This document shows, piece by piece, positions 1-53,620 of a stretch of DNA of 53,620 nucleotides. The position numbers and the translations under genes were made by a program. Below the pieces are notes generated by a model that had not been told where the DNA came from, ran no database searches, and was given only the letters and a program-made list of their open reading frames with translations. The stretch is from a virus: positions 1 through 53,620 of IMG/VR virus record IMGVR_UViG_3300045988_088394. One strand, written 5' to 3'. Numbering within the stretch: the first letter of the stretch is position 1; every line of letters begins with the position of its first letter.

Positions 1-119
1 AGGAGAAAGATGCAGCACTAAAAAAAGCGAAACAGCTAACTAAAGAGAAATTCTACGGAAAGGATATTGTTGACCAAAAGACTGGACAGAAAAAACATGA
101 AGATGGTATTCTTGATGTG
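1..119 (+). repeat. Terminal direct repeat, left copy (identical to 53502..53620)
   Basis: Base-by-base comparison of the two ends. Confidence 0.95.
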
Positions 120-3083
120 CAGCAGAAGCAATACGACAACCTTGTTAAACAGAACAGGTTACACACTCAAACATTGCAGACTATCAAAGCAGAACGCCAA
201 GCGAGAATTGGCTTAATGCAGTCAGAAGCCACCGCGGCAGCATCAACACGTATGCTCACGCGCATGGAACAAGCTAACCTCCGTTCAATGGCATCTAAGG
301 CCCAATCTGCCGCAAAGAGAGGGCTTAACCAATCTAATGCAGTTACCTCGGCGAATAGCAAAGTTATAGATGTCTATGACAAAAACAACAAAGCACGCGA
401 GCAAGAAGTCGCGAAGGTAGAGAGTGCAATCGCAGATGCTCGCATTGCAGCTATGAAAGATGGCTACGCTCGAACGCGAGAAGAACGCGAGAAACAAAAT
501 AAAGACGAACTTGATAAGATTAAGCAGCAAGGCGATGCAGCAGTAGAAGCCGAAATAAAGCGACAGAAAGCAGAATATGAAGCGGAGCAAGCTGTAATTA
601 AGGCGAGAGGCGGAAAGATAACTGCATGGAATGATAACATGGTCGACAAAAATGCGGTTAACAAGATTAAAGACCAATACAAATTGTTATATGATTTCAC
701 GGAGAAGAAGCAGCAAAGAAAGACAGTTGACAGCCTCGCTCAGGCATACGACAAGCAAGAACAAGAACGGCAAGACAAGATTAACTCTCTACGCAACGAC
801 ATAGCAGAACTTGAAGAACAGTTGTCTAAGGCGACATCACAAGCAGAGAAAGATGAACTTGAAAAGTTGCACCGCAACGCCCAAGCCCAACTTGACTGGG
901 TGTCTAAATCCAAGGACGCATGGAATAACTATTACGAGAAGTACGGAACATTCTTGGAGAAACGCAAGGCGTTGGAGGAGAAGTTCTTGTATGATAAGCA
1001 GGGGGTTGACGAAAACTCACCTCAATTCCTTATGCTTAAGAAGCAGCACGATGAAGCCGTTTCTGCGCTTGAAGCAGAGGAAAAGATGAAAGATTTTGAC
1101 TGGATGAATGCGTTTGGAGACCTATCGAAATTAAGCAACGACACCCTTGAAAAGGTAAAGCAACAGCTATGGGACATTATCCAGTTAGATGACAAGCTGA
1201 ACGCTACTGATAAAGCCAAGTTCGTTGAAAAATACAAGCAAGCAAGCGAACAAATTGACAAGAATAAGACTTTATGGGCTGGTGACAATTTCGTAACCAA
1301 GATTGTAGGCAAGAAACTTGAAGATGAACAGCTAAGGAAAAACTATGAGATAAAAAAGGCAGAGTTTGAAAAGGCGAAACAAAACAATTATGAAGCCGAA
1401 GCGAACAAGATAACCGCAGATGCAAAATTAAGCAAGAGTAGGCAAGACTTTAATGCGTTCTTAAAGGACAGCGGCAGTAACATGAATGCTGACCAATTCA
1501 GCGGAATGGATATGTCACAAGCCTTGAATATGTTCCAGCAGAGCGGTGGCGATATGTCGCAATTCGGGCAAAAATTCCAATCCTTATTCAAAGGGTTTGG
1601 ACAAGCGCAAGGCGAAGCCGCAAACATGGCATCAAGTGCAGCCCAGACAGCGGAAGCTATGCAAGGTGCACAACAGGGTATGGAAGCTGCAGAGGGCGCG
1701 ATGGGCGGCAGTGGCGCAAGTGGGGCTGCAATGACCGAAGCGATAATAAAAGGCGTCAATCAGAATGTCCAATCTCTTAACGAATTAACGAAGAAATGGG
1801 GTGATGAGGACTCAAATTTCTCCAAAGGTATGAATGCCTTCGCGGAGAGTTCAAACGAGGCGGTCGCTGCATTCGACAGCTTAAAGAGTGGTGATGTCTT
1901 CGGAATTATATTACATCTTTCAAATGCGATTGAAAGTCTTGGTACAAGTATGGCGTATTTCTTCGGTTTTAACGATGGCATGAAAGCATGGAAAGACGAA
2001 CTTGAACATTACGAAAAACTGTCGGGTATATGGAGTGACCTTATAGATAAGAAGCAAGAATATATTGACCTAAAATTCGGCAACAATGCGAAAGAAGAAG
2101 TCAAGGAAGTTGAAGCCTTGTACAAGGCTGAAGAAAAGTCATTAACTAAACTCGCAGAAAGTTATCTTAAGATAAGGAAGCCCAATGCTCATAGCTACGG
2201 TTACCGCATAGACCGCGACCTTGGGACAAAGGGCTTGCAAGCAATGAGCCAAGCGGCAGGCGTGCAGATTAACAGCGTGTCTGACCTAACGAACCTCAGC
2301 TACGACCAACTTGTAGCAGCCAAAGGCGCAGACAATGGCGAATACTGGGCGAAGCTCCCCGTGGAAATGCAAGACTACTTGGACAAGCTGATTGAATGCA
2401 AGAAGGCTACGCAAGACTTTCAAGAGGATATGAAGGAGAAGTTTACAGGCATCAAGTTTGATGATATGTACTCCAACTTCATGTCAGTTCTTGAAGATAT
2501 GAACAGCGGTGCAGACGATTTCGCTAATTCTGTAAAGGACAAGATGCGCAAAGCCCTCATAGACAACACTATGGGTAAAGCAGTCGAAGCGTGGACAAAG
2601 GATTATACAGAACGCTATCAGAAGCAAGTAGAGGCCGATGGAGGAACGCTGACCGAAGAGCATGCACGCCAGCTTAAGCAAGAGTTGGAAGAGGCTGCAA
2701 ACAACTTTACAAATCAGCGAAACGACACGCTGAACAATGTCGGGCTTGGCGGTGAAGCAAGTGACGGGTCACAGACAAAAGGCTTTGCGGCAGCGTCAGA
2801 GAGCAGCATCGAGGAACTTAGCGGCCGCGCATTGGCACAGACAGAAGCCTTGTATCAGATACGTGATAATCAACTCATTGACACGCTGAAATACGACAAG
2901 ATAAATGACAGTCTTTGCCAGATGATAAACATCGAAAGAGGCAGAAATGAGTATTACGACACCTCAATAGAGATACAACGAACTTCTGTAAGTCATCTCG
3001 CTGCAATAGAAAAGAATACAAATGAGCTGTACAGCATGAATGAGCGACTTGCGAAAATAGAAAAGAACACGCGTAATATATAA
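1..3083 (+). CDS. Tail tape measure protein, 3' portion (5' portion is 51572..53620; the gene spans the linearisation point)
   Basis: The frame of ORF 117..3083 stays open back to nt 1 (first full codon at nt 3). It joins in frame to the open frame from ATG 51572 once the 119-bp duplicate is removed, giving about 1670 aa. The protein is coiled-coil and A/Q/E/K-rich. It lies between the tail chaperone genes and the distal tail genes. Confidence 0.85.
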   Translation, partial: EKDAALKKAKQLTKEKFYGKDIVDQKTGQKKHEDGILDVQQKQYDNLVKQNRLHTQTLQTIKAERQARIGLMQSEATAAASTRMLTRMEQANLRSMASKAQSAAKRGLNQSNAVTSANSKVIDVYDKNNKAREQEVAKVESAIADARIAAMKDGYARTREEREKQNKDELDKIKQQGDAAVEAEIKRQKAEYEAEQAVIKARGGKITAWNDNMVDKNAVNKIKDQYKLLYDFTEKKQQRKTVDSLAQAYDKQEQERQDKINSLRNDIAELEEQLSKATSQAEKDELEKLHRNAQAQLDWVSKSKDAWNNYYEKYGTFLEKRKALEEKFLYDKQGVDENSPQFLMLKKQHDEAVSALEAEEKMKDFDWMNAFGDLSKLSNDTLEKVKQQLWDIIQLDDKLNATDKAKFVEKYKQASEQIDKNKTLWAGDNFVTKIVGKKLEDEQLRKNYEIKKAEFEKAKQNNYEAEANKITADAKLSKSRQDFNAFLKDSGSNMNADQFSGMDMSQALNMFQQSGGDMSQFGQKFQSLFKGFGQAQGEAANMASSAAQTAEAMQGAQQGMEAAEGAMGGSGASGAAMTEAIIKGVNQNVQSLNELTKKWGDEDSNFSKGMNAFAESSNEAVAAFDSLKSGDVFGIILHLSNAIESLGTSMAYFFGFNDGMKAWKDELEHYEKLSGIWSDLIDKKQEYIDLKFGNNAKEEVKEVEALYKAEEKSLTKLAESYLKIRKPNAHSYGYRIDRDLGTKGLQAMSQAAGVQINSVSDLTNLSYDQLVAAKGADNGEYWAKLPVEMQDYLDKLIECKKATQDFQEDMKEKFTGIKFDDMYSNFMSVLEDMNSGADDFANSVKDKMRKALIDNTMGKAVEAWTKDYTERYQKQVEADGGTLTEEHARQLKQELEEAANNFTNQRNDTLNNVGLGGEASDGSQTKGFAAASESSIEELSGRALAQTEALYQIRDNQLIDTLKYDKINDSLCQMINIERGRNEYYDTSIEIQRTSVSHLAAIEKNTNELYSMNERLAKIEKNTRNI

Positions 3084-3087
3084 GAAT

Positions 3088-3504
3088 ATGACTGGACAAA
3101 TTATAATCAACGGAAAGGATATTTGGTTAAACTATAAGGCACAACCTCTGAAAGGTACTTACAACACACTGCAAGGCAACTTGGAAACGAAAGAAGTAAT
3201 AAGCAACGAAAGTCGCCTTGAAAATGGAGTAAGACTCGTTATAAACTCGGATAGTATAAAGGTGCAGAAACGCGAGTTTTCACTCACTTTCTTACTTGAG
3301 GGAAGTACGTACAGCGAGATACAAGCTAATACAGACCTTATGCTTGGCGTATTGCGCAGCGGTATGATTAACTTTGAGGCAAGACGAATCGGGCAGACAT
3401 TCAAGCTACTTTTTCGTAAGGTTGAAGAAATAACGGATTACAGACGAGATAAATTCAGAACAATCAAAATCAAGTTCCTTGAACCGAACCCGACAGACCG
3501 ATAA
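3088..3504 (+). CDS. Tail structural protein (distal tail protein position)
   Basis: 138-aa ORF starting 5 nt after the tape measure stop. The call rests on synteny only. Confidence 0.4.
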   Translation: MTGQIIINGKDIWLNYKAQPLKGTYNTLQGNLETKEVISNESRLENGVRLVINSDSIKVQKREFSLTFLLEGSTYSEIQANTDLMLGVLRSGMINFEARRIGQTFKLLFRKVEEITDYRRDKFRTIKIKFLEPNPTDR

Positions 3505-3517
3505 AACTGCACTTTGA

Positions 3518-6313
3518 ATGACATTACCAATATACAGCCCAAAGGGAGAGCTAATATACGAGATGCCCAATATCTTCGTTGGGTGTATCGAACGCAAAGA
3601 GCTGATGAAGGAAGATTACGTGGAACTGCACTTCAACCTCGCAGAACCCGTATTCTTCCCCATTGGCTCATATTGCACGTGGCATGACAAGGTATACCAA
3701 GTCACAGAGATACAATCACCGACATACGACAGCAACACGGGCGGTTATAAGTATGAGCTGAAACTCGAAGCATACTACTTCGCGTGGAAGAACAGAATGT
3801 ACAAGTACAAATCGAAGTACAACAACACGTTGGAGGCGTCATTCAACCTCACGGCTAACCTCGAACAACAAGTTATAACCCTTGTGCGCTGCCTTGACGC
3901 TGTGGAGGGCATGTGCTATAATGGTACGGAGAAATACACGTATAAAGTGCATAAGGTTGATGGCGATGATTTGGAAAAGGTAAAAACGCAATCTTACTCG
4001 TCTGTCAACTACATTGACGCACTGGCACAGATAGCAGAGGCTTGGGACACCGAATGGTGGGTAATAGAAAACGTGATACACTTCGGCAAATGTCAGGACG
4101 CAGAGGGAACGAACGTGGACTTTATCCTTGGCAAGAACGTCGAAAGCATGGACGGGTCTAAGAGCGAAACAGACTATGCAACGCGTGTGTATGCTTTTGG
4201 CTCGTCAAACAATCTGCCTGCAAACTGGGATAAAGGTGATGTAGAGCTTACCGTCACGGGGCTGAAAGGAACAACAGACAGTTGGTATTTCAGCTCCGAA
4301 TATCCGTTCTACTCCGAGTATTTTGACAAAGTAACGGAGGTAAAGGTAGATAATAACTCATTTAAGAATTTTGGAAAGGCTGCGATAGACAGAACAACAT
4401 TCAATAATGATAACTTCACGAACAGACCTGCAGTATTCTACTTCGAGGTAAAACTTGCAAACAGCGTAAAACTGATACAAGGCGAGTATAAGGAGCAGCT
4501 CCTCTACAAAAAGTCTGACACATTAAGTATGTTGCCACTAAATTTGAAATGGACAGCAGGCAGCATAAAAAAAGATAAAGAATACTTAAGAGCAGGAGGT
4601 ATCTACGCAGTAGTCACAGATGCAGCAAAGGCTAAAGGGAGCAATCTCACAATAGGCACAAAAACAATTCAGAACGTACTTGCATCATACAAGTATGCAC
4701 TGAATTTGGACGGAATGGGTACTGGAGCGAACAAGGTTCAAGCAATACACCATTTCAATTTTCCAAAGCTGAAATTAGAAGCAGATACAGAAGTCTGCGT
4801 GCAATATGTGCTTGAGATAGCTACGGGATATGGCCGAATATCGGGCGAGTTATCAATAGGAGATGCTAACGCGGAAATAGGATTCACGGACAACCGAGCG
4901 CACACCTACACTCAGGCGGAATGCAAAATAACATTCACTAAAACGAAAAAGGAAGCAAAGGCTATATGGTATAACACCACACAATACATCGAACCAACGA
5001 TTGACGTACATACGAGTATGTTCAAGATTGCAAAGAGCGCAATCGCGCTTAAAGGTGGAGAAAAATTCACGCTCAACAACCTTGTAACAGCGAAGCTTCC
5101 GACACACTTCTTCCCAGCGAACAAGCAAGACGCAGAGGCAATCAAGGCCCTCGCTGAAACGCGATTAACGCTGCCATCGCCTGGATATATAGACACACAA
5201 GAGGCCAAGGACGGAGAAATTGTTGAGAAAGTGCTTGTATTCGATGACATATACCCTCGCACAAAATCAGAAATAACAGAGGTGCGCGACAAACTGCAAA
5301 ATGTAGTGGACGAGAACAAGCAGCCCACAGGCGAGAAATACACCGAATATTACATCAAGACGAACTCGTTCGTCTTTGATAGAGCATGGCAGCTTCCAAA
5401 TGGCGAGAATATGCAAGTCATCTTCCAGTCTGGCCCACTCGCAGGACTGACCTTTGATGTGCAGTTCAACAGCTCCGAAACGCCCACAACGCCAACCATT
5501 GACCATCAGTTTTTCCGCATTCTAAGAAAGCAGTTCGATGGCGGTCTTTATCTCCCTAACAAGTCAATGCACCCCGAAAAAGGCAACGAATTTATCCTAA
5601 CTGGCTGGGACAGCTCGCGAATTGAGAACCTTGGACTTATAGGCGAAGCTCAAGAAGAACTTGCAACGGAAACGCAGAAGCAAATCAAGAAAATGATGAT
5701 TGACCCGAATACCTACGAATGTACCTTGTTTTCGGATATAGCGTATGGTGTGAGGGAAAAAACAAACATTACCGATGACAGCGGCAACACACTCGTTGAC
5801 GATTATGGCAATGAGATAGTGCAAGATTACAGCGGCAGCGACCTTGACGCGAAAAACGCATGGGACTTTGACCTCGGCAGACGAGTGACAATGTATAACG
5901 CTGCACTATTCCGCAGCGGAAAGCGTGAAAGCCGCGTTATGGGCTATGAAAAGAAGATGGACATACCTTATGATAGCCCTACGTACATCATCGGAGAAAA
6001 GGCCACCTATTCCAAGTTTAAGGACTTGGAGAAGCAGATAAATAACGAAGTAAGCCTTAATGTTGGCGGCAGCACACTCGTAAGCGAAGGCACATCGGGC
6101 GGAGCATCAGTCTATATCATCAAGACAAACGACACAACGAAAGAAACAGATGATAACGTGTATTCTGCTCTCCGTATGAAGAACACCTTTCTGCACAGCC
6201 GCGATGATGACAACGCACAAGGGCTTATAACGTTTGAAGCAGGAGCAATGTTCGCAAGCGGTTACAGCGGAAATGACACTGCCGCAGATGGTATAATAGA
6301 ATATTTTGAATAA
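3518..6313 (+). CDS. Large tail/baseplate structural protein (tail-associated protein position)
   Basis: 931-aa ORF, second gene after the tape measure. Size and position are typical of siphovirus Tal-like proteins. Confidence 0.5.
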   Translation: MTLPIYSPKGELIYEMPNIFVGCIERKELMKEDYVELHFNLAEPVFFPIGSYCTWHDKVYQVTEIQSPTYDSNTGGYKYELKLEAYYFAWKNRMYKYKSKYNNTLEASFNLTANLEQQVITLVRCLDAVEGMCYNGTEKYTYKVHKVDGDDLEKVKTQSYSSVNYIDALAQIAEAWDTEWWVIENVIHFGKCQDAEGTNVDFILGKNVESMDGSKSETDYATRVYAFGSSNNLPANWDKGDVELTVTGLKGTTDSWYFSSEYPFYSEYFDKVTEVKVDNNSFKNFGKAAIDRTTFNNDNFTNRPAVFYFEVKLANSVKLIQGEYKEQLLYKKSDTLSMLPLNLKWTAGSIKKDKEYLRAGGIYAVVTDAAKAKGSNLTIGTKTIQNVLASYKYALNLDGMGTGANKVQAIHHFNFPKLKLEADTEVCVQYVLEIATGYGRISGELSIGDANAEIGFTDNRAHTYTQAECKITFTKTKKEAKAIWYNTTQYIEPTIDVHTSMFKIAKSAIALKGGEKFTLNNLVTAKLPTHFFPANKQDAEAIKALAETRLTLPSPGYIDTQEAKDGEIVEKVLVFDDIYPRTKSEITEVRDKLQNVVDENKQPTGEKYTEYYIKTNSFVFDRAWQLPNGENMQVIFQSGPLAGLTFDVQFNSSETPTTPTIDHQFFRILRKQFDGGLYLPNKSMHPEKGNEFILTGWDSSRIENLGLIGEAQEELATETQKQIKKMMIDPNTYECTLFSDIAYGVREKTNITDDSGNTLVDDYGNEIVQDYSGSDLDAKNAWDFDLGRRVTMYNAALFRSGKRESRVMGYEKKMDIPYDSPTYIIGEKATYSKFKDLEKQINNEVSLNVGGSTLVSEGTSGGASVYIIKTNDTTKETDDNVYSALRMKNTFLHSRDDDNAQGLITFEAGAMFASGYSGNDTAADGIIEYFE

Positions 6314-6318
6314 GAGAT

Positions 6319-8946
6319 ATGGCGAGATTACTTAGCACATGGTTCAACGGGTTTGTAGGAAGCGCAAGAAGCACAGGAAACAAGGTGCTTAACGCTTTCG
6401 GCAAGGTGGTGTGCGAGATGCAAGAATACTTTGCTTCGGACTTCATGGGCCATGGGTGGAAGATATTCAACAGCGGCTCGGAAGAAACGCCAGAATACAC
6501 GCTTGAAATAGACAATGTAAAGGTGCGTAAAGCCTTTATTGCGCATGAGCTGATAATAGACCAAGTGCGTGCGATATGCGGCTCACTCGGCATTAGCCAG
6601 GCGTGCGGCAAGGTAAAGGAAGTAAGTCTGCGCACCGATGAACACGGAAACCAATACTACCTTATTAAGCTTGAAGGCGAAGCCACTCACGGGTATGGCG
6701 GCTTTGTAAAGAATGACATTATACGCTGCCAGCGTGTGGAGGTGGGTTCTGATGGCAAGACCAAAGGCATAAAGGGCTACTGGGTGAAGATTGAGAGCGC
6801 AAACATGAAGGAGGGTTGGTTCACCGTCATGGCCAGCGAGTTTGTGGGAGAAATTTATCAGAATGACGATACGGAGAAGGTATTGAACAATGACGTGCCG
6901 ATGAACTTGCCTGCGGCTGGTGACGAGATTGTGCAGTATGGCAACACCACCGAACCGAGCCGACAGAATGCGATATACCTCCATGCCACCGAAAACGGTG
7001 TGCCGACCATTGACTTGCTTAATGGCGTAAATTCCAAGTCGTTTTCTGACAAGATAGTTTGCAGTTTGGGCCGCATACCTAATAGTGAAGCATTTGGACT
7101 CTATATGCGAAAAGGTACGATAGTGTCTTTTGATGATGAGACTGGAAAAGACAACTATATCTTTGACCATGATGGCTATTTTGACCTTGGGCGAGGAGCT
7201 ATAACGTACAATCCTGCAACTGGTGTTGTGACGATTGGCAGTGATGTGGTTATAAAGTGGGGCGCGAACAGCAAGAGCAATGTGACCTATCAGATAGGCA
7301 GCAGCGGAGTTAATGCGCCAACGGGGACATGGCTAAACAGTGTGCCGCCATCGGAAGTGGGCAAATATCTGTGGACGCGCACGAAATGGCCCGATGGCAC
7401 GTATTCTTACAGCGTGAGCTATATGGCCAAAGACGGCACGCCTGGAAAAGACGGTGAGCCTGGGAAAGATGGTGCGGACGGGCAGGATATGCGCCCAAAC
7501 TTGCTTGACTATACAGAGTTCAAGCAAGAAACGTTTGACAATGTGCCGACCACAGACAAAACTTTTGAACTGAAAGGTACGAGGTCTGACGGTTTGAACG
7601 GACATGGCGCGGTGCAGATTGAAACTGCATTCAAAATAAATGGAGATTTGCCGACTCCTGACTCATATGTTGATTTTTTTCAGCAAAATGTCAAGAGCAA
7701 AATCGCGCCATCAACTTGGTACACGCTTTCTTTTTATCTAAAAAGTAAAAGCCTTGCGCAACCACTATATACCTATATGTGGACATATGACACAAACGGC
7801 CTTACAATGGTTGACACCACTGAAAAGATGATTGTTGACGGAAAGGAACAAGACACGCCAAAAGATGGTGCTGTTAAATTTTCGCCAATACATGAGTGGA
7901 CATACCACACCGTGACATTCAAGACGGCAGCCAATTTGCCAGATACCTGCCTTTGTTTGTTCCGCGCTATTACGAAACAAATACCTCAAAGCAATTTTAT
8001 TGTGCCTGCTTTATTTCTATCAGAGCCAAAGCTCGAATTAGGCAAAGCAGCGAGCGCATGGACAAGGAGCGACAACGATATTGCAGGCATTGCGGCAGAC
8101 AAGATAAATATGCCATCATGGGTGCGCCAGTGGGACGGACAGACCACCGAACTTGGTGCGGATTATGTAGCCGCGAAGAATGCCGTATTTGGTACAAAGG
8201 ATGCAGACGGAAAGTTTACAGGTATCGCCATGAGCGGTGAGGGCTTTGACTTTGGCGGTAAGGACAGAAATGTGGTTGGGTTGTATGGTATCTACAAGGA
8301 TGACTGCCGTGTGATAATTGACCCGAAGAACGAGAGATATTCGTTCCATGGGAATATCATCTGCGATAGTGGCCGAGTTAACGGATTGCTTGAAGGCTCA
8401 TATCTAAAGGGACTTACACAGATAAGTAATCAAAATGAATGGGAGGGTGTTTTTTTTCAAGAGAAAGGTGACACCAAATGGAAGCCGAGTTTTTATAGCA
8501 TCAATCCGATACTTTTAATCACATATCTTCCAGAAACCAATCCGATTATTTATCTGCCTCCGTATGGCAAAGAAGCAAGCGATTATGCGGAAAGCTTGGC
8601 TTTTATTGACTATAAGTTTTACATTATCAACAAGACAGGAGCAGGGTATATAGCAGTAAAAACGTATGGTTCTAAAATTAAGGTAAAAGGCGGCAATGGT
8701 ATTTCGCAGAGTTCTTACAACATTCTTAATGGAACAACCGCGGTTCTGACTGGTGCAATAGAAAGTGATGGAAGTTTTTACTGGGTCGCAGAAAAAGGCA
8801 GTATAAGCCAAGAAGTATCAAATGGAACTATTGATATTAAACGGAACGACCCAATATTTGACAAAAAATACCTAAACAAATTTGGGTGGAAAAATAACTT
8901 AGTAACACCTACAAAACCCTCTAACCCAGGCGGTGACATAGGATAA
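6319..8946 (+). CDS. Tail fibre / receptor-binding protein with a short collagen-like segment
   Basis: 875-aa ORF. It contains six Gly-X-Y triplets, GTPGKDGEPGKDGADGQD, at 7435-7488. It sits in the tail-tip gene block. Confidence 0.55.
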   Translation: MARLLSTWFNGFVGSARSTGNKVLNAFGKVVCEMQEYFASDFMGHGWKIFNSGSEETPEYTLEIDNVKVRKAFIAHELIIDQVRAICGSLGISQACGKVKEVSLRTDEHGNQYYLIKLEGEATHGYGGFVKNDIIRCQRVEVGSDGKTKGIKGYWVKIESANMKEGWFTVMASEFVGEIYQNDDTEKVLNNDVPMNLPAAGDEIVQYGNTTEPSRQNAIYLHATENGVPTIDLLNGVNSKSFSDKIVCSLGRIPNSEAFGLYMRKGTIVSFDDETGKDNYIFDHDGYFDLGRGAITYNPATGVVTIGSDVVIKWGANSKSNVTYQIGSSGVNAPTGTWLNSVPPSEVGKYLWTRTKWPDGTYSYSVSYMAKDGTPGKDGEPGKDGADGQDMRPNLLDYTEFKQETFDNVPTTDKTFELKGTRSDGLNGHGAVQIETAFKINGDLPTPDSYVDFFQQNVKSKIAPSTWYTLSFYLKSKSLAQPLYTYMWTYDTNGLTMVDTTEKMIVDGKEQDTPKDGAVKFSPIHEWTYHTVTFKTAANLPDTCLCLFRAITKQIPQSNFIVPALFLSEPKLELGKAASAWTRSDNDIAGIAADKINMPSWVRQWDGQTTELGADYVAAKNAVFGTKDADGKFTGIAMSGEGFDFGGKDRNVVGLYGIYKDDCRVIIDPKNERYSFHGNIICDSGRVNGLLEGSYLKGLTQISNQNEWEGVFFQEKGDTKWKPSFYSINPILLITYLPETNPIIYLPPYGKEASDYAESLAFIDYKFYIINKTGAGYIAVKTYGSKIKVKGGNGISQSSYNILNGTTAVLTGAIESDGSFYWVAEKGSISQEVSNGTIDIKRNDPIFDKKYLNKFGWKNNLVTPTKPSNPGGDIG

Positions 8947-8958
8947 CACTTAAATATT

Positions 8959-9879
8959 ATGGCAACAGTAAAACTCAAAGATGTACTAAAATCGCTACCG
9001 CAGGACACGAGTCTGACGGGCAGCGAGATGGTCGTGATAAACGATAACGGGGAGAATAAATACATACCCTATTCAACGATAAGGAACGGACTTGTCAACG
9101 CCTCAGAGCGCAAAACATTGGCCAATACCGCAGAATGGCTTATTGCGCATGATAATGTGACTACTATTGATGCGCTGAACAAAGAGCTTGACGCATTTGG
9201 CGCGGAAACTGCACAAGGTTTGCACCGCATGAAGTGTTTTGGCATTCCGCTGTTCGTGACGTTCGCTAATCTGAATGTGGGTGACAGCGTGTTAATGCAG
9301 ACAATACAAGGCAGCATTACGTTCAACTCGGCAAAGACGAGCATTGCGTCAATAAACACAGTTGGCAACTTGGCTATTGCGGTTCGTTACTATCAAGGCG
9401 GCAAGTGGGGCGCATGGAACACGCCTATGGCGCAAATCAAGCCACCGACAGTGCAGAGCAGCACATCTGGAACAAAGGCCAATTACGTATATTCGCAAGG
9501 TAAGGACCAAGACGCTAAGACTATTATCACATCAAAGTTTTGGATATACAAGCACAACGACTTCAACCTGTTTCTGCGCTTCAAGCATTGGGGCGCGAAC
9601 AATGACGAGGCACAGGAGAATTGCAGTCAGGTGCAGCTGCCCAACGCCTGGACGGGAAGCAATGGCCTAATGCGTCGCGACATATATGCACGCCTTGACG
9701 CTTTTGAACTTCGCGAGCAGAACTCCACCGCAACCGAGGTGAAGGTGGTGACACCTATCTTTACCACTGGCGGCACTCGCACATTTAGCATTTCGGCTGC
9801 GACAACTGCAAAGGCTGGTGTGATGACGGCAGCGGACAAAGAACTATTGAACAAGATAAAAGCAAAACTCGGATTATAA
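8959..9879 (+). CDS. Tail fibre-associated structural protein
   Basis: 306-aa ORF, last gene of the tail block. Called on position only. Confidence 0.35.
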   Translation: MATVKLKDVLKSLPQDTSLTGSEMVVINDNGENKYIPYSTIRNGLVNASERKTLANTAEWLIAHDNVTTIDALNKELDAFGAETAQGLHRMKCFGIPLFVTFANLNVGDSVLMQTIQGSITFNSAKTSIASINTVGNLAIAVRYYQGGKWGAWNTPMAQIKPPTVQSSTSGTKANYVYSQGKDQDAKTIITSKFWIYKHNDFNLFLRFKHWGANNDEAQENCSQVQLPNAWTGSNGLMRRDIYARLDAFELREQNSTATEVKVVTPIFTTGGTRTFSISAATTAKAGVMTAADKELLNKIKAKLGL

Positions 9880-10013
9880 TGAACAGACTACAAGAAATTA
9901 GGATTGAGTGCGTAAAGATAGCAGCATCTCGCGGCGACATAAAGCCAGATGAGATAGTTGAAGTTGCGAGAGAGATAGAAGCATATGTAAGAAGAAAGGA
10001 GGGCGAATTTTGA
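9879..10013 (+). CDS. Small hypothetical protein (44 aa)
   Basis: The ATG overlaps the preceding TAA (TAATG). Translated by hand: MNRLQEIRIECVKIAASRGDIKPDEIVEVAREIEAYVRRKEGEF. It is below the ORF-track cutoff. Confidence 0.3.
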   Translation: MNRLQEIRIECVKIAASRGDIKPDEIVEVAREIEAYVRRKEGEF

Positions 10014-10399
10014 CAGACCTAATACAAACTATCAGTTCTATCGTTACAGGCGTAGCTATACCAGTGCTTGGCATATTTCTTTTTTATGATGCGAAGAAAC
10101 GTGAAGCTTCTGCAAGAGCAGGTAAAGCCGAGGCAGACAACATCACACAATATGCCGCACAATGGCAGAAGTTGTATGATGAGAAGGTGAAGCACGAAGA
10201 GGAACTGAATGGAAAGATTGATGCGCTATATGTGCAGTTGAATGAGCAACGCGATGAACTTGCACGACTAAAAAAGGAAATGGCAGAACTGGTTGTGAAG
10301 CAGCAGTATGCGGAGAGCCAAAAGTGTACGGTGTTTGGTTGCCCAAACCGCCAGCCTCCACAACTTTTGTGTGCAAGTAGTAATCACCCTGAACAATAG
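10010..10399 (+). CDS. Membrane-anchored coiled-coil protein of the lysis cassette
   Basis: N-terminal transmembrane segment (IVTGVAIPVLGIFLFY) followed by a coiled coil. The only in-frame start is TTG at 10010, so the start is uncertain. Confidence 0.35.
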   Translation: MTDLIQTISSIVTGVAIPVLGIFLFYDAKKREASARAGKAEADNITQYAAQWQKLYDEKVKHEEELNGKIDALYVQLNEQRDELARLKKEMAELVVKQQYAESQKCTVFGCPNRQPPQLLCASSNHPEQ

Positions 10400-10403
10400 G
10401 TCT

Positions 10404-10670
10404 ATGAGATTAACGAGATATATCACGGAACTGATACGTGTGAACAGTGGGCACAGCAGCAAGGCGTTTTTCCTTGTGGCTGTTACCCTGATAGGGTGTG
10501 TATTGTTGCTCTGTGTGGCATTTGTGCTAATATGGGAAGTCATGAACAGTAACACAATACACACCGACCTTATGGGGCTTAGTGCTTTCGTAGGCAGCGT
10601 GGCAAGTTTGTTTGTCACAGCTGGCATTACTAAAGTGTATGGCGAAAAACGTGAGAACAAAACTGAATAA
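10404..10670 (+). CDS. Holin-like protein with two transmembrane segments
   Basis: Starts at ATG 10404 within ORF 10308..10670 (88 aa). Two hydrophobic helices and a charged C-terminus. It lies immediately upstream of the endolysin. Confidence 0.45.
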   Translation: MRLTRYITELIRVNSGHSSKAFFLVAVTLIGCVLLLCVAFVLIWEVMNSNTIHTDLMGLSAFVGSVASLFVTAGITKVYGEKRENKTE

Positions 10671-10765
10671 AAATTGGCGCGTTTCCCAACGCACCAACCA
10701 TCACATAACCATGTCAAAACAAAAATATTAACACCTACAAAGATAAGAAAAATAAGTTTAGACGT

Positions 10766-11281
10766 ATGGAAAATTGGAAAGAATTAGCGGCATTCGTGCT
10801 GGAGCGCGAGGGCGGCTATTGCAACAGAAAGTCTGACAAGGGAGGGCCGACTAACAAGGGTGTGACATTGGCCACTTACCGCAGTGTGTATGGACAGAAC
10901 AAGACGATAGAGGACTTGAAGCACATTACTGATGCGGAGTGGGAACACATATTCAAAAAATTCTATTGGGACAAGTGCAAGGCGGACTACATACAGGATA
11001 AGAGTGTTTCCTTTATCCTCGTGGATTGGGCCTATAACAGCGGAGTCAAGACGGCCGTGACGCACTTGCAGCGGATAGTTAAAACGGCTACTGATGGCAT
11101 CATGGGCAAGCAGACCTTGCAGGCGGTAAATACGCGTAGTCCGCTGCCATTGTTCGGGGCGTTGAAGCAGGACAGAATAGCTTTTTACAAAGCTATTGTT
11201 GCCAAGAATCCGAGCCAAAAGGTGAATTTGAATGGCTGGCTAAATCGGGTGAACCACTTTGCCTATGGAAAGTTTGTGTAA
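10766..11281 (+). CDS. Endolysin, GH108-type lysozyme with a peptidoglycan-binding C-terminal region
   Basis: N-terminal motif EREGGYCNRKSDKGGPTNKGVT matches the GH108 signature EGGY...D.GG.T..G. The protein is 171 aa and sits in the lysis position. Confidence 0.75.
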   Translation: MENWKELAAFVLEREGGYCNRKSDKGGPTNKGVTLATYRSVYGQNKTIEDLKHITDAEWEHIFKKFYWDKCKADYIQDKSVSFILVDWAYNSGVKTAVTHLQRIVKTATDGIMGKQTLQAVNTRSPLPLFGALKQDRIAFYKAIVAKNPSQKVNLNGWLNRVNHFAYGKFV

Positions 11282-11391
11282 AAAAACTGCCACACGGAAA
11301 AACTCGTGCGGCAGTTAAGTGGCTTCTTTTAGGATGTGCCCTTTTTATATGGGAATTAAACACTGCAAAGATAACAAATATAATCAAGAAT

Positions 11392-11868
11392 ATGCGTAGA
11401 GTTAGTGGTTTTTTAATCGTGATTATCTGTGCAGTTGTCTTGCACAGCAGTTGCGCGCGCAAGGTGGTGCAGAGCATGGAGCGCACGCACGACACGCTGA
11501 TAGTGTATAAGACCGACAGCGTGATGGTGCGCGATACGATTGTGACAGTTTCCAAATTGGAAAGTGTGGACAGTGTAGCCGACCGCATGACTACCTATGT
11601 GGTAGTGGACACAGCTGGCAAGGTGCTGACGAAGTATGTGTATCGCGACCGCAGTGTGTTTCACAACAAGGACGCTCTTAGTGCGAGCAGTCATGTGTCA
11701 TGCCGCACACACCGCACAAACAGCACAAGCCATAAGGCTACGGTGCGTGATGCGGTGACAAAGGTTGAGAAGCCTCCTGCGAGGTGGAGGGTTCGGGCCG
11801 TTGGCGGTCTGTTTATCATAGTAATAGGCGTGTTGCTATATTACAACATATATAGTAAGTATAAGTGA
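11392..11868 (+). CDS. Unimolecular-spanin-like protein (lipoprotein signal plus C-terminal TM)
   Basis: N-terminal signal ending in ..VVLHSSC and a C-terminal hydrophobic helix, GGLFIIVIGVLLYY. It directly follows the endolysin. Confidence 0.4.
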   Translation: MRRVSGFLIVIICAVVLHSSCARKVVQSMERTHDTLIVYKTDSVMVRDTIVTVSKLESVDSVADRMTTYVVVDTAGKVLTKYVYRDRSVFHNKDALSASSHVSCRTHRTNSTSHKATVRDAVTKVEKPPARWRVRAVGGLFIIVIGVLLYYNIYSKYK

Positions 11869-11888
11869 TTTTGTTGGGTTGTTTGTTT

Positions 11889-11930
11889 GGCAAGCATGGG
11901 CGCATGGTGATGTGTTCCGTGCTTGCCTTT
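11889..11930 (+). terminator. Terminator-like hairpin after the lysis cassette
   Basis: GGCAAGCA-23 nt-TGCTTGCC followed by a T-rich tract. Confidence 0.45.
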
Positions 11931-11968
11931 GTGCTTATTTTTTTTACAAACGAAATTACTTATGAACA

Positions 11969-12277
11969 ATGGAACAATTACAACAGATTTTTGATTGTGC
12001 AGTTGAAGCCGTGATGCAAGCCAGCGGCCTTGACTTTGATGCGCTTGCCAACTGTCGCTCGGAGCGGTGTGTGGTGGCGCGCGTGGTGCTTGTGGACGTA
12101 CTGATGGAACTTGGTATGAGCGAGGGTGATATTGCATTCCTTAGCGGCATGAGTCAACAGAGGGTTAATTCGCTTAAGAATAGTGCGAGGTACAGGCTAA
12201 AGGGGCTGGCTGCACGGGTGATGAGGGAGGAGGTGAGGAAATCCGTTTCCTTGCCAATAGCGGAAAATAATCGGTGA
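11969..12277 (+). CDS. Small DNA-binding protein, DnaA C-terminal-like helix-turn-helix
   Basis: 102 aa. The segment ..ARVVLVDVLMELGMSEGDIAFLSGMSQQRVNSL.. resembles the DnaA domain IV type HTH. Confidence 0.4.
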   Translation: MEQLQQIFDCAVEAVMQASGLDFDALANCRSERCVVARVVLVDVLMELGMSEGDIAFLSGMSQQRVNSLKNSARYRLKGLAARVMREEVRKSVSLPIAENNR

Positions 12278-12329
12278 AAATATTGCTATATCGCATGGAT
12301 ATTTGTATTTTTGCAGAAAATAATAGGCT

Positions 12330-13520
12330 ATGAGCGATTTATACAAAGAGTATATGAAAGGGGTGTTTGTGCCACCTGTTGAAGCAACAGATGACATATC
12401 CTGCCTGTCAATAGAGGAGTTGTTCCTTCGTAAGCAAGAAAGGGTTGGGCTAAGCAAAACCAAAATAGCGAAGATGCTTGACATGGACGTTGCGACCCTT
12501 GATAAAATAATAAAGGGCAATTATACTGGTGCAAGCGTTCTGAATACATTGAAGGTTGCTATATTTATCGGCGTTTCGATGAACGATTTCCTTAACGCAA
12601 ATGCTGATACGCTTCAGTCAAAAGATGTTAGTGAAATTTGCCATGTACGTGATACGGCAGTCCTTTGCGAATATTTCAGCATAGACACACTTAATAAGAT
12701 AGGGTTCTTTACTGATAATAATTATGTGCAAAGGATAAACGATTTCTTTGGCTTCAAGCAAATCAAGGAATATGCAGATATCGTTTCAGTTCTGACGAAA
12801 GCATACAGTATGACAAGAAGGAGTTACGACCAAAAGATGCGTGACTTCTGGACGATTTCTGCTTACGCTCAATTTAAGAATATTGACAACCCTAATATGT
12901 ACGATAGGGATAGGCTTATGGATATAATGCCGAAGATTCGTCCTTGTTCGCAAGACGTAGAAACAGGGCTGTATCACGTGGCTCGTGCCCTTTATTCTGT
13001 TGGTGTGACGATGATTTACCAACCATCATTACCCAAAATGCAAGTACGTGGCGCAACAATGGAGTATAATGGAAAGCCATGTATTGTTATATCAGACTTG
13101 AACAAACGCTATCCGACCTTATGGTTTTCTCTATTCCATGAGCTATACCATGTTTTGTTTGATTTTGATGACATTGTGCTCAACAAAGTGCATTTGAGTT
13201 CTGACGAAGGTGATTTGTTTCTGACAGATGAAAATGCGGCAGATAAATTTGCTCGCGACTTTATTCTGTCGCCAACAAAATTGCAATTTATAAAGCCTTA
13301 TGTTCACGCACCTCTGATGATAAAAAAGTATGCTCAGAAATGGGGCGTCCATTCCTCGCTAATTTATGCGCTTATTGCTTATGATACAAACAACTGGGCA
13401 GAATACAGTGCTCTAATACCGAGGTCGGAAAAAGCTACGGAAAGAGTAAATACAAATCCGTTCGAGGTTGAAACGATAAGAGAAGTGGCTGAAACGTATA
13501 AACAAAAATTGAATATATGA
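12330..13520 (+). CDS. XRE-type HTH fused to an ImmA/IrrE-family zinc metallopeptidase
   Basis: N-terminal HTH (LSKTKIAKMLDMDVATLDKIIKG) and an HEXXH motif, FHELYHVLFD, in the C-terminal half. Confidence 0.7.
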   Translation: MSDLYKEYMKGVFVPPVEATDDISCLSIEELFLRKQERVGLSKTKIAKMLDMDVATLDKIIKGNYTGASVLNTLKVAIFIGVSMNDFLNANADTLQSKDVSEICHVRDTAVLCEYFSIDTLNKIGFFTDNNYVQRINDFFGFKQIKEYADIVSVLTKAYSMTRRSYDQKMRDFWTISAYAQFKNIDNPNMYDRDRLMDIMPKIRPCSQDVETGLYHVARALYSVGVTMIYQPSLPKMQVRGATMEYNGKPCIVISDLNKRYPTLWFSLFHELYHVLFDFDDIVLNKVHLSSDEGDLFLTDENAADKFARDFILSPTKLQFIKPYVHAPLMIKKYAQKWGVHSSLIYALIAYDTNNWAEYSALIPRSEKATERVNTNPFEVETIREVAETYKQKLNI

Positions 13521-14002
13521 CAAATAAGACCAAAGTCCTATCAGAAGAAAAAAAATCAAGAGAAGTTGAGGAGCTGTTGTTTAATGCCGACAAGGCAAAG
13601 ACTGACGGTTTGTTCATTGATAAGGATAACGATAATGTTGTCCTTAAAGATGAATTACAGAAACTGATTGAGTTGCCGACTGACAATCCAAATGAGAAAT
13701 ATGAATTATATTATAAAGTCATAGAGAAAACACTCCGCGAGAAGTTGCCAAAAGGTGATGAATACAAGGAAGGAAATACTATGTTACGCGAAGAGAAAAA
13801 TACATTTCTTACAGGACATAGGAAAGGGCGTGACGGCATACGTGGTGCTGACAGTAGGCAAGCATTTTTACCTGCAATGCAGGAATTTATCCAAATTTTG
13901 CATGATTGGCTTAAACGCGATGGTAGTACGTTTGACCTTTACCAAACATTACTCGAAGAGAATATCAAGAGAGGATATAAAGGACCAGAAGATGTAAAAT
14001 GA
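13517..14002 (+). CDS. Hypothetical protein translationally coupled to the ImmA/IrrE gene
   Basis: ATGA start/stop overlap at 13517-13520. The protein is 161 aa and charged, and a strong terminator follows. Confidence 0.5.
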   Translation: MTNKTKVLSEEKKSREVEELLFNADKAKTDGLFIDKDNDNVVLKDELQKLIELPTDNPNEKYELYYKVIEKTLREKLPKGDEYKEGNTMLREEKNTFLTGHRKGRDGIRGADSRQAFLPAMQEFIQILHDWLKRDGSTFDLYQTLLEENIKRGYKGPEDVK

Positions 14003-14018
14003 TTATGAATGAACAAAG

Positions 14019-14042
14019 GCCACCCCATTCGGGTGGCTTTTT
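14019..14042 (+). terminator. Intrinsic terminator
   Basis: GCCACCC-cattc-GGGTGGC followed by TTTTT. Confidence 0.8.
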
Positions 14043-14069
14043 GCATTATTGGTGGATAGGACAAACAAT

Positions 14070-14122
14070 TCACAAGTAACTCACAAACAACAAACAAAAC
14101 TCACAAGCAACTCACAAGCAAC
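14070..14122 (+). repeat. Four copies of the 11-nt motif TCACAAGCAAC upstream of operon 14185
   Basis: Copies at 14070-80 (TCACAAGTAAC), 14081-91 (TCACAAACAAC), 14101-11 and 14112-22 (both TCACAAGCAAC). Confidence 0.85.
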
Positions 14123-14184
14123 TTGTCACCACCTTTGCGTTATCGGGGGATATTCCCCGACCGACTTAATACATTCAAATAATT

Positions 14185-15003
14185 ATGGACAATGTAGAGA
14201 AAGTAATCTGTTGCGACAGAGGTAATGATGCGCTTGCTTATGCGGCAATGGCGAACAACAAGGGCAATGACCCTATGGCACTGGCTGCTATGATGAACGG
14301 TGGCCTTGGAGGTAATCCGTTCTTGTACCTTATTTTCCTCGCCATGTTCGGCGGCAATGGCTTCGGGTTCGGCAACAACCGCAATGGTCTGCAAGATGCC
14401 GAGATACAGGGCCAAATTCAGTCGCTGCGCTCGCAGATGGCTGACAACCACAACTCCGACCTGCTGATGCAGGCAATCAAGGGCAATAACGATGCCTTGA
14501 CCACACTGGGCGCGAACCTTAATTGCGACTTCAACCAGTTGCAGCAAGGCGTGTGCGCTGTTCGTTCCGCTATTGACCAAGTTGGTGGCAAGGTTGGTTT
14601 CTCGGCCGAGCGCGTAATCAACGCAGCGGAAAGAGGTGATGCGGCAGTTATTCAGGCAATTCAGAATTGTTGCTGCAACACGCAGAATAGCATCACCAAG
14701 ATGGGCTATGAGAACCAGCTCGCAATACAAGGACAGACCAACTCCTTGCAGCAGAGCCTCAATTTCGTAAACTCGTCTGTGGAACGCGGATTTAGCTCTG
14801 TTGGCTACCAGATGTCGCAAGACAAGTGCGATGTGATACGTGCAGGACAGGACAACACGCAGCGCATAATTGATGCCTTGAACGACCATTGGTATGCCGA
14901 CATAGACCGCAAGTATCAAGACGCACGTTTGGAACTCTCTCAGCAGAACCAGACTGCCGCACTGATTGCAGCCCTTAGCAAGACTACGACTGCCACGGCA
15001 TGA
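14185..15003 (+). CDS. Hypothetical Q/N-rich protein with an N-terminal Gly-rich hydrophobic segment and a CCC cluster
   Basis: 272 aa. The composition is protein-like, whereas the 350-aa antisense ORF is L/R/V-rich junk. First gene of a three-gene + strand operon. Confidence 0.55.
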   Translation: MDNVEKVICCDRGNDALAYAAMANNKGNDPMALAAMMNGGLGGNPFLYLIFLAMFGGNGFGFGNNRNGLQDAEIQGQIQSLRSQMADNHNSDLLMQAIKGNNDALTTLGANLNCDFNQLQQGVCAVRSAIDQVGGKVGFSAERVINAAERGDAAVIQAIQNCCCNTQNSITKMGYENQLAIQGQTNSLQQSLNFVNSSVERGFSSVGYQMSQDKCDVIRAGQDNTQRIIDALNDHWYADIDRKYQDARLELSQQNQTAALIAALSKTTTATA

Positions 15004-15125
15004 AGAGGGGTCGCTTCCAGAAAGGAAATAACCTCTGAGGACCATTCTATTGACGTCAACGAAAAGGTTGACAACAATAGCTTTTTCGCGAGGTCTCGGA
15101 AGAGGTCGAAAGAGAAGTAATAACA

Positions 15126-15156
15126 AGCACGTGGGGAAGTAATTGCCCCACGTGCT
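15126..15156 (+). promoter_or_regulatory. 11-bp-stem hairpin between operon genes
   Basis: AGCACGTGGGG-9 nt-CCCCACGTGCT. No T-run follows. Confidence 0.4.
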
Positions 15157-15172
15157 ACTAACGATTGAAATC

Positions 15173-15655
15173 ATGCTATTCAAAGACATCAAAATCGGTT
15201 ATCCGATATATTTCCTTGACAAGGAGGGCGCAAGGTATTACCAAGGCAAAGCCGTGAGTGTTGCAGTTCCGCGCTACGACAATAGCCAAGCCAAGGCTTT
15301 TGGCGCGCAGCCGACTGGTCTTGTAGTAGACATAACCATAGAGGCAGATGGTGCTACTAAGACATACACAATCCCCGAAACTGCAACAATAACGTATGCA
15401 GGGCATCTTGTATTGTCAACCGACAAGGACGGAATACTAAGGGAGGTGGAAGCACTAAAAGCTGCAAGCGAGGAGGCTTTGTCACAGGTTGAGCGGCACA
15501 AGCAAACGGTTACAAATTGTAACCAGTTGTTGGAGGAGCTTAATCCTGCTTTTGCAGAGAAGCGCGCGCAGGACAAGCGAATTGAAGGCATTGAGAACGA
15601 GGTGAAGAGCCTTGGTGCTGTCCTTCGCGATTTTATTAACGAGTTCAAGAAATGA
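15173..15655 (+). CDS. Hypothetical protein
   Basis: I chose ATG 15173 because hairpin 15126-15156 occupies the upstream part of ORF 15143..15655. The C-terminal half is coiled coil. Confidence 0.55.
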   Translation: MLFKDIKIGYPIYFLDKEGARYYQGKAVSVAVPRYDNSQAKAFGAQPTGLVVDITIEADGATKTYTIPETATITYAGHLVLSTDKDGILREVEALKAASEEALSQVERHKQTVTNCNQLLEELNPAFAEKRAQDKRIEGIENEVKSLGAVLRDFINEFKK

Positions 15656-16008
15656 TGATTATGGGAAGATTATATATGGTATTTTGCAAAGGTGGTGGCA
15701 AGTGCAAGCACTTTGACAAGGAGAGTGCGGAGGAGGCTGTCAGCCGCATATATTACACCACTAAAGACGGTACAGAGCATCACGGGCCGCATTGGAGTCT
15801 GGAGCAAGTGCTTGAAGCTACGAAAGGGTTGCAATTCAAACCTTGTGTGACGGATTACGACAAGTATGTAGCGTTTAATGCGGCTTATGCCGACTTGTGC
15901 AAGACGTTGACGCCAGACTTGATTATAGAGACGGGTCATGCGTTTTTCTTCGAGGACGAAGATGCGCCCTGCAATAAAATATGGAGGTATATGCAGAGTT
16001 TTGAGTGA
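15652..16008 (+). CDS. Hypothetical protein
   Basis: ATGA overlap with the preceding gene. 118 aa, followed by a bidirectional terminator. Confidence 0.55.
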   Translation: MMIMGRLYMVFCKGGGKCKHFDKESAEEAVSRIYYTTKDGTEHHGPHWSLEQVLEATKGLQFKPCVTDYDKYVAFNAAYADLCKTLTPDLIIETGHAFFFEDEDAPCNKIWRYMQSFE

Positions 16009-16013
16009 ATAAA

Positions 16014-16037
16014 AGCGTGACACCCTGTCACGCTTTT
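16014..16037. terminator. Bidirectional terminator between convergent genes
   Basis: AGCGTGAC-accct-GTCACGCT, flanked by AAAA on the left and TTT on the right. Confidence 0.7.
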
Positions 16038-16038
16038 G

Positions 16039-16212
16039 CTATAATCCGAGCCTCTTTACGAGGTATGTTCCTACTGCAAGGTTCTCTTCTTTTGCTGCTG
16101 CCTTAATTTCGTCTAATGCTTTCTTCGGTATGCTGCAATAGAGTATGGCATCACCAACTTTTTTGCGGCCTGCGTTTGGGCGTTTGCCGCCCCATGTTTT
16201 TTTGTTTTCCAT
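16039..16212 (-). CDS. Small basic protein with a GGKRPNAGRKK motif (probable DNA-binding)
   Basis: I preferred ATG 16212 (MENKKTWGGKRPNAGRKK..) over the TTG at 16260. 57 aa. Confidence 0.45.
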   Translation of the reverse strand: MENKKTWGGKRPNAGRKKVGDAILYCSIPKKALDEIKAAAKEENLAVGTYLVKRLGL

Positions 16213-16250
16213 ATATTTTACTACTTTATCTTCATCGGGCAGTTGTACAG

Positions 16251-16646
16251 TTAGCCCCAAACCTTGTTCACCACCCTAAATCTATTTGGTTCACAATTTG
16301 GTTCAATAGGCTTACTAAACTGACGCTGCAAAAATGGAGTCCTTTTTATAATCGACTCCATTTCTTCAATGGTGTGCGTCCCATCACAGAACAGGGATGT
16401 AAAACAGCCACATCTGTAATCATCTACCGACCATGGTTTAAGATATACTGTCCACATTCTTCCAAGGAAATAGCCTCTTCCAAAAGTAACATTCTCCAAG
16501 GACATATAGGACAAGGTGCGTTCTAATTTTTCACATACTTCGTGTTCAAGGTAGAGTGGCGATACGTCCCCATCATGATAAACAATAAGGGGGACACATT
16601 CACGACTCCCGTTTGTGCCGAAATAGAACATTTGGTGGTTATCCAT
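16251..16646 (-). CDS. Hypothetical protein
   Basis: 131-aa ORF tightly packed between minus-strand neighbours. Confidence 0.5.
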   Translation of the reverse strand: MDNHQMFYFGTNGSRECVPLIVYHDGDVSPLYLEHEVCEKLERTLSYMSLENVTFGRGYFLGRMWTVYLKPWSVDDYRCGCFTSLFCDGTHTIEEMESIIKRTPFLQRQFSKPIEPNCEPNRFRVVNKVWG

Positions 16647-16647
16647 A

Positions 16648-17139
16648 TTACATTATTCTTAATTGTCCAGTAGGGCACCAGCGTGTTCCGTACTGGTTGT
16701 CTATGTTAGCTAAGTATTTTTCGATGCTTTTATTCACTTCTTCAAGCTCGCTGTAGATGCGAGCATAATTATCGTCATACCAATTTTGAAATTCTTCGCT
16801 GTCGTGGTCTTCGGGTACGTCTTCGCCATATTCGTATACAAGACCATCGAGGTCATCAATATCGAGCAACATGCTTACAATATCTAATTCAGGCAGTCCA
16901 CTTTCGTTGATTCCGTATTCTATGTTCTCTATCTCATCAGAGATTGAGTTATCGTCGCCACCTTTGACAATGCTGTCAATATTGCAGTGGAAATCGTGAC
17001 GGATAGCACAGAGCTTGGAGATAAGTTCTGCCTGGTCTGAGGTCATTCCATTCTGCACCGCAATTTCTTCGTTATTAAGATTGCGTGCTGCTGCCGACTC
17101 TCTGCGGTAACCGTATTGTTGTTTGTTTAAGTATGCCAT
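16648..17139 (-). CDS. Strongly acidic hypothetical protein (possible DNA-mimic or anti-restriction type)
   Basis: 163 aa with long D/E runs (DIDDLDGLVYEYGEDVPEDHDSEEF). First gene of a minus-strand operon next to the lysogeny module. Confidence 0.55.
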   Translation of the reverse strand: MAYLNKQQYGYRRESAAARNLNNEEIAVQNGMTSDQAELISKLCAIRHDFHCNIDSIVKGGDDNSISDEIENIEYGINESGLPELDIVSMLLDIDDLDGLVYEYGEDVPEDHDSEEFQNWYDDNYARIYSELEEVNKSIEKYLANIDNQYGTRWCPTGQLRIM

Positions 17140-17197
17140 AATTCAATTTTTTAAGTGAAAATTTTGGCCTTATCATACAACTTGTAGAATTTATGCT

Positions 17198-17205
17198 TAT
17201 CTTTG
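17198..17205 (+). promoter_or_regulatory. TAnnTTTG -7 box (TATCTTTG) for a short + strand transcript
   Basis: The context GCTTATCTTTGCGC is shared with the box at 17909. Confidence 0.4.
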
Positions 17206-17333
17206 CGCTGTCAACCCTATCAAGGGTTGTGGATTGAACGCTTTTGCGAGCAATTTAATTTCTACTATTGTAGATAAAGAGTCGAGAGTTAAATCTCGTG
17301 GTAAGCCCCACCCCGTGAAGGTGGGGCTTTTTT
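17206..17333 (+). ncRNA. Candidate small RNA (about 115-125 nt) between a -7 box and an intrinsic terminator
   Basis: No ATG-initiated ORF. Hairpins CAACCCT-atca-AGGGTTG and CGAGA-gttaaa-TCTCG, then terminator 17305-17333. It runs antisense to the flanking minus-strand genes. Confidence 0.35.
17305..17333 (+). terminator. Intrinsic terminator
   Basis: GCCCCACC-ccgtgaa-GGTGGGGC followed by TTTTTT. Confidence 0.8.
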
Positions 17334-17339
17334 ATCATC

Positions 17340-17573
17340 TTACTCGCCTACGACTCTGGTCAATTTCGTTTCTAAAATTTCGCAGGCCTTTTTAAGGGCC
17401 GCTACACTTTGCCTAAGATAGAGCATTTCGCCAACCGCATCGGCATCTTGCTTGCCATCGTGATTAGGGTAAGCTAAATCTAACAGTGCAATCTCGTCAC
17501 TCATAAGGTGGTTAATATCTTGATATGCGATGCTTGCGTTCTTCTCTACTTTCTGTATATCTGCTATTTTCAT
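17340..17573 (-). CDS. Hypothetical protein
   Basis: 77-aa ORF downstream of small ORF 17587..17757, in the same transcription unit. Confidence 0.5.
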   Translation of the reverse strand: MKIADIQKVEKNASIAYQDINHLMSDEIALLDLAYPNHDGKQDADAVGEMLYLRQSVAALKKACEILETKLTRVVGE

Positions 17574-17586
17574 AATTCTGTCAATT

Positions 17587-17757
17587 TTATTGTTCGTTGT
17601 AAATGTTAGCTTGGTCGTTTAAGGCTGCTTCTAAAGTCCAGTCTGATTTGGGGTAGATGCCCTCGCCCAAACCTGTGCGAAAATCAATGTAAAAATTCTC
17701 TGCATCTTCTTTAACTATTACGCTGTAACCAGCGTATTCAATTTCTTTTTCTTTCAT
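17587..17757 (-). CDS. Small hypothetical protein (56 aa)
   Basis: Hand-translated: MKEKEIEYAGYSVIVKEDAENFYIDFRTGLGEGIYPKSDWTLEAALNDQANIYNEQ. It follows the conserved promoter-leader cassette at 17776-17813. Confidence 0.4.
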   Translation of the reverse strand: MKEKEIEYAGYSVIVKEDAENFYIDFRTGLGEGIYPKSDWTLEAALNDQANIYNEQ

Positions 17758-17775
17758 TGTTGTGGCTGTTTTAGT

Positions 17776-17813
17776 TGTTTGTTACTTTGTTTCTTAATTA
17801 CAATGCAAAGATA
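17776..17813 (-). promoter_or_regulatory. Conserved promoter-leader cassette, copy 1 (TATCTTTG -7 box plus 30-nt leader)
   Basis: Gene-sense sequence TATCTTTGCATTGTAATTAAGAAACAAAGTAACAAACA. 34-35 of 38 nt match the other two copies. Confidence 0.6.
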
Positions 17814-17908
17814 CTGCCCCTAATTTGAAAATCCAAGGAAAACCAAAAATATTTTTGCAAAATATGCTGCAAAACATATTCTTTGGCAGAAAAACGCCTG
17901 ATAAGCAT

Positions 17909-17916
17909 TATCTTTG
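17909..17916 (+). promoter_or_regulatory. TAnnTTTG -7 box (TATCTTTG) pointing into the attP-like region and antisense to int
   Basis: Context CATTATCTTTGCGC. Confidence 0.35.
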
Positions 17917-17946
17917 CGCCCAGTAGCGATTAAGACAGGCGTGACA

Positions 17947-18167
17947 GAAATCGCACGCATTTCTTTGAGGTGCGTGCGAAATTGCGTGCTATTTGTTGCG
18001 TTTAGTTGTGATATATTGCGCAGTCTTATTTTATAGGTGCTTGATAATCAACAGTCTATTGCGTTATACCTACACAACTAAAAACAATCCGTGAGTCCTA
18101 GCTGGTCCACATGGTATGCTGATTATCAGCGACTTATGATTTATGCGTGCTAAAATGCGTGCGAAAT
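17947..18167. other. attP-like region with five copies of TGCGTGC(G/T)A (candidate integrase arm sites)
   Basis: Copies at 17951-59 (inverted), 17971-79, 17983-91, 18144-52 and 18156-64. The region lies immediately downstream of int. A 9-bp inverted repeat, TGATAATCA (18042-50) / TGATTATCA (18120-28), lies between the two clusters. Confidence 0.5.
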
Positions 18168-18179
18168 AAGCGGTTATGG

Positions 18180-19394
18180 CTACTTGTTAAATAAGTCCAT
18201 AGCCGTTTTTTTGGCTTTATCAGCTATATCAATATAAGGCTTCATGCTCTTGTAATCGGAGTGTCCAGTCCACTTCATAACGACATTGGGTGCAATTCCA
18301 AGCATTAGCGCATTGCATATAAATGTACGCCTTCCGCTGTGCGTTCCGACCATCTGCCATTTTTCTTTCGTTTCCTCTATTTTCTTTCCACCTATATAAT
18401 ATATATCTGTCAGTTTCTCGTTGATGCCGCATTGGCGGCACACCTCCTTGATATATACGTTCATTTTTTGGTTGGAGATGACAGGGAGAGCCTTGTCTGT
18501 ATCGTTGTCCGCATAACGCTGTAAGATTGTGCGAGAGTAGTTGTTAAGCTCTATTGTAATCTTGTCATTAGTCTTTTGCGTGGTTATGTGTATCGCGTCA
18601 TCGTATATGTCTGTCTTTCTAAGTGCGGCTGCATCGGAATAACGCAATGAAGTAAAACAGCAAAAGCAAAATATATCACGAGTGCGCGAAAGGTAAGGGT
18701 ACTCAAATGTGTGATTGTATACCTTCATCAGTTCCTCCCATGTAAGAAATACCACATTGCGGTTGGCACGCTTTAGGTGTGTTTTCTGTGCAGTAAAGGA
18801 GATGTCAGTTAATAAGCCCTTGGCCACAAGCCAGCGGAAGAACCACTTGGACATTGACAGCTTCTTCTTGGTCGTTTCGTTTTGGTGGCCGAGGTCTGTT
18901 TGGAATACTGCAAACCTGTCAAGTGTTTCGGGATTGATTCTTTCTATGCTCATATCGTCATCGAACATCTTCCATTCTTGCAGTAGCTTCCTGTGCTTGT
19001 ATATTACGCTCTTGCCCCAATGGCACAATTTGCCTTGTTCGTTGATATAGTCCTCGTACAAATCAAAGAAGCCTTCATTTTGTGCAGTTTTCTTTTCTCT
19101 CTTAAACTCCTTGTCAAGCGCAGCCTTGAAGTCCTCTGTTGTAGGCGACTCCTTGAATGAGTTGGCAACGGATTGTATTGTCTCCTCATACCTCTGTACC
19201 TCCGCATTTATCTTAATTGCAGGTGTAAAGCTCTTTCCGTGAGTTGTGTTGCGCTTGCACCGCTGCATGGCCATATCCCATTTGCTCTTGTCAACATGGA
19301 ACCCGAGCGAATAAGAGAATTTACGCTTGTTGTAAGTGATGAACACGCGGAGAGAGCCGCGCGCATCAACTGCAAATGTGTATACGTATTTCAT
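18180..19394 (-). CDS. int: Tyrosine recombinase / phage integrase (Bacteroidales type)
   Basis: 404 aa. The C-terminal catalytic region carries ..HSGRRTFICNALMLGI..VMKWTGHSDYKSMKPYIDI (R, H-x-x-R, H, Y pattern). The N-terminal region looks like an arm-binding/SAM-like domain. Confidence 0.85.
   Translation of the reverse strand: MKYVYTFAVDARGSLRVFITYNKRKFSYSLGFHVDKSKWDMAMQRCKRNTTHGKSFTPAIKINAEVQRYEETIQSVANSFKESPTTEDFKAALDKEFKREKKTAQNEGFFDLYEDYINEQGKLCHWGKSVIYKHRKLLQEWKMFDDDMSIERINPETLDRFAVFQTDLGHQNETTKKKLSMSKWFFRWLVAKGLLTDISFTAQKTHLKRANRNVVFLTWEELMKVYNHTFEYPYLSRTRDIFCFCCFTSLRYSDAAALRKTDIYDDAIHITTQKTNDKITIELNNYSRTILQRYADNDTDKALPVISNQKMNVYIKEVCRQCGINEKLTDIYYIGGKKIEETKEKWQMVGTHSGRRTFICNALMLGIAPNVVMKWTGHSDYKSMKPYIDIADKAKKTAMDLFNK
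19357..19394 (-). repeat. 38-bp direct repeat, copy A (true 5' end of int)
   Basis: CCGCGCGCATCAACTGCAAATGTGTATACGTATTTCAT. 37 of 38 nt match 20299..20336. Confidence 0.9.
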
Positions 19395-20266
19395 TTGTTC
19401 TCCTCTTTGTCATTCTTCAATATTGCATTCTGTTCAAGCATTCTGAAATCTTCCTCCGTGTTAGTATCCTTCAATACTTTAAGCTGCTCTTTTGCCATCT
19501 TGTGTAAGATTTGCATTCTCGTTTCTCGTTGCAGTTCCTGCTTTAATAATTCGGAGTTCATACTTTCAATATTTGATAACACAACCAGCTGATTTATTGT
19601 GGCTGTATCACGTAGATTAAGCCCTTTCTTTGCCAATTCTGGATTTGCGGTGCGCCAATCTTCTGCTGTACACCCAAACAATATAATATTGAGCATATCG
19701 GCCTCGGACGCATATATCAAACGTTCTTTGTATTTTGAGATGTTGTACTTCGGTATAAGCGACTTGATTGCATTTGTATGAATAGAATAGTTCGTTTTTG
19801 CAAGCAATCGTTTAACGTTCCATTTTTCAAGCAACGGATTGCTTTCTTTCTCTCGAAGTCTCTGGTATTCTTGTACAATATATAATTGGAAAATAGGACT
19901 TATCCACATTCCAAAATTAAACGCAATGTCCTTATGTGCGTATGTACCTCCGTATCTTCCAGCTTTAGCAAAAATGCCAATAGCGTTAGTCTTATTGCAC
20001 AATTCTTTTACACTTATTTTGAAATTGTTTAATCCAGCCTTTGATTTAATTATGGCGAATTCGCCATAATTAAAATTGGGGTTGTGTAGTTGCTCCCATG
20101 CTCCTATATATTCAAGTGTGTTTCTATTGCGAAGCCAATCAGTAACAAAGAAATCTCCTTCTTTTGACCTTATCATATCTGTAATACAAATGTAGTCATT
20201 ATCACGTTCCTGTAACATCACAGAGATTTCATTCCCTTGTACTACTATTTTTCTTGTTTTAGTCAT
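19391..20266 (-). CDS. KilA-N domain protein (candidate antirepressor)
   Basis: From ATG 20266: MTKTRKIVVQGNEISVMLQERDNDYICITDMIR..GGTYAHKDIAFNFGMWISPIF, typical of a KilA-N domain. Its stop overlaps the int start (ATGA). Confidence 0.75.
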   Translation of the reverse strand: MTKTRKIVVQGNEISVMLQERDNDYICITDMIRSKEGDFFVTDWLRNRNTLEYIGAWEQLHNPNFNYGEFAIIKSKAGLNNFKISVKELCNKTNAIGIFAKAGRYGGTYAHKDIAFNFGMWISPIFQLYIVQEYQRLREKESNPLLEKWNVKRLLAKTNYSIHTNAIKSLIPKYNISKYKERLIYASEADMLNIILFGCTAEDWRTANPELAKKGLNLRDTATINQLVVLSNIESMNSELLKQELQRETRMQILHKMAKEQLKVLKDTNTEEDFRMLEQNAILKNDKEENK

Positions 20267-20298
20267 AATCGTTTTTTGTTTATGTAATTTACAATGTA

Positions 20299-20336
20299 CC
20301 GCGCGCATCAACTGCAAAGGTGTATACGTATTTCAT
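20299..20336 (-). repeat. 38-bp direct repeat, copy B (orphan int 5' end upstream of the KilA-N gene)
   Basis: It encodes MKYVYTFAVDARG followed by TL-stop. One mismatch to copy A. Confidence 0.9.
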
Positions 20337-20360
20337 AACTTTATTATCTATGCTCGTGTT

Positions 20361-20394
20361 CTTGTAGCCCTACTGATTTCAGTAGGGCTACAAG
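20361..20394. terminator. Perfect 34-bp palindrome/hairpin between the repressor and the KilA-N/int unit
   Basis: CTTGTAGCCCTACTGA tt TCAGTAGGGCTACAAG. Confidence 0.5.
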
Positions 20395-20413
20395 TAAAAA
20401 TCTATTGCAGTTC

Positions 20414-21190
20414 TCAATCTCCGAACTTCATCGAATAGACCACTCTGTACAGCCTTATGACTTTTGATTTCGGCACATTTTGATTCTCGAATACGCTGTC
20501 TTCGTTAATCCTCCTGCACTCGTAGTAATCTCCTCGGTCGTATATCCGTCTGAACAAGAACCCGAAATCACTTGTATCAACGACCATTGCAGCACCTTGC
20601 ACAATGTCCGAATTGCTTTTCATGTGTTCAAGTGCGAGGACTTCTCCGAGTTTGTATTCGGGCTGCATCGCGTCTTGCCGAATTGTATAGTAGAAGTCAA
20701 TAGATGTGTAGGGCGGTATAGTTGGAATGTATTGCAGTTTCAGCGTCTTGTCCTCCTTAATCGCAGAATACACGTCTGTATCAGGCTGTGTGGCGAGCTG
20801 CTTCGTAACGACTGGCTTATATATGATTTCTTTGTGCTTATCGTTTTCATTTTTCTCTCGCGTGCGCGTGCGCGCGTTCGTAATAGTCATATTGTTGTTT
20901 TCGCTGGCGTTATCTCCATAGGTGTTGTTTCTCGCTATGTTGGTTGTAGATTGGTCGCGAAGCATCTCGCCTTCTCCAGTTAGGAGCCAGTCTGTATCGA
21001 ATTTTTCAGAAAAAGCGGCATTAAATCTAATAAGGAATCTGTCAGTAAGAACCTTTTCGACTCCTTTCAGCGCACTGCATACATTCGATTGTGATGCGCC
21101 TATTTTATCTGCTAAGTCCTTCTGCGTGTGAATAGCACCTATACTTCTTAGATAGTCAAATGCTGACTTAAATCTTTGTTGCTTGTTCAT
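20414..21190 (-). CDS. cI-like repressor: N-terminal HTH plus an S24 peptidase-like C-terminal domain
   Basis: HTH at HTQKDLADKIGASQSNVCSALKG. The C-terminal fold-like pattern is RQDAMQPEYKLGEVLAL..GFLFRRI..RLYRVVY. It is divergent from the early operon. Confidence 0.7.
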   Translation of the reverse strand: MNKQQRFKSAFDYLRSIGAIHTQKDLADKIGASQSNVCSALKGVEKVLTDRFLIRFNAAFSEKFDTDWLLTGEGEMLRDQSTTNIARNNTYGDNASENNNMTITNARTRTREKNENDKHKEIIYKPVVTKQLATQPDTDVYSAIKEDKTLKLQYIPTIPPYTSIDFYYTIRQDAMQPEYKLGEVLALEHMKSNSDIVQGAAMVVDTSDFGFLFRRIYDRGDYYECRRINEDSVFENQNVPKSKVIRLYRVVYSMKFGD

Positions 21191-21275
21191 TGTTTGTATA
21201 AGAAGAATTATTATTAAAACATACTAAAATAGAAACTATTCTTGTTATTTTCTTGTTTGTAAGAATTTTTCTTTT

Positions 21276-21313
21276 TATCTTTGCAACGCAAATAAGAAAT
21301 AAAGTAACAAACA
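21276..21313 (+). promoter_or_regulatory. Conserved promoter-leader cassette, copy 2 (early operon, divergent from the repressor)
   Basis: TATCTTTGCAACGCAAATAAGAAATAAAGTAACAAACA. Its TAnnTTTG box starts 65 nt upstream of ATG 21341, and the cassette ends 27 nt before that ATG. Confidence 0.6.
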
Positions 21314-21340
21314 TTGCAAATATAACAAATATAAATAACA

Positions 21341-21727
21341 ATGAAAACAATATACAAGAAAGATATAAAGGCCATGGTAAAAAAATTCGGCCTTGACGAG
21401 TTCGAAGCTCGCGAGGTTGAGATAATGGCCGAGAGCATCAACGAAGAAAAAGGAGAAATATGCGATGCTATTCAATCGCCCCTCCTCTACGGAACTTCTT
21501 GTAAAACTGAAATGAGTGCTGTTAGCGCGCTCATCGTTTACTTCGGGAAGAAAGTAAACGAAGAAAACAAGTTGCAAGAAACAACTTGGAAGCTTGCAAA
21601 ACTTCTAAAATGTAGCTCTTACCACTTACAACAGTGGTTCAAGGGGTTCGCTTGCAACAAGAACCGTTTTGGACAGTTTGTAGAATGTTCTGACACATAC
21701 GGACTTAATTATTTGGAAATCGCATAA
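21341..21727 (+). CDS. Early protein, function unknown
   Basis: 128 aa. First gene downstream of the promoter cassette that is divergent from the repressor. Confidence 0.55.
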   Translation: MKTIYKKDIKAMVKKFGLDEFEAREVEIMAESINEEKGEICDAIQSPLLYGTSCKTEMSAVSALIVYFGKKVNEENKLQETTWKLAKLLKCSSYHLQQWFKGFACNKNRFGQFVECSDTYGLNYLEIA

Positions 21728-21823
21728 GAATTGCCCATGAGTGCAAAGTGTTGCATTTAACTCGCCAACTCAAAAGTCAAGCAGCCAAGGCGAGGGGCTG
21801 GCAGCTCGGAAAGACGGGCAAAC

Positions 21824-21966
21824 GCAGGTGATAGGCCGTTAATCGGATAGACGGCAGAAGATAGTACATTGAACTCGCTACCATTACGATGCTGGATAGC
21901 CCTTTGTAGCGCGTTCGGTCTTGCGAAACGTTAGGACATTAGCTGGTTCGACTCCAGCCGCCTGCA
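21824..21966 (+). ncRNA. tmRNA-like / tRNA-like structured RNA candidate (143 nt)
   Basis: 7-bp acceptor pairing between GCAGGTG (21824-30) and CGCCTGC (21959-65). T-arm GCTGG-TTCGACT-CCAGC at 21942-58, with an unpaired A at 21966. GGAC at 21934-37 and GGATAGACGG at 21845-54 resemble the tmRNA tRNA-like domain. It lies in a 270-nt ORF-free gap. Confidence 0.4.
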
Positions 21967-21999
21967 CTGAAACTAATATACAACTAAAAGAATAAAGGT

Positions 22000-22209
22000 A
22001 TGACAGACATCTTAATGACAGAGAACGAGAAACGCAGATACGAACGTCAAAAGCGTGTAGTATGCTCGTTCTTGGAGCTAAAACAAAAATACCCGACAGC
22101 CGCAAAATGGCGACTTATGCAGGTAATATCTAAAAATGAGAACATCTCGACTCAAGCAGTAAGAAATATGCTGCTTAAAAAAGGAATTGTAACTAAAAGA
22201 ATACGATGA
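22000..22209 (+). CDS. Small basic early protein
   Basis: 69-aa ORF in tight packing. Confidence 0.5.
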   Translation: MTDILMTENEKRRYERQKRVVCSFLELKQKYPTAAKWRLMQVISKNENISTQAVRNMLLKKGIVTKRIR

Positions 22210-22433
22210 TGAAGTGGTTGTGTTTCTCCTTAATAGTCGTACTTGATTTCGTTGCTTGTGCAATGATGTGCGTATCAACTGGACACGGTTGCATAACGCT
22301 GTACGACATGATACCATTCTGCGGCATCTCACTTTTTATTGCGACCGCAATTATTGCCGTGTGCATATACAGGGCTGGAATGTTTCCTGATTGCGTGCAA
22401 ACACTCATAAAGTTATCACTCGAAGATTGCTAA
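22206..22433 (+). CDS. Small membrane protein (two TM)
   Basis: ATGA overlap with the previous gene. Two hydrophobic helices. Confidence 0.5.
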   Translation: MMKWLCFSLIVVLDFVACAMMCVSTGHGCITLYDMIPFCGISLFIATAIIAVCIYRAGMFPDCVQTLIKLSLEDC

Positions 22434-22434
22434 T

Positions 22435-22650
22435 ATGGACACGAAACAGACTGGCAAGATAAAAGCCATAGAGCGCAAGGCTTACGAATTATACAAAGAA
22501 ATAGATGCTCTCGTAGACCAGCTGCAAAGAGAAAAGGTAGGCTGGGAAGAAATTGAAGAGCTAAAGTCAGCGCGTGACACATCTTGTGATGTAGTTGACG
22601 CCCTTCAATATGTTAGAGAGGAGTTTGGCAGTAATGATTACGAACCATGA
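22435..22650 (+). CDS. Hypothetical early protein
   Basis: 71-aa charged helical ORF. Confidence 0.5.
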   Translation: MDTKQTGKIKAIERKAYELYKEIDALVDQLQREKVGWEEIEELKSARDTSCDVVDALQYVREEFGSNDYEP

Positions 22651-22820
22651 CAGAAAAGGACAAAGAGCTGATTCGGAGAGCGAAGTCGTACACTTACCTT
22701 GACAGCATAAAGGTGTTCGACATGGCAAAAGAAGCAGATACGGAAGAAGCGAGGAAAGAATTAAAACTGATTGGTTCAACGCTGTATCACGAGGAAGAGT
22801 GGCACGCTGGGCTATTATAA
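22647..22820 (+). CDS. Small hypothetical protein (57 aa)
   Basis: ATGA overlap at 22647-22650. Hand-translated: MTEKDKELIRRAKSYTYLDSIKVF... Confidence 0.35.
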   Translation: MTEKDKELIRRAKSYTYLDSIKVFDMAKEADTEEARKELKLIGSTLYHEEEWHAGLL

Positions 22821-22844
22821 CAACACATAACAACACCTAAAACA

Positions 22845-23630
22845 ATGGAACAAAACAAGAACAATGCGGTTGTAACGATGACACCGCAAGAACAAGAAAT
22901 TCAGTTGCTTAGAATTAAGCAAGACACGGAGTTTGCAGCAACTCCAGTCGGACAACAGGTTAAGCAGTTTGAAGCTACTCAGAGGATAGCAAGACTCTAT
23001 GCGATGTCTAATTTCATTCCTGACTCATACAGGTTCAAGGGCCGCGAGCCACTACCAGCAGAGGCAGTTATCGCAAATTGCACAATCGCACTGGAGATGG
23101 CAACACGTATGCAAGCCAATCCACTGATGGTGATGCAGAACTTGTACATAGTGCATGGCCAACCAGCATTCAGCAGCAAGTTCCTTATCGCTTGCATCAA
23201 TGCAAGCAAACGGTTCTCCGCTCTACGATATGAGTTCCGAGGCACAGAAGGCACAGATGATTATGCTTGCCGAGTTGTAGCCTACGAGGTAACCGACACT
23301 AAACACAAAGAACCGCTTTGTGGAGACTGGATAAGCATGAAAATGGCGAAGGCAGAAGGCTGGGCATCTAAGAACGGTAGCAAATGGCTGACGATGCCCA
23401 ATCAGATGCTAAGATACAGAGCTGCCGCATTCTGGCAGCGCACCTACTGCCCAGAAATCAGCATGGGGCTGATAACTGCAGAGGAAGCGCAAGACATTAA
23501 GTATACCTCTTATGAGGAGGTAGGAAAGCGAACAGCAGACGCAACCGAGCTGTCAATTTCGGCAATAGCAGAACAGGCAGCAGAACAGGTAGAAGATGCT
23601 GAGGAAAACGTAGAACTGCAAACAGAATAA
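22845..23630 (+). CDS. recT: RecT-family single-strand annealing recombinase
   Basis: 261 aa with ..NPLMVMQNLYIVHGQPAFSSKFLIACINASKRF.. and ..WLTMPNQMLRYRAAAFW.., typical of RecT. It is paired with the following exonuclease. Confidence 0.8.
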   Translation: MEQNKNNAVVTMTPQEQEIQLLRIKQDTEFAATPVGQQVKQFEATQRIARLYAMSNFIPDSYRFKGREPLPAEAVIANCTIALEMATRMQANPLMVMQNLYIVHGQPAFSSKFLIACINASKRFSALRYEFRGTEGTDDYACRVVAYEVTDTKHKEPLCGDWISMKMAKAEGWASKNGSKWLTMPNQMLRYRAAAFWQRTYCPEISMGLITAEEAQDIKYTSYEEVGKRTADATELSISAIAEQAAEQVEDAEENVELQTE

Positions 23631-23633
23631 GCC

Positions 23634-24380
23634 ATGTATGACAATAATAATCAGAATACACTTGACTGGTTTCGCTCAAGGCTGGGCAATATAACGGGAA
23701 GTGCGGTTGGCAACCTTATGGGCAAGCCGAGAACAAAAGGCGAAGAATGGACAGGAACTGCACAAACGTACATGAACAAGCTCGCATTCGAGAGAGGCAT
23801 GAACCCAATCATAGTTGGAAATGACATACTCTTCTCCAAGTACGTTGAACTGACTGACAGCCATTCACGTATAACGGACTGGGGGCATTCGATGGAGGGC
23901 GAAGCCGCACACCTTTTCGCTAAGACATACAATAAGAAGTATGGCGATGGCTCTAACACACCGATTGAGTTAGACGAGCCACCATCAGTAAAGAGCGAGA
24001 GTCTGCCGAACTTCGCAAGCTCGCCTGATAGAATGTACTACGACAACGAAGCAAAAGCCTTCTACGCGATTGAGATTAAATGCCCTTTGGCGCAAAACTT
24101 CATCAAGTTCGTCAAGAATGTATTCACGCAAGACACTTACGAGGAAAAACTTGCTGGACTTAAGAAAGTAGAAGCGAACTACTACTGGCAGTGCTTCGCT
24201 CACATGGCTGTCACAGGAGCGATTAAAACGTACTTCGTAGTGTACAACCCATTCATGCGAAAGCCATTGTATTCGCTCGAGATTGTGCGTGACGAGGACG
24301 TTATACGAGAGCTGAATGACAAGGTAATAGAAGCGGATAAATACGTCTGCAGCCTCGTAAGTAAAATGAATGCAAACTAA
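23634..24380 (+). CDS. YqaJ-type (lambda Exo-like) recombination exonuclease
   Basis: N-terminal WFRSRLGNITGSAVGNLMG and an EIKCP motif. It is adjacent to recT. Confidence 0.75.
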   Translation: MYDNNNQNTLDWFRSRLGNITGSAVGNLMGKPRTKGEEWTGTAQTYMNKLAFERGMNPIIVGNDILFSKYVELTDSHSRITDWGHSMEGEAAHLFAKTYNKKYGDGSNTPIELDEPPSVKSESLPNFASSPDRMYYDNEAKAFYAIEIKCPLAQNFIKFVKNVFTQDTYEEKLAGLKKVEANYYWQCFAHMAVTGAIKTYFVVYNPFMRKPLYSLEIVRDEDVIRELNDKVIEADKYVCSLVSKMNAN

Positions 24381-24393
24381 TAATCAATGAGCC

Positions 24394-24648
24394 ATGACAC
24401 AGACATTCGTCACAATACCACTGGAGGACTGGCAGCGTGTCGTATCTATACTTGAACGAGTTGAAGAACGCCTTAAGCCACAAGACGAGTGGATAGGGAC
24501 AAAGGAAGCTTGTAAGATGCTCGGTATAACTCCGAATACATGGGTGAGTTACCGCAAGAAATTCAACATACAGTGTTCTCAGGTTGGGCGCAATGTACTG
24601 GTCATGCGCTCGCAGATTGAGAACTTGTTAAAACAGCGTGAACTATGA
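24394..24648 (+). CDS. Excisionase/MerR-like helix-turn-helix protein
   Basis: 84 aa. EWIGTKEACKMLGITPNTWVSYRKKF resembles an excisionase-type HTH. Confidence 0.5.
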   Translation: MTQTFVTIPLEDWQRVVSILERVEERLKPQDEWIGTKEACKMLGITPNTWVSYRKKFNIQCSQVGRNVLVMRSQIENLLKQREL

Positions 24649-24887
24649 TGTATATAGACAATATAATACACGCGTTCGAAAAGCGCAGAAAGCGCAATAT
24701 AGAGCGCATTAACGACCACCTGTGCAAGCAATTAGCAGAGAGGGTGCAAGTCAAGGAGTATGACAACAAGATGTATGTTGCGATAGATGGCACGCCTATG
24801 ATTGACGCTGCAAGTCTTAACGTTGACATAATTACAGCCCTGCAATCTATCAGGGCAACAATCTCACGCTATAATATCGGGCAATGA
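24645..24887 (+). CDS. Hypothetical early protein
   Basis: 80-aa ORF with ATGA overlaps on both sides. Confidence 0.5.
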   Translation: MMYIDNIIHAFEKRRKRNIERINDHLCKQLAERVQVKEYDNKMYVAIDGTPMIDAASLNVDIITALQSIRATISRYNIGQ

Positions 24888-25774
24888 AGAAAACGTATTA
24901 CTTTCAACATGACTACAATGCGAGGAACGACCCAAAACTGCAAGCATTGATTGTTGAGATGGGCGTAGCTGGAATTGGTATTTACTGGTGTCTTGTTGAG
25001 ATGCTTTATGAGCAAGACGGTGAGATGCCGATGAGTTCTATCAAGAGTATAGCATACAACCTTCATGTAAAGCAAAAGACAGTCGAACGCGTGATAAAAG
25101 ATTTCGGTTTGTTCGATTATGATGACGATAAGGCTGAAAATGTTGAGAAAAGTCCGAAAATGTTTAGAAATAAATCGGTTTTGAAAAGATTGAACCGAAT
25201 AATTGATATTTCAGAAAAACGAAAACGGGCAATCGAAACGCGCTGGAAATCAAAGAAAAACAACGAAAGCAACGAATACAAATGTAATACAAATGAATGC
25301 GATAATGATACAAATGAAGTACAAAAGGAATACAAGAGTAATACACCCATAATAAAAGAAAATGATATAAAAGAAAATGATATAAAAGATATTACACACA
25401 CATCATGCGCGCGTAGCGCGCGAGAGGAGGAACTTTTTCAGGAATTTGGGCAAATGCAAAGTGCATGGGAGGAAATTGCGATGAAGTTCGGCAAGGATAT
25501 TCCATCACTTAAGAAAATACTGCAAGACTTCATTCTGGAGTGCAGAGCAAAAGGAACTGCACATAGCAGCATATCAGACCTACGGTGTCATTTCGTGGAC
25601 TGGGCGAGAATTCAAATACAACAACAAGAAAAGCAGAAACAACAAAATGAACGAAGATACAAGACTGCCTCAGAGCGTAAGCGAGAAGCAAACGATATTG
25701 CAATTAAGCGATGTCAAGCTTCAATCTATGAGCGTCTCACGAATGTGGGCGGAGAAGAACAGCTGCCTATCTAA
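24884..25774 (+). CDS. DUF4373 (Lin1244/Lin1753-like) replication-associated protein
   Basis: The N-terminus MKKTYYFQHDYNARNDPKLQALIVEMGVAGIGIYWCLVEMLYEQDG fits the DUF4373 pattern. Confidence 0.65.
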   Translation: MKKTYYFQHDYNARNDPKLQALIVEMGVAGIGIYWCLVEMLYEQDGEMPMSSIKSIAYNLHVKQKTVERVIKDFGLFDYDDDKAENVEKSPKMFRNKSVLKRLNRIIDISEKRKRAIETRWKSKKNNESNEYKCNTNECDNDTNEVQKEYKSNTPIIKENDIKENDIKDITHTSCARSAREEELFQEFGQMQSAWEEIAMKFGKDIPSLKKILQDFILECRAKGTAHSSISDLRCHFVDWARIQIQQQEKQKQQNERRYKTASERKREANDIAIKRCQASIYERLTNVGGEEQLPI

Positions 25775-25778
25775 GTTG

Positions 25779-26426
25779 ATGCAGAATTACAGCCCAGCGA
25801 ATTGGCATTATCTGGCGCAGATAGGCGACAAGGTTTATCTAAGAGAGTGCGCTGCACTTGGTGCGTTAAACACGCTGTACGATAACGCTGGCGCAGCTCA
25901 GTCTTGGCTCGAAATACAGATAACAGGTATGTTCTTGAGTTCGGCAAGCGACAACGAAGTGCTTACAGAAGGCATCAGGCTGTTCGTTGACAACTTTACC
26001 GCAATAGCTTCAAGCTACAAACTCACAGAATTGATGCTGTTCTTTTCGCGATACAAGGCTGGACGTTACGATAACAGCTATGTGTCATTCGACCCTCGCA
26101 GAATAGGGCTTGCCTTTAACAAGGAGTTCCTGCCAGAGCGCAACCGCGCTATCGCAAGGATTGAAGCCTTGCAGAACACAACTAATGCAGGAAAGGACTG
26201 GTATGACCCAGCCAAAAACGGGGGAATAAGCTCGCTTGAACACTACAGAAACAACGACATATTCGACACCGAAATCATAATCAGGAGAGACAGCCAGAAT
26301 CTAAGACAAGAACTGAACATAGTTGGCAGTGTAAGCGTTAATGGAAGATGCGTGAGCAGATTGCCGAAAAACAAACTTATGCGAATAACAAAGTACAAAG
26401 AGAATGGTAGCATACTCGTAATATAG
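25779..26426 (+). CDS. Hypothetical replication-module protein
   Basis: I chose ATG 25779, 5 nt after the preceding stop, over the overlapping upstream start at 25647. Confidence 0.5.
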   Translation: MQNYSPANWHYLAQIGDKVYLRECAALGALNTLYDNAGAAQSWLEIQITGMFLSSASDNEVLTEGIRLFVDNFTAIASSYKLTELMLFFSRYKAGRYDNSYVSFDPRRIGLAFNKEFLPERNRAIARIEALQNTTNAGKDWYDPAKNGGISSLEHYRNNDIFDTEIIIRRDSQNLRQELNIVGSVSVNGRCVSRLPKNKLMRITKYKENGSILVI

Positions 26427-26511
26427 CCGAAAAGCCGCTTTTAATGCGGTTTGAGCAATTTTCTATCGATAGGCGTACAAGTGTATACATGATAAAAAAA
26501 TAACGCGTTAT

Positions 26512-27060
26512 ATGCAAAGAAAAATTTGGAGCAAAGAAGAGGAACAAATACTCGTGCAGAATTACCCTATATGCACGATTGAGGAGCTTGTGGTTCTGCT
26601 TAAGACGAGCAAGGCTAAAATTCGTCAAAAGGCGCAGAAAATGCACCTGCGTAAAACCGATGATTTTAAGCAGAACATTCTCGCACATATAGCGCATAAG
26701 AACATCTGCAAGATGCACACGGAAGAGGCACGGAAGAAACGAAAAACAACTCTCGAGAACATTATAAAATCGGAGAGATTGCGAATAAAATACGGACTGC
26801 CACAGAGAACGAACAGGGTGTTCTCTATGCTAACTGCAAAAGAGAATATGGCAGAAATTAGGAGAAGATATGAATTAAGAAAGAGGGGGTATGTTGTATT
26901 GCTCAACGGGCGCACTGTCCTATATGATGCTGCAACTAAACGAAGCGACAGAAAGGAAAGCAATCTGACGAAACTCGGGTACGAGTTTATCGCGAGAGAT
27001 GCGTACAAGGGGGATTTAACTGCAATGACAAACGATAATAAACCATCAACGATAATATAA
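26512..27060 (+). CDS. Hypothetical basic protein (Myb/SANT-like N-terminus)
   Basis: 182 aa beginning WSKEEEQILVQNY. Confidence 0.5.
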   Translation: MQRKIWSKEEEQILVQNYPICTIEELVVLLKTSKAKIRQKAQKMHLRKTDDFKQNILAHIAHKNICKMHTEEARKKRKTTLENIIKSERLRIKYGLPQRTNRVFSMLTAKENMAEIRRRYELRKRGYVVLLNGRTVLYDAATKRSDRKESNLTKLGYEFIARDAYKGDLTAMTNDNKPSTII

Positions 27061-27068
27061 TAACAGCG

Positions 27069-27860
27069 ATGAACAACCTAACAACAACGACACAAGGTAA
27101 CCCATTCTTCGGCAAGAGCCTGAAAAGACGCATTGGCTCACCTCTCTACACCACCTACAAGAATGGCATTAACGAGCTGGAGGAGCGCGACAGACGATGC
27201 AGAGAAGAACCGACGAGCAAGGAGAGCCGCATATTTGGTGATGTGTTCTACTTGAACATGATGCGCAAAGAACTTGCTAACGAGAAGCTGCGCAGTGCGC
27301 TGTGCGCTATCAGTCAGAGCAAGTACTACCGACACGACATTAAGAAGAGCGTGAAGGAACTTCAGATTAAGATAGCAAGGTGGGATAGTGATATAGCTCG
27401 CTGCATAGCTACCGACAGCTTGATTGACATGTATGACGGACTTGCAGAGTGGACCAGTCAACACTTTGAACACTTGTGGCAACCGTTTTACTACTCGGTG
27501 ATGCAGGTGCTTACTCGGAATGGCGTTAAGGACGCTCCCGTAATGGCGGCTCTTGAATGTGCGCTGCCTTTGTGTGAGTATGCCAACGGCCGATTGCTGA
27601 TGGATATTGCACAGACTGCAATGGACTGCCCTGCCACAAAGCTGCTTAGCGTGATGGTGGAGGAGGATATTTACCGCATGGCCGACAGACTACGCACAAG
27701 ACTGGCTGGCATTGTGACTGGCAAGGACGAGGAGATTGACCTTAATGCCGACACAAACGTCAACACAGCTGGCGTCAATCTGCTTAACGCATTGAGCAAC
27801 ACGGAGCAGATGAAGGGCTGGCTACAAGATTACTTTGAATATCGCGATAGTGCGAAATAA
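27069..27860 (+). CDS. Hypothetical protein
   Basis: 263-aa ORF. Confidence 0.55.
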   Translation: MNNLTTTTQGNPFFGKSLKRRIGSPLYTTYKNGINELEERDRRCREEPTSKESRIFGDVFYLNMMRKELANEKLRSALCAISQSKYYRHDIKKSVKELQIKIARWDSDIARCIATDSLIDMYDGLAEWTSQHFEHLWQPFYYSVMQVLTRNGVKDAPVMAALECALPLCEYANGRLLMDIAQTAMDCPATKLLSVMVEEDIYRMADRLRTRLAGIVTGKDEEIDLNADTNVNTAGVNLLNALSNTEQMKGWLQDYFEYRDSAK

Positions 27861-27872
27861 ATTGACAACGAC

Positions 27873-28037
27873 ATGACGATAGAAGAAAGAGTACTGCACT
27901 ACACAAGACGTAATTCCTACGGGAGATTGATATTCCCGCATTGCGTGAGAGCGCACATTGACGAGATTATGCTTTATGCGCCTTGGGCGTTGAGCGCGAC
28001 AGAAGTGGATAACATTAAGAGAGGTATTATGCGATGA
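27873..28037 (+). CDS. Small hypothetical protein (54 aa)
   Basis: Hand-translated. ATGA overlap with the next ORF at 28034-28037. Confidence 0.35.
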   Translation: MTIEERVLHYTRRNSYGRLIFPHCVRAHIDEIMLYAPWALSATEVDNIKRGIMR

Positions 28038-28216
28038 ATAAGCCAGTGTGCAAGAACTGCAAATACTATGTGTGGAAAACAAACTTGCTCTATCTGCCAA
28101 ACGGATATTATTGCAAGTATGCCTTCAAGCCCTATGCTCACAAGTGGGGCAATTGCATTGATGATTGCGAATACAACGACAGGGTAGCACGTGAATGCAA
28201 TAGCACAAATACCTGA
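28034..28216 (+). CDS. Small Cys-rich protein
   Basis: 60 aa with CxxC and further Cys residues (KPVCKNCKYY..CKY..GNCIDDCEY..EC). Confidence 0.4.
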   Translation: MNKPVCKNCKYYVWKTNLLYLPNGYYCKYAFKPYAHKWGNCIDDCEYNDRVARECNSTNT

Positions 28217-28381
28217 CCGTTGCAAAAAATGCAATAGTCGAGGTCATAACACAATGTACGAAGCAATAAGTTGGCATCAGTTGCAATGCAACACCTTGAT
28301 GCACTTATCTGAGAATAGATAAACAAACAACAATCACAGTTGCCAGAATAAGTGGTAGCAACAACAAAAACAAATAAAGAA

Positions 28382-28678
28382 ATGGAAACAAACATTGGAA
28401 AGAAAGTCATTATCCGCGGCGACCGCAGCGGAGTAGAGTTTGGAACATTGGTCGCACACGACGGTCAAGAGGTTACACTGCACAATGCTCGTCGCATCTG
28501 GTACTGGAGAGGAGCGGCTTCTCTCTCTCAGCTTGCCGTAGATGGTACGTCCAAACCAAGTGAATGCAAGTTTACTGTCGCGGTAGAGAGTATTACCATT
28601 ATTGACGCAATAGAGATAATTCCTTGCACAGACAAAGCGATAGAATCAATAGAAGGAGTACCAGCATGGAAACATTAG
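28382..28678 (+). CDS. Hypothetical protein
   Basis: Starts at ATG 28382 (METNIGKKVIIRGDRSGVEFGTLV..). 98 aa. Confidence 0.55.
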   Translation: METNIGKKVIIRGDRSGVEFGTLVAHDGQEVTLHNARRIWYWRGAASLSQLAVDGTSKPSECKFTVAVESITIIDAIEIIPCTDKAIESIEGVPAWKH

Positions 28679-29394
28679 AAACGCGCATTAACGCATTTTT
28701 GAGCACGACCTCAGGAGAAGGCTTTGGCTATGGCTCTGGCGAGGGCTATGACAATGGCTCTGGCTATGGCTCTTGCGAGGGCTATGACAATGGCTCTGGC
28801 TATGGCTATGACGCTGGTAAATGCTATGGCTATGGCGATGACCATGGATATGGCGAAGGCTATGGATTTGGCTCTGGCTCTGGCGATGGCTCTGGCGCTG
28901 GCTATGGCGATGGAGGCATAAAGGAACTGAATGGAGACAATGTCCATCTCATAGATGGTATACAAACCATTATAAAATCAGTTCGCGGCAACATTGCGCA
29001 AGGTTTTATCTTAAAAAACGACCTTACTTTGCAGCCTTGCTACATTGTCAAGGAACAAAATTATTTCGCTCATGGCGACACCTTGCACGATGCTTTCACA
29101 TCTCTGCGAGAAAAGCTCTATGACGATAGCACAGAAGAAGAGCGAATAGAGGCGTTTGTGAAGGAATTTCCCGACTACGACACGCCTTATCCCAACCGCG
29201 ACCTTTTCGCTTATCACCACGTTCTCACTGGCTCATGCCGCATGGGGAGAGAGAGCTTTTGCAAGAATAATGGCATAAACCTTGATGGCAGCACCACAGT
29301 CCGCGAGTTCGTATCTCTGACAAAGGATAGCTATGGCTCAGAAACTATTCGTAGGCTACCGCAGGCTTATGGAGTGGACGAGCAAAACGAATGA
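28666..29394 (+). CDS. Protein with an N-terminal Gly/Tyr-rich low-complexity repeat and a globular C-terminal domain
   Basis: Starts at ATG 28666. About 70 aa of GYG/GSG/GDG repeats are encoded by tandem DNA repeats at 28726-28915, followed by a C-terminal domain of about 160 aa. Confidence 0.6.
   Translation: METLETRINAFLSTTSGEGFGYGSGEGYDNGSGYGSCEGYDNGSGYGYDAGKCYGYGDDHGYGEGYGFGSGSGDGSGAGYGDGGIKELNGDNVHLIDGIQTIIKSVRGNIAQGFILKNDLTLQPCYIVKEQNYFAHGDTLHDAFTSLREKLYDDSTEEERIEAFVKEFPDYDTPYPNRDLFAYHHVLTGSCRMGRESFCKNNGINLDGSTTVREFVSLTKDSYGSETIRRLPQAYGVDEQNE
28741..28812 (+). repeat. Tandem 36-bp coding repeat (2 units) within a longer GGC-TAT-GGC-rich tract (28726-28915)
   Basis: GAGGGCTATGACAATGGCTCTGGCTATGGCTCTTGC followed by GAGGGCTATGACAATGGCTCTGGCTATGGCTATGAC. 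Confidence 0.9.
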
Positions 29395-29400
29395 AAGAAT

Positions 29401-29592
29401 ATGACGGAAAAAGAAAAGATTAGAATGCTGCTTAAGATGCGCAACAAGATTGCGAGCATGGGCATGGACTACAAGTGCAGCTGCACGTTCGTTGAGAACA
29501 GGCTGACAGACCCGAATGTCACAAAGACGTTTGATGCGCTGAGAGAGGCACTGGATAGCCAGTTACGTAAACAATTCAAATTTAACATATAA
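29401..29592 (+). CDS. Hypothetical protein
   Basis: 63-aa ORF. Confidence 0.45.
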   Translation: MTEKEKIRMLLKMRNKIASMGMDYKCSCTFVENRLTDPNVTKTFDALREALDSQLRKQFKFNI

Positions 29593-29596
29593 AACT

Positions 29597-29911
29597 ATGA
29601 CAACAACATTCTACAATTACACACCCCACTCGATAACGCTTAACAGCGGAGAGAAGTATGACAGTGTCGGGGTGGCACGAGTTAGCAATACCTTTAGCGA
29701 AGTTGACGATAACGGCATTTGCTCAGTGAGCTATGGCGACATAACTGGGCTTCCCGAGCCTACTGATGGGTGTACGTATATCGTTAGTGCTTTGGTGCTT
29801 GCCGCAGCTAAGGCGTCAGGTCGAACGGATTGTGTCGCGCCAGCTACGGGCCACCCTGAATGTCTGCGCAAGGACGGGTTCATCGTTTCTGTTCCTTGCT
29901 TTGTGAGATAA
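29597..29911 (+). CDS. Hypothetical protein
   Basis: 104-aa ORF. Confidence 0.5.
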   Translation: MTTTFYNYTPHSITLNSGEKYDSVGVARVSNTFSEVDDNGICSVSYGDITGLPEPTDGCTYIVSALVLAAAKASGRTDCVAPATGHPECLRKDGFIVSVPCFVR

Positions 29912-29938
29912 CATTACTAACAACAAAAACCAAACAAT

Positions 29939-30139
29939 ATGCAAGTAGAAATAAGTGCAATGATTGAGGATTACGATATTCTCGCTTACGTGCCGACGCA
30001 TAAACAGGCTAAAGTAATTGACAACATCTTCTGTGAGTGTTCCGAAGAGAGTAGAATAGAATTTCTTCACTGTCTTGAAGATTATTATTTTGTCGACGAA
30101 CTGGAGGCACGTGGATATACGATTACTAAAAATAAATAA
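29939..30139 (+). CDS. Hypothetical acidic protein
   Basis: 66-aa ORF. Confidence 0.4.
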   Translation: MQVEISAMIEDYDILAYVPTHKQAKVIDNIFCECSEESRIEFLHCLEDYYFVDELEARGYTITKNK

Positions 30140-30143
30140 AACA

Positions 30144-30581
30144 ATGAACATAGCAGAAATATTGTATGAATGTCCAAGAGACACAAAGCTTTATAGCTCA
30201 ATATTTGGCGAGCTAAGCTTATTGTACGTTCTGCCTTGCTCGCTTTATCCTATATATTGTAAGGTAATAGGGAGTGGAAGCATAGTAAGTTTTGCAGAAG
30301 ACGGTAAACGTAACATAACAGATGCAGAACCTACGCTATTCCCATCAAAAGAGCAACGCGATTGGAGCAAGTTTGGAGTTAGTGACCAAGAAAACAAACA
30401 TCAGTTCAAGCCATTTGATAAGGTTCTTGTGCGAGACATTGATGAAAATGAATGGGAGTGCAGCCTTTTTAGTCACATAGACGAGGAAGGCTATTATGTT
30501 TGCGTTGGCTCATGGTGGATGCAGTGTATTCCATACGAGGGTAACGAACATCTTTTAGGAACTACAAAAAAACAACAATGA
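30144..30581 (+). CDS. Hypothetical protein, distant member of the tandem paralogue set
   Basis: Starts at ATG 30144. The C-terminal pattern F.PFDKVLVRD..E.W.. resembles that of the next two genes. Confidence 0.5.
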   Translation: MNIAEILYECPRDTKLYSSIFGELSLLYVLPCSLYPIYCKVIGSGSIVSFAEDGKRNITDAEPTLFPSKEQRDWSKFGVSDQENKHQFKPFDKVLVRDIDENEWECSLFSHIDEEGYYVCVGSWWMQCIPYEGNEHLLGTTKKQQ

Positions 30582-31144
30582 CACGAACAAAATTTAAGAA
30601 AATTCCATTTAACATTGAATTGGCAAAACAAATTACAAAAAAGGAAGTGAAAGGGCGCATCGTTACACGAGACGGACGGAAGATAAGGATAATCTGCACC
30701 GACAGAAAGGATAAGTCTGACGTTATAGCACAATATAGCGTAATAGCGTTGGTGACGGAAAAAGACGGACATGAATGCGAGTACGAGTATTTGAACACTG
30801 GTAGGTTTTCTGCTGTTATCGAAGAAACCGACTTAGACCTCCACATTGAAGTCCCCACCTACTACCGCGACTACTCCAACTTTGTTCCTCAAAGATGGCA
30901 GACTTGTTTGGTGAGAGATTATTCTTTAGATATATGGAGAGTAGCAGTATGTAGCGGAAAAGATGCTTATGGTAGACCACTCTTTTACTCGGAAAGAAAT
31001 GCTGATGGCTGTTGCGGTTGGTATCATTATCTCCCACTTTCTAAGGTAACCGAGCGTCTGATTGGTATAAGCAAGAGCTACGAAGAACTGATAAAAGAAC
31101 TTGATGCAGAATCAACTGCAACAACTAAAAACGAGCAACAATGA
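30578..31144 (+). CDS. Hypothetical protein, tandem paralogue A
   Basis: 188 aa. It shares its N-terminus MTRT.FK..PFN.ELAK.IT.KEVKGRIVTRDGR and the C-terminal LPLSKVTERLIG..KSYE.LI.ELD with 31141..31680. Confidence 0.6.
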   Translation: MTRTKFKKIPFNIELAKQITKKEVKGRIVTRDGRKIRIICTDRKDKSDVIAQYSVIALVTEKDGHECEYEYLNTGRFSAVIEETDLDLHIEVPTYYRDYSNFVPQRWQTCLVRDYSLDIWRVAVCSGKDAYGRPLFYSERNADGCCGWYHYLPLSKVTERLIGISKSYEELIKELDAESTATTKNEQQ

Positions 31145-31680
31145 CACGAACAACATTTAAGAGAGTTCCATTCAACCTTGAATTGGCGAAGAAGATAACG
31201 AACAAGGAGGTTAAAGGGCGCATCGTTACACGAGACGGACGTCGGGCAAGGATAATTTGTTTCGACAGAAAGGAAACAGATGATATTTTCGACCCTCCCA
31301 AAAACATAATTGCGCTTGTGGAGAATAAAGAAGGGAGCGAAGGCGTGTTCGAGGTTAGACATACTGGTATGATTCTTCTTGGTGAAGAAACAGACTATGA
31401 CCTCCTAATCGAAGTCCCCACCTACTACCGCGACTACACAAACTTTGTGCCGCAAAAGTGGCAGCCTTGCTTGGTGAGAGATAGCGAGGAAGATGAGTGG
31501 TGGGTACAGGTGTGCGCATGTAAGGACATTGATGGCGAAATTTTGTTCTACGTGTATGATGGCGATATAGAAACTTGGAAGTACTGTCTCCCCCTCTCCA
31601 AAGTGACCGAACGCTTGATTGGTACAACCAAGAGCTACGAACAACTAATAGAAGAACTTGACGAAAATGACCAAGATTAA
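31141..31680 (+). CDS. Hypothetical protein, tandem paralogue B
   Basis: 179 aa. Clear paralogue of 30578..31144, with ATGA overlap. Confidence 0.6.
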   Translation: MTRTTFKRVPFNLELAKKITNKEVKGRIVTRDGRRARIICFDRKETDDIFDPPKNIIALVENKEGSEGVFEVRHTGMILLGEETDYDLLIEVPTYYRDYTNFVPQKWQPCLVRDSEEDEWWVQVCACKDIDGEILFYVYDGDIETWKYCLPLSKVTERLIGTTKSYEQLIEELDENDQD

Positions 31681-31837
31681 ATCATGTGACGGGCAAGGCT
31701 GCAAGGAGCGCAAGGCTTGTTTGCGCTATGCCCTGTCGCATACAGAGAGTGACAGAAGCAACATCTACAAGGCTTGCTATTACACACAGCGGGACGGGTG
31801 CGGCTGCCCGATAATGATTAAACAGAGAACAATATGA
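31667..31837 (+). CDS. Small Cys-rich protein (56 aa)
   Basis: Hand-translated: MTKIKSCDGQGCKERKACLRYAL..GCGCPIMIKQRTI. ATGA overlap with the next gene. The 200-aa antisense ORF here is rejected. Confidence 0.35.
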   Translation: MTKIKSCDGQGCKERKACLRYALSHTESDRSNIYKACYYTQRDGCGCPIMIKQRTI

Positions 31838-32217
31838 AAGAGGACATGACAGCACTTGTGCTAAGACACATACCAGAACGTGTTCCGCGCACCAAAGCGG
31901 AGCTTGCCGACATCTATCTGACCGAGTCGAACAAAATTGAAACAGACCGCATGAAGTCGCGTGAAAGGAAACGTAACGATGAAGAGGTGACCAAGAGCCG
32001 CTACGGCTCGCTGATTGCCGACAAGGAGGCGCAACTTTCAGAACTGCAAGACGAAATAGAAACGCTGAGACATGAAATGTTTGAGCAATTCGTATATACC
32101 AGCGCGGAAGAAGAGCGCAGAAACCAGGAACTTGCCGACAGACGAAAAGTTCTTGATATGTGGTTTGAGACAATGCGTAACAGAATAGAAAAAGACGATG
32201 AGCGGAAAACGTGTTAA
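31834..32217 (+). CDS. Hypothetical coiled-coil protein
   Basis: 127-aa charged ORF. Confidence 0.5.
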   Translation: MKEDMTALVLRHIPERVPRTKAELADIYLTESNKIETDRMKSRERKRNDEEVTKSRYGSLIADKEAQLSELQDEIETLRHEMFEQFVYTSAEEERRNQELADRRKVLDMWFETMRNRIEKDDERKTC

Positions 32218-32419
32218 AGCCTACCTCGCTACTGACTATGACGGGAGTAGCGCGCTGTTTTTCAGCAAGCCTAAATGCTACCACATGAGCGAGGGCCGCG
32301 TGTATTTTTACAGTAGTCTTGGCAGAGCTTATATCGGCAAGGAATTGCTTGATGATATTAAGCCAGAACCGAACGAAATGATAGAAGTAGAAATAGTTGT
32401 AAACAGATTAAACGGTTAA
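32198..32419 (+). CDS. Hypothetical protein
   Basis: 73-aa ORF. Confidence 0.45.
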   Translation: MSGKRVKAYLATDYDGSSALFFSKPKCYHMSEGRVYFYSSLGRAYIGKELLDDIKPEPNEMIEVEIVVNRLNG

Positions 32420-32424
32420 AAAAC

Positions 32425-32730
32425 ATGATAATGAAACTTTTTGTAGAAGAAATAAAGGAGATGTATGCAGTGTTAGAAGATGCCATACAGAACTCTGACC
32501 ACACGGATTTTGACAAGTGCTATTGGGCACTTGAAGAGTTGTGCAAGCACGCCCTGCACGGCTTAAACCGATATGAGGGAACCTCTGTTCATGATTCCAG
32601 GGAGATGGAAAAAAGAGACATGAATTATGTGCAGGGACTCATGAGCAAGGAGGAGGCGAAAGCTTACCTTGATGCTGAGTGGGAGAGCGCATGCGAACTT
32701 GATGGTATTAAGGAGGAGGACAAGGCATGA
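32425..32730 (+). CDS. Hypothetical acidic protein
   Basis: 101-aa ORF. Confidence 0.5.
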   Translation: MIMKLFVEEIKEMYAVLEDAIQNSDHTDFDKCYWALEELCKHALHGLNRYEGTSVHDSREMEKRDMNYVQGLMSKEEAKAYLDAEWESACELDGIKEEDKA

Positions 32731-32918
32731 TAGAAATAATATTTGCGGCTGTGGCTTTTGTGCTTAGCGTTTACTTGGCTTACCTTGCAGGCAAGGATAT
32801 TGGCAGAGAGAACGGATATTATGAGGGCCGCAGCGAGGCTCGCAGAGACCTTGAACACATTGTTGAACACTACAAAAAAATGGCTTATGCAAAGGACTCT
32901 TCAACAAAGGGCGCGTGA
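32727..32918 (+). CDS. Small membrane-anchored protein
   Basis: ATGA overlap with the previous gene. N-terminal TM: IIFAAVAFVLSVYLAYLAG. Confidence 0.4.
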   Translation: MIEIIFAAVAFVLSVYLAYLAGKDIGRENGYYEGRSEARRDLEHIVEHYKKMAYAKDSSTKGA

Positions 32919-33039
32919 GGCTGCCGACCGCATTCGCTGTGACGAGTGTGGCGAGCAAATCACTTGCACGCCACTGATGGCAAAGGCTTGCCTTAAAGGT
33001 TTTATTCGCGGTTATGTTGCCGCAAACACAAAAAAGTAA
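32887..33039 (+). CDS. Small Cys-containing protein (50 aa), start uncertain
   Basis: Internal ATG of ORF 32743..33039. The upstream part overlaps the previous gene. Confidence 0.25.
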   Translation: MQRTLQQRAREAADRIRCDECGEQITCTPLMAKACLKGFIRGYVAANTKK

Positions 33040-33044
33040 AAGAC

Positions 33045-33152
33045 ATGATAAAGCCTGAGATGATATTAGATTACGGCATGAGTATTGCGCTTGTAATAGC
33101 CTTTATCTACATGACCTATCGCGTGATTAAAAAAATATTCGATGAAGAATGA
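33045..33152 (+). CDS. Small hydrophobic peptide (35 aa)
   Basis: Hand-translated: MIKPEMILDYGMSIALVIAFIYMTYRVIKKIFDEE. One TM. Confidence 0.3.
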   Translation: MIKPEMILDYGMSIALVIAFIYMTYRVIKKIFDEE

Positions 33153-33244
33153 AACTACTGATAGTAATAGCACTAATGTTGTTCGTGTATTGGCTGTGGA
33201 AGGACATCAACCGTCATGACGGGCCACCGATTGCGAGCAGCTAA
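33149..33244 (+). CDS. Small hydrophobic peptide (31 aa)
   Basis: ATGA overlap with the previous gene. MKLLIVIALMLFVYWLWKDINRHDGPPIASS. One TM. Confidence 0.3.
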   Translation: MKLLIVIALMLFVYWLWKDINRHDGPPIASS

Positions 33245-33376
33245 TTAGCAACAGACATACCCCACTTACCAACCTCATAATTTTTTCACTTCATAAATAT
33301 AATGGTTTTGTTTAGTTGGATTTGTTTTTAATTGCCCGAGGTCGGGTAACACTCGGTCCGTGTCCGAGGTGGGGTA

Positions 33377-33460
33377 CAAAATGTACCGTGACTGAATGTA
33401 GCCACGGTACTTGATTGAGACATCGGAAGTTTGTCTCGGAGGTGTAATCTCCAATAGAAA
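33377..33460 (-). ncRNA. Candidate small RNA (about 85 nt, three hairpins, U-rich tail)
   Basis: Minus strand: GGAG-attacac-CTCC, GAGACA-aacttccga-TGTCTC, then GTACCGTG-gctacattcagt-CACGGTAC followed by ATTTTG. It is preceded by the TACTTTTG box. Confidence 0.35.
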
Positions 33461-33466
33461 TCATTG

Positions 33467-33474
33467 CAAAAGTA
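33467..33474 (-). promoter_or_regulatory. TAnnTTTG -7 box (TACTTTTG on the minus strand)
   Basis: Reverse complement of CAAAAGTA. It points into the hairpin-rich region 33377-33460. Confidence 0.35.
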
Positions 33475-33613
33475 CGAAAAGCAACAATAAGCCCTCTCTG
33501 CAACGCCACAATTTTAATAACTTAATACTAAAGGATTGATTTTTAATAGGTGCAGTGGTGTCGGCAGCACGTGGTTCGTGGCCACGGAGGGCGCAATTTT
33601 AATTAGAGATAAT

Positions 33614-33781
33614 ATGACTACGAAACAAGTTATTCATGCCCTGCACCTGCACCAGAAATGGCGCAGAGGGGCAATAAGCGAGATGCCATTAACGGCAAAG
33701 GAATATGGACAAGCCCTGGACGAGGCTATAAGACTATTACGGCAATATGACAAACAGCAAGAAAACGGGGCAATGCGGTGA
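33614..33781 (+). CDS. Small hypothetical protein (55 aa)
   Basis: I chose ATG 33614 within ORF 33536..33781. The upstream part is a structured non-coding leader. Confidence 0.4.
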   Translation: MTTKQVIHALHLHQKWRRGAISEMPLTAKEYGQALDEAIRLLRQYDKQQENGAMR

Positions 33782-33902
33782 TTGCATGAGGTTCGCCAAA
33801 GGACGATGCCCGAAATTCTTTTCTAATTCTGTGCTTACCGCGTGTAATGGCTTCACACATAGCAAATCAGTAACTAAAAATACACACTTCGATAAAGTAT
33901 AA
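33747..33902 (+). CDS. Small Cys-rich protein (51 aa)
   Basis: Hand-translated: MTNSKKTGQCGDCMRFAKGRCPKFF..ACNGFTH... It ends 5 nt before the MazG start. Confidence 0.3.
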   Translation: MTNSKKTGQCGDCMRFAKGRCPKFFSNSVLTACNGFTHSKSVTKNTHFDKV

Positions 33903-33907
33903 ACATT

Positions 33908-34267
33908 ATGACATTCGACGAATACCAAGAACTTGCAATGACTTTCTGCACAAAGGAGAGTAACAATTTACCATACATGATACTCGGCCTTAACGAGGAA
34001 GTTGGAGAACTGACAGGAAAGCTTGCAAAAGCAGTGCGCAAAGGACTGCTAAAGCCTGACCTCACCTTTGACGAGGATAACGTTAATGAAGAACTTTTTG
34101 AGCTAATGGACAACCTTACAAAGGAAAGTGGCGATGTGCTATGGATGCTCGCTGGGTTACACTCCGTTCTTAACAAACGACTCGAAGCTACTGCGCATCT
34201 GAATATCCACAAACTTACAAGCCGCAAAAACAGAGGTGTTATCGTCGGGGAGGGCGACAACAGATGA
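33908..34267 (+). CDS. MazG-like nucleotide pyrophosphohydrolase
   Basis: MTFDEYQELAMTF...ILGLNEEVGELTGKLAKAVRKG fits the small phage MazG pattern. Confidence 0.7.
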   Translation: MTFDEYQELAMTFCTKESNNLPYMILGLNEEVGELTGKLAKAVRKGLLKPDLTFDEDNVNEELFELMDNLTKESGDVLWMLAGLHSVLNKRLEATAHLNIHKLTSRKNRGVIVGEGDNR

Positions 34268-34638
34268 GCTATAAGAACGAACCAAGGACGAAGCAAGGCC
34301 GCGCAAAATACAGAAACAAGGTTGTAAACAACGTTTTCGGGCGATTTGACAGCATCAAGGAGTTTAAGCGGTACTTGTTATTGCGCGAGGAAGAAAAACG
34401 CGGTAGAATAAAAAATCTGCAAAGACAAGTCAAGTTCGAGCTAATACCTAAGCAGACCGACAGCAAAGGCAAACTGCTCGAACGGGCGTGTTACTACATT
34501 GCGGATTTCGTGTACGAGAAGCAAGGGAAACAAGTTGTTGAGGACGTTAAAAGTCGGATAACTGTTTCAGTTGCATCTTTTGTGATAAAGCGAAAATTGA
34601 TGCTGTATAAGCACAATATATCAATAAAAGAGGTCTGA
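34264..34638 (+). CDS. DUF1064-family protein (PD-(D/E)XK nuclease-like)
   Basis: FDSIKEFKRYLLLREEEKRGRIKNLQRQVKFELIP...YYIADFVYEK..VVEDVK fits the DUF1064 pattern. Confidence 0.65.
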   Translation: MSYKNEPRTKQGRAKYRNKVVNNVFGRFDSIKEFKRYLLLREEEKRGRIKNLQRQVKFELIPKQTDSKGKLLERACYYIADFVYEKQGKQVVEDVKSRITVSVASFVIKRKLMLYKHNISIKEV

Positions 34639-34648
34639 TATTCAAAGT

Positions 34649-34682
34649 AAGGACTAAGCATTATGAGTGCTTAGTCCTTTTT
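34649..34682 (+). terminator. Intrinsic terminator
   Basis: AAGGACTAAGCA-ttatgag-TGCTTAGTCCTT followed by TTT. Confidence 0.8.
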
Positions 34683-34697
34683 GCGTAATATCGCAAT

Positions 34698-35483
34698 ATG
34701 AATAACGACCTATACATACCTGACTCTTTGTTTCCAACAGACAACGATTTTGAGGTTCCAAGCCTCAGATTAGACATGCAAGCGACAACTTGCCAGATTC
34801 CGTTTGTCTGTTTCGGTGAACAAAAGCGAACGTTCAAAATGAATGGCACAGGAACGCTGCATTTCTACACTGATGACTATCGGTTCAATGCGGTTTACGA
34901 ACACCCCGAGAAAATTTTGCAGCAAAACCCTGCACAAATCGTAGAACCCAACTTCTCGCTATTCAATGAAACACCTATTGCGTTTGGTCTGCAAGCAATC
35001 TACAAGAAACGACTCGTTGCAAGGCAGATGCAGGAGGAAGGCATTCGCGTGTTCGTTGACCTGAATGTCGCTAACAAGTTCTACGCATTCAATCTGCTTG
35101 GAGTTCCGAAAGGCTGGAGCGCATTCTGCACACGGGGCTACGAGGACAGAGTAAACGCCCTGAACTTTGAATACGAGATAGCTACGCGTGTTTCTGACGG
35201 CGATAATCTTACGTTCGTTGTGTATGGCGGTGGCGAGGTTATTAAGCAATGGTGCAAAGAGCATGGCGCGGTTTACGTTACGCCAATCATCATCATAAAG
35301 AACAAGTACAAGTCTATTCAGCGAATGGCACAGAATACAGCCTTGTTCAAAGAAAACTGGGACATGGGCAAGGCTATCCCAACGCTGAAAGATTTGCTTG
35401 ACAAACAAGTTATTGACAACAGAAAACAAATTGAACATGGCAAAAGGCAGCGGCAGTACAAGAGTTTCAAGATGGGTAAATAG
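34698..35483 (+). CDS. DUF4417-family protein
   Basis: LHFYTDDYRFNAVYEHPEKIL..IVEPNFSLF..P.A.. fits the DUF4417 pattern. Confidence 0.7.
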   Translation: MNNDLYIPDSLFPTDNDFEVPSLRLDMQATTCQIPFVCFGEQKRTFKMNGTGTLHFYTDDYRFNAVYEHPEKILQQNPAQIVEPNFSLFNETPIAFGLQAIYKKRLVARQMQEEGIRVFVDLNVANKFYAFNLLGVPKGWSAFCTRGYEDRVNALNFEYEIATRVSDGDNLTFVVYGGGEVIKQWCKEHGAVYVTPIIIIKNKYKSIQRMAQNTALFKENWDMGKAIPTLKDLLDKQVIDNRKQIEHGKRQRQYKSFKMGK

Positions 35484-35940
35484 AAATAACTCGCAAGAGA
35501 AATTATATTTCCGCGATGGCGTGCGAGTTGAATACGCAGAGCTTGATACTATCGGTAAAAGACTTGTAAAAGACGAAAAGAACAAAGTTGCCAAAGAACT
35601 GTACGCCAAACTTAAGAACGAAAAGACCACACAAGTAATAGATAATGGGCAGGTAATTCAAATAGGTTATACAAGTAAAGGCTTAGACCACTTTGCTAAT
35701 GATGCGATGCTCACTTTGAGTGGAAAATACTTTAGCAGAAATTCTATGATGAGAGTTAATGAGATACTTGAAAAGTCTACATATATCTCAACATCGCACA
35801 ATCTAATACACCCTCGAACAGATGGTCGTGATTTATGGTTTACATATACAGATGTAGACGGAAGAGGCGTATATTTCAAAGTGTGTTGGAATAATCAACT
35901 AAAGATTCACGAGCTATATTCGGTTACAGATTATTTATAA
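35437..35940 (+). CDS. Hypothetical protein (weak resemblance to phage Barnase/EndoU/RelE-like nuclease domains)
   Basis: Starts at ATG 35437 (MAKGSGSTRVSRW..). 167 aa. The functional hint comes only from ..YTSKGLDHFANDAM.. and the gene context. Confidence 0.45.
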   Translation: MAKGSGSTRVSRWVNRNNSQEKLYFRDGVRVEYAELDTIGKRLVKDEKNKVAKELYAKLKNEKTTQVIDNGQVIQIGYTSKGLDHFANDAMLTLSGKYFSRNSMMRVNEILEKSTYISTSHNLIHPRTDGRDLWFTYTDVDGRGVYFKVCWNNQLKIHELYSVTDYL

Positions 35941-36064
35941 ACAACAAACAAAAAAATGCCCCATAAGGTTTCAGAATAACAATCTGTCCCTATGGGGGCG
36001 AAATAAGTGTCCAGCACTTATTCCCATACCGCAAAATTACAAACAATTATAATACAAAGCAAAT

Positions 36065-37324
36065 ATGCAAGCAAAAACAATCAAACTTTCTGATTTGCAT
36101 CTCAATACTGGACAAATCAAAGACGTGCCAAAGAACCCTCGCTTCATCAAAGATGAGCGTTACGAAGCACTCAAAAAGAGCATTGAAGATGACCCCGAGA
36201 TGCTACAACTTCGTGAACTCGTAGCCTACGATAACAACGGAGAACTTGTCGTTATCCTTGGCAACATGCGTTATCGAGCCATGAAAGAACTCGGCTACAA
36301 GGACGCCCCTGTTAAGGTGTTACCCACCGAAACAGACGCAAAGAAACTCCGTGCCTACATTCAGAAGGACAACATCGCTTTCGGTCAAAACGATTGGGAC
36401 TTGCTCGGCAATGAGTGGGACGTGGAAGAGTTGCAGGATTTCGGGCTGGAATGCGATTTTCTTACAGATTTAGACATAGATAAAGGAAATGAAAATACTA
36501 TGGATAACGTGCAAGAAGACGATTTCGACCCAGACTCAGTTCAAGAAGATGAAATAGAAGTGAAACTTGGGGATATATTCCAACTTGGAAATCATAGGCT
36601 CATGTGTGGAGACAGCACTAAGGAAGAATTTGTAAATGCGCTATGTGATGAAAAACAAATGGATATGTTGCTGACGGACCCACCATATAATGTTGATTAT
36701 ACAGGTAAATCAAGTGAACTCAAGAATAAAAAGATAGCCAATGATGCCATGCCAGAGGACTCATTTCGTACATTCTTGTTAAGTGTGTTTAATTTAGCTG
36801 CATCGCATCTCAAAAAAGGTGGGGCTTTTTATATATGGCATGCCGATTCGGAAGGAGTCGCTTTTAGAAATTCGGTTGATGGAACGGGCAGCTTATTGCT
36901 TAAGCAAACGCTAATATGGAATAAAAATTCATTTGTGCTTGGAAGGCAAGACTATCAGTGGAAGCACGAGCCTTGTCTATATGGCTGGAAAGAAGGAGGT
37001 CCTCACTATTTTATTAACGACAGGAGTCTTTCAACAGTCATTGATATGAATAAGCCGCAGCGAGCTGACCTACACCCTACAATGAAACCAATTGAATTAT
37101 TCGCTTATTGTATTAACAACAGCAGCAAAGTTGGAGAGAATGTCCTTGACTTATTCGGAGGAAGTGGAACATCTATTATCGCATCCGAGCAACTTGGTCG
37201 TAAGTGCTACATGATGGAGTTCTCTCCACACTTTGTTAACGTTATAATTAAACGATGGGAAACGCTAACAGGACAAAAGGCAATAAAACTTTGCAATATA
37301 TTAGACAGTAGCAGTAAGGTGTAA
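36065..37324 (+). CDS. ParB-like nuclease domain fused to a DNA methyltransferase (N6-A/N4-C, beta class)
   Basis: N-terminal ParB motif ..VVILGNMRYRAMKELGY... Motif IV, LLTDPPYNV, precedes motif I, LDLFGGSGTSIIA. Confidence 0.85.
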   Translation: MQAKTIKLSDLHLNTGQIKDVPKNPRFIKDERYEALKKSIEDDPEMLQLRELVAYDNNGELVVILGNMRYRAMKELGYKDAPVKVLPTETDAKKLRAYIQKDNIAFGQNDWDLLGNEWDVEELQDFGLECDFLTDLDIDKGNENTMDNVQEDDFDPDSVQEDEIEVKLGDIFQLGNHRLMCGDSTKEEFVNALCDEKQMDMLLTDPPYNVDYTGKSSELKNKKIANDAMPEDSFRTFLLSVFNLAASHLKKGGAFYIWHADSEGVAFRNSVDGTGSLLLKQTLIWNKNSFVLGRQDYQWKHEPCLYGWKEGGPHYFINDRSLSTVIDMNKPQRADLHPTMKPIELFAYCINNSSKVGENVLDLFGGSGTSIIASEQLGRKCYMMEFSPHFVNVIIKRWETLTGQKAIKLCNILDSSSKV

Positions 37325-37348
37325 TTTAATAATTAAAAAGAAATAGAT

Positions 37349-37846
37349 ATGCGAAATAAAAGCGAACAAAACCTTATCCCGATGAACAAGCAACCGCCCG
37401 AGGTGCAGAGGGAACTCAGCAGAAAGGGTGGTCGCAATTCAGGGAAATCACGCAGAGAAAAGCGTGCAATGGCTGATGTGTTACGCATGATGATAGAACA
37501 GCCCATACCAGCGAACCAACGCAATGCCGTGCTAGCCTTGAAAAAGTTGGGCATAAGTTCTGCAGACGCCACGAATGCAGCATTGATTAACCTGCAACTC
37601 GTCAACCTTGCGCTAAGCAGTTCAGTTGACAACAAGACAAAACTTAGAGCGATTGAACTCATACACAGGTTTATTGACGGGCAAAAGGTTGATGTGACAA
37701 CGAACGGAAAAGATGTCGCGAAAATCCAATCTGACCCATTGCAACTCCACATAGTAACAAGCACAGACGAGTACAAGAAAATCCTTGAAGAAGTAAATAA
37801 AGAAAGAAAGCATAAAAATTCAGATTTTGGAGAAATTGAAGATTAG
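37349..37846 (+). CDS. Terminase small subunit (putative)
   Basis: 165 aa with a basic N-terminus (SRKGGRNSGKSRREKR). It lies immediately upstream of the large terminase. Confidence 0.5.
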   Translation: MRNKSEQNLIPMNKQPPEVQRELSRKGGRNSGKSRREKRAMADVLRMMIEQPIPANQRNAVLALKKLGISSADATNAALINLQLVNLALSSSVDNKTKLRAIELIHRFIDGQKVDVTTNGKDVAKIQSDPLQLHIVTSTDEYKKILEEVNKERKHKNSDFGEIED

Positions 37847-37848
37847 AA

Positions 37849-39051
37849 ATGTCTCATGATGTATTCTTTACAAAAAACTTTTTACGCATTCAAGCTGCAA
37901 AAGATGTCGGCTTTACAACGGTTTCTCTGCAAGGTTCTTCGCGAAGTTCAAAGAGTTATTCTATCGTGCAATGGCTATGTGTCTGTTGCCATAACATCGT
38001 AGGAACGACAGTGTCCATTGTGCGTGCTGGCATGCCATCAATTAAACGCACAATTTATCGTGATTTCAAAACGATAATGCAAGATTTTGGCTGGTGGAAT
38101 CCTAAAGCGATGAACAAAACCGACTTCATCTATGAGTTTCCCAATGGTTCATGGCTTGAATTCTTTTCAACAGATAATGAACAGAAAGTGCGTGGTTCTA
38201 AGCGCCAAATACTTTTCGTAAATGAAGCCAACGAATTAAATTATATAGAGTGGCAGCAGCTACAGATGCGTACAACGGAATTTTCCATCATAGACTATAA
38301 TCCATCCTTTCCTGACGACCACTGGATTTGTGATGTTAATCGGGAAACACGCACATATTGGTTTATTTCCACATACAAGGATAACCCATTCTTGGAACAA
38401 AAGGTTATTGATGAAATCGAAAGCCTTAAAGACAAGAATCCTTCATTGTGGCGCATCTATGGACTTGGGCTGCAAGCTATGGTAGAAGGGCTTATTTTCG
38501 AGAATGTAGAAGCAGTAGACGAAATACCACGTTGGCACAAGAAACATCACTACCGAGGCATGGACTTCGGTTATACGAACGACCCTACGGCCATTGTAGA
38601 CGTGTATATCAACGATAATTCGCTGTGGATTGATGAAGTGTGCTACCGCACAGAAATGTTGGCTGCAGACATAGCGAAAGCGCACAAGGAAGCCAATCGC
38701 GAATGTGGACAGAATGTTGAAATAATATCAGAGAGTGCTGACCCTCGACTGATTGACGAAATTTCGAATGCAGGGCTTGACATTCACCCCGTACACAAGT
38801 TCCAAGGGTCAATCATGGCTGGAATACAGAAGATGCAAGAGCTAAAGATACGCGTAACAAAGCGAAGCACCAATGTGCTGAAAGAATTTCGCAACTACAC
38901 CTACCGACAGAACAAAGATGGCAAGTGGCTGAATGAGCCTATTGACGCCTACAACCACGCGATAGACGCAATACGTTATGTGGTGCTTGATAAACTGCTC
39001 GGGCAGAATAGTAACGGCATAGAAGCCGATGATTTTATAGATATGCTGTAA
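37849..39051 (+). CDS. terL: Terminase large subunit (PBSX/TIGR01547-like)
   Basis: Walker A-like LQGSSRSSKSYS, ..ILFVNEANEL.., and a C-terminal nuclease region with ..ISESADPRLIDE.. and ..DAYNHAIDAIRY.. Confidence 0.85.
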   Translation: MSHDVFFTKNFLRIQAAKDVGFTTVSLQGSSRSSKSYSIVQWLCVCCHNIVGTTVSIVRAGMPSIKRTIYRDFKTIMQDFGWWNPKAMNKTDFIYEFPNGSWLEFFSTDNEQKVRGSKRQILFVNEANELNYIEWQQLQMRTTEFSIIDYNPSFPDDHWICDVNRETRTYWFISTYKDNPFLEQKVIDEIESLKDKNPSLWRIYGLGLQAMVEGLIFENVEAVDEIPRWHKKHHYRGMDFGYTNDPTAIVDVYINDNSLWIDEVCYRTEMLAADIAKAHKEANRECGQNVEIISESADPRLIDEISNAGLDIHPVHKFQGSIMAGIQKMQELKIRVTKRSTNVLKEFRNYTYRQNKDGKWLNEPIDAYNHAIDAIRYVVLDKLLGQNSNGIEADDFIDML

Positions 39052-39085
39052 TGCTGTAATAAACAAATACGAGAAAATAATAAAC

Positions 39086-40534
39086 ATGAAGCAAATAAGA
39101 GAGATAATGGCATTGGGCGACCCGATGCAGATTTACACGCTGTTGACAGCACGCAAACGAGGTTTCAAAAAGCCTCTTGATGTAACAGAAGCGGAATATA
39201 ACCCAATGCAGCACGCAGTCTATGACAAGACAAAGCGCAAGAAAAAGGAACTTAAGGTAAAGAGCGACAAGCGAGACAATGATGGGAACTGGCTATACAA
39301 GACAAAGTATGTAGACCGCTGCCGTATTGCTGTTCCAGCGCAGCGACTTATCTGTGAGCGTGATGTTGGCTTCTTGCTTGCCGAACCAGTCAAATACAAC
39401 ATTAAGGGTGTTGCAGACAGCCAGCAACAAGAGTTGTATGACAGCGCAATGGATATCCTGCAATACAACAAGATAGACTACTTCGACAAGCGGCTTGCAC
39501 GCGAGTTGTTTCGTTGTTGCGAATGCGCGGAGCTATGGTACATTGTTAAGGGCGAAGATGGCGAGGAGGACGAAATGCGTGTAATGCTGCTCTCTCCACT
39601 GCATGGGGATATTCTGTACCCCCACTTCGATGACTACAACCGCATGGACGGATTTGCGCGCAAGTACAATGTAAAGGACGAACTCGGCAATACGACTGTC
39701 CATTTCGATGTGTACACGTCAACACTCGTGTACCGATACATGAACAATGGAGCAAACCTTGAACTCATTGACGCAAAACCGCATGGCTTTGGGAAAATCC
39801 CAGTCGTGTATTATCGGCAGGAGGAAACCGAATGGGAATGCGTGCAACCAATCATTGAGCGATTGGAAGAACTTCTCTCTAATTGGGGTGACGTGAATGA
39901 CTACTTTGGTGCGCCAACATACTTCTTCAAAGGCAAGATGAAAGGCTTTGCCGAGAAAGGTGAGGTTGGCCGTGTATACCAAGGCGAGGGCGAAAATGCT
40001 GACATGAAGGTCGTGTCTTGGAACTCTGCCCCAGAGAGTATGCGACAGGAGGTAGCCAACCTTACAAACATCATATTCTCATATTCGCAGACGCCTGACA
40101 TATCATTCGAGAATATGAAAACGTTAGGTAACAACACGAGCGGAGCAGCAATACGACTCATGTTTACCGACCCACACCTAAAGGCCGAAACGAAAGAGGA
40201 ACTGTTTGGCGAGATGTTTACGCGAAGATTTAATGTCGTAAAGAGTGGCTATGCAACAAGCATGAAAGCCACACCAAAGCGTATTGCAGACCAGTTGCAA
40301 GTAACGCCAGTGTTCACGCCCTACATACCGAAAAACGAGATGGAGATGCTGCAACTCATCAATCTGTCAACGCAGAGCAAGCAAACGATGTCGCAAGAAG
40401 ATGGTGTAAGGCTTAATCCACTTGTGAGCAATCCCGAGGAAACAATCAAACAGTTGCAAGAGGAGAGCGCACAATCAATGAAGATGGCCTTGTTCGGCAC
40501 AACAAAAGAGGAGGACGAAACTGGAGAGGAATAA
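39086..40534 (+). CDS. Portal protein
   Basis: 482 aa, directly after terL and before the MuF-like gene. The C-terminus is acidic. Confidence 0.8.
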   Translation: MKQIREIMALGDPMQIYTLLTARKRGFKKPLDVTEAEYNPMQHAVYDKTKRKKKELKVKSDKRDNDGNWLYKTKYVDRCRIAVPAQRLICERDVGFLLAEPVKYNIKGVADSQQQELYDSAMDILQYNKIDYFDKRLARELFRCCECAELWYIVKGEDGEEDEMRVMLLSPLHGDILYPHFDDYNRMDGFARKYNVKDELGNTTVHFDVYTSTLVYRYMNNGANLELIDAKPHGFGKIPVVYYRQEETEWECVQPIIERLEELLSNWGDVNDYFGAPTYFFKGKMKGFAEKGEVGRVYQGEGENADMKVVSWNSAPESMRQEVANLTNIIFSYSQTPDISFENMKTLGNNTSGAAIRLMFTDPHLKAETKEELFGEMFTRRFNVVKSGYATSMKATPKRIADQLQVTPVFTPYIPKNEMEMLQLINLSTQSKQTMSQEDGVRLNPLVSNPEETIKQLQEESAQSMKMALFGTTKEEDETGEE

Positions 40535-40549
40535 TAACTGGAACACGGA

Positions 40550-42181
40550 ATGACCGCTGAACAGAGATTGACAAAATTGCTTCTGCAAGCATCAGGCGAC
40601 TTGCAGAAGCTATACGACAAACTTATTAAAGAGCTGACAAAAGCAACATCAAATTCTGTTCACGCTGTCAGCCCTGATGAATTGTATACAATAGCAAAGG
40701 CTTGCACCCCGACTGAAAAAGAACGGGTGCAGGCTTTGCTTGATGCTTACAGTAGCACTCTTGGCTCACTCATAAAGCAGGGCATAACGCGTGCCGTTCT
40801 GCTCTCAGCCAACATTCAGCAAAAGGCCCTGTCAGCATACACGCGTATGCAGGGCAAGGAGGTTGACGATTGGCGCGAAAGTACGGCAAAGGCATTTATC
40901 AACAGCAGAATGAAACGCGATGGTGGACCCAACCTCTCTGACAGGGTGTGGAACTACACGCAACAAACAAAGGCAGAGTTTGAACTTGCCATGTCGCAAG
41001 CCCTTGAAAAGGGCATCAAGCAAGGTATATCAGCAGAGAGCCTTGGCCGTCAGATACGGCAGTATCTCAATAACCCCGATATGATGTACAGACGTTATCA
41101 CCTCAAAAAAGCTATGGCAGACGGAACGAAACGCGATGTCGTGGAATGGCGCAGACGTGTGATAGACGAGCAAGGCAAGGTGCGCTTTGTAAAAGAAGAT
41201 TTGGCCCATGTCGGCACTGGCGTATATCGTTCAGCACGTCAGAATGCCTTGCGCCTGACTATCACAGAAACGAATATGGCCTACAACTATGCAAATTGTG
41301 AAAGATGGAGTAGTGAGCCATACGTGTTGGGCATTCGTATTAGAACGTCAGCAAATCACCCAGAGAAGGATATTTGCGATGAACTTGCAGGCGACTATCC
41401 CAAAGATTTCATGTGGCGAGGCTGGCACCCACGTTGTCGCTGCTCCATGTCATCAATCTTGATTGACCGCAATAGCGAGGAGTGGAAACATCTGCGCTCT
41501 CTGCCCGAGAAAGAGTATAGAGCTTACAAGTCCCCCAATCTTGTGCCGAACGTGCCTGAGAAGTTCTCTAAATGGTGCGAGCGCAATGCTGACAAGTTAA
41601 ACTTGGCGCGAGAGAATGGAAAGCTGCCTTACTTCGTGAAGGATAATATGAAGGCTGTTGGAAAGTTCGTAGGCTGGAATGAGGACTCCATTCTGGCAAA
41701 AGAGATAACTGAAGTATGCAAGATGGCGCGCGCATCTGGCAAAGAAGTTCAAGGTACAGCGGAATCTATTGCACAAAAGTACGGAGCTAAATGTACACCG
41801 ATAAACTTTAAGAGCGAGGAATCTATAAGGAGAAAGGTCCTCTTGGAAAGACAAGAAGTTCCTATGTTTTCGCCAAAGAATTTGAAAGATACAGTACGAA
41901 CAACAATAGTTGCTGACAATAAGGATATTGATTTTATAATCAGCGACTTGGTTAAACATAAATCTTTTGTGCGACTAAAGAAACAGAAAACATCATTAGG
42001 CTATGTTGGTAATATAGTTAATCTAATAACAAATAATGGTCTTATAGCAGAGGTTCAAGTAATCACGCCTTATATGATTTATGCTAAAGAATCTCCCAAA
42101 ATTGCAAAGCAACTTTTGGGAGAAAGTATGTGGAATAAGATAATGCAAAAAAACAAAATTAGAAGGTGGACTCGGACATAA
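40550..42181 (+). CDS. Head morphogenesis protein (MuF / SPP1 gp7 family) with a C-terminal RelA/SpoT-like domain; the frame as given is truncated at an A7 run
   Basis: MuF-type motifs ..LTITETNMAYN.. and ..GWHPRCRCS... The C-terminal region has KSEESIRRKV, DTVRTTIV, GYVGNIVNL and AEVQVIT. The +1 frame continues to 42278. Confidence 0.8.
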   Translation: MTAEQRLTKLLLQASGDLQKLYDKLIKELTKATSNSVHAVSPDELYTIAKACTPTEKERVQALLDAYSSTLGSLIKQGITRAVLLSANIQQKALSAYTRMQGKEVDDWRESTAKAFINSRMKRDGGPNLSDRVWNYTQQTKAEFELAMSQALEKGIKQGISAESLGRQIRQYLNNPDMMYRRYHLKKAMADGTKRDVVEWRRRVIDEQGKVRFVKEDLAHVGTGVYRSARQNALRLTITETNMAYNYANCERWSSEPYVLGIRIRTSANHPEKDICDELAGDYPKDFMWRGWHPRCRCSMSSILIDRNSEEWKHLRSLPEKEYRAYKSPNLVPNVPEKFSKWCERNADKLNLARENGKLPYFVKDNMKAVGKFVGWNEDSILAKEITEVCKMARASGKEVQGTAESIAQKYGAKCTPINFKSEESIRRKVLLERQEVPMFSPKNLKDTVRTTIVADNKDIDFIISDLVKHKSFVRLKKQKTSLGYVGNIVNLITNNGLIAEVQVITPYMIYAKESPKIAKQLLGESMWNKIMQKNKIRRWTRT

Positions 42182-42267
42182 ATTCTATGAACAATGGAGA
42201 TTGTTAAATCCGAAAAGTAAAGAAGCTATCGAAATAGCAAAGAAAAGTGTTGAATACTATAGACACT

Positions 42268-42519
42268 TTAAGAATTAGCTAATTTCCGATATTTACCAGT
42301 ACGCGGATTCCAATCCCATGTTATACCGAAATTGTCATACTCTTCTTTTGTGATTGGTTCAAGAAAATTCTCCATACTGAAACTTGGAATACCCCATGCT
42401 TCTCTTTCATCTTTACCTGCTTTACGTTCTCTAAGGTACTCAATATGTTTTATATAACGTTGGCCATTGTCATCTTCACGTACAACGGCATCAGCTTCAT
42501 AATTTGAGAAATATTTCAT
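42268..42519 (-). CDS. Hypothetical protein (83 aa), convergent with the MuF-toxin gene
   Basis: I chose ATG 42519 (MKYFSNYEADAVVRED..). It has its own TAACTTTG box upstream at 42639-42646. Confidence 0.5.
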   Translation of the reverse strand: MKYFSNYEADAVVREDDNGQRYIKHIEYLRERKAGKDEREAWGIPSFSMENFLEPITKEEYDNFGITWDWNPRTGKYRKLANS

Positions 42520-42638
42520 ACAAAAAAATAAATAAAAGATACCCATGGTCAGCCACTCGCATCCCACTGTCTTGTTTCATACACCATTCCGTCAAAGGAA
42601 AAGCCTTGTCCGCTGTTAGGTATCTTGTCATGTTAATG

Positions 42639-42646
42639 CAAAGTTA
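42639..42646 (-). promoter_or_regulatory. TAnnTTTG -7 box (TAACTTTG on the minus strand) upstream of 42268..42519
   Basis: Reverse complement of CAAAGTTA. Confidence 0.3.
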
Positions 42647-42671
42647 TAAATTAAATTTATATGTAGAAGTT

Positions 42672-42893
42672 TCACGCATCAATTTTCCAAAGATATTGAA
42701 TATCCCCACCGCCTAAAGTAAGCGTCACGTCAGGCTCGGCCATCAAGTCACTTTTTTTGAATGAGAAATAATACAGCGACCTTGGCTTAAGCTCGCCACT
42801 GATTATCTTCAATTCGCATGATGACTTCATATAGGCTGCACCAGTGACCAAATCCCATCGGAGCAGGTCTTTCAGAAATTCTTTTGCTTTCAT
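42672..42893 (-). CDS. Hypothetical protein
   Basis: 73-aa ORF in the minus-strand island. Confidence 0.45.
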   Translation of the reverse strand: MKAKEFLKDLLRWDLVTGAAYMKSSCELKIISGELKPRSLYYFSFKKSDLMAEPDVTLTLGGGDIQYLWKIDA

Positions 42894-42898
42894 GTTGT

Positions 42899-43300
42899 TT
42901 AATCTATAAAGTCGTTGAATGTTGTTACCTCTGTTCCACCATCATAGAAAGGCTTCTTGTCGCAAATATAGCCCTTCCAAGAGCCATATTCGTATATACG
43001 AAACATGTGGTATCCAGCATTACGAAGAGCCTTAAAAGCTGCTTTCATCTCCTCGCCATTAAATCGGATATTAACGTCACTGACAGATGCTTCGTAGCCA
43101 CCAAACCCGTAGGCTTTACCGCTTCGTTTGTAGACTCTGACGTATAGAGTTTTGCCTCTGTACGCGTTTTGTCTCTCTGGGTGAAATATGCGCCAGACGC
43201 AAGTGCTGAGAAACGCATCGCAAATGTATTGTACAACCTCTTGACGTACTTCTGTTGGCTGTACATAATCGTTCTTTGGTATGTTTACTGTTATTTCCAT
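42899..43300 (-). CDS. Hypothetical protein
   Basis: 133-aa ORF in the minus-strand island. Confidence 0.55.
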   Translation of the reverse strand: MEITVNIPKNDYVQPTEVRQEVVQYICDAFLSTCVWRIFHPERQNAYRGKTLYVRVYKRSGKAYGFGGYEASVSDVNIRFNGEEMKAAFKALRNAGYHMFRIYEYGSWKGYICDKKPFYDGGTEVTTFNDFID

Positions 43301-43315
43301 TGTCGTTGTGTTGTA

Positions 43316-43795
43316 TTAAATTCGTGTGATTGTTTTTGCTGTCTCCTCTCCCCATAGTTCAACTATTATGTCGTAGGCTTCCTTGTCACCGTCCCAAGCG
43401 TACATGCACTCGCAGTTATTGTATTCAAAGAAATACACCTCTTGTGGGTCACAATTAGCTTTTATTTCCTCGTCCCTTTTTGCGAAGTAATCAAAAAAGG
43501 TCTTATATCTATCGACATCGGGGTGCGTCTTGTATCTGGCGTTGTAATAGAATGAAACAGTCTTAGCATTAAGCATTACTACGCTGCCCTCGGTGCAAGA
43601 CCAGTCAATAAAGTATTCAAGCGTGCCTTTAGTCGTTTGAATGTGCCTTATCGCTTGTGGGTTCTTGGCCTTGGTCCTTGCATAGCTTTTGGCGAAACGT
43701 TCTTTAAGGCCGCAATTCTTAGCGTGTATGTAAGCATCTTGGTAGTTCATGATGTATTCGTTATCCTCTTTCAATTTTGCTTCTTCTTCGTTCAT
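43316..43795 (-). CDS. Hypothetical protein
   Basis: 159-aa ORF in the minus-strand island. Confidence 0.55.
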   Translation of the reverse strand: MNEEEAKLKEDNEYIMNYQDAYIHAKNCGLKERFAKSYARTKAKNPQAIRHIQTTKGTLEYFIDWSCTEGSVVMLNAKTVSFYYNARYKTHPDVDRYKTFFDYFAKRDEEIKANCDPQEVYFFEYNNCECMYAWDGDKEAYDIIVELWGEETAKTITRI

Positions 43796-43851
43796 AGCTG
43801 TTTTTTGTTATAAGCGAGTGGGCATTGCACCCACTCGCGAGGTTGATATGT

Positions 43852-44736
43852 TTAGATTGAGTATTGCTCTTCAAGAAACTTGACCATTGCTCTATTCTGT
43901 GGCAGCATGTCAGGTATATTCATGCTGTCGGCCTTATAAAGCTCTGTTGCAGCGTTATACACGTCCCATACAGTTGTTTTATTTGTGTTGTGGTAGTTTA
44001 TAAGTAGCAACTCTGTAAAGCGCGAAATTTGCGCCTGATTGAGCGGATAAACGACTGGCTCTTTGATAGCTTTGTTCGATGTGTCGCACTTTACTCGGAT
44101 AGCTGTAAGCATGCCAATTAGCGTAAATACTTGCTCGGCCGTGAGTTCTATGCTTTTCATACGTTCCATTCGCTCTCTGTCGCTTACAATGATATGGCGT
44201 GCATCAACGAGCCACGACTTGATAACATCAAGTACGTCTTGCACGGTAATCTTATCACCTCGCCCAGCACCTTTTTCGGCATACGTTGATATGTAATTGC
44301 TCGCATTGAGCATACATTGGTTATGGCATATCTTGACCATATTGCCAAATCCAGCCTGAATGCCTTTTTGGTGGAATGCAATAGCGATATTCGTAGTGTT
44401 CTCACTGTCATCAAAATCGCTTATTCTTATGTTTGCGAAAACGCGCCTCAAAATGTGTGCTTCTACTGCCTTATCTCCGTACTGAGCTTCTACCTGCGGA
44501 AGTAGCACAACACCTGGCTGAGCGCGGTCTTTGTTCTGTGCTGCAAACAAGTCGTACACTTCAACATTGAAGTGTTGCTCGTTTCACATGTTAATTACTT
44601 CGTTGAGCAACTGGAAGTGATAGATGCCTTTCAAAGGGTTATTGTATACATCGTTTTCCTTGTGCGTGCGTTCGAGCTGTTCCAGTGTAATTGTCTGTAC
44701 TTTTGCTTTTTCGAAGTCAAAAAACTTATTATCCAT
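43852..44736 (-). pseudogene. DUF932/DUF3871-like gene interrupted by one in-frame TGA (44584-44586)
   Basis: ATG 44736 opens 50 codons (MDNKFFDFEKAKVQTITLEQLERTHKENDVYNNPLKGIYHFQLLNEVINM). A TGA follows, then the same frame continues into ORF 43852..44559. Confidence 0.5.
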
Positions 44737-45297
44737 TGTGTTATATATTTTAGAGTTGTTGTTTTCAAATTAAAAATGCGCTTAACGTTATCGCCCAACG
44801 AATTGTGACAGCAAAGTGCGAGGTGTACGTTTCGCTCCCAACTGGGATAAGTCTGACTTATGCACTCGTGCAACTATTCAGAGGTATCTCCTTTTCTAAG
44901 CATCTTAACGTTTAGCTTCAACGTTTGGCTTATTTATTGTTCACGCCAAACAAGAACGTTCTATGGCTATCCAAACACAGCTCGCCACAGATGAAGCCGA
45001 GTTTTTTTGTCAGGTGTTTCTTTCACCCCACGGTATGCCTGACCGCCCGCTGTTGTATACGGTTTTTCTCTACAATGGTGCTTGGATTGCACCTACGGCT
45101 TTTTAGTTGTATTGCTCAACCCTCGTAACGATAAGGTACGGTATACGTTTTCTCGGTTTGTAACGTGTTATCTCACGGCTGGTTAACACCACAGCTTTCG
45201 GATTTACTCTTATCTGAGGTTTACTTTCTGCTTTTTTGAAGGGAAAGCGCAAAGAAATTCTAAGAATCGCCCGTACCCTATTCAAACGTTTGTCTTG

Positions 45298-45346
45298 TAG
45301 GTGTGAGGGGAATCGAACCCCTCACGCTGCCTTTCCAGCTCACCTT
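45298..45346 (-). other. tRNA 3'-half-like sequence (variable-arm-like hairpin, perfect T-arm, acceptor 3' strand) with no matching 5' half
   Basis: Minus strand: AAGGTGA GCTG-gaaagg-CAGC GTG AGGGG-TTCGATT-CCCCT CACACCT A. No AGGTGTG partner lies within 100 nt. Confidence 0.35.
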
Positions 45347-45506
45347 AATACTCTTTTATTACAAGGTGCTTTCTCCACGCGTTTAAGAAGGTTATTTTGA
45401 AAACTTCTTCGCCAATGTAAGCGCAGGCCCCTGAAATGGGGTTGAATAAATACCCATCGTCGTAAACGATGCTCGCTTTGTTGTATTTGAATGTGCAATA
45501 TTTCAT
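45345..45506 (-). CDS. Small hypothetical protein (53 aa)
   Basis: The ATG is 1 nt after the TAA of the upstream gene. Hand-translated: MKYCTFKYNKASIVYDDGYLFNPISGACAYIGEEVFKITFLNAWRKHLVIKEY. Confidence 0.4.
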   Translation of the reverse strand: MKYCTFKYNKASIVYDDGYLFNPISGACAYIGEEVFKITFLNAWRKHLVIKEY

Positions 45507-45507
45507 T

Positions 45508-45768
45508 TTAGTCCAAGTTAAGATATTTAGATACTTTGTTTACGAGGCTCTCTATTGAAGAGTGGAGCGAAGAGTTGACAGCGTAATCAACATTCTCCTT
45601 GCAATAAGAAACGAGGATTTTCCTGTCATGCCAGCGAGTTATTATTACATAGAAGTCGCCATTTCTGACCTCTCCTGTAAACTGATTGTACAAGCGTTCT
45701 CCGCAATTGTCGAAGGTTATTGCTTCGTATAACTCTTTTTTGTTCACTGGGGTAATTGTCTGTATCAT
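45508..45768 (-). CDS. Hypothetical protein
   Basis: 86 aa. First gene after the promoter-leader cassette at 45785-45822. Confidence 0.55.
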   Translation of the reverse strand: MIQTITPVNKKELYEAITFDNCGERLYNQFTGEVRNGDFYVIITRWHDRKILVSYCKENVDYAVNSSLHSSIESLVNKVSKYLNLD

Positions 45769-45784
45769 TGTTGTTTTGTTTTAT

Positions 45785-45822
45785 TGTTTGTTACTTTATT
45801 TCTTAATCACGTTGCAAAGATA
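45785..45822 (-). promoter_or_regulatory. Conserved promoter-leader cassette, copy 3 (reverse island)
   Basis: Gene-sense sequence TATCTTTGCAACGTGATTAAGAAATAAAGTAACAAACA, upstream of ATG 45768. Confidence 0.6.
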
Positions 45823-45935
45823 AGAAATAAATTTATTACAAACAAGAAAACAATAAGAAAACTTCTTATTTTGTTGTGTTTTTATTTCTTACATCTAACG
45901 AAATATCTCTATATTCGCGTAAAACTCAACGAGTT

Positions 45936-46289
45936 ATGCGAGATTACAGAAATGAGCTATTAAACAAGTCGACTTCGGCAGAAAAGTCTGTTTGCCGAAT
46001 TTTGGACAAGTTGGGCGTGAAATTCATACGCCAGTACAAGATACAGACACCCCGTAAGACATTCTACATAGACATATATGTTCCAGCCCTGAACGCCTGC
46101 ATAGAGGTCGATGGTAAATACCATTTTACGGACAAGCAAAAGCGGCTTGACAACAACAGAAGTGCTTGCATAAGAAGAATTGGGCTGTCAGTAATTCGGA
46201 TATGTAATACAGATGCATACTCGGCCAAATCTGTGAAATCAATGCTGCAAAGGCATATTTTGCGGCAAAATCGAAAGAAAAACAAATAA
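45936..46289 (+). CDS. DUF559 / Vsr-like endonuclease-domain protein
   Basis: From ATG 45936: ..STSAEKSVCRILDKLGVKFIRQYKI..FYIDIYVP..NACIEVDGKYH..D..R...GLSVIRI matches the DUF559 pattern. Confidence 0.65.
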   Translation: MRDYRNELLNKSTSAEKSVCRILDKLGVKFIRQYKIQTPRKTFYIDIYVPALNACIEVDGKYHFTDKQKRLDNNRSACIRRIGLSVIRICNTDAYSAKSVKSMLQRHILRQNRKKNK

Positions 46290-46349
46290 TGCGCAGATGT
46301 GTGGCTTTCTTATTATCTACATTTGTTATTGTATAATTCAATTAAATCT

Positions 46350-46970
46350 ATGAACAAGAAAGTATTTAACGCACTTAAGACCTTGTATGCAGACAAGGGG
46401 TTGAGTCAGACAGAACTGGAGGAGTTGGCTGGAATTGTTGGCCAAAATCTCAGCGAAGATGCAAGCGAAGACGATATTAACAACGCAGCAAGCGGTGTTT
46501 CGGCCTATGTAAGCATCATGCAGAAGTTCGGTAATAGATGCGCATCTGCAGTAGAAAACAAATACAAAGGCTATGTTAAGCCAGACGTGAACCCAGAACC
46601 ACCTAAGAAGCCAACAGAAGAAGGACTTACGAAGGAACAAGTTGCAGAGATGCTTAGGACTGGCATTGACGAAGCCTTAAAGCCTTACAAGGAGAAAGAA
46701 GAACGCCAAAGATTAAACGGCATTCTTGCAGGGCAAGAGAAACTAAAAGGCATACCGTCTAAATTCGTTAGCCGTTACAACCTCGAAAAAGAGGAAGATG
46801 CTGCATCACTTGCATCACAGATTGAGCAGGATTATGCGGAAGAGCGCAAGGCGATATTATCATCGCTCGGATTTGCCGATATTCCATTGGGCAATAGTGG
46901 CGAGCCTGACAGCGATGAGGACTTCGCGAAGAAAATGCAAGATGCACAGAAAGCACTTGCAAAACCGTAA
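46350..46970 (+). CDS. Scaffolding protein (putative)
   Basis: Starts at ATG 46350. 206 aa, acidic and helical. It lies upstream of the decoration-like and capsid genes. Confidence 0.5.
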   Translation: MNKKVFNALKTLYADKGLSQTELEELAGIVGQNLSEDASEDDINNAASGVSAYVSIMQKFGNRCASAVENKYKGYVKPDVNPEPPKKPTEEGLTKEQVAEMLRTGIDEALKPYKEKEERQRLNGILAGQEKLKGIPSKFVSRYNLEKEEDAASLASQIEQDYAEERKAILSSLGFADIPLGNSGEPDSDEDFAKKMQDAQKALAKP

Positions 46971-46988
46971 AAACCAAAACGAAAAAAC

Positions 46989-47534
46989 ATGATTTACAAA
47001 GAAACTAAACCGACCAATATTCAAGAGGGCGTATGGGACGAGAAGTCTTGTGTTCGCAGACAGAGCGGTTTCAATCTTGACCAGACTGGACTCCCTGCAA
47101 CATTGAAGTGGTTACCAAAGGGCGCACCTCTTGCACTTACAGCGTCAGGCAAGGTAAGTGTATGCAAGACAGCAAAGGTCTACGAGGCAGCAGCTGAATC
47201 AGCAACAGAGGTAAAGGTGTATAAGGGCCATCTCCTCGCTGTTGGCGACAGCCTTGCAGGTTCTGCAATCACAGCTATTGACACAAGCAATGCAGACTTT
47301 GACAAGGTTACAGTTGCAGCGTTGGCAGAAAAAGCAGACAAGGACGCTGTTCTTGACAACGGGAATGCCGCAAAGGTTATCGGCCTTAATTATGCGAGTG
47401 TAGAACTTGATGGAATGCAGAGTTGTACCCCGACCTTGCAGGCTTACGAGATTGAGGAAGATACACTTCCTTATCCAATTAACGATGCTATCAAGGCCGC
47501 ATTAACCTCGCGTCACGCATTCAAGATTAAGTAA
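46989..47534 (+). CDS. Head decoration-like protein (by position)
   Basis: 181 aa, between scaffold and major capsid, as with lambda D before E. Confidence 0.4.
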   Translation: MIYKETKPTNIQEGVWDEKSCVRRQSGFNLDQTGLPATLKWLPKGAPLALTASGKVSVCKTAKVYEAAAESATEVKVYKGHLLAVGDSLAGSAITAIDTSNADFDKVTVAALAEKADKDAVLDNGNAAKVIGLNYASVELDGMQSCTPTLQAYEIEEDTLPYPINDAIKAALTSRHAFKIK

Positions 47535-47563
47535 CATAAAAGAACTTATAAAAAAGAACATAT

Positions 47564-48655
47564 ATGGATTCACTGATAAAAGAGCTTGAGAAGCCGAAGC
47601 GGTTTGACTGCTTTATTCAAGAGCAGATGAAGAACTCTACCTATATCGCAGAATGGAAGAGTGAAATTCGCTCTGTGGAATATTGCGCAGCAAAGGTATA
47701 TCAGGCATATCTCGCTGAATATGCTGCCGCAATGGTCGGTTCAATCATTGCAAAGGACGCAGAGAAGCCCACACACCAGATGCCAACTGCAAGTATGTTG
47801 ATGGGTTCCCTGAGCCGCATCGCAGACGAGTGGCAGATGGATAACGACCGACTGGAGCAGTATTATTACCTTGAAGGCCGTTACAAGGACAAAGAAGCAA
47901 CATTCTCACAAGAGCAAAAGCAGGTGGAATACGCCAAGCTCGTCAAGTTCCTGTTTGACCCATTCGAAAAGGCTGTAATTGCTCCACACAAGCGTATTGA
48001 TATGCTCTACTTTGAGGGCTTGTTCAACGGCACGCAGACCGTAGACGGAACTAATAACAAGAAGTCGCCAGTGTCGTACACATACGACCTTGGTGTTAAG
48101 CGTTTCAAGGCCAAGGTCGCAGCATGGGGAACGGAAACTGCAACACCTTTAAGCGATATTCAGGATATTGTAGACTATCTCGGTTCTAAGGGCAAGGTGG
48201 TACGCAAGATGCGTATGTCAATCCGCACATTCCGCAAGATGTGCAAGGCCAAGGAACTCAAAGATGTGTTCACACTGAAACTTGGCAAGGTAGAAGTCAA
48301 TAACGCACGAGTATCTTACAACGAAGTAAATCAGTACTTGCAGACAATTCTATTGCCTGAGATTACAATCGAAAAGGATAGATACAGCCTGTTGCAAGAC
48401 GGCACGTCAATCAACATGACACGTGATGACAGAGTCGTGTTCCAGTGCGCGGACAATGTAGCTGTGCTTAAGGTTTCTGACCCCCTTGAAACGATTGACC
48501 CTATCCCCAATAAGGTTTATTCAGTATATGATGACAACCATGTTGGTATGTGGCGAAGCGACAAGGGCCGTTTTATCGACTACGAAATGTGGGCTAATCC
48601 CGTATTCACTGGCAAGGAAGATTTGTATATCCTCGAAACGGATAAGACGAACTAA
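47564..48655 (+). CDS. Major capsid protein
   Basis: 363 aa. Position and size fit. The general sequence style is that of the lambda E-like capsid family. Confidence 0.7.
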   Translation: MDSLIKELEKPKRFDCFIQEQMKNSTYIAEWKSEIRSVEYCAAKVYQAYLAEYAAAMVGSIIAKDAEKPTHQMPTASMLMGSLSRIADEWQMDNDRLEQYYYLEGRYKDKEATFSQEQKQVEYAKLVKFLFDPFEKAVIAPHKRIDMLYFEGLFNGTQTVDGTNNKKSPVSYTYDLGVKRFKAKVAAWGTETATPLSDIQDIVDYLGSKGKVVRKMRMSIRTFRKMCKAKELKDVFTLKLGKVEVNNARVSYNEVNQYLQTILLPEITIEKDRYSLLQDGTSINMTRDDRVVFQCADNVAVLKVSDPLETIDPIPNKVYSVYDDNHVGMWRSDKGRFIDYEMWANPVFTGKEDLYILETDKTN

Positions 48656-48685
48656 TAGATAATTCATTGTTGTTTTTAGGTTGTT

Positions 48686-49024
48686 ATGAATAACAGAGAA
48701 GCAGTTGCGGCCACTATTGAGCCATATAGTGTGTCAGACGATAGCATTGATAAGGCTCTTATTGATGCAGGTGAACGCTTTGGCGAAAATCCTCCCGAAA
48801 CAGAATACACGCTGCAAGGCAAGAAGTGTGTTGCACTTGCTTCGATGTTATGTTTGTCAAGATTGCGTGTTCTCGCAGCGGAAAACATAGGCGGCATATC
48901 GCAGACTTATGCGGTGAACAAATTGGAAAAATCTATACAAGCAATAGCAAGTGATGCTGGAATATCCGCAGACCTTGTGCTTGCTGATGATAGTGAAAAT
49001 GTTGTTAGCTGTATATCAATATGA
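48686..49024 (+). CDS. Head-tail connector/adaptor protein (putative)
   Basis: 112 aa. First gene after the capsid gene. Confidence 0.4.
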   Translation: MNNREAVAATIEPYSVSDDSIDKALIDAGERFGENPPETEYTLQGKKCVALASMLCLSRLRVLAAENIGGISQTYAVNKLEKSIQAIASDAGISADLVLADDSENVVSCISI

Positions 49025-49341
49025 GATTAGAGGATAAAATAATACTCGAACGTGTTGTTGTTGGGCAAGATAAACAATTAAACCCGACTGAAACAATACA
49101 GCAGATAGACCTCGGTAAATGTATCATAACACCGAACTCGTCAGCAGCCAAAATTAAGGGCAATGACGGTTCTGATTATGTTTACAGTTATCTCGTAATC
49201 ATGCGAAAGCCTAAAGATATAACGCTGATACCGCAGGCGAACGAAAAGGTAAGGATAACAAAAAAAGATGGCTCTATTGACATGATGTGTAGGGTATCAG
49301 GCTTTGTTACCTTGCGTAGATGGTTAAAGATATGGCTGTAG
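49021..49341 (+). CDS. Head closure protein (putative)
   Basis: 106 aa, with ATGA overlap. Called on neck-module synteny. Confidence 0.4.
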   Translation: MRLEDKIILERVVVGQDKQLNPTETIQQIDLGKCIITPNSSAAKIKGNDGSDYVYSYLVIMRKPKDITLIPQANEKVRITKKDGSIDMMCRVSGFVTLRRWLKIWL

Positions 49342-49802
49342 AAGCATTTGGATTTGACGAAGTCTTGCGTAAATTAGGTTCAAGTGATTTGGCAAGCGAA
49401 CAGTCCGCACCCGATACGCGTATATTGCGTGAGTTGCAAGTAATCGCAGAAGAAGCTTGCAATATGGCCAGAGATACGTATCCGTCACGAGCAAGCGGAG
49501 GATATGATGACCACACTCGCGGTCTACGAGGAAGTATAGGCTTCAGAATCAGTTTCCAAGGCAAAGAAGTCGTGAGAGGTGGCTTCGATGGCAGAGGAAG
49601 TGAAGATGGAGAAGAAGCCGCAAATAGCGCAATCTCAAAGATGTCAATTAGTAACTCAACATGGGAAATAGTAATTGTCGCTGGAAAGGGATACGCGCGC
49701 TATGTAGAGGCGAAAGGCTACAACGTCATATCATTTATCCAAAGTTCTATTGACGAAAAGATGAGCAAACTAAAACAAGACATCAAAAAAGGTAATATAT
49801 GA
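49320..49802 (+). CDS. Neck/tail-completion protein, HK97 gp10-like (putative)
   Basis: 160 aa, ..IVIVAGKGYARYVEAKGYNVI... The start could instead be ATG 49332. Confidence 0.45.
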   Translation: MVKDMAVEAFGFDEVLRKLGSSDLASEQSAPDTRILRELQVIAEEACNMARDTYPSRASGGYDDHTRGLRGSIGFRISFQGKEVVRGGFDGRGSEDGEEAANSAISKMSISNSTWEIVIVAGKGYARYVEAKGYNVISFIQSSIDEKMSKLKQDIKKGNI

Positions 49803-50206
49803 ATGGAATGCAGGCCGTCACAGACCTATCGAAGTATATCTCGAAGAACATTGACGATATTCAAGTGTTCAAGATTGAGAAGCCTACGAACTTCGAAGGA
49901 GATTACATTTGCCTGAACTATCTGAATATATCATACGGCAGAGCAGTTAACACATCTTGCATCGTGAACATCAATCTACACGCAAGCGACATGACTGACA
50001 GCCAGCCCGACACGGAGAAACTGCAAAGAATGAGTGAGCGCATATTCAGCCTTATCCCGTGTAGTAATATAGACACAGAGGACGATGAACGCGAGCTTAT
50101 AATCGGTGGGGCTTGGTATAATATCGAAAGTGACAGCAACTGTATCAAAGACAATGACGGCACACATTTCATAAATATAAGAGTACAAGTAACATTTACG
50201 AATTAA
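49799..50206 (+). CDS. Tail terminator / tail completion protein (putative)
   Basis: 135 aa, with ATGA overlap. It precedes the major tail gene. Confidence 0.4.
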   Translation: MNGMQAVTDLSKYISKNIDDIQVFKIEKPTNFEGDYICLNYLNISYGRAVNTSCIVNINLHASDMTDSQPDTEKLQRMSERIFSLIPCSNIDTEDDERELIIGGAWYNIESDSNCIKDNDGTHFINIRVQVTFTN

Positions 50207-50218
50207 ATAGAAAAAGAT

Positions 50219-50851
50219 ATGGCTAACAAATCAGGTGCATGGGGTATCGAGAGCGTGAAATTTGCTCCTCTTGTAGACAGCCCTACGGCTGATACTGCTG
50301 GGGCAAAGTCCCCCTTCCCAACAAGTTGGGAAGAATTTAAGCTGAAAGCGATTGTTAAGGACTCGCTTAGCTTCAACGACCAAGCACCCTCTACAAATAA
50401 CATCGAAGTAGAGGACAGTGACAATTATTATGCAGTACTTCAGAGCGATGCTGGCTCAGAGGGATTCACTGTTCAGGTGTACGACATGAGCAAGGAAGCA
50501 TATATGTTCTTCTTTGGCTTCAAGGAGGGCGCAGCAAGCGGAGCTGACAAAGACTATCTTGTAGAAAACCCTAAATTTAAGCTCCAAAATCATGCCGTGC
50601 AAATTACCACAAAGGGTACAGATGAGTTCCCCTCGCACATCTTCGAGTGGGCGAACATGAAGCTCGTTGTTACAAAGAGCGGCAGTATTGGTAAGAGTGG
50701 TTTCCCCAACATCAACATTGAATGCACGAAACAGGCTGTATTCGATGTTAAGACTGGCGAGGAGATGCCTTCGGCACGCCATAAGGCAAACGCAGGTTCA
50801 ACAAGCAGCAATACAGGCCACGACCATTCAACAGTAAGTAAGAACAGCTAA
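50219..50851 (+). CDS. Major tail protein (putative)
   Basis: 210 aa. A strong terminator hairpin follows, then the chaperone pair and tape measure. Confidence 0.55.
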   Translation: MANKSGAWGIESVKFAPLVDSPTADTAGAKSPFPTSWEEFKLKAIVKDSLSFNDQAPSTNNIEVEDSDNYYAVLQSDAGSEGFTVQVYDMSKEAYMFFFGFKEGAASGADKDYLVENPKFKLQNHAVQITTKGTDEFPSHIFEWANMKLVVTKSGSIGKSGFPNINIECTKQAVFDVKTGEEMPSARHKANAGSTSSNTGHDHSTVSKNS

Positions 50852-50872
50852 ATTCCCACCATCATATTTTTA

Positions 50873-50904
50873 GCGGTAGCGACATTGGGCCGCTACCGCT
50901 TTTT
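50873..50904 (+). terminator. Intrinsic terminator after the major tail gene
   Basis: GCGGTAGCG-acattgggc-CGCTACCGC followed by TTTTT. Confidence 0.8.
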
Positions 50905-50915
50905 CATTAACACCT

Positions 50916-51347
50916 ATGGAACAAGAAAATAAGACATCATCAGTATTAGCGGAGAAGGCAATTTGGGTACGATTTGGACTCATTCCTTTCCGCATTCGCC
51001 CTCTCACCTTGGCTCAGATATGGGAGATTGGCGAAAAGGTGCAAGAGTGCAAGCAATTAGAAGTTGAAGGCCGATTTAACGCGATAGAGAAGATGCTTTC
51101 AGCGCATCAAGACATAAGAACGCTGCAAAAGATAGTCGTAAAGGCTGTTTTCCGCTCGTCTGTTGCGAGGTTTTTGCTTGGCTGGTATATCCGTAAGCAT
51201 ACAACAATGAAACGCTACAAACAAGTGATTTCTTTCTGCTCGCAAAGTTTTAATGCACCCTTTTTTTTTCAATCTATGATTTTCCTAAGAGGAGCAAAAC
51301 AAGTGACGATGAATACTCACGAAGCACCTCTCCATGGGGCTTCGTAG
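50916..51347 (+). CDS. Tail assembly chaperone (G-like)
   Basis: 143 aa. First of two ORFs between the major tail gene and the tape measure. Confidence 0.5.
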   Translation: MEQENKTSSVLAEKAIWVRFGLIPFRIRPLTLAQIWEIGEKVQECKQLEVEGRFNAIEKMLSAHQDIRTLQKIVVKAVFRSSVARFLLGWYIRKHTTMKRYKQVISFCSQSFNAPFFFQSMIFLRGAKQVTMNTHEAPLHGAS

Positions 51348-51355
51348 GGGGAATA

Positions 51356-51562
51356 ATGAAGTACTTCCGAATGAGCTACGAAGAAGTTGTGTTCAGACGG
51401 AGCTACATTAACCTTATACTACTTAACGCTGCAATTCCTGGAATTAAGCCACTTGACGAAGAGGAAAACGAAACAGAGAACCAGCACAACAGCCAACAGA
51501 AACCAAGTAAGAATTATATAACCAACGACAACGGGAATAGCTTTTTCTCGTCCTTAATGTAA
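51356..51562 (+). CDS. Tail assembly chaperone second ORF (T-like, in the -1 frame relative to 50916..51347)
   Basis: 68 aa. Its frame is open from 51290, so it overlaps the last 58 nt of the preceding gene. Confidence 0.45.
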   Translation: MKYFRMSYEEVVFRRSYINLILLNAAIPGIKPLDEEENETENQHNSQQKPSKNYITNDNGNSFFSSLM

Positions 51563-51571
51563 GTAATATAT

Positions 51572-53620
51572 ATGGCAGAAGATATAGATGGCGCATTGGG
51601 CATTCGTGCCACGATTGACGCAGATGATATAAAGACAAGCGCGCAACAATGGGTTGACACCATAACAGGCATGCAGTCTAAAACGAACGAGGTTGTGCAA
51701 GGCATGAACGATAGCCTTTCGTCATTGCAAAAGCAGGTAGATGAGTTCGGAAAGGCGGCAAGTGGTATGTCGTTGTCTGAAATTGGTGACAAGCTGAATG
51801 GAGCAAAGGCACAATTTGTTGAGCTTGGTCAGACAATAGAGCAGCAAAAGGTAGTCATTGCAGATATAAAGTCAGCAGTTGAAGATTATGCAAGAGCGTA
51901 TGCGGAAGCAAAAGAGAATGGTGGCAAACAGCAGATTGAAGATGCAAAGAATGCTTTGCTTGAAGCAAAAGATGCGCTAGCTCTTGCTAAAAATGAGCAA
52001 CAGGGCTTCACCGAAGAACAAAAGAAAGCAAAGGCTCAAATTACAGAATTAACACAAGCGTACAAGGAGGCACAATCTTCGCAACCTACATTTGAGAATA
52101 TTGTAAATGGTGCTGGAACAGCAGCTGAAAGAGTGCAAGCATTGCGTGACTCTTTTGCGAATTTTCAAACATCGTTGCAGAGCAGCCAAGACGCTGTTAC
52201 AGGGCTGTCACAAGAGAGTGCAAAATCTACCGCAGCTGGTGATAGCGGCATGGCCGACATTAGCAAGACTATAAGCACACGATACATTGTTGAAGGTGCA
52301 GATGAGGTGCAGCAGAAAAGTCAAGATGTAGCGAACGGATTAAAGAATGTCGAAGCCTCGTATGCTTCTGCCGCAGCAACCGCGACAACCGCGTACAGCG
52401 AGCAAAAAAATATAATATCTGCTCTTGAAGGGCAGATACAGAACTTGCAGAATATAATGCAAGGTGCGGTAAAGGCAGGGGATATGTCATCAGCCTCTGA
52501 AGCAGCTACGCAGATACAAACGCTGCAAGTACAACTTACACAAGCGAAAGAGAATTTAGGGCAGTTACAACAGCAAGCTCAGGGCGCACAAGATACGCTT
52601 AATAACTTTGGTGCAGTTAGTGCTGGCGTTTCGCAAAAAGTAGAAGAACAAAGTACAACTTGGGGCAGATTGAAGGATAAATTCTCATCTGTTGGGCAAG
52701 GCCTTTCTAATTTCGCATCAAAACAGGTTGAAGGAGCTAAAGGAGCATTATCATCACTGACTAATACGGTAGACGGAATGGGCATTCCTCTATCAAAGAC
52801 AATTACGAACTTTGGTAAAATGACAAAAGCTGCAATGGCATTCGTTGCAACGCCTCTTGGCATGATACTCGGTGCGATTGCTCTTGCTCTTAAGGCTGTG
52901 CATACGTGGCTTAACAAATCTGCCGAGGGACAGAAAGTTATGGCGCAGGTGTCTGCGTTCTTCGGAAGCATAATGGGTTCTGTGACGGATATTGTCATTG
53001 CTTTCGGTAAATATCTGTTCAAGACATTTACGGGCGGAAATAAGGCTGTCAGTGAGTTTATCTCAACGTTTGTAACCTCATTCAAGACTGGATTTAGCGC
53101 AGTAAAAAACCTAGTTGTTGGCTTCGGCACTATCTTTAAGGGCGTTTGGCAAATCATAACGGGTGAAATATCCGAGGGCTGGACAACACTTAAGGAGGGC
53201 GTATCGCAAATGGGGACAGGTCTTTTAGACGCTGGAAAAAATGTTATTAACCAGATTAAAACAGCAGTTGCAGGTATCAAGGCAACAGTCTCTGTCGTGT
53301 CTGGTATGTTTACTGATAATGAACTCGGGAATGCTCTTACAAAGTCTTTGACTGGCATGATACCGAAAGCAAGAGAAGCATCAAAAATAGCTTTGCAAAA
53401 CTTAGACCTCTCAAAGAAGGAAGGTGAAGCAAAGGAGCGCGCACTAAAACTTGATACAGAAATTGCAGCACTACGAGAAAAGGCGTATACATTAACTGGC
53501 AAGGAGAAAGATGCAGCACTAAAAAAAGCGAAACAGCTAACTAAAGAGAAATTCTACGGAAAGGATATTGTTGACCAAAAGACTGGACAGAAAAAACATG
53601 AAGATGGTATTCTTGATGTG
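51572..53620 (+). CDS. Tail tape measure protein, 5' portion (continues at nt 1..3083)
   Basis: ATG 51572. My hand translation found no stop through 53620. A hydrophobic segment, ..AAMAFVATPLGMILGAIALALKAV.., is typical of tape measure proteins. The ORF track lists no + ORF here because the frame has no stop inside the window. Confidence 0.85.
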   Translation, partial: MAEDIDGALGIRATIDADDIKTSAQQWVDTITGMQSKTNEVVQGMNDSLSSLQKQVDEFGKAASGMSLSEIGDKLNGAKAQFVELGQTIEQQKVVIADIKSAVEDYARAYAEAKENGGKQQIEDAKNALLEAKDALALAKNEQQGFTEEQKKAKAQITELTQAYKEAQSSQPTFENIVNGAGTAAERVQALRDSFANFQTSLQSSQDAVTGLSQESAKSTAAGDSGMADISKTISTRYIVEGADEVQQKSQDVANGLKNVEASYASAAATATTAYSEQKNIISALEGQIQNLQNIMQGAVKAGDMSSASEAATQIQTLQVQLTQAKENLGQLQQQAQGAQDTLNNFGAVSAGVSQKVEEQSTTWGRLKDKFSSVGQGLSNFASKQVEGAKGALSSLTNTVDGMGIPLSKTITNFGKMTKAAMAFVATPLGMILGAIALALKAVHTWLNKSAEGQKVMAQVSAFFGSIMGSVTDIVIAFGKYLFKTFTGGNKAVSEFISTFVTSFKTGFSAVKNLVVGFGTIFKGVWQIITGEISEGWTTLKEGVSQMGTGLLDAGKNVINQIKTAVAGIKATVSVVSGMFTDNELGNALTKSLTGMIPKAREASKIALQNLDLSKKEGEAKERALKLDTEIAALREKAYTLTGKEKDAALKKAKQLTKEKFYGKDIVDQKTGQKKHEDGILDV
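53502..53620 (+). repeat. Terminal direct repeat, right copy
   Basis: Identical to 1..119. Confidence 0.95.

Follow-up and report, generated by a model that had tools for sequence, protein, structure and literature searches.

A very probable new family of tRNA-like RNA genes without an anticodon arm in gut phages

Introduction

What kind of gene lies between two short open reading frames (ORFs) of a phage early operon, when the stretch carries an acceptor stem and a T arm but nowhere an anticodon arm? We address this question for one locus in a stretch of phage DNA of 53,620 nt, hereafter the window (IMG/VR record IMGVR_UViG_3300045988_088394), namely the gap between the ORFs at 21341-21727 and 22000-22209. 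An initial annotation of the window had proposed a structured RNA that was not a tRNA, matched no described family and was laid out like a miniature tmRNA, and had named as an alternative a fragment of an integration site. Viral imitation of tRNA takes several known forms, including the tRNA-like 3' ends of plant viruses, the tRNA-like RNAs of herpesviruses, the immunity RNAs of P1 and P4 and the unexplained RNAs C and D of T4. Here we use comparison with related sequences to define the element, to establish which parts of a tRNA it retains and to weigh what it may do.

Results

The phage and its early operon

The window is a temperate, Bacteroides-type gut phage or prophage. Genes for an integrase, a KilA-N regulator and an S24 repressor face a rightward early operon, which comprises a 128-aa gene, the element described here, a 69-aa gene, RecT, a YqaJ exonuclease and a Lin1244-type replication protein; genes for a terminase, an SPP1-type portal and a capsid protein lie further on. 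The terminase is 38-40% identical to those of phages of Bacteroides uniformis, caccae and ovatus, and no DNA similarity to the region was found in GenBank phages. The landmarks used below are the following.

18180-19394 (-): Bacteroidetes-type tyrosine integrase
20414-21190 (-): S24 repressor
21256-21283 (+): probable early rightward promoter, TTTG-16 nt-TATCTTTG, upstream of the 128-aa gene

The promoter was called with what we take to be the Bacteroides-type consensus, and its motif TAnnTTTG has a single + strand instance between 20.9 and 22.4 kb, at 21276.

Extent and parts of the element

As the initial annotation had noted, the gap lacks a credible gene for a protein, since its ORFs are trivial (at most 35 aa). 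The one exception is a mechanical 73-aa TTG ORF on the opposite strand (21884-22105). The tRNA-like RNA gene measures 143 nt and occupies 21824-21966 on the + strand, from the 5' end of its acceptor stem to its discriminator base. With filters off, a covariance model of the core (R1, see below) scores 148.4 bits here, the sole strong match in the window; the next-best match reaches 19.9 bits, so that the window holds a single copy. The sequence features on which the initial annotation had rested its proposal (acceptor stem, T arm, D-like arm, GGAC, reading frame and upstream motif) all lie where it had placed them, and are arranged as follows.

21731-21823 (+): 5' leader, kept only in subfamily A, to which the window belongs; present in L004, L006 and L007 despite a different upstream gene
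21824-21830 (+): acceptor stem, 5' strand, GCAGGTG; pairs 7/7 with 21959-21965, including one U·G
21831-21834 (+): connector ATAG, 4 nt, invariant in alignments A1 and A2
21835-21855 (+): D-like arm, stem GCCGT/ACGGC, loop TAATCGGATAG with a GG doublet; supported by covariation
21856-21869 (+): 5' joining segment AGAAGATAGTACAT, unpaired in the alifold consensus and the minimum free energy (MFE) fold; predicted single-stranded
21870-21917 (+): central hairpin H1, in the place of the anticodon and variable arms
21918-21941 (+): 3' joining segment, ending in a conserved ACATTA (21936-41) that abuts the T stem
21942-21958 (+): T arm GCTGG-TTCGACT-CCAGC, adjoining the 3' strand of the acceptor
21959-21965 (+): acceptor stem, 3' strand, CGCCTGC, partner of 21824-21830
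21966-21967 (+): discriminator A, then C

Both ends are sharp. Subfamilies A and B are alike from exactly G21824 (G1) until just after the discriminator at 21966, with unrelated flanks on either side; this confinement between the acceptor-stem ends marks them as the ends of a discrete unit. The leader of subfamily A likewise gives way to unrelated sequence in B, C and D right up to G21824. It contains a palindrome, TGCAA-AGTG-TTGCA, at 21743-56 and folds with z = -1.9; a second operator-like copy was looked for and not found. What had been taken for a second copy of the element's 5' motif, GGGGCTG..GACGGGCA at 21794-21820, turns out to be part of this subfamily-specific leader. At the other end, the base after the discriminator is C in 13/13 element/tail classes, and subfamilies B and F encode a full CCA directly after the discriminator.

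Within the element, the single U·G of the acceptor stem involves G21960, which is A in most relatives and there forms a U-A pair. The connector between acceptor and D stem has 2 nt in tRNA; the 4-nt ATAG found here recurs in I and J, two subfamilies that came from the model search rather than from a sequence pattern. GGAC lies at 21934-37, and C[A/G]TTA stands directly before the T stem in all subfamilies. The window has two copies of the T-loop motif GGTTCGANTCC, where 0.06 would be expected. Folded as a single sequence, the region does not stand out (z = -0.8 over 201 nt and -2.1 over the exact 143-nt element), and the case for a structured RNA therefore rests on comparison.

A diverse family outside current annotation

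Relatives were retrieved with four baits, namely a 3' 22-mer, the D-loop region, a pattern running from D loop to T loop, and ATAGGNNGTTAATCGGATAGNCNGC; the covariance model R1 of the core then found further, more divergent copies without any bait sequence. The baits yielded about 90 loci or contigs, from IMG/VR and from metagenomes nearly all of the human gut, whose relatives amount to 55 distinct sequences; the family has about 10 subfamilies of 74-147 nt. One further candidate, L025, was a chance match to a pattern and was excluded. The subfamilies are listed here with their lengths.

Subfamily A (window): 143-147 nt
Subfamily B: 143-147 nt
Subfamily C: 131-143 nt; acceptor GAGGAGT/ACTCCTC
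Subfamily C-short: 91 nt; about 110 nt upstream of every C copy
Subfamily D: 144 nt
Subfamily E: 85 nt
Subfamily F: 74 nt
Subfamily G: 84 nt
Subfamily H: 135 nt; acceptor CGCAGGG/CCCTGCG
Subfamily I: 76 nt; about 560 nt upstream of B copies
Subfamily J: 81 nt; adjoins H

Two diverged copies per phage are a frequent arrangement. In subfamily C the two elements stand in tandem with no ORF between them, and in phages of subfamily B they lie between different ORFs of one operon. All are intergenic, none falling inside an ORF of at least 90 aa, and we found no protein family common to the neighbourhoods of all subfamilies. Within 3 kb of the elements, ORF sequence on the same strand amounts to 127 kb, against 55 kb on the opposite strand. 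A Bacteroides-type -7 motif is absent from the 250 nt upstream of the element in every subfamily, and no terminator-like site was seen between the element and the next gene. Given this absence of a promoter of its own and of a terminator behind it, together with the same-strand neighbours, the element is probably co-transcribed with the early genes.

The claim that no described family has this architecture has held up. Rfam at gathering thresholds gives no match in the window and ARAGORN calls no tRNA or tmRNA gene anywhere in it. Neither megablast nor blastn found a close relative in cultured or GenBank phages, not even when E was allowed up to 10 for a 42-nt core query. A description of the family was likewise sought in the full-text literature and not found; overlap with unnamed candidates of a 2023 survey of viral structured RNAs is possible. 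One short paralogue of the element is called 'tRNA-???' by ARAGORN. We conclude that the element is, with high probability, a tRNA-like structured RNA gene of a new family.

Covariation of the acceptor, D and T helices

Covariation of the proposed stems in related phages had been named in the initial annotation as a check on the fold, and the relatives bear it out. Across the 55 distinct sequences, the acceptor, D and T helices are paired in 99.2% of cells and 14/17 pairs show changes on both sides, a figure that comes from a model-based alignment of 61 hits (55 distinct) fitted to the model and leaning towards it, and in which many sequences stem from one very large sample (3300045988), so that independent evolutionary events are fewer than the cell counts suggest. 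When partners were moved by 1-3 columns in the same alignment, 34-51% of cells were paired. An unfitted MAFFT alignment of 15 representatives gave much the same picture, with 98.8% of cells paired and 11/17 pairs changed on both sides; its covariation score was reached by 0 of 500 shuffles, and its slid controls were paired in 35-49% of cells. RNAalifold also recovers the acceptor stem and the D and T arms.

The three helices contribute to this signal to different degrees. In the acceptor stem all seven pairs have changed on both sides, for example in the acceptors listed above for C and H and in TCTGGTG/CACCAGA. The D stem is paired in 100% (A2) or 99.3% (A3) of cells, with U-A alternating with U·G, and 4/5 of its pairs have changed on both sides once I, J and C-short are included. 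For the T stem the count is 3/5 (GTGGG/CCCAC, GGGAG/CTCCC, GCGAG/CTCGC). At least 54 cells of the model-based alignment hold a G·U pair on the + strand, against 8 with a non-standard combination, and this excess implies that the folded molecule is RNA from the gene strand.

The loops and connectors behave differently from the stems. The T loop reads TTCGA[ACT]T, or TTCAACT in subfamily H and some C-short copies, and the GG of the D loop and the TTC[G/A]A of the T loop are kept throughout the family. While all stems have been rewritten, ATAG, the D-loop sequence GGATA[G/T] and C[A/G]TTA have stayed constant, even in I and J; the invariance of the D loop is partly circular, as its sequence served as bait, and only these two model-found subfamilies escape that circularity.

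A variable domain in place of the anticodon arm

Across the family, 17-81 nt (81 nt in the window) separate the D arm from the T arm, and this segment has no conserved anticodon loop. Its one supported hairpin in the window is H1, in which GAAC (21871-74) pairs with GTTC (21913-16) and CGCTAC (21876-81) with GTAGCG (21906-11). Among 25 sequences of subfamilies A, B and D, one pair of this hairpin occurs as AT, TA, CG and TG, and others alternate between AT and GT or between CG and TG. C and H carry different hairpins at the site and F has none; a natural deletion in subfamily C leaves the lower stem paired. E, G and C-short have 27-33 nt between the two arms, and F has a 17-nt linker only.

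Other foldings of this segment fared less well. The hairpin CGTTCG/CGAAACG of the initial annotation is consistent with the data, yet it needs the GTTC that also forms the base of H1, and it shows hardly any informative variation. A pseudoknot between GAAGA of the 5' joining segment and TCTTG (21920-24), suggested by comparing L001 with the window, is not kept in L006, L007 and L044, and inspection of the aligned sequences showed that a second hairpin of the MFE fold (21918-37) is not kept in relatives either.

Since the central domain varies down to a 17-nt linker, no anticodon arm is present, and the invariant part corresponds to the top half of a tRNA plus its elbow. The element shares with canonical tRNA (RF00005) an acceptor stem, a GG-containing D arm, a T arm with TTCGANT, a discriminator and sometimes CCA, and its D loop, AATCGGATAG, resembles those of class II tRNAs. 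It departs from tRNA in having no anticodon arm, no 7-nt loop with U33 and a connector of 4 nt instead of 2, and neither ARAGORN nor the Rfam tRNA model calls it. By its sequence the element is thus tRNA-like but not a tRNA, as had been supposed, with a variable domain replacing the anticodon arm.

Neither a miniature tmRNA nor an attachment site

The reading favoured by the initial annotation was that of a miniature tmRNA, in which an alanine-charged tRNA-like domain and a short tag frame would serve ribosome rescue. The likeness to the tRNA-like domain of tmRNA (RF00023) is real as far as layout goes, for both have a 7-bp acceptor stem formed from distant ends, a T arm beside its 3' strand, a GG-containing D-loop analogue and a large insert where the anticodon arm would be; GGATAGACGG also loosely resembles the tmRNA 5' motif. 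Scanned permissively against Rfam, 21650-22100 returned tmRNA, with one other, irrelevant match. This tmRNA match (E = 0.006 for the 451-nt search) reaches 12.2 bits, far under the gathering threshold of 47, and spans 21911-21969, that is, the T arm and the 3' acceptor strand only; ARAGORN calls nothing. Pair 3-70, which is A-U in the window, is AU in 36, GC in 15, UA in 3 and CG in 1 of the 55 distinct members and GU in none, so that the G3·U70 wobble pair of tmRNA, which confers alanine identity, is missing. The element has a covarying 5-bp D stem, and to our knowledge the tRNA-like domains of tmRNA lack one. Nor does the 10-codon frame from GCT to TAG (21877-21909) look like a tag: in close relatives it runs for 3, 7, 10, 19 or at least 30 codons (AIR, AISIDAG, ATITMLDSPL, and stop-free versions of 19 or at least 30 codons), it is absent in other subfamilies, and its TAG is one strand of the covarying helix H1, becoming TGG where the helix tolerates U·G. 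In the 81-nt body we found no pseudoknots but one supported hairpin, the sole proposed pseudoknot being inconsistent, and the family measures 74-147 nt against about 350 nt for a normal tmRNA (the initial annotation's figure). Judged by these sequence criteria, the miniature tmRNA is refuted and we give it next to no credence.

The other early suggestion was an att fragment, whose integration core would be copied from a host tRNA or ssrA gene at its 3' end; we weigh it together with a dead tRNA gene carrying an insertion. A T arm followed by the 3' acceptor strand does resemble the att cores that lie in tRNA genes. The exact 22-mer of the element's 3' end, GGTTCGACTCCAGCCGCCTGCA, however, occurs in only one of 185,579 species genomes, a Kofleriaceae metagenome-assembled genome (MAG), and in no genome of the Bacteroidota among them. 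The match in that MAG sits inside a tRNA array. The true attP core lies elsewhere: CCTAGCTGGTCCACA, with which a host tRNA-Met gene ends (its last 15 nt), is found at 18097-18111, directly downstream of the integrase gene. Inside this tRNA-Met gene homology with the sister prophage L003 breaks off, at a junction that maps to 18094-18111. The element is 3.7 kb away, inside the early operon. Moreover, structural selection acts on about 10 subfamilies, and the element's 5' half is not only conserved but covaries with its 3' half. Both the 22-mer scan and the mapping of attP speak against this reading, which we likewise consider refuted by the sequence comparison and accord hardly any probability.

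Discussion

Overall, the best explanation we can offer is that the element gives rise to an anticodon-less tRNA mimic that is excised from the early operon transcript, a reading to which we assign a probability of roughly 0.55. The RNA would copy that part of a tRNA which processing enzymes read, namely a 7-bp acceptor stacked on a 5-bp T stem, a T loop docked on the GG of the D loop to form an elbow, and a discriminator, while a lineage-specific domain would replace the anticodon and variable arms. Going by shape alone, host RNase P may cut 5' of G21824, and the 3' end may be trimmed after A21966 and completed to CCA. Excision by the tRNA-maturation machinery, which we hold to be somewhat more likely than not, would have two effects at once, setting free a stable tRNA mimic without anticodon and severing the early mRNA. 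The released RNA could then occupy a host factor that reads the shape and acceptor end of tRNA and not its anticodon, such as a tRNA-directed defence enzyme. A decoy for a host factor recognising tRNA shape is our leading guess at the function, and a tentative one.

The main rival of the decoy is a purely cis-acting role, akin to tRNA punctuation or to stabilisation, in which the fold would only make RNase P and 3' enzymes cut the early polycistronic mRNA, or shield the new ends, and the excised RNA would have no function. Much about the elements suits such a role: they are always intergenic, co-oriented with their neighbours and promoterless, two of them separate different ORFs of one operon in phages of subfamily B, and the central domain is dispensable in subfamily F. 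Acceptor sequence and discriminator also vary freely, the latter being usually A but in some members G or C, with both A and G occurring among near-identical members of subfamily B. Such freedom argues against recognition by one specific synthetase, and it would suit a purely structural processing signal too. A minimal cleavage signal, however, would not need ATAG, GGATA[G/T] and C[A/G]TTA to be kept while the stems are rewritten; the central hairpins, maintained by compensatory changes and by the pairing-preserving deletion in C, would be superfluous to it, and the tandem elements of subfamily C have no intervening ORF to set apart. We regard punctuation alone as unlikely, though a serious contender.

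The same variability bears on the idea of an aminoacylatable carrier, a minimal tRNA charged by an anticodon-blind synthetase (e.g., LeuRS) and used outside decoding or for binding EF-Tu. The D loop resembles a class II D loop, most members have A as discriminator, and tRNA-Leu constructs without anticodon and variable arms are reportedly still charged in vitro. With no acceptor pair fixed, no G3·U70 and a variable discriminator, though, a specific aminoacylation identity is unlikely, and the carrier is quite improbable. Another trans-acting alternative comes from the C4 RNA of P1 and P7 and the CI RNA of P4, tRNA-shaped small RNAs of temperate phages that are encoded in the immunity or early region and released by RNase P from a longer transcript. 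By analogy, the loops of the element would pair with the operon transcript and block expression or terminate transcription, and the genomic logic is indeed the same: a temperate phage, the immunity/early region, and a tRNA-like shape without its own terminator. Against this, a search of 21650-22100 at E up to 10 gave no Rfam C4 match, the window has no complementary site of at least 12 nt and exact complements of at least 10 nt only at chance level, and in 8 subfamilies the central domain paired with 2.5 kb of flank on each side no better than shuffled sequence in an ungapped WC+GU scan, which short seeds may escape. The element also differs from C4 and CI in its canonical T loop and acceptor and, in some subfamilies, its encoded CCA. 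An antisense or immunity RNA without detectable target sites thus seems improbable to us.

Among the systems checked, the closest architectural analogue is species 1 RNA of T4 (rnaC), a small stable RNA of 139 nt and of unknown role encoded in the T4 tRNA cluster (PMC3014915). Like the element, rnaC is phage-encoded and co-transcribed with other genes, has a large structured central domain, and ends in a 3' strand, partly paired with the 5' end, that follows immediately on a T arm (CCGGG-UUCGAAU-CCCGG). The two have no sequence relationship: R1 matches only the T arm of rnaC (11.6 bits), its acceptor is imperfect (5/7 by our reading), it lacks the signature of ATAG, D arm and CATTA, and it sits in the tRNA array of a lytic coliphage. 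A different kind of partial mimicry is seen in the bacterial Y RNA-like YrlA, in which the two ends build a Ro-binding helix instead of an acceptor stem. The terminal helix of the element is a plain 7-bp acceptor stem, and the element has no Rfam match to YrlA. One domain of the non-coding RNA YrlA mimics the D/T elbow of tRNA, and such RNAs are reported to be widespread in bacteria (PMC4201824).

Whatever its function, the element points to a whole family of tRNA mimics in prophages of a dominant group of human gut bacteria. Standard searches for tRNA, tmRNA and Rfam families overlook almost all of its members, and the genes are currently unannotated. The 74-nt minimal member defines the part of tRNA that is copied, an acceptor/T minihelix with the D/T elbow, and offers a clean experimental handle on what reads that shape in Bacteroides. 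We also observe that this member, with its 17-nt linker where others have 27-81 nt, suggests that it is the core rather than the cargo that matters.

The wider meaning depends on which reading is right. If the RNAs do no more than punctuate, they would provide a parallel, in viruses of bacteria, to the tRNA punctuation of mitochondria. If the excised RNA serves as a decoy, the tRNA-centred conflicts of phages with bacteria would gain a counter-measure based on RNA. Taken furthest, and here we are speculating beyond what we think likely, phages of gut Bacteroidales may carry a large unrecognised family of anticodon-less tRNA decoys that are made early in lytic growth, matured by the host and neutralise factors reading the elbow and acceptor, such as defence nucleases or nucleotidyltransferases, while sparing decoding. 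The variable central domain and the diverged copy pairs would then reflect an arms race over which class of tRNA is mimicked.

Attachment site and sequences near the tRNA-like elements

The attachment core of the phage, immediately downstream of its integrase gene, is identical to the 3'-terminal 15 nt of a host tRNA-Met gene. That tRNA-Met gene (L003 8942-9016, minus strand) is located at the junction of the sister prophage L003.

Window 18097-18111, + strand: attP core, CCTAGCTGGTCCACA

In subfamily A, to which the window element belongs, a leader before the tRNA-like element is kept despite differences in the gene upstream of it. This leader, with a fold z of -1.9, includes a stem (CTCGCC/GGCGAG) and a palindrome (TGCAA-AGTG-TTGCA), of which no second copy was found within the window. 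In subfamilies C, C-short and D, hairpins with a conserved 16-nt loop stand just 5' of the tRNA-like elements; this loop motif has no exact copy elsewhere among the 92 fetched loci and is absent from the window.

Window 21731-21823, + strand: subfamily A leader
L013 8037-8052, - strand; L019 7561-7576 and 7683-7698, + strand; 31 other loci: hairpins with loop GGTTCGYGAKRAATAG

Locus L013 additionally carries long near-perfect inverted repeats of AATGTGC-like units at 699-829 and 2216-2332; the Rfam microRNA matches at these two places are spurious and are caused by the repeats.

About 1.5 kb upstream of subfamily B elements, ARAGORN reports a 'tRNA-???' that is 71 nt long and whose anticodon (cagg) has four bases.

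L008 798-868, + strand; L009 10342-10412, - strand; L012 507-577, + strand; L029 4175-4245, - strand: 71-nt 'tRNA-???'

Within the B-type element at L008 2381-2525, AUUGAACUCGCUA is a perfect 13-nt complement to the 5' half of the T-arm of its partner, an element of subfamily I (L008 ~1797), but this complementarity is probably due to chance, because it was equalled in 8 of 60 shuffles.

Other tRNA-like and possibly structured sequences

A 120-nt tRNA-like sequence lies inside an array of 16 tRNA genes in a Kofleriaceae MAG (JAWKQV010000032.1) and is ARAGORN-negative. While its 3'-terminal 26 nt are identical to those of the window element, it lacks the ATAG connector and D-arm that mark the family, and it scores 16 bits with R1, the covariance model of the family core.

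L005 7053-7173, + strand: tRNA-like sequence, Kofleriaceae

Two further sites were found in the window itself.

Window ~45300-45330, - strand: hairpin GTGAGGGG-TTCGATT-CCCCTCAC, with a perfect T-loop sequence
Window 33258-33376, + strand: candidate structured RNA, 8-bp closing stem ACCCCAC.../...GTGGGGT

The hairpin is the second GGTTCGANTCC of the window; ARAGORN finds no tRNA there, and the R1 match (9.3 bits) is limited to the arm. The candidate at 33258-33376, which precedes the late genes, scores 19.9 bits with R1, has a fold z of -2.3 and may represent a further structured RNA. It is enclosed by an ORF-poor stretch (~33245-33615), and a T-arm-like hairpin (CTCGG-TCCGTGT-CCGAG) stands immediately 5' of the 3' strand of its closing stem, followed by further hairpins.

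Follow-up and report, generated by a model that had tools for sequence, protein, structure and literature searches.

The window analysed here is a stretch of viral DNA 53,620 nucleotides long, and the locus between positions 40550 and 42278 raises two questions: what kind of protein is encoded there, and why its reading frame is broken at a run of seven adenines. The initial annotation had described a MuF head-morphogenesis protein fused to a RelA/SpoT-like toxin domain and had left three explanations for the break, namely a homopolymer error, an inactivating mutation or programmed slippage. The description of a fusion broken at the A7 run holds; however, this fusion family, which was unknown to that annotation, has already been characterised as Apk2 (PMC10083569). 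The gene is a mutated copy of a described toxin family and does not represent a new system.

The features at the centre of the locus are as follows.

40550 to 42181, plus strand: the MuF-Apk2 gene as found in the A7 clone; frame 0 encodes 543 amino acids.
42147 to 42153, plus strand: the A7 homopolymer, site of the insertion of one A; the tract is A6 in intact relatives.
42153 to 42278, plus strand: continuation in the +1 frame, 41 codons and a TAG, encoding TKLEGGLGHKFYEQWRLLNPKSKEAIEIAKKSVEYYRHFKN.

The frame-0 product has the C-terminal end WNKIMQKNKIRRWTRT, in which nine aberrant residues, NKIRRWTRT, precede a TAA at 42179-81, ten codons past the A7 run. The +1 frame is closed by a TAA at 42141-43 and is open thereafter, through KKTKLEGGLGHKFYEQWRLLNPKSKEAIEIAKKSVEYYRHFKN, until the TAG at 42276-78. 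Removal of one A from the run yields a single protein of 575 amino acids, while the −1 frame meets a TAG immediately. Re-reading of the coordinates and frames thus agrees with the original account of a 543-residue ORF interrupted at A7 and followed by an open +1 frame, and of a convergent gene, ending at 42268, that overlaps the extended frame by 11 nucleotides. The four RelA/SpoT motifs quoted in that account, KSEESIRRKV, DTVRTTIV, GYVGNIVNL and AEVQVIT, are all found in this order, upstream of the break. The segment TKLEGGLGHKFYEQWRLLNPKSKEAIEIAKKSVEYYRHFKN forms the conserved C-terminal end of that domain and lies outside the frame-0 translation. In homologues with identities as low as about 50%, the reading frame runs on into it without interruption and invariant G, G, G, H, Y and E residues are present there, so that chance does not account for the open extension. 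Tas1 aligns with it as well, in agreement with the earlier proposal that the +1 frame supplies the end of the toxin.

The N-terminal part of the protein and the gene that precedes it are the following.

39086 to 40534, plus strand: SPP1 gp6-type portal gene (Pfam SPP1_portal, 1.1e-54; phrog_64).
40550 to 41680, plus strand: MuF/SPP1 gp7-like minor head (head morphogenesis) region, approximately residues 1-377.

The N-terminal region matches the head-morphogenesis and minor-head families phrog_7625 (3.5e-60), phrog_1657 (2.5e-22) and phrog_115 (4e-16), and residues 115-374 match phrog_16625, the MuF part of Bxa, with E=9e-64. The matches to Pfam Phage_Mu_F (E=0.34) and to the gp7 model TIGR01641 (E=0.0016) both fall under the curated cut-offs. 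The gene order is TerL, the SPP1-type portal gene and then directly the MuF-toxin gene. The PHROG families and the gene order confirm the reading of this region as a minor head protein of the MuF/gp7 type, located beside the portal gene. The position of the portal gene immediately 5' of the fusion is the context by which the MuF position is defined.

The C-terminal part of the joined product, about 195 amino acids long, is the toxin domain.

41687 to 42278, plus strand: Tas1/Apk-type (p)ppApp synthetase toxin domain with the RelA/SpoT fold, approximately residues 380-575 of the joined product, split by the frameshift.

In a single-sequence scan, neither the joined protein nor its C-terminal domain matched Pfam RelA_SpoT (PF04607) at E<=1. 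Three of 14 homologues do match this model, all below threshold (best E=0.0016), and thus no match above the gathering threshold was obtained with the joined protein or the 14 homologues. For this reason the fold was established by profile and structure searches. A profile of the homologues matches the PDB entry 6OX6_A (Tas1) with E=2.2e-43, in an alignment that runs through GGxGHKYYE...YY and covers the whole domain, including the part past the frameshift. The AlphaFold2 model of a 96%-identical homologue (P0002) has a pLDDT of 86, and its best Foldseek match is again 6ox6_A, with a target-normalised TM score of 0.84, an rmsd of 2.5 Å and 33% identity in the structural alignment. Next come SAS1 (5DED/5DEC), RelP, Rel, RelA and SpoT, with E-values of 1e-5 to 1e-3 and a probability of 1.00, showing that the model has the RSH synthetase fold. 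The profile and Foldseek results bear out the proposed RelA/SpoT-like toxin domain and sharpen it: the domain is of the Tas1/Apk type, that of (p)ppApp synthetase toxins. PADLOC and NCBIfam searches with the toxin domain and with the proteins encoded downstream gave nothing but the sub-threshold gp7 match, and a blastn search of GenBank phages with the locus returned only a 62-nucleotide match.

Because a Tas1-type domain, which is a Tas1-like adenosine 3'-pyrophosphokinase domain, is joined to a MuF/gp7-like N-terminus directly after the portal gene, the gene is assigned to the Apk2 toxins. By analogy with the characterised members, the domain encoded here would be expected to synthesise (p)ppApp.

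The complete toxin domain is not contained in one ORF of the window, since the A7 tract ends frame 0 at 42181. The truncation removes the last 41 residues, which comprise the family-invariant GGxGHxxYE and the two terminal helices. In the alignment of 14 homologues the invariant columns of this segment are G235, G236, G238, H239, Y242 and E243. Judged from this conservation, the truncation would most likely abolish or cripple toxin activity. The four motifs upstream of the break might be taken to mean that the 543-residue protein retains toxin activity, or possesses an altered one, the lost segment being dispensable or regulatory. This is very unlikely, as the six invariant residues and the conserved helices are present in all homologues and in Tas1, the lost segment is modelled confidently within the domain of P0002 (pLDDT about 87-94 except for the final few residues), and the Tas1 crystal chain aligns with it end to end in the Foldseek comparison.

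The A7 tract is a genuine allele, because the same 543-residue product occurs in at least 30 independently assembled contigs. The exact product was found in at least 30 contigs and 42 assembly blocks (ENA, Logan, JGI). Homopolymer indels are a classic type of error and close relatives carry A6, so that the true gene could be the uninterrupted 575-residue fusion and the seventh A an artifact of sequencing or assembly. This first of the three original options is now extremely improbable. The contigs come from independent short-read assemblies, with names of the MEGAHIT k127/k119 style, and the product is repeated in the loci L003-L005, of which L003 matches the window at 100% identity along 13.6 kb. 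Moreover, the A7 clone bears an independent, linked nonsense substitution (described below). A6 was seen in six IMG/VR contigs, two JGI contigs and one genome. The A7 allele is the form of this phage most often assembled, being found in 30 contigs, whereas the 575-residue forms account for about 19.

The break is not conserved. All 80 IMG/VR relatives have an uninterrupted single ORF, the close A6 relatives being complete at 575 amino acids, and in more distant homologues there is no A-run at the site. An A6 sibling (L099) differs from the window by a single-base indel at the A-run; over about 2.2 kb, from 40750 to 43000, the two differ by this indel and two substitutions. Both alleles occur in one cohort. 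A second lesion of the same clone lies 2.4 kb from the A7 run, outside any homopolymer.

43852 to 44736, minus strand: accessory gene, 294 amino acids in relatives, broken here by TGC>TGA at codon 51 (44584-44586).

This gene is split into parts of 235 and 50 amino acids, and the same split is present in the identical contig L003. The absence of conservation, the nearly identical A6 siblings and the second nonsense lesion favour a genuine inactivating mutation over programmed slippage.

A different interpretation is that the A6/A7 tract serves as a contingency or recoding site, with either slipped-strand ON/OFF toggling or polymerase or +1 ribosomal slippage that gives a minority of full-length toxin. 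Either mechanism would limit the amount of a dangerous enzyme. The occurrence of A6 and A7 on nearly identical backgrounds within one cohort would fit such a site, as would the abundance of A7 without obvious counter-selection. The P-site Lys-tRNA could re-pair from AAA to AAA at +1, giving exactly MQKTKLEGG, and past the tract the +1 frame is undisturbed, with the same sequence as in functional relatives. The last observation, however, carries no information, as just two substitutions separate the A6 and A7 copies; they are so nearly identical past the frameshift that dN/dS cannot be calculated there. Another lineage has an A6/A7 pair of independent origin, and a phase-variable tract would yield two such events. 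However, the other A7 is found in a pseudogenised remnant, where function cannot be selected. This locus (L001) is a decayed deletion product in which window positions 36001-36463 are joined to 41867-42638, with an in-frame stop and an A7 that arose independently, the sibling of L001 having A6. Three proteins that combine a ParB-like N-terminus with half a toxin (P0005, P0006, P0018) had been considered as a new architecture; this was ruled out, L001 being such a remnant with an in-frame stop.

The sequence around the tract also speaks against a programmed site. Neither a conserved shift site nor a two-frame layout was found among the 80 IMG/VR relatives, none of which has the frameshift. A slippery motif with a stimulatory element was not seen either: a +1 shift is needed, the −1 frame is closed, and RNA structure around and downstream of the A-run does not differ from that of shuffled sequences (z=−1.1). 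A tract of seven A is shorter than those typical for efficient transcriptional slippage, and AAC, the codon in the A site, is not known to be a hungry one. Together with the ordinary nonsense mutation in the neighbouring accessory gene, these features make a contingency or recoding site unlikely, and the A7 frameshift is probably not programmed. Some +1 slippage at A7, on the ribosome or during transcription, is possible at a low level.

Downstream of the toxin there is one further small gene.

42268 to 42519, minus strand: convergent 83-residue gene (MKYFSNYEADAVVRED...), candidate cognate immunity protein, with an 11-nucleotide overlap with the full-length toxin frame.

The absence of an immunity gene noted in the initial annotation has to be revised, as both the place and the overlap of this convergent gene are conserved in distant relatives. 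It occupies the same convergent, overlapping place beside toxins of 47-50% identity in five other loci (L013-15, L017, L022), the arrangement is repeated in the P0225 loci, and the gene is retained beside the toxin in a chromosomal remnant. Orphan copies sit among toxin-antitoxin and restriction-modification genes. From this conserved placement, the gene most likely encodes a cognate immunity factor of the protein type. An alignment with BcTis1-like proteins by hhalign gave a probability of 78% (E=1.8e-5, 50 columns), so that the protein is possibly a remote and very divergent relative of Tis1. Membership of the Tis1 family is tentative: Foldseek with the confident AlphaFold2 model (pLDDT 94) gave no significant match in the PDB, Tis1 included, and PDB sequence searches that started from the family profile and from a 99-residue version of the convergent ORF did not find Tis1. 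No canonical Tis1-like gene was detected by tblastn anywhere in the window. The best tblastn match of an Aph1-like protein from a related locus (L041) to the window had E=0.67, and thus an Aph1-type HD (p)ppApp hydrolase, an immunity gene whose presence varies among Apk2 members, was not found either. The downstream proteins (ORFs of 99, 133, 159 and 235 amino acids) have no match in Pfam. If it is an immunity protein, the 83-residue product would widen the Apk2 immunity repertoire past Tis1 and Aph1 and would explain the orphan copies in gut Bacteroidales.

A more far-reaching proposal combines both ends of the locus: A6/A7 would be a heritable ON/OFF switch or a low-efficiency recoding site by which a temperate Prevotellaceae phage tunes or silences a virion-borne (p)ppApp synthetase, paired with an undescribed convergent immunity family that also occurs as orphans in Bacteroidales chromosomes. 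We regard this as distinctly unlikely.

The preferred explanation, to which we assign a probability of about 0.75, is an Apk2 polymorphic toxin with an ancestral A6 ORF, crippled in this clone by the A7 insertion and accompanied by the convergent immunity candidate. The ancestral functional form would have been one ORF of 575 residues. The MuF part, by analogy with gp7, would associate with the portal, so that a few copies are packaged per virion and the toxin is presumably delivered with it, and the C-terminal part would act as a Tas1-like adenosine 3'-pyrophosphokinase of the RelA/SpoT fold. Insertion of a single base would then have shifted the frame, with translation ending ten codons on and the last 41 residues lost. 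In the MuF protein made by the A7 clone the toxin domain would be dead or crippled, most likely with no effect on head morphogenesis, and the 83-residue gene abutting the full-length stop codon would be the cognate immunity gene. In annotations, the gene is better labelled a frameshifted Apk2 than a hypothetical protein.

For the role of MuF-fused toxins, the options are injection with the phage DNA, interbacterial killing or action on the host (PMC10083569, discussion). The truncated allele is abundant, which suggests that the phage does not need the toxin domain to propagate. The intact A6 and truncated A7 phages, two substitutions apart in the toxin-immunity segment, form a natural, nearly isogenic pair for the fitness role of the toxin.

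Apk2 itself is a MuF-fused (p)ppApp synthetase from a Bacteroides caccae prophage (PMC10083569; also PMC5576092, PMC12226406), for which both (p)ppApp synthesis and toxicity have been demonstrated (PMC10083569; PMC12226406). The characterised members of the family turn ATP and ADP into (p)ppApp, and the depletion poisons cells (PMC10083569, PMC12226406); RelA-like MuF toxins had been noted earlier (PMC5576092). The gene described here shares with Apk2 the N-terminal MuF domain after the portal gene, the C-terminal Tas1-like domain of the RSH fold, the origin in a Bacteroidales gut phage and a small adjacent candidate immunity gene, and many of its relatives (L020-L085) have the canonical layout of toxin, 75-residue Tis1-like gene and HD hydrolase. 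The copy in the window differs in being frameshifted, without its last 41 residues, and in having no Aph1-type HD hydrolase beside it. Its small gene is convergent, overlaps the 3' end of the toxin and is remotely related to Tis1 if at all, whereas in the published Apk2 survey Tis1-like genes lie downstream in every cluster examined.

The (p)ppApp synthetase Tas1/Apk1 (PDB 6OX6), a type VI secretion effector from Pseudomonas aeruginosa PA14 whose immunity protein is Tis1, belongs to the same toxin-domain family (E=2e-43, 33% identity, TM 0.84), the conserved GGxGHxYYE..YY segment included. It is delivered by PAAR and the type VI secretion system rather than with a MuF protein of the phage head, and its immunity protein has no detectable match to the 83-residue protein in PDB sequence and fold searches. 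Bxa from Bacteroides stercoris prophages, a MuF-fused ADP-ribosyltransferase (phrog_16625; PMC11699363), has a closely related MuF module, a Bacteroidales gut prophage as its source and an exchangeable C-terminal toxin, but that toxin is an ADP-ribosyltransferase domain and not an RSH-fold (p)ppApp synthetase. The toxSAS modules FaRel, PhRel and CapRel (PMC7229694, PMC11782079) likewise use a small synthetase of the RelA/SpoT fold as a toxin, and FaRel also makes (pp)pApp (PMC7229694, PMC11782079). They are, however, stand-alone toxins of bicistronic toxin-antitoxin pairs, whereas the domain described here is fused to a virion protein and, in the Foldseek comparison, is much closer to Tas1 than to the SAS-type enzymes.

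The toxin gene is an open reading frame on the plus strand (40550..42181) that encodes 543 amino acids and ends in ...WNKIMQKNKIRRWTRT*. Nucleotides 42147-42153 form an A7 run. The +1 frame has a TAA at 42141-43, is open from there on, reads CKKTKLEGGLGHKFYEQWRLLNPKSKEAIEIAKKSVEYYRHFKN and is closed by a TAG at 42276-78. Taking one A out of the run gives a 575-amino acid product, and the convergent 83-residue ORF, which ends at 42268, reaches 11 nt into this extended frame. The interrupted frame, the A7 run, the open +1 frame and the 11-nt overlap had all been described in the initial annotation and are present in the window.

The window is the genome of a temperate siphovirus-like phage, containing tail genes, a tyrosine integrase, KilA-N, RecT and a ParB-N/N6_N4 methylase; no tRNA genes were found in it. 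The toxin gene follows the terminase and portal genes of the head module.

18180..19394, minus strand, tyrosine integrase
37849..39051, TerL, first of the three head-module genes
39086..40534, SPP1 gp6-type portal, between TerL and the toxin gene
42268..45768, minus strand, block of small genes without family matches, 3' of the toxin gene
43852-44736, minus strand, accessory gene near the toxin gene, 294 amino acids long in relatives L008 and L099

Past the small-gene block lie a DUF559/Vsr-like endonuclease gene and the capsid genes. Three more small genes (73, 133 and 159 amino acids; 42672-43795, minus strand) are situated between the head genes and are kept in the close relatives L006-L012, while relatives of the 159-residue protein at 33% are present in L016 and L018. 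They constitute a moron-like insertion of unassigned function that separates the MuF gene from the capsid genes. Searches of Pfam, PHROGs, NCBIfam and PADLOC gave no match for these three genes or for the 294-residue accessory gene.

The N-terminal part of the toxin gene product strongly matches PHROG head-morphogenesis and minor-head families. The match to phrog_7625 (3.5e-60) extends over residues 15-564, across the frameshift point, and that to phrog_16625 (9e-64), to which Bxa, the MuF-ADP-ribosyltransferase of Bacteroides, belongs, is confined to residues 115-374. Pfam Phage_Mu_F and TIGR01641 gp7 gave sub-threshold matches only. These matches, and the fact that the gene follows the one for the portal, identify the N-terminal part as a divergent MuF/gp7 module.

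The RelA/SpoT similarity proposed earlier for the C-terminal part is not seen when the single sequence is scanned against Pfam, which gives no match there, but it is evident from a profile of homologues. The C-terminal 199 residues, used as a query, retrieved 22 homologous clusters. A profile of 14 homologues matched one family in the PDB, Tas1 (6OX6_A, E=2.2e-43), the alignment running from the first helix to ...KSRAYY and including the segment beyond the frameshift; Pfam RelA_SpoT was matched below threshold by three of the 14. The AF2 model of P0002, an intact relative with 96% identity, has a pLDDT of 86, and its best Foldseek match is again Tas1 (E=6e-15, TMt 0.84, rmsd 2.5 Å, 33% identity), followed by SAS1, RelP, Rel, RelA and SpoT. 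An exhaustive profile search found 313 clusters at E<1e-30, many of them 520-600 amino acids long with the domain at the C terminus. Judged by profile, modelled fold and homologues, the domain is a Tas1/Apk-type RSH-fold enzyme. A 316-residue ENA protein, P0021, joins the N terminus of the RNA polymerase alpha subunit to the last ~75 residues of the toxin domain (97% identity) and is probably a chimeric metagenome assembly.

The homopolymer error considered earlier as a cause of the A7 run can be dismissed, as the exact 543-residue product occurs in 42 assembly blocks and 30 contigs (ENA, Logan, JGI) and contig L003 matches the window at 100% identity along 13.6 kb. The frameshift is not conserved. 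All 80 IMG/VR relatives have a single uninterrupted ORF ending ..YY.HF.., and in more distant homologues the A run is absent, R-E-T-G-L standing in its place. The A6 allele was found in six IMG/VR contigs, two JGI contigs and the Prevotellamassilia timonensis genome, and both alleles are present in project PRJNA217052. In the A6 phage L099 the interval 40750-43000 shows two substitutions and the A indel relative to the window; the flanks are mosaic, with 97.3% identity overall. The frameshift is thus recent.

The third option raised earlier, programmed slippage yielding two isoforms, is opposed both by the uninterrupted relatives and by the mechanics of the site. A TAG follows immediately in the -1 frame, so that recoding needs either a shift of +1 or the loss of one base from the transcript, and the RNA around the run, taken from a little before it to about 100 nt beyond it, folds no better than shuffled sequence (z=−1.1). 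The A7 run also occurs in L001/L002 (P0018), and a sibling, P0185, has A6. In L001, a deletion remnant, the ParB-N portion of the methylase gene runs into the toxin gene's 3' half and the fusion contains an in-frame stop, making selection for function impossible. In this group (P0018, P0185, P0005, P0006) window positions 36001-36463 are joined to 41867-42638; the deletion derivative L001/L002 lacks terS, terL, the portal gene and MuF and retains the convergent 83-residue gene. P0022, an Apk2 relative with about 50% identity, is frameshifted a few codons downstream (..GMKGGWGINIMKNGEY versus ..GMKGGLGHKYYEEW in P0017), showing that C-terminal truncations of the toxin domain recur at different positions. 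The A6/A7 site is a mutational hot spot, at which some residual slippage or phase-variable behavior may occur. The clone carries further damage: an ordinary TGC>TGA nonsense mutation at codon 51 of the neighboring accessory gene (44584-44586) splits it into 50 and 235 residues. In view of the non-conservation, the A6 siblings and this second lesion, the inactivating mutation is the favored option, and we conclude that A7 arose by a base insertion into a slippage-prone A6 tract; this mutation is genuine, lineage-specific and probably inactivating, but an ordinary one.

Intact homologues continue through the frameshift site as ...QKTKLEGGLGHKFYE..., with G235, G236, G238, H239, Y242 and E243 invariant down to about 47% identity. 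The truncation removes this GGxGHxxYE motif and two confidently modelled terminal helices, and the A7 toxin domain is for that reason probably inactive. With its MuF part intact, the protein would still support normal head assembly. The form assembled most often is the truncated one, an indication that the phage can do without the toxin domain.

Neither an Aph1-like gene nor a canonical Tis1-like one was found in the window, and a same-strand downstream immunity gene had earlier been considered absent; the convergent 83-residue gene probably fills this role. Two downstream layouts occur among the 80 relatives. In the Bacteroides type the toxin is followed on the same strand by a 75-residue BcTis1-like gene, a 145-153-residue HD hydrolase (HPIRV...LLHDTIEDT) and a 235-residue acidic protein at the scaffold-gene position. 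In the convergent type a small gene lies on the opposite strand, sharing 4-11 nt with the 3' end of the toxin gene. Five IMG/VR loci (L016, L018, L019, L021, L024) have a clearly BcTis1-like gene in this place (76-87 amino acids, 4-nt overlap with the toxin stop), so inverted immunity genes recur in Apk2. In the window, L006-L015, L017 and L022 the small gene belongs to the 83-residue MKYF.NYEADAV... family, which is kept beside toxins of 47-50% identity and is also found in independent loci 3' of an SPP1 portal gene, together with the toxin in a chromosomal remnant, and as an orphan among toxin-antitoxin and restriction genes of Rikenellaceae chromosomes. Orphan occurrence in such surroundings is typical of immunity genes. 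By hhalign the family matches the BcTis1-like family with 78% probability (E=1.8e-5, 50 columns), sharing an ..ISKxEYDxF end; against this link, the confident AF2 model of the 83-residue protein (pLDDT 94) has no fold match in the PDB, Tis1 being absent from the top 50 hits. The gene is the best immunity candidate and its product possibly a remote Tis1 relative. The orphan form (P0191, 74% identity; L102-L106, e.g. GCA_900198705.1 FZPS01000059.1) is listed in 92 assembly blocks, is accompanied by no toxin gene and has MNT/HepT, HipA, Vsr and restriction-modification genes as neighbors on Rikenellaceae-type chromosomes; it has the appearance of a lone immunity gene within a defence or immunity island.

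The chromosomal remnant, 1.8 kb long and sharing 97% identity with the window, is found in Prevotellamassilia timonensis and related contigs and suggests that the host belongs to the Prevotellaceae. In it the 5' end of MuF is degraded, the A6 toxin domain is intact and the 83-residue gene is present. The segment has a homoserine O-succinyltransferase gene on one side and prfC on the other, and an array of seven tRNAs (Gly, Leu, Leu, Gly, Arg x3) is about 100 nt away. Seen in at least 20 contigs, among them L094 (P. timonensis NZ_LT629845.1), L095-L097 and L092, it is equivalent to window positions 40556-40751 plus 40954-42798, with stops and a ~200-nt deletion in the MuF 5' part and a toxin domain called as 398 residues. 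It may represent either a prophage remnant retained because it confers immunity or a toxin-immunity pair that has been domesticated.

Two by-products of the analysis are useful: the naturally isogenic pair of A6 and A7 phages, and the convergent gene as an immunity candidate. MuF polymorphic toxins, including some with RelA-like C-terminal domains, were defined by Jamet et al. 2017 (PMC5576092). Ahmad et al. 2023 (PMC10083569) described 89 MuF-fused Tas1 homologues, named Apk2; showed that BACCAC_01148, a B. caccae prophage protein, makes (p)ppApp and is toxic; and reported two Apk2 immunity proteins, the toxin-binding BcTis1 and the HD hydrolase Aph1. Paulet et al. 2025 (PMC12226406) carried the Apk2 work on to Pasteurellaceae. 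In the light of these studies the MuF-RelA/SpoT-type fusion originally proposed can be specified further: the window gene is a frameshifted member of the already characterized Apk2 family.
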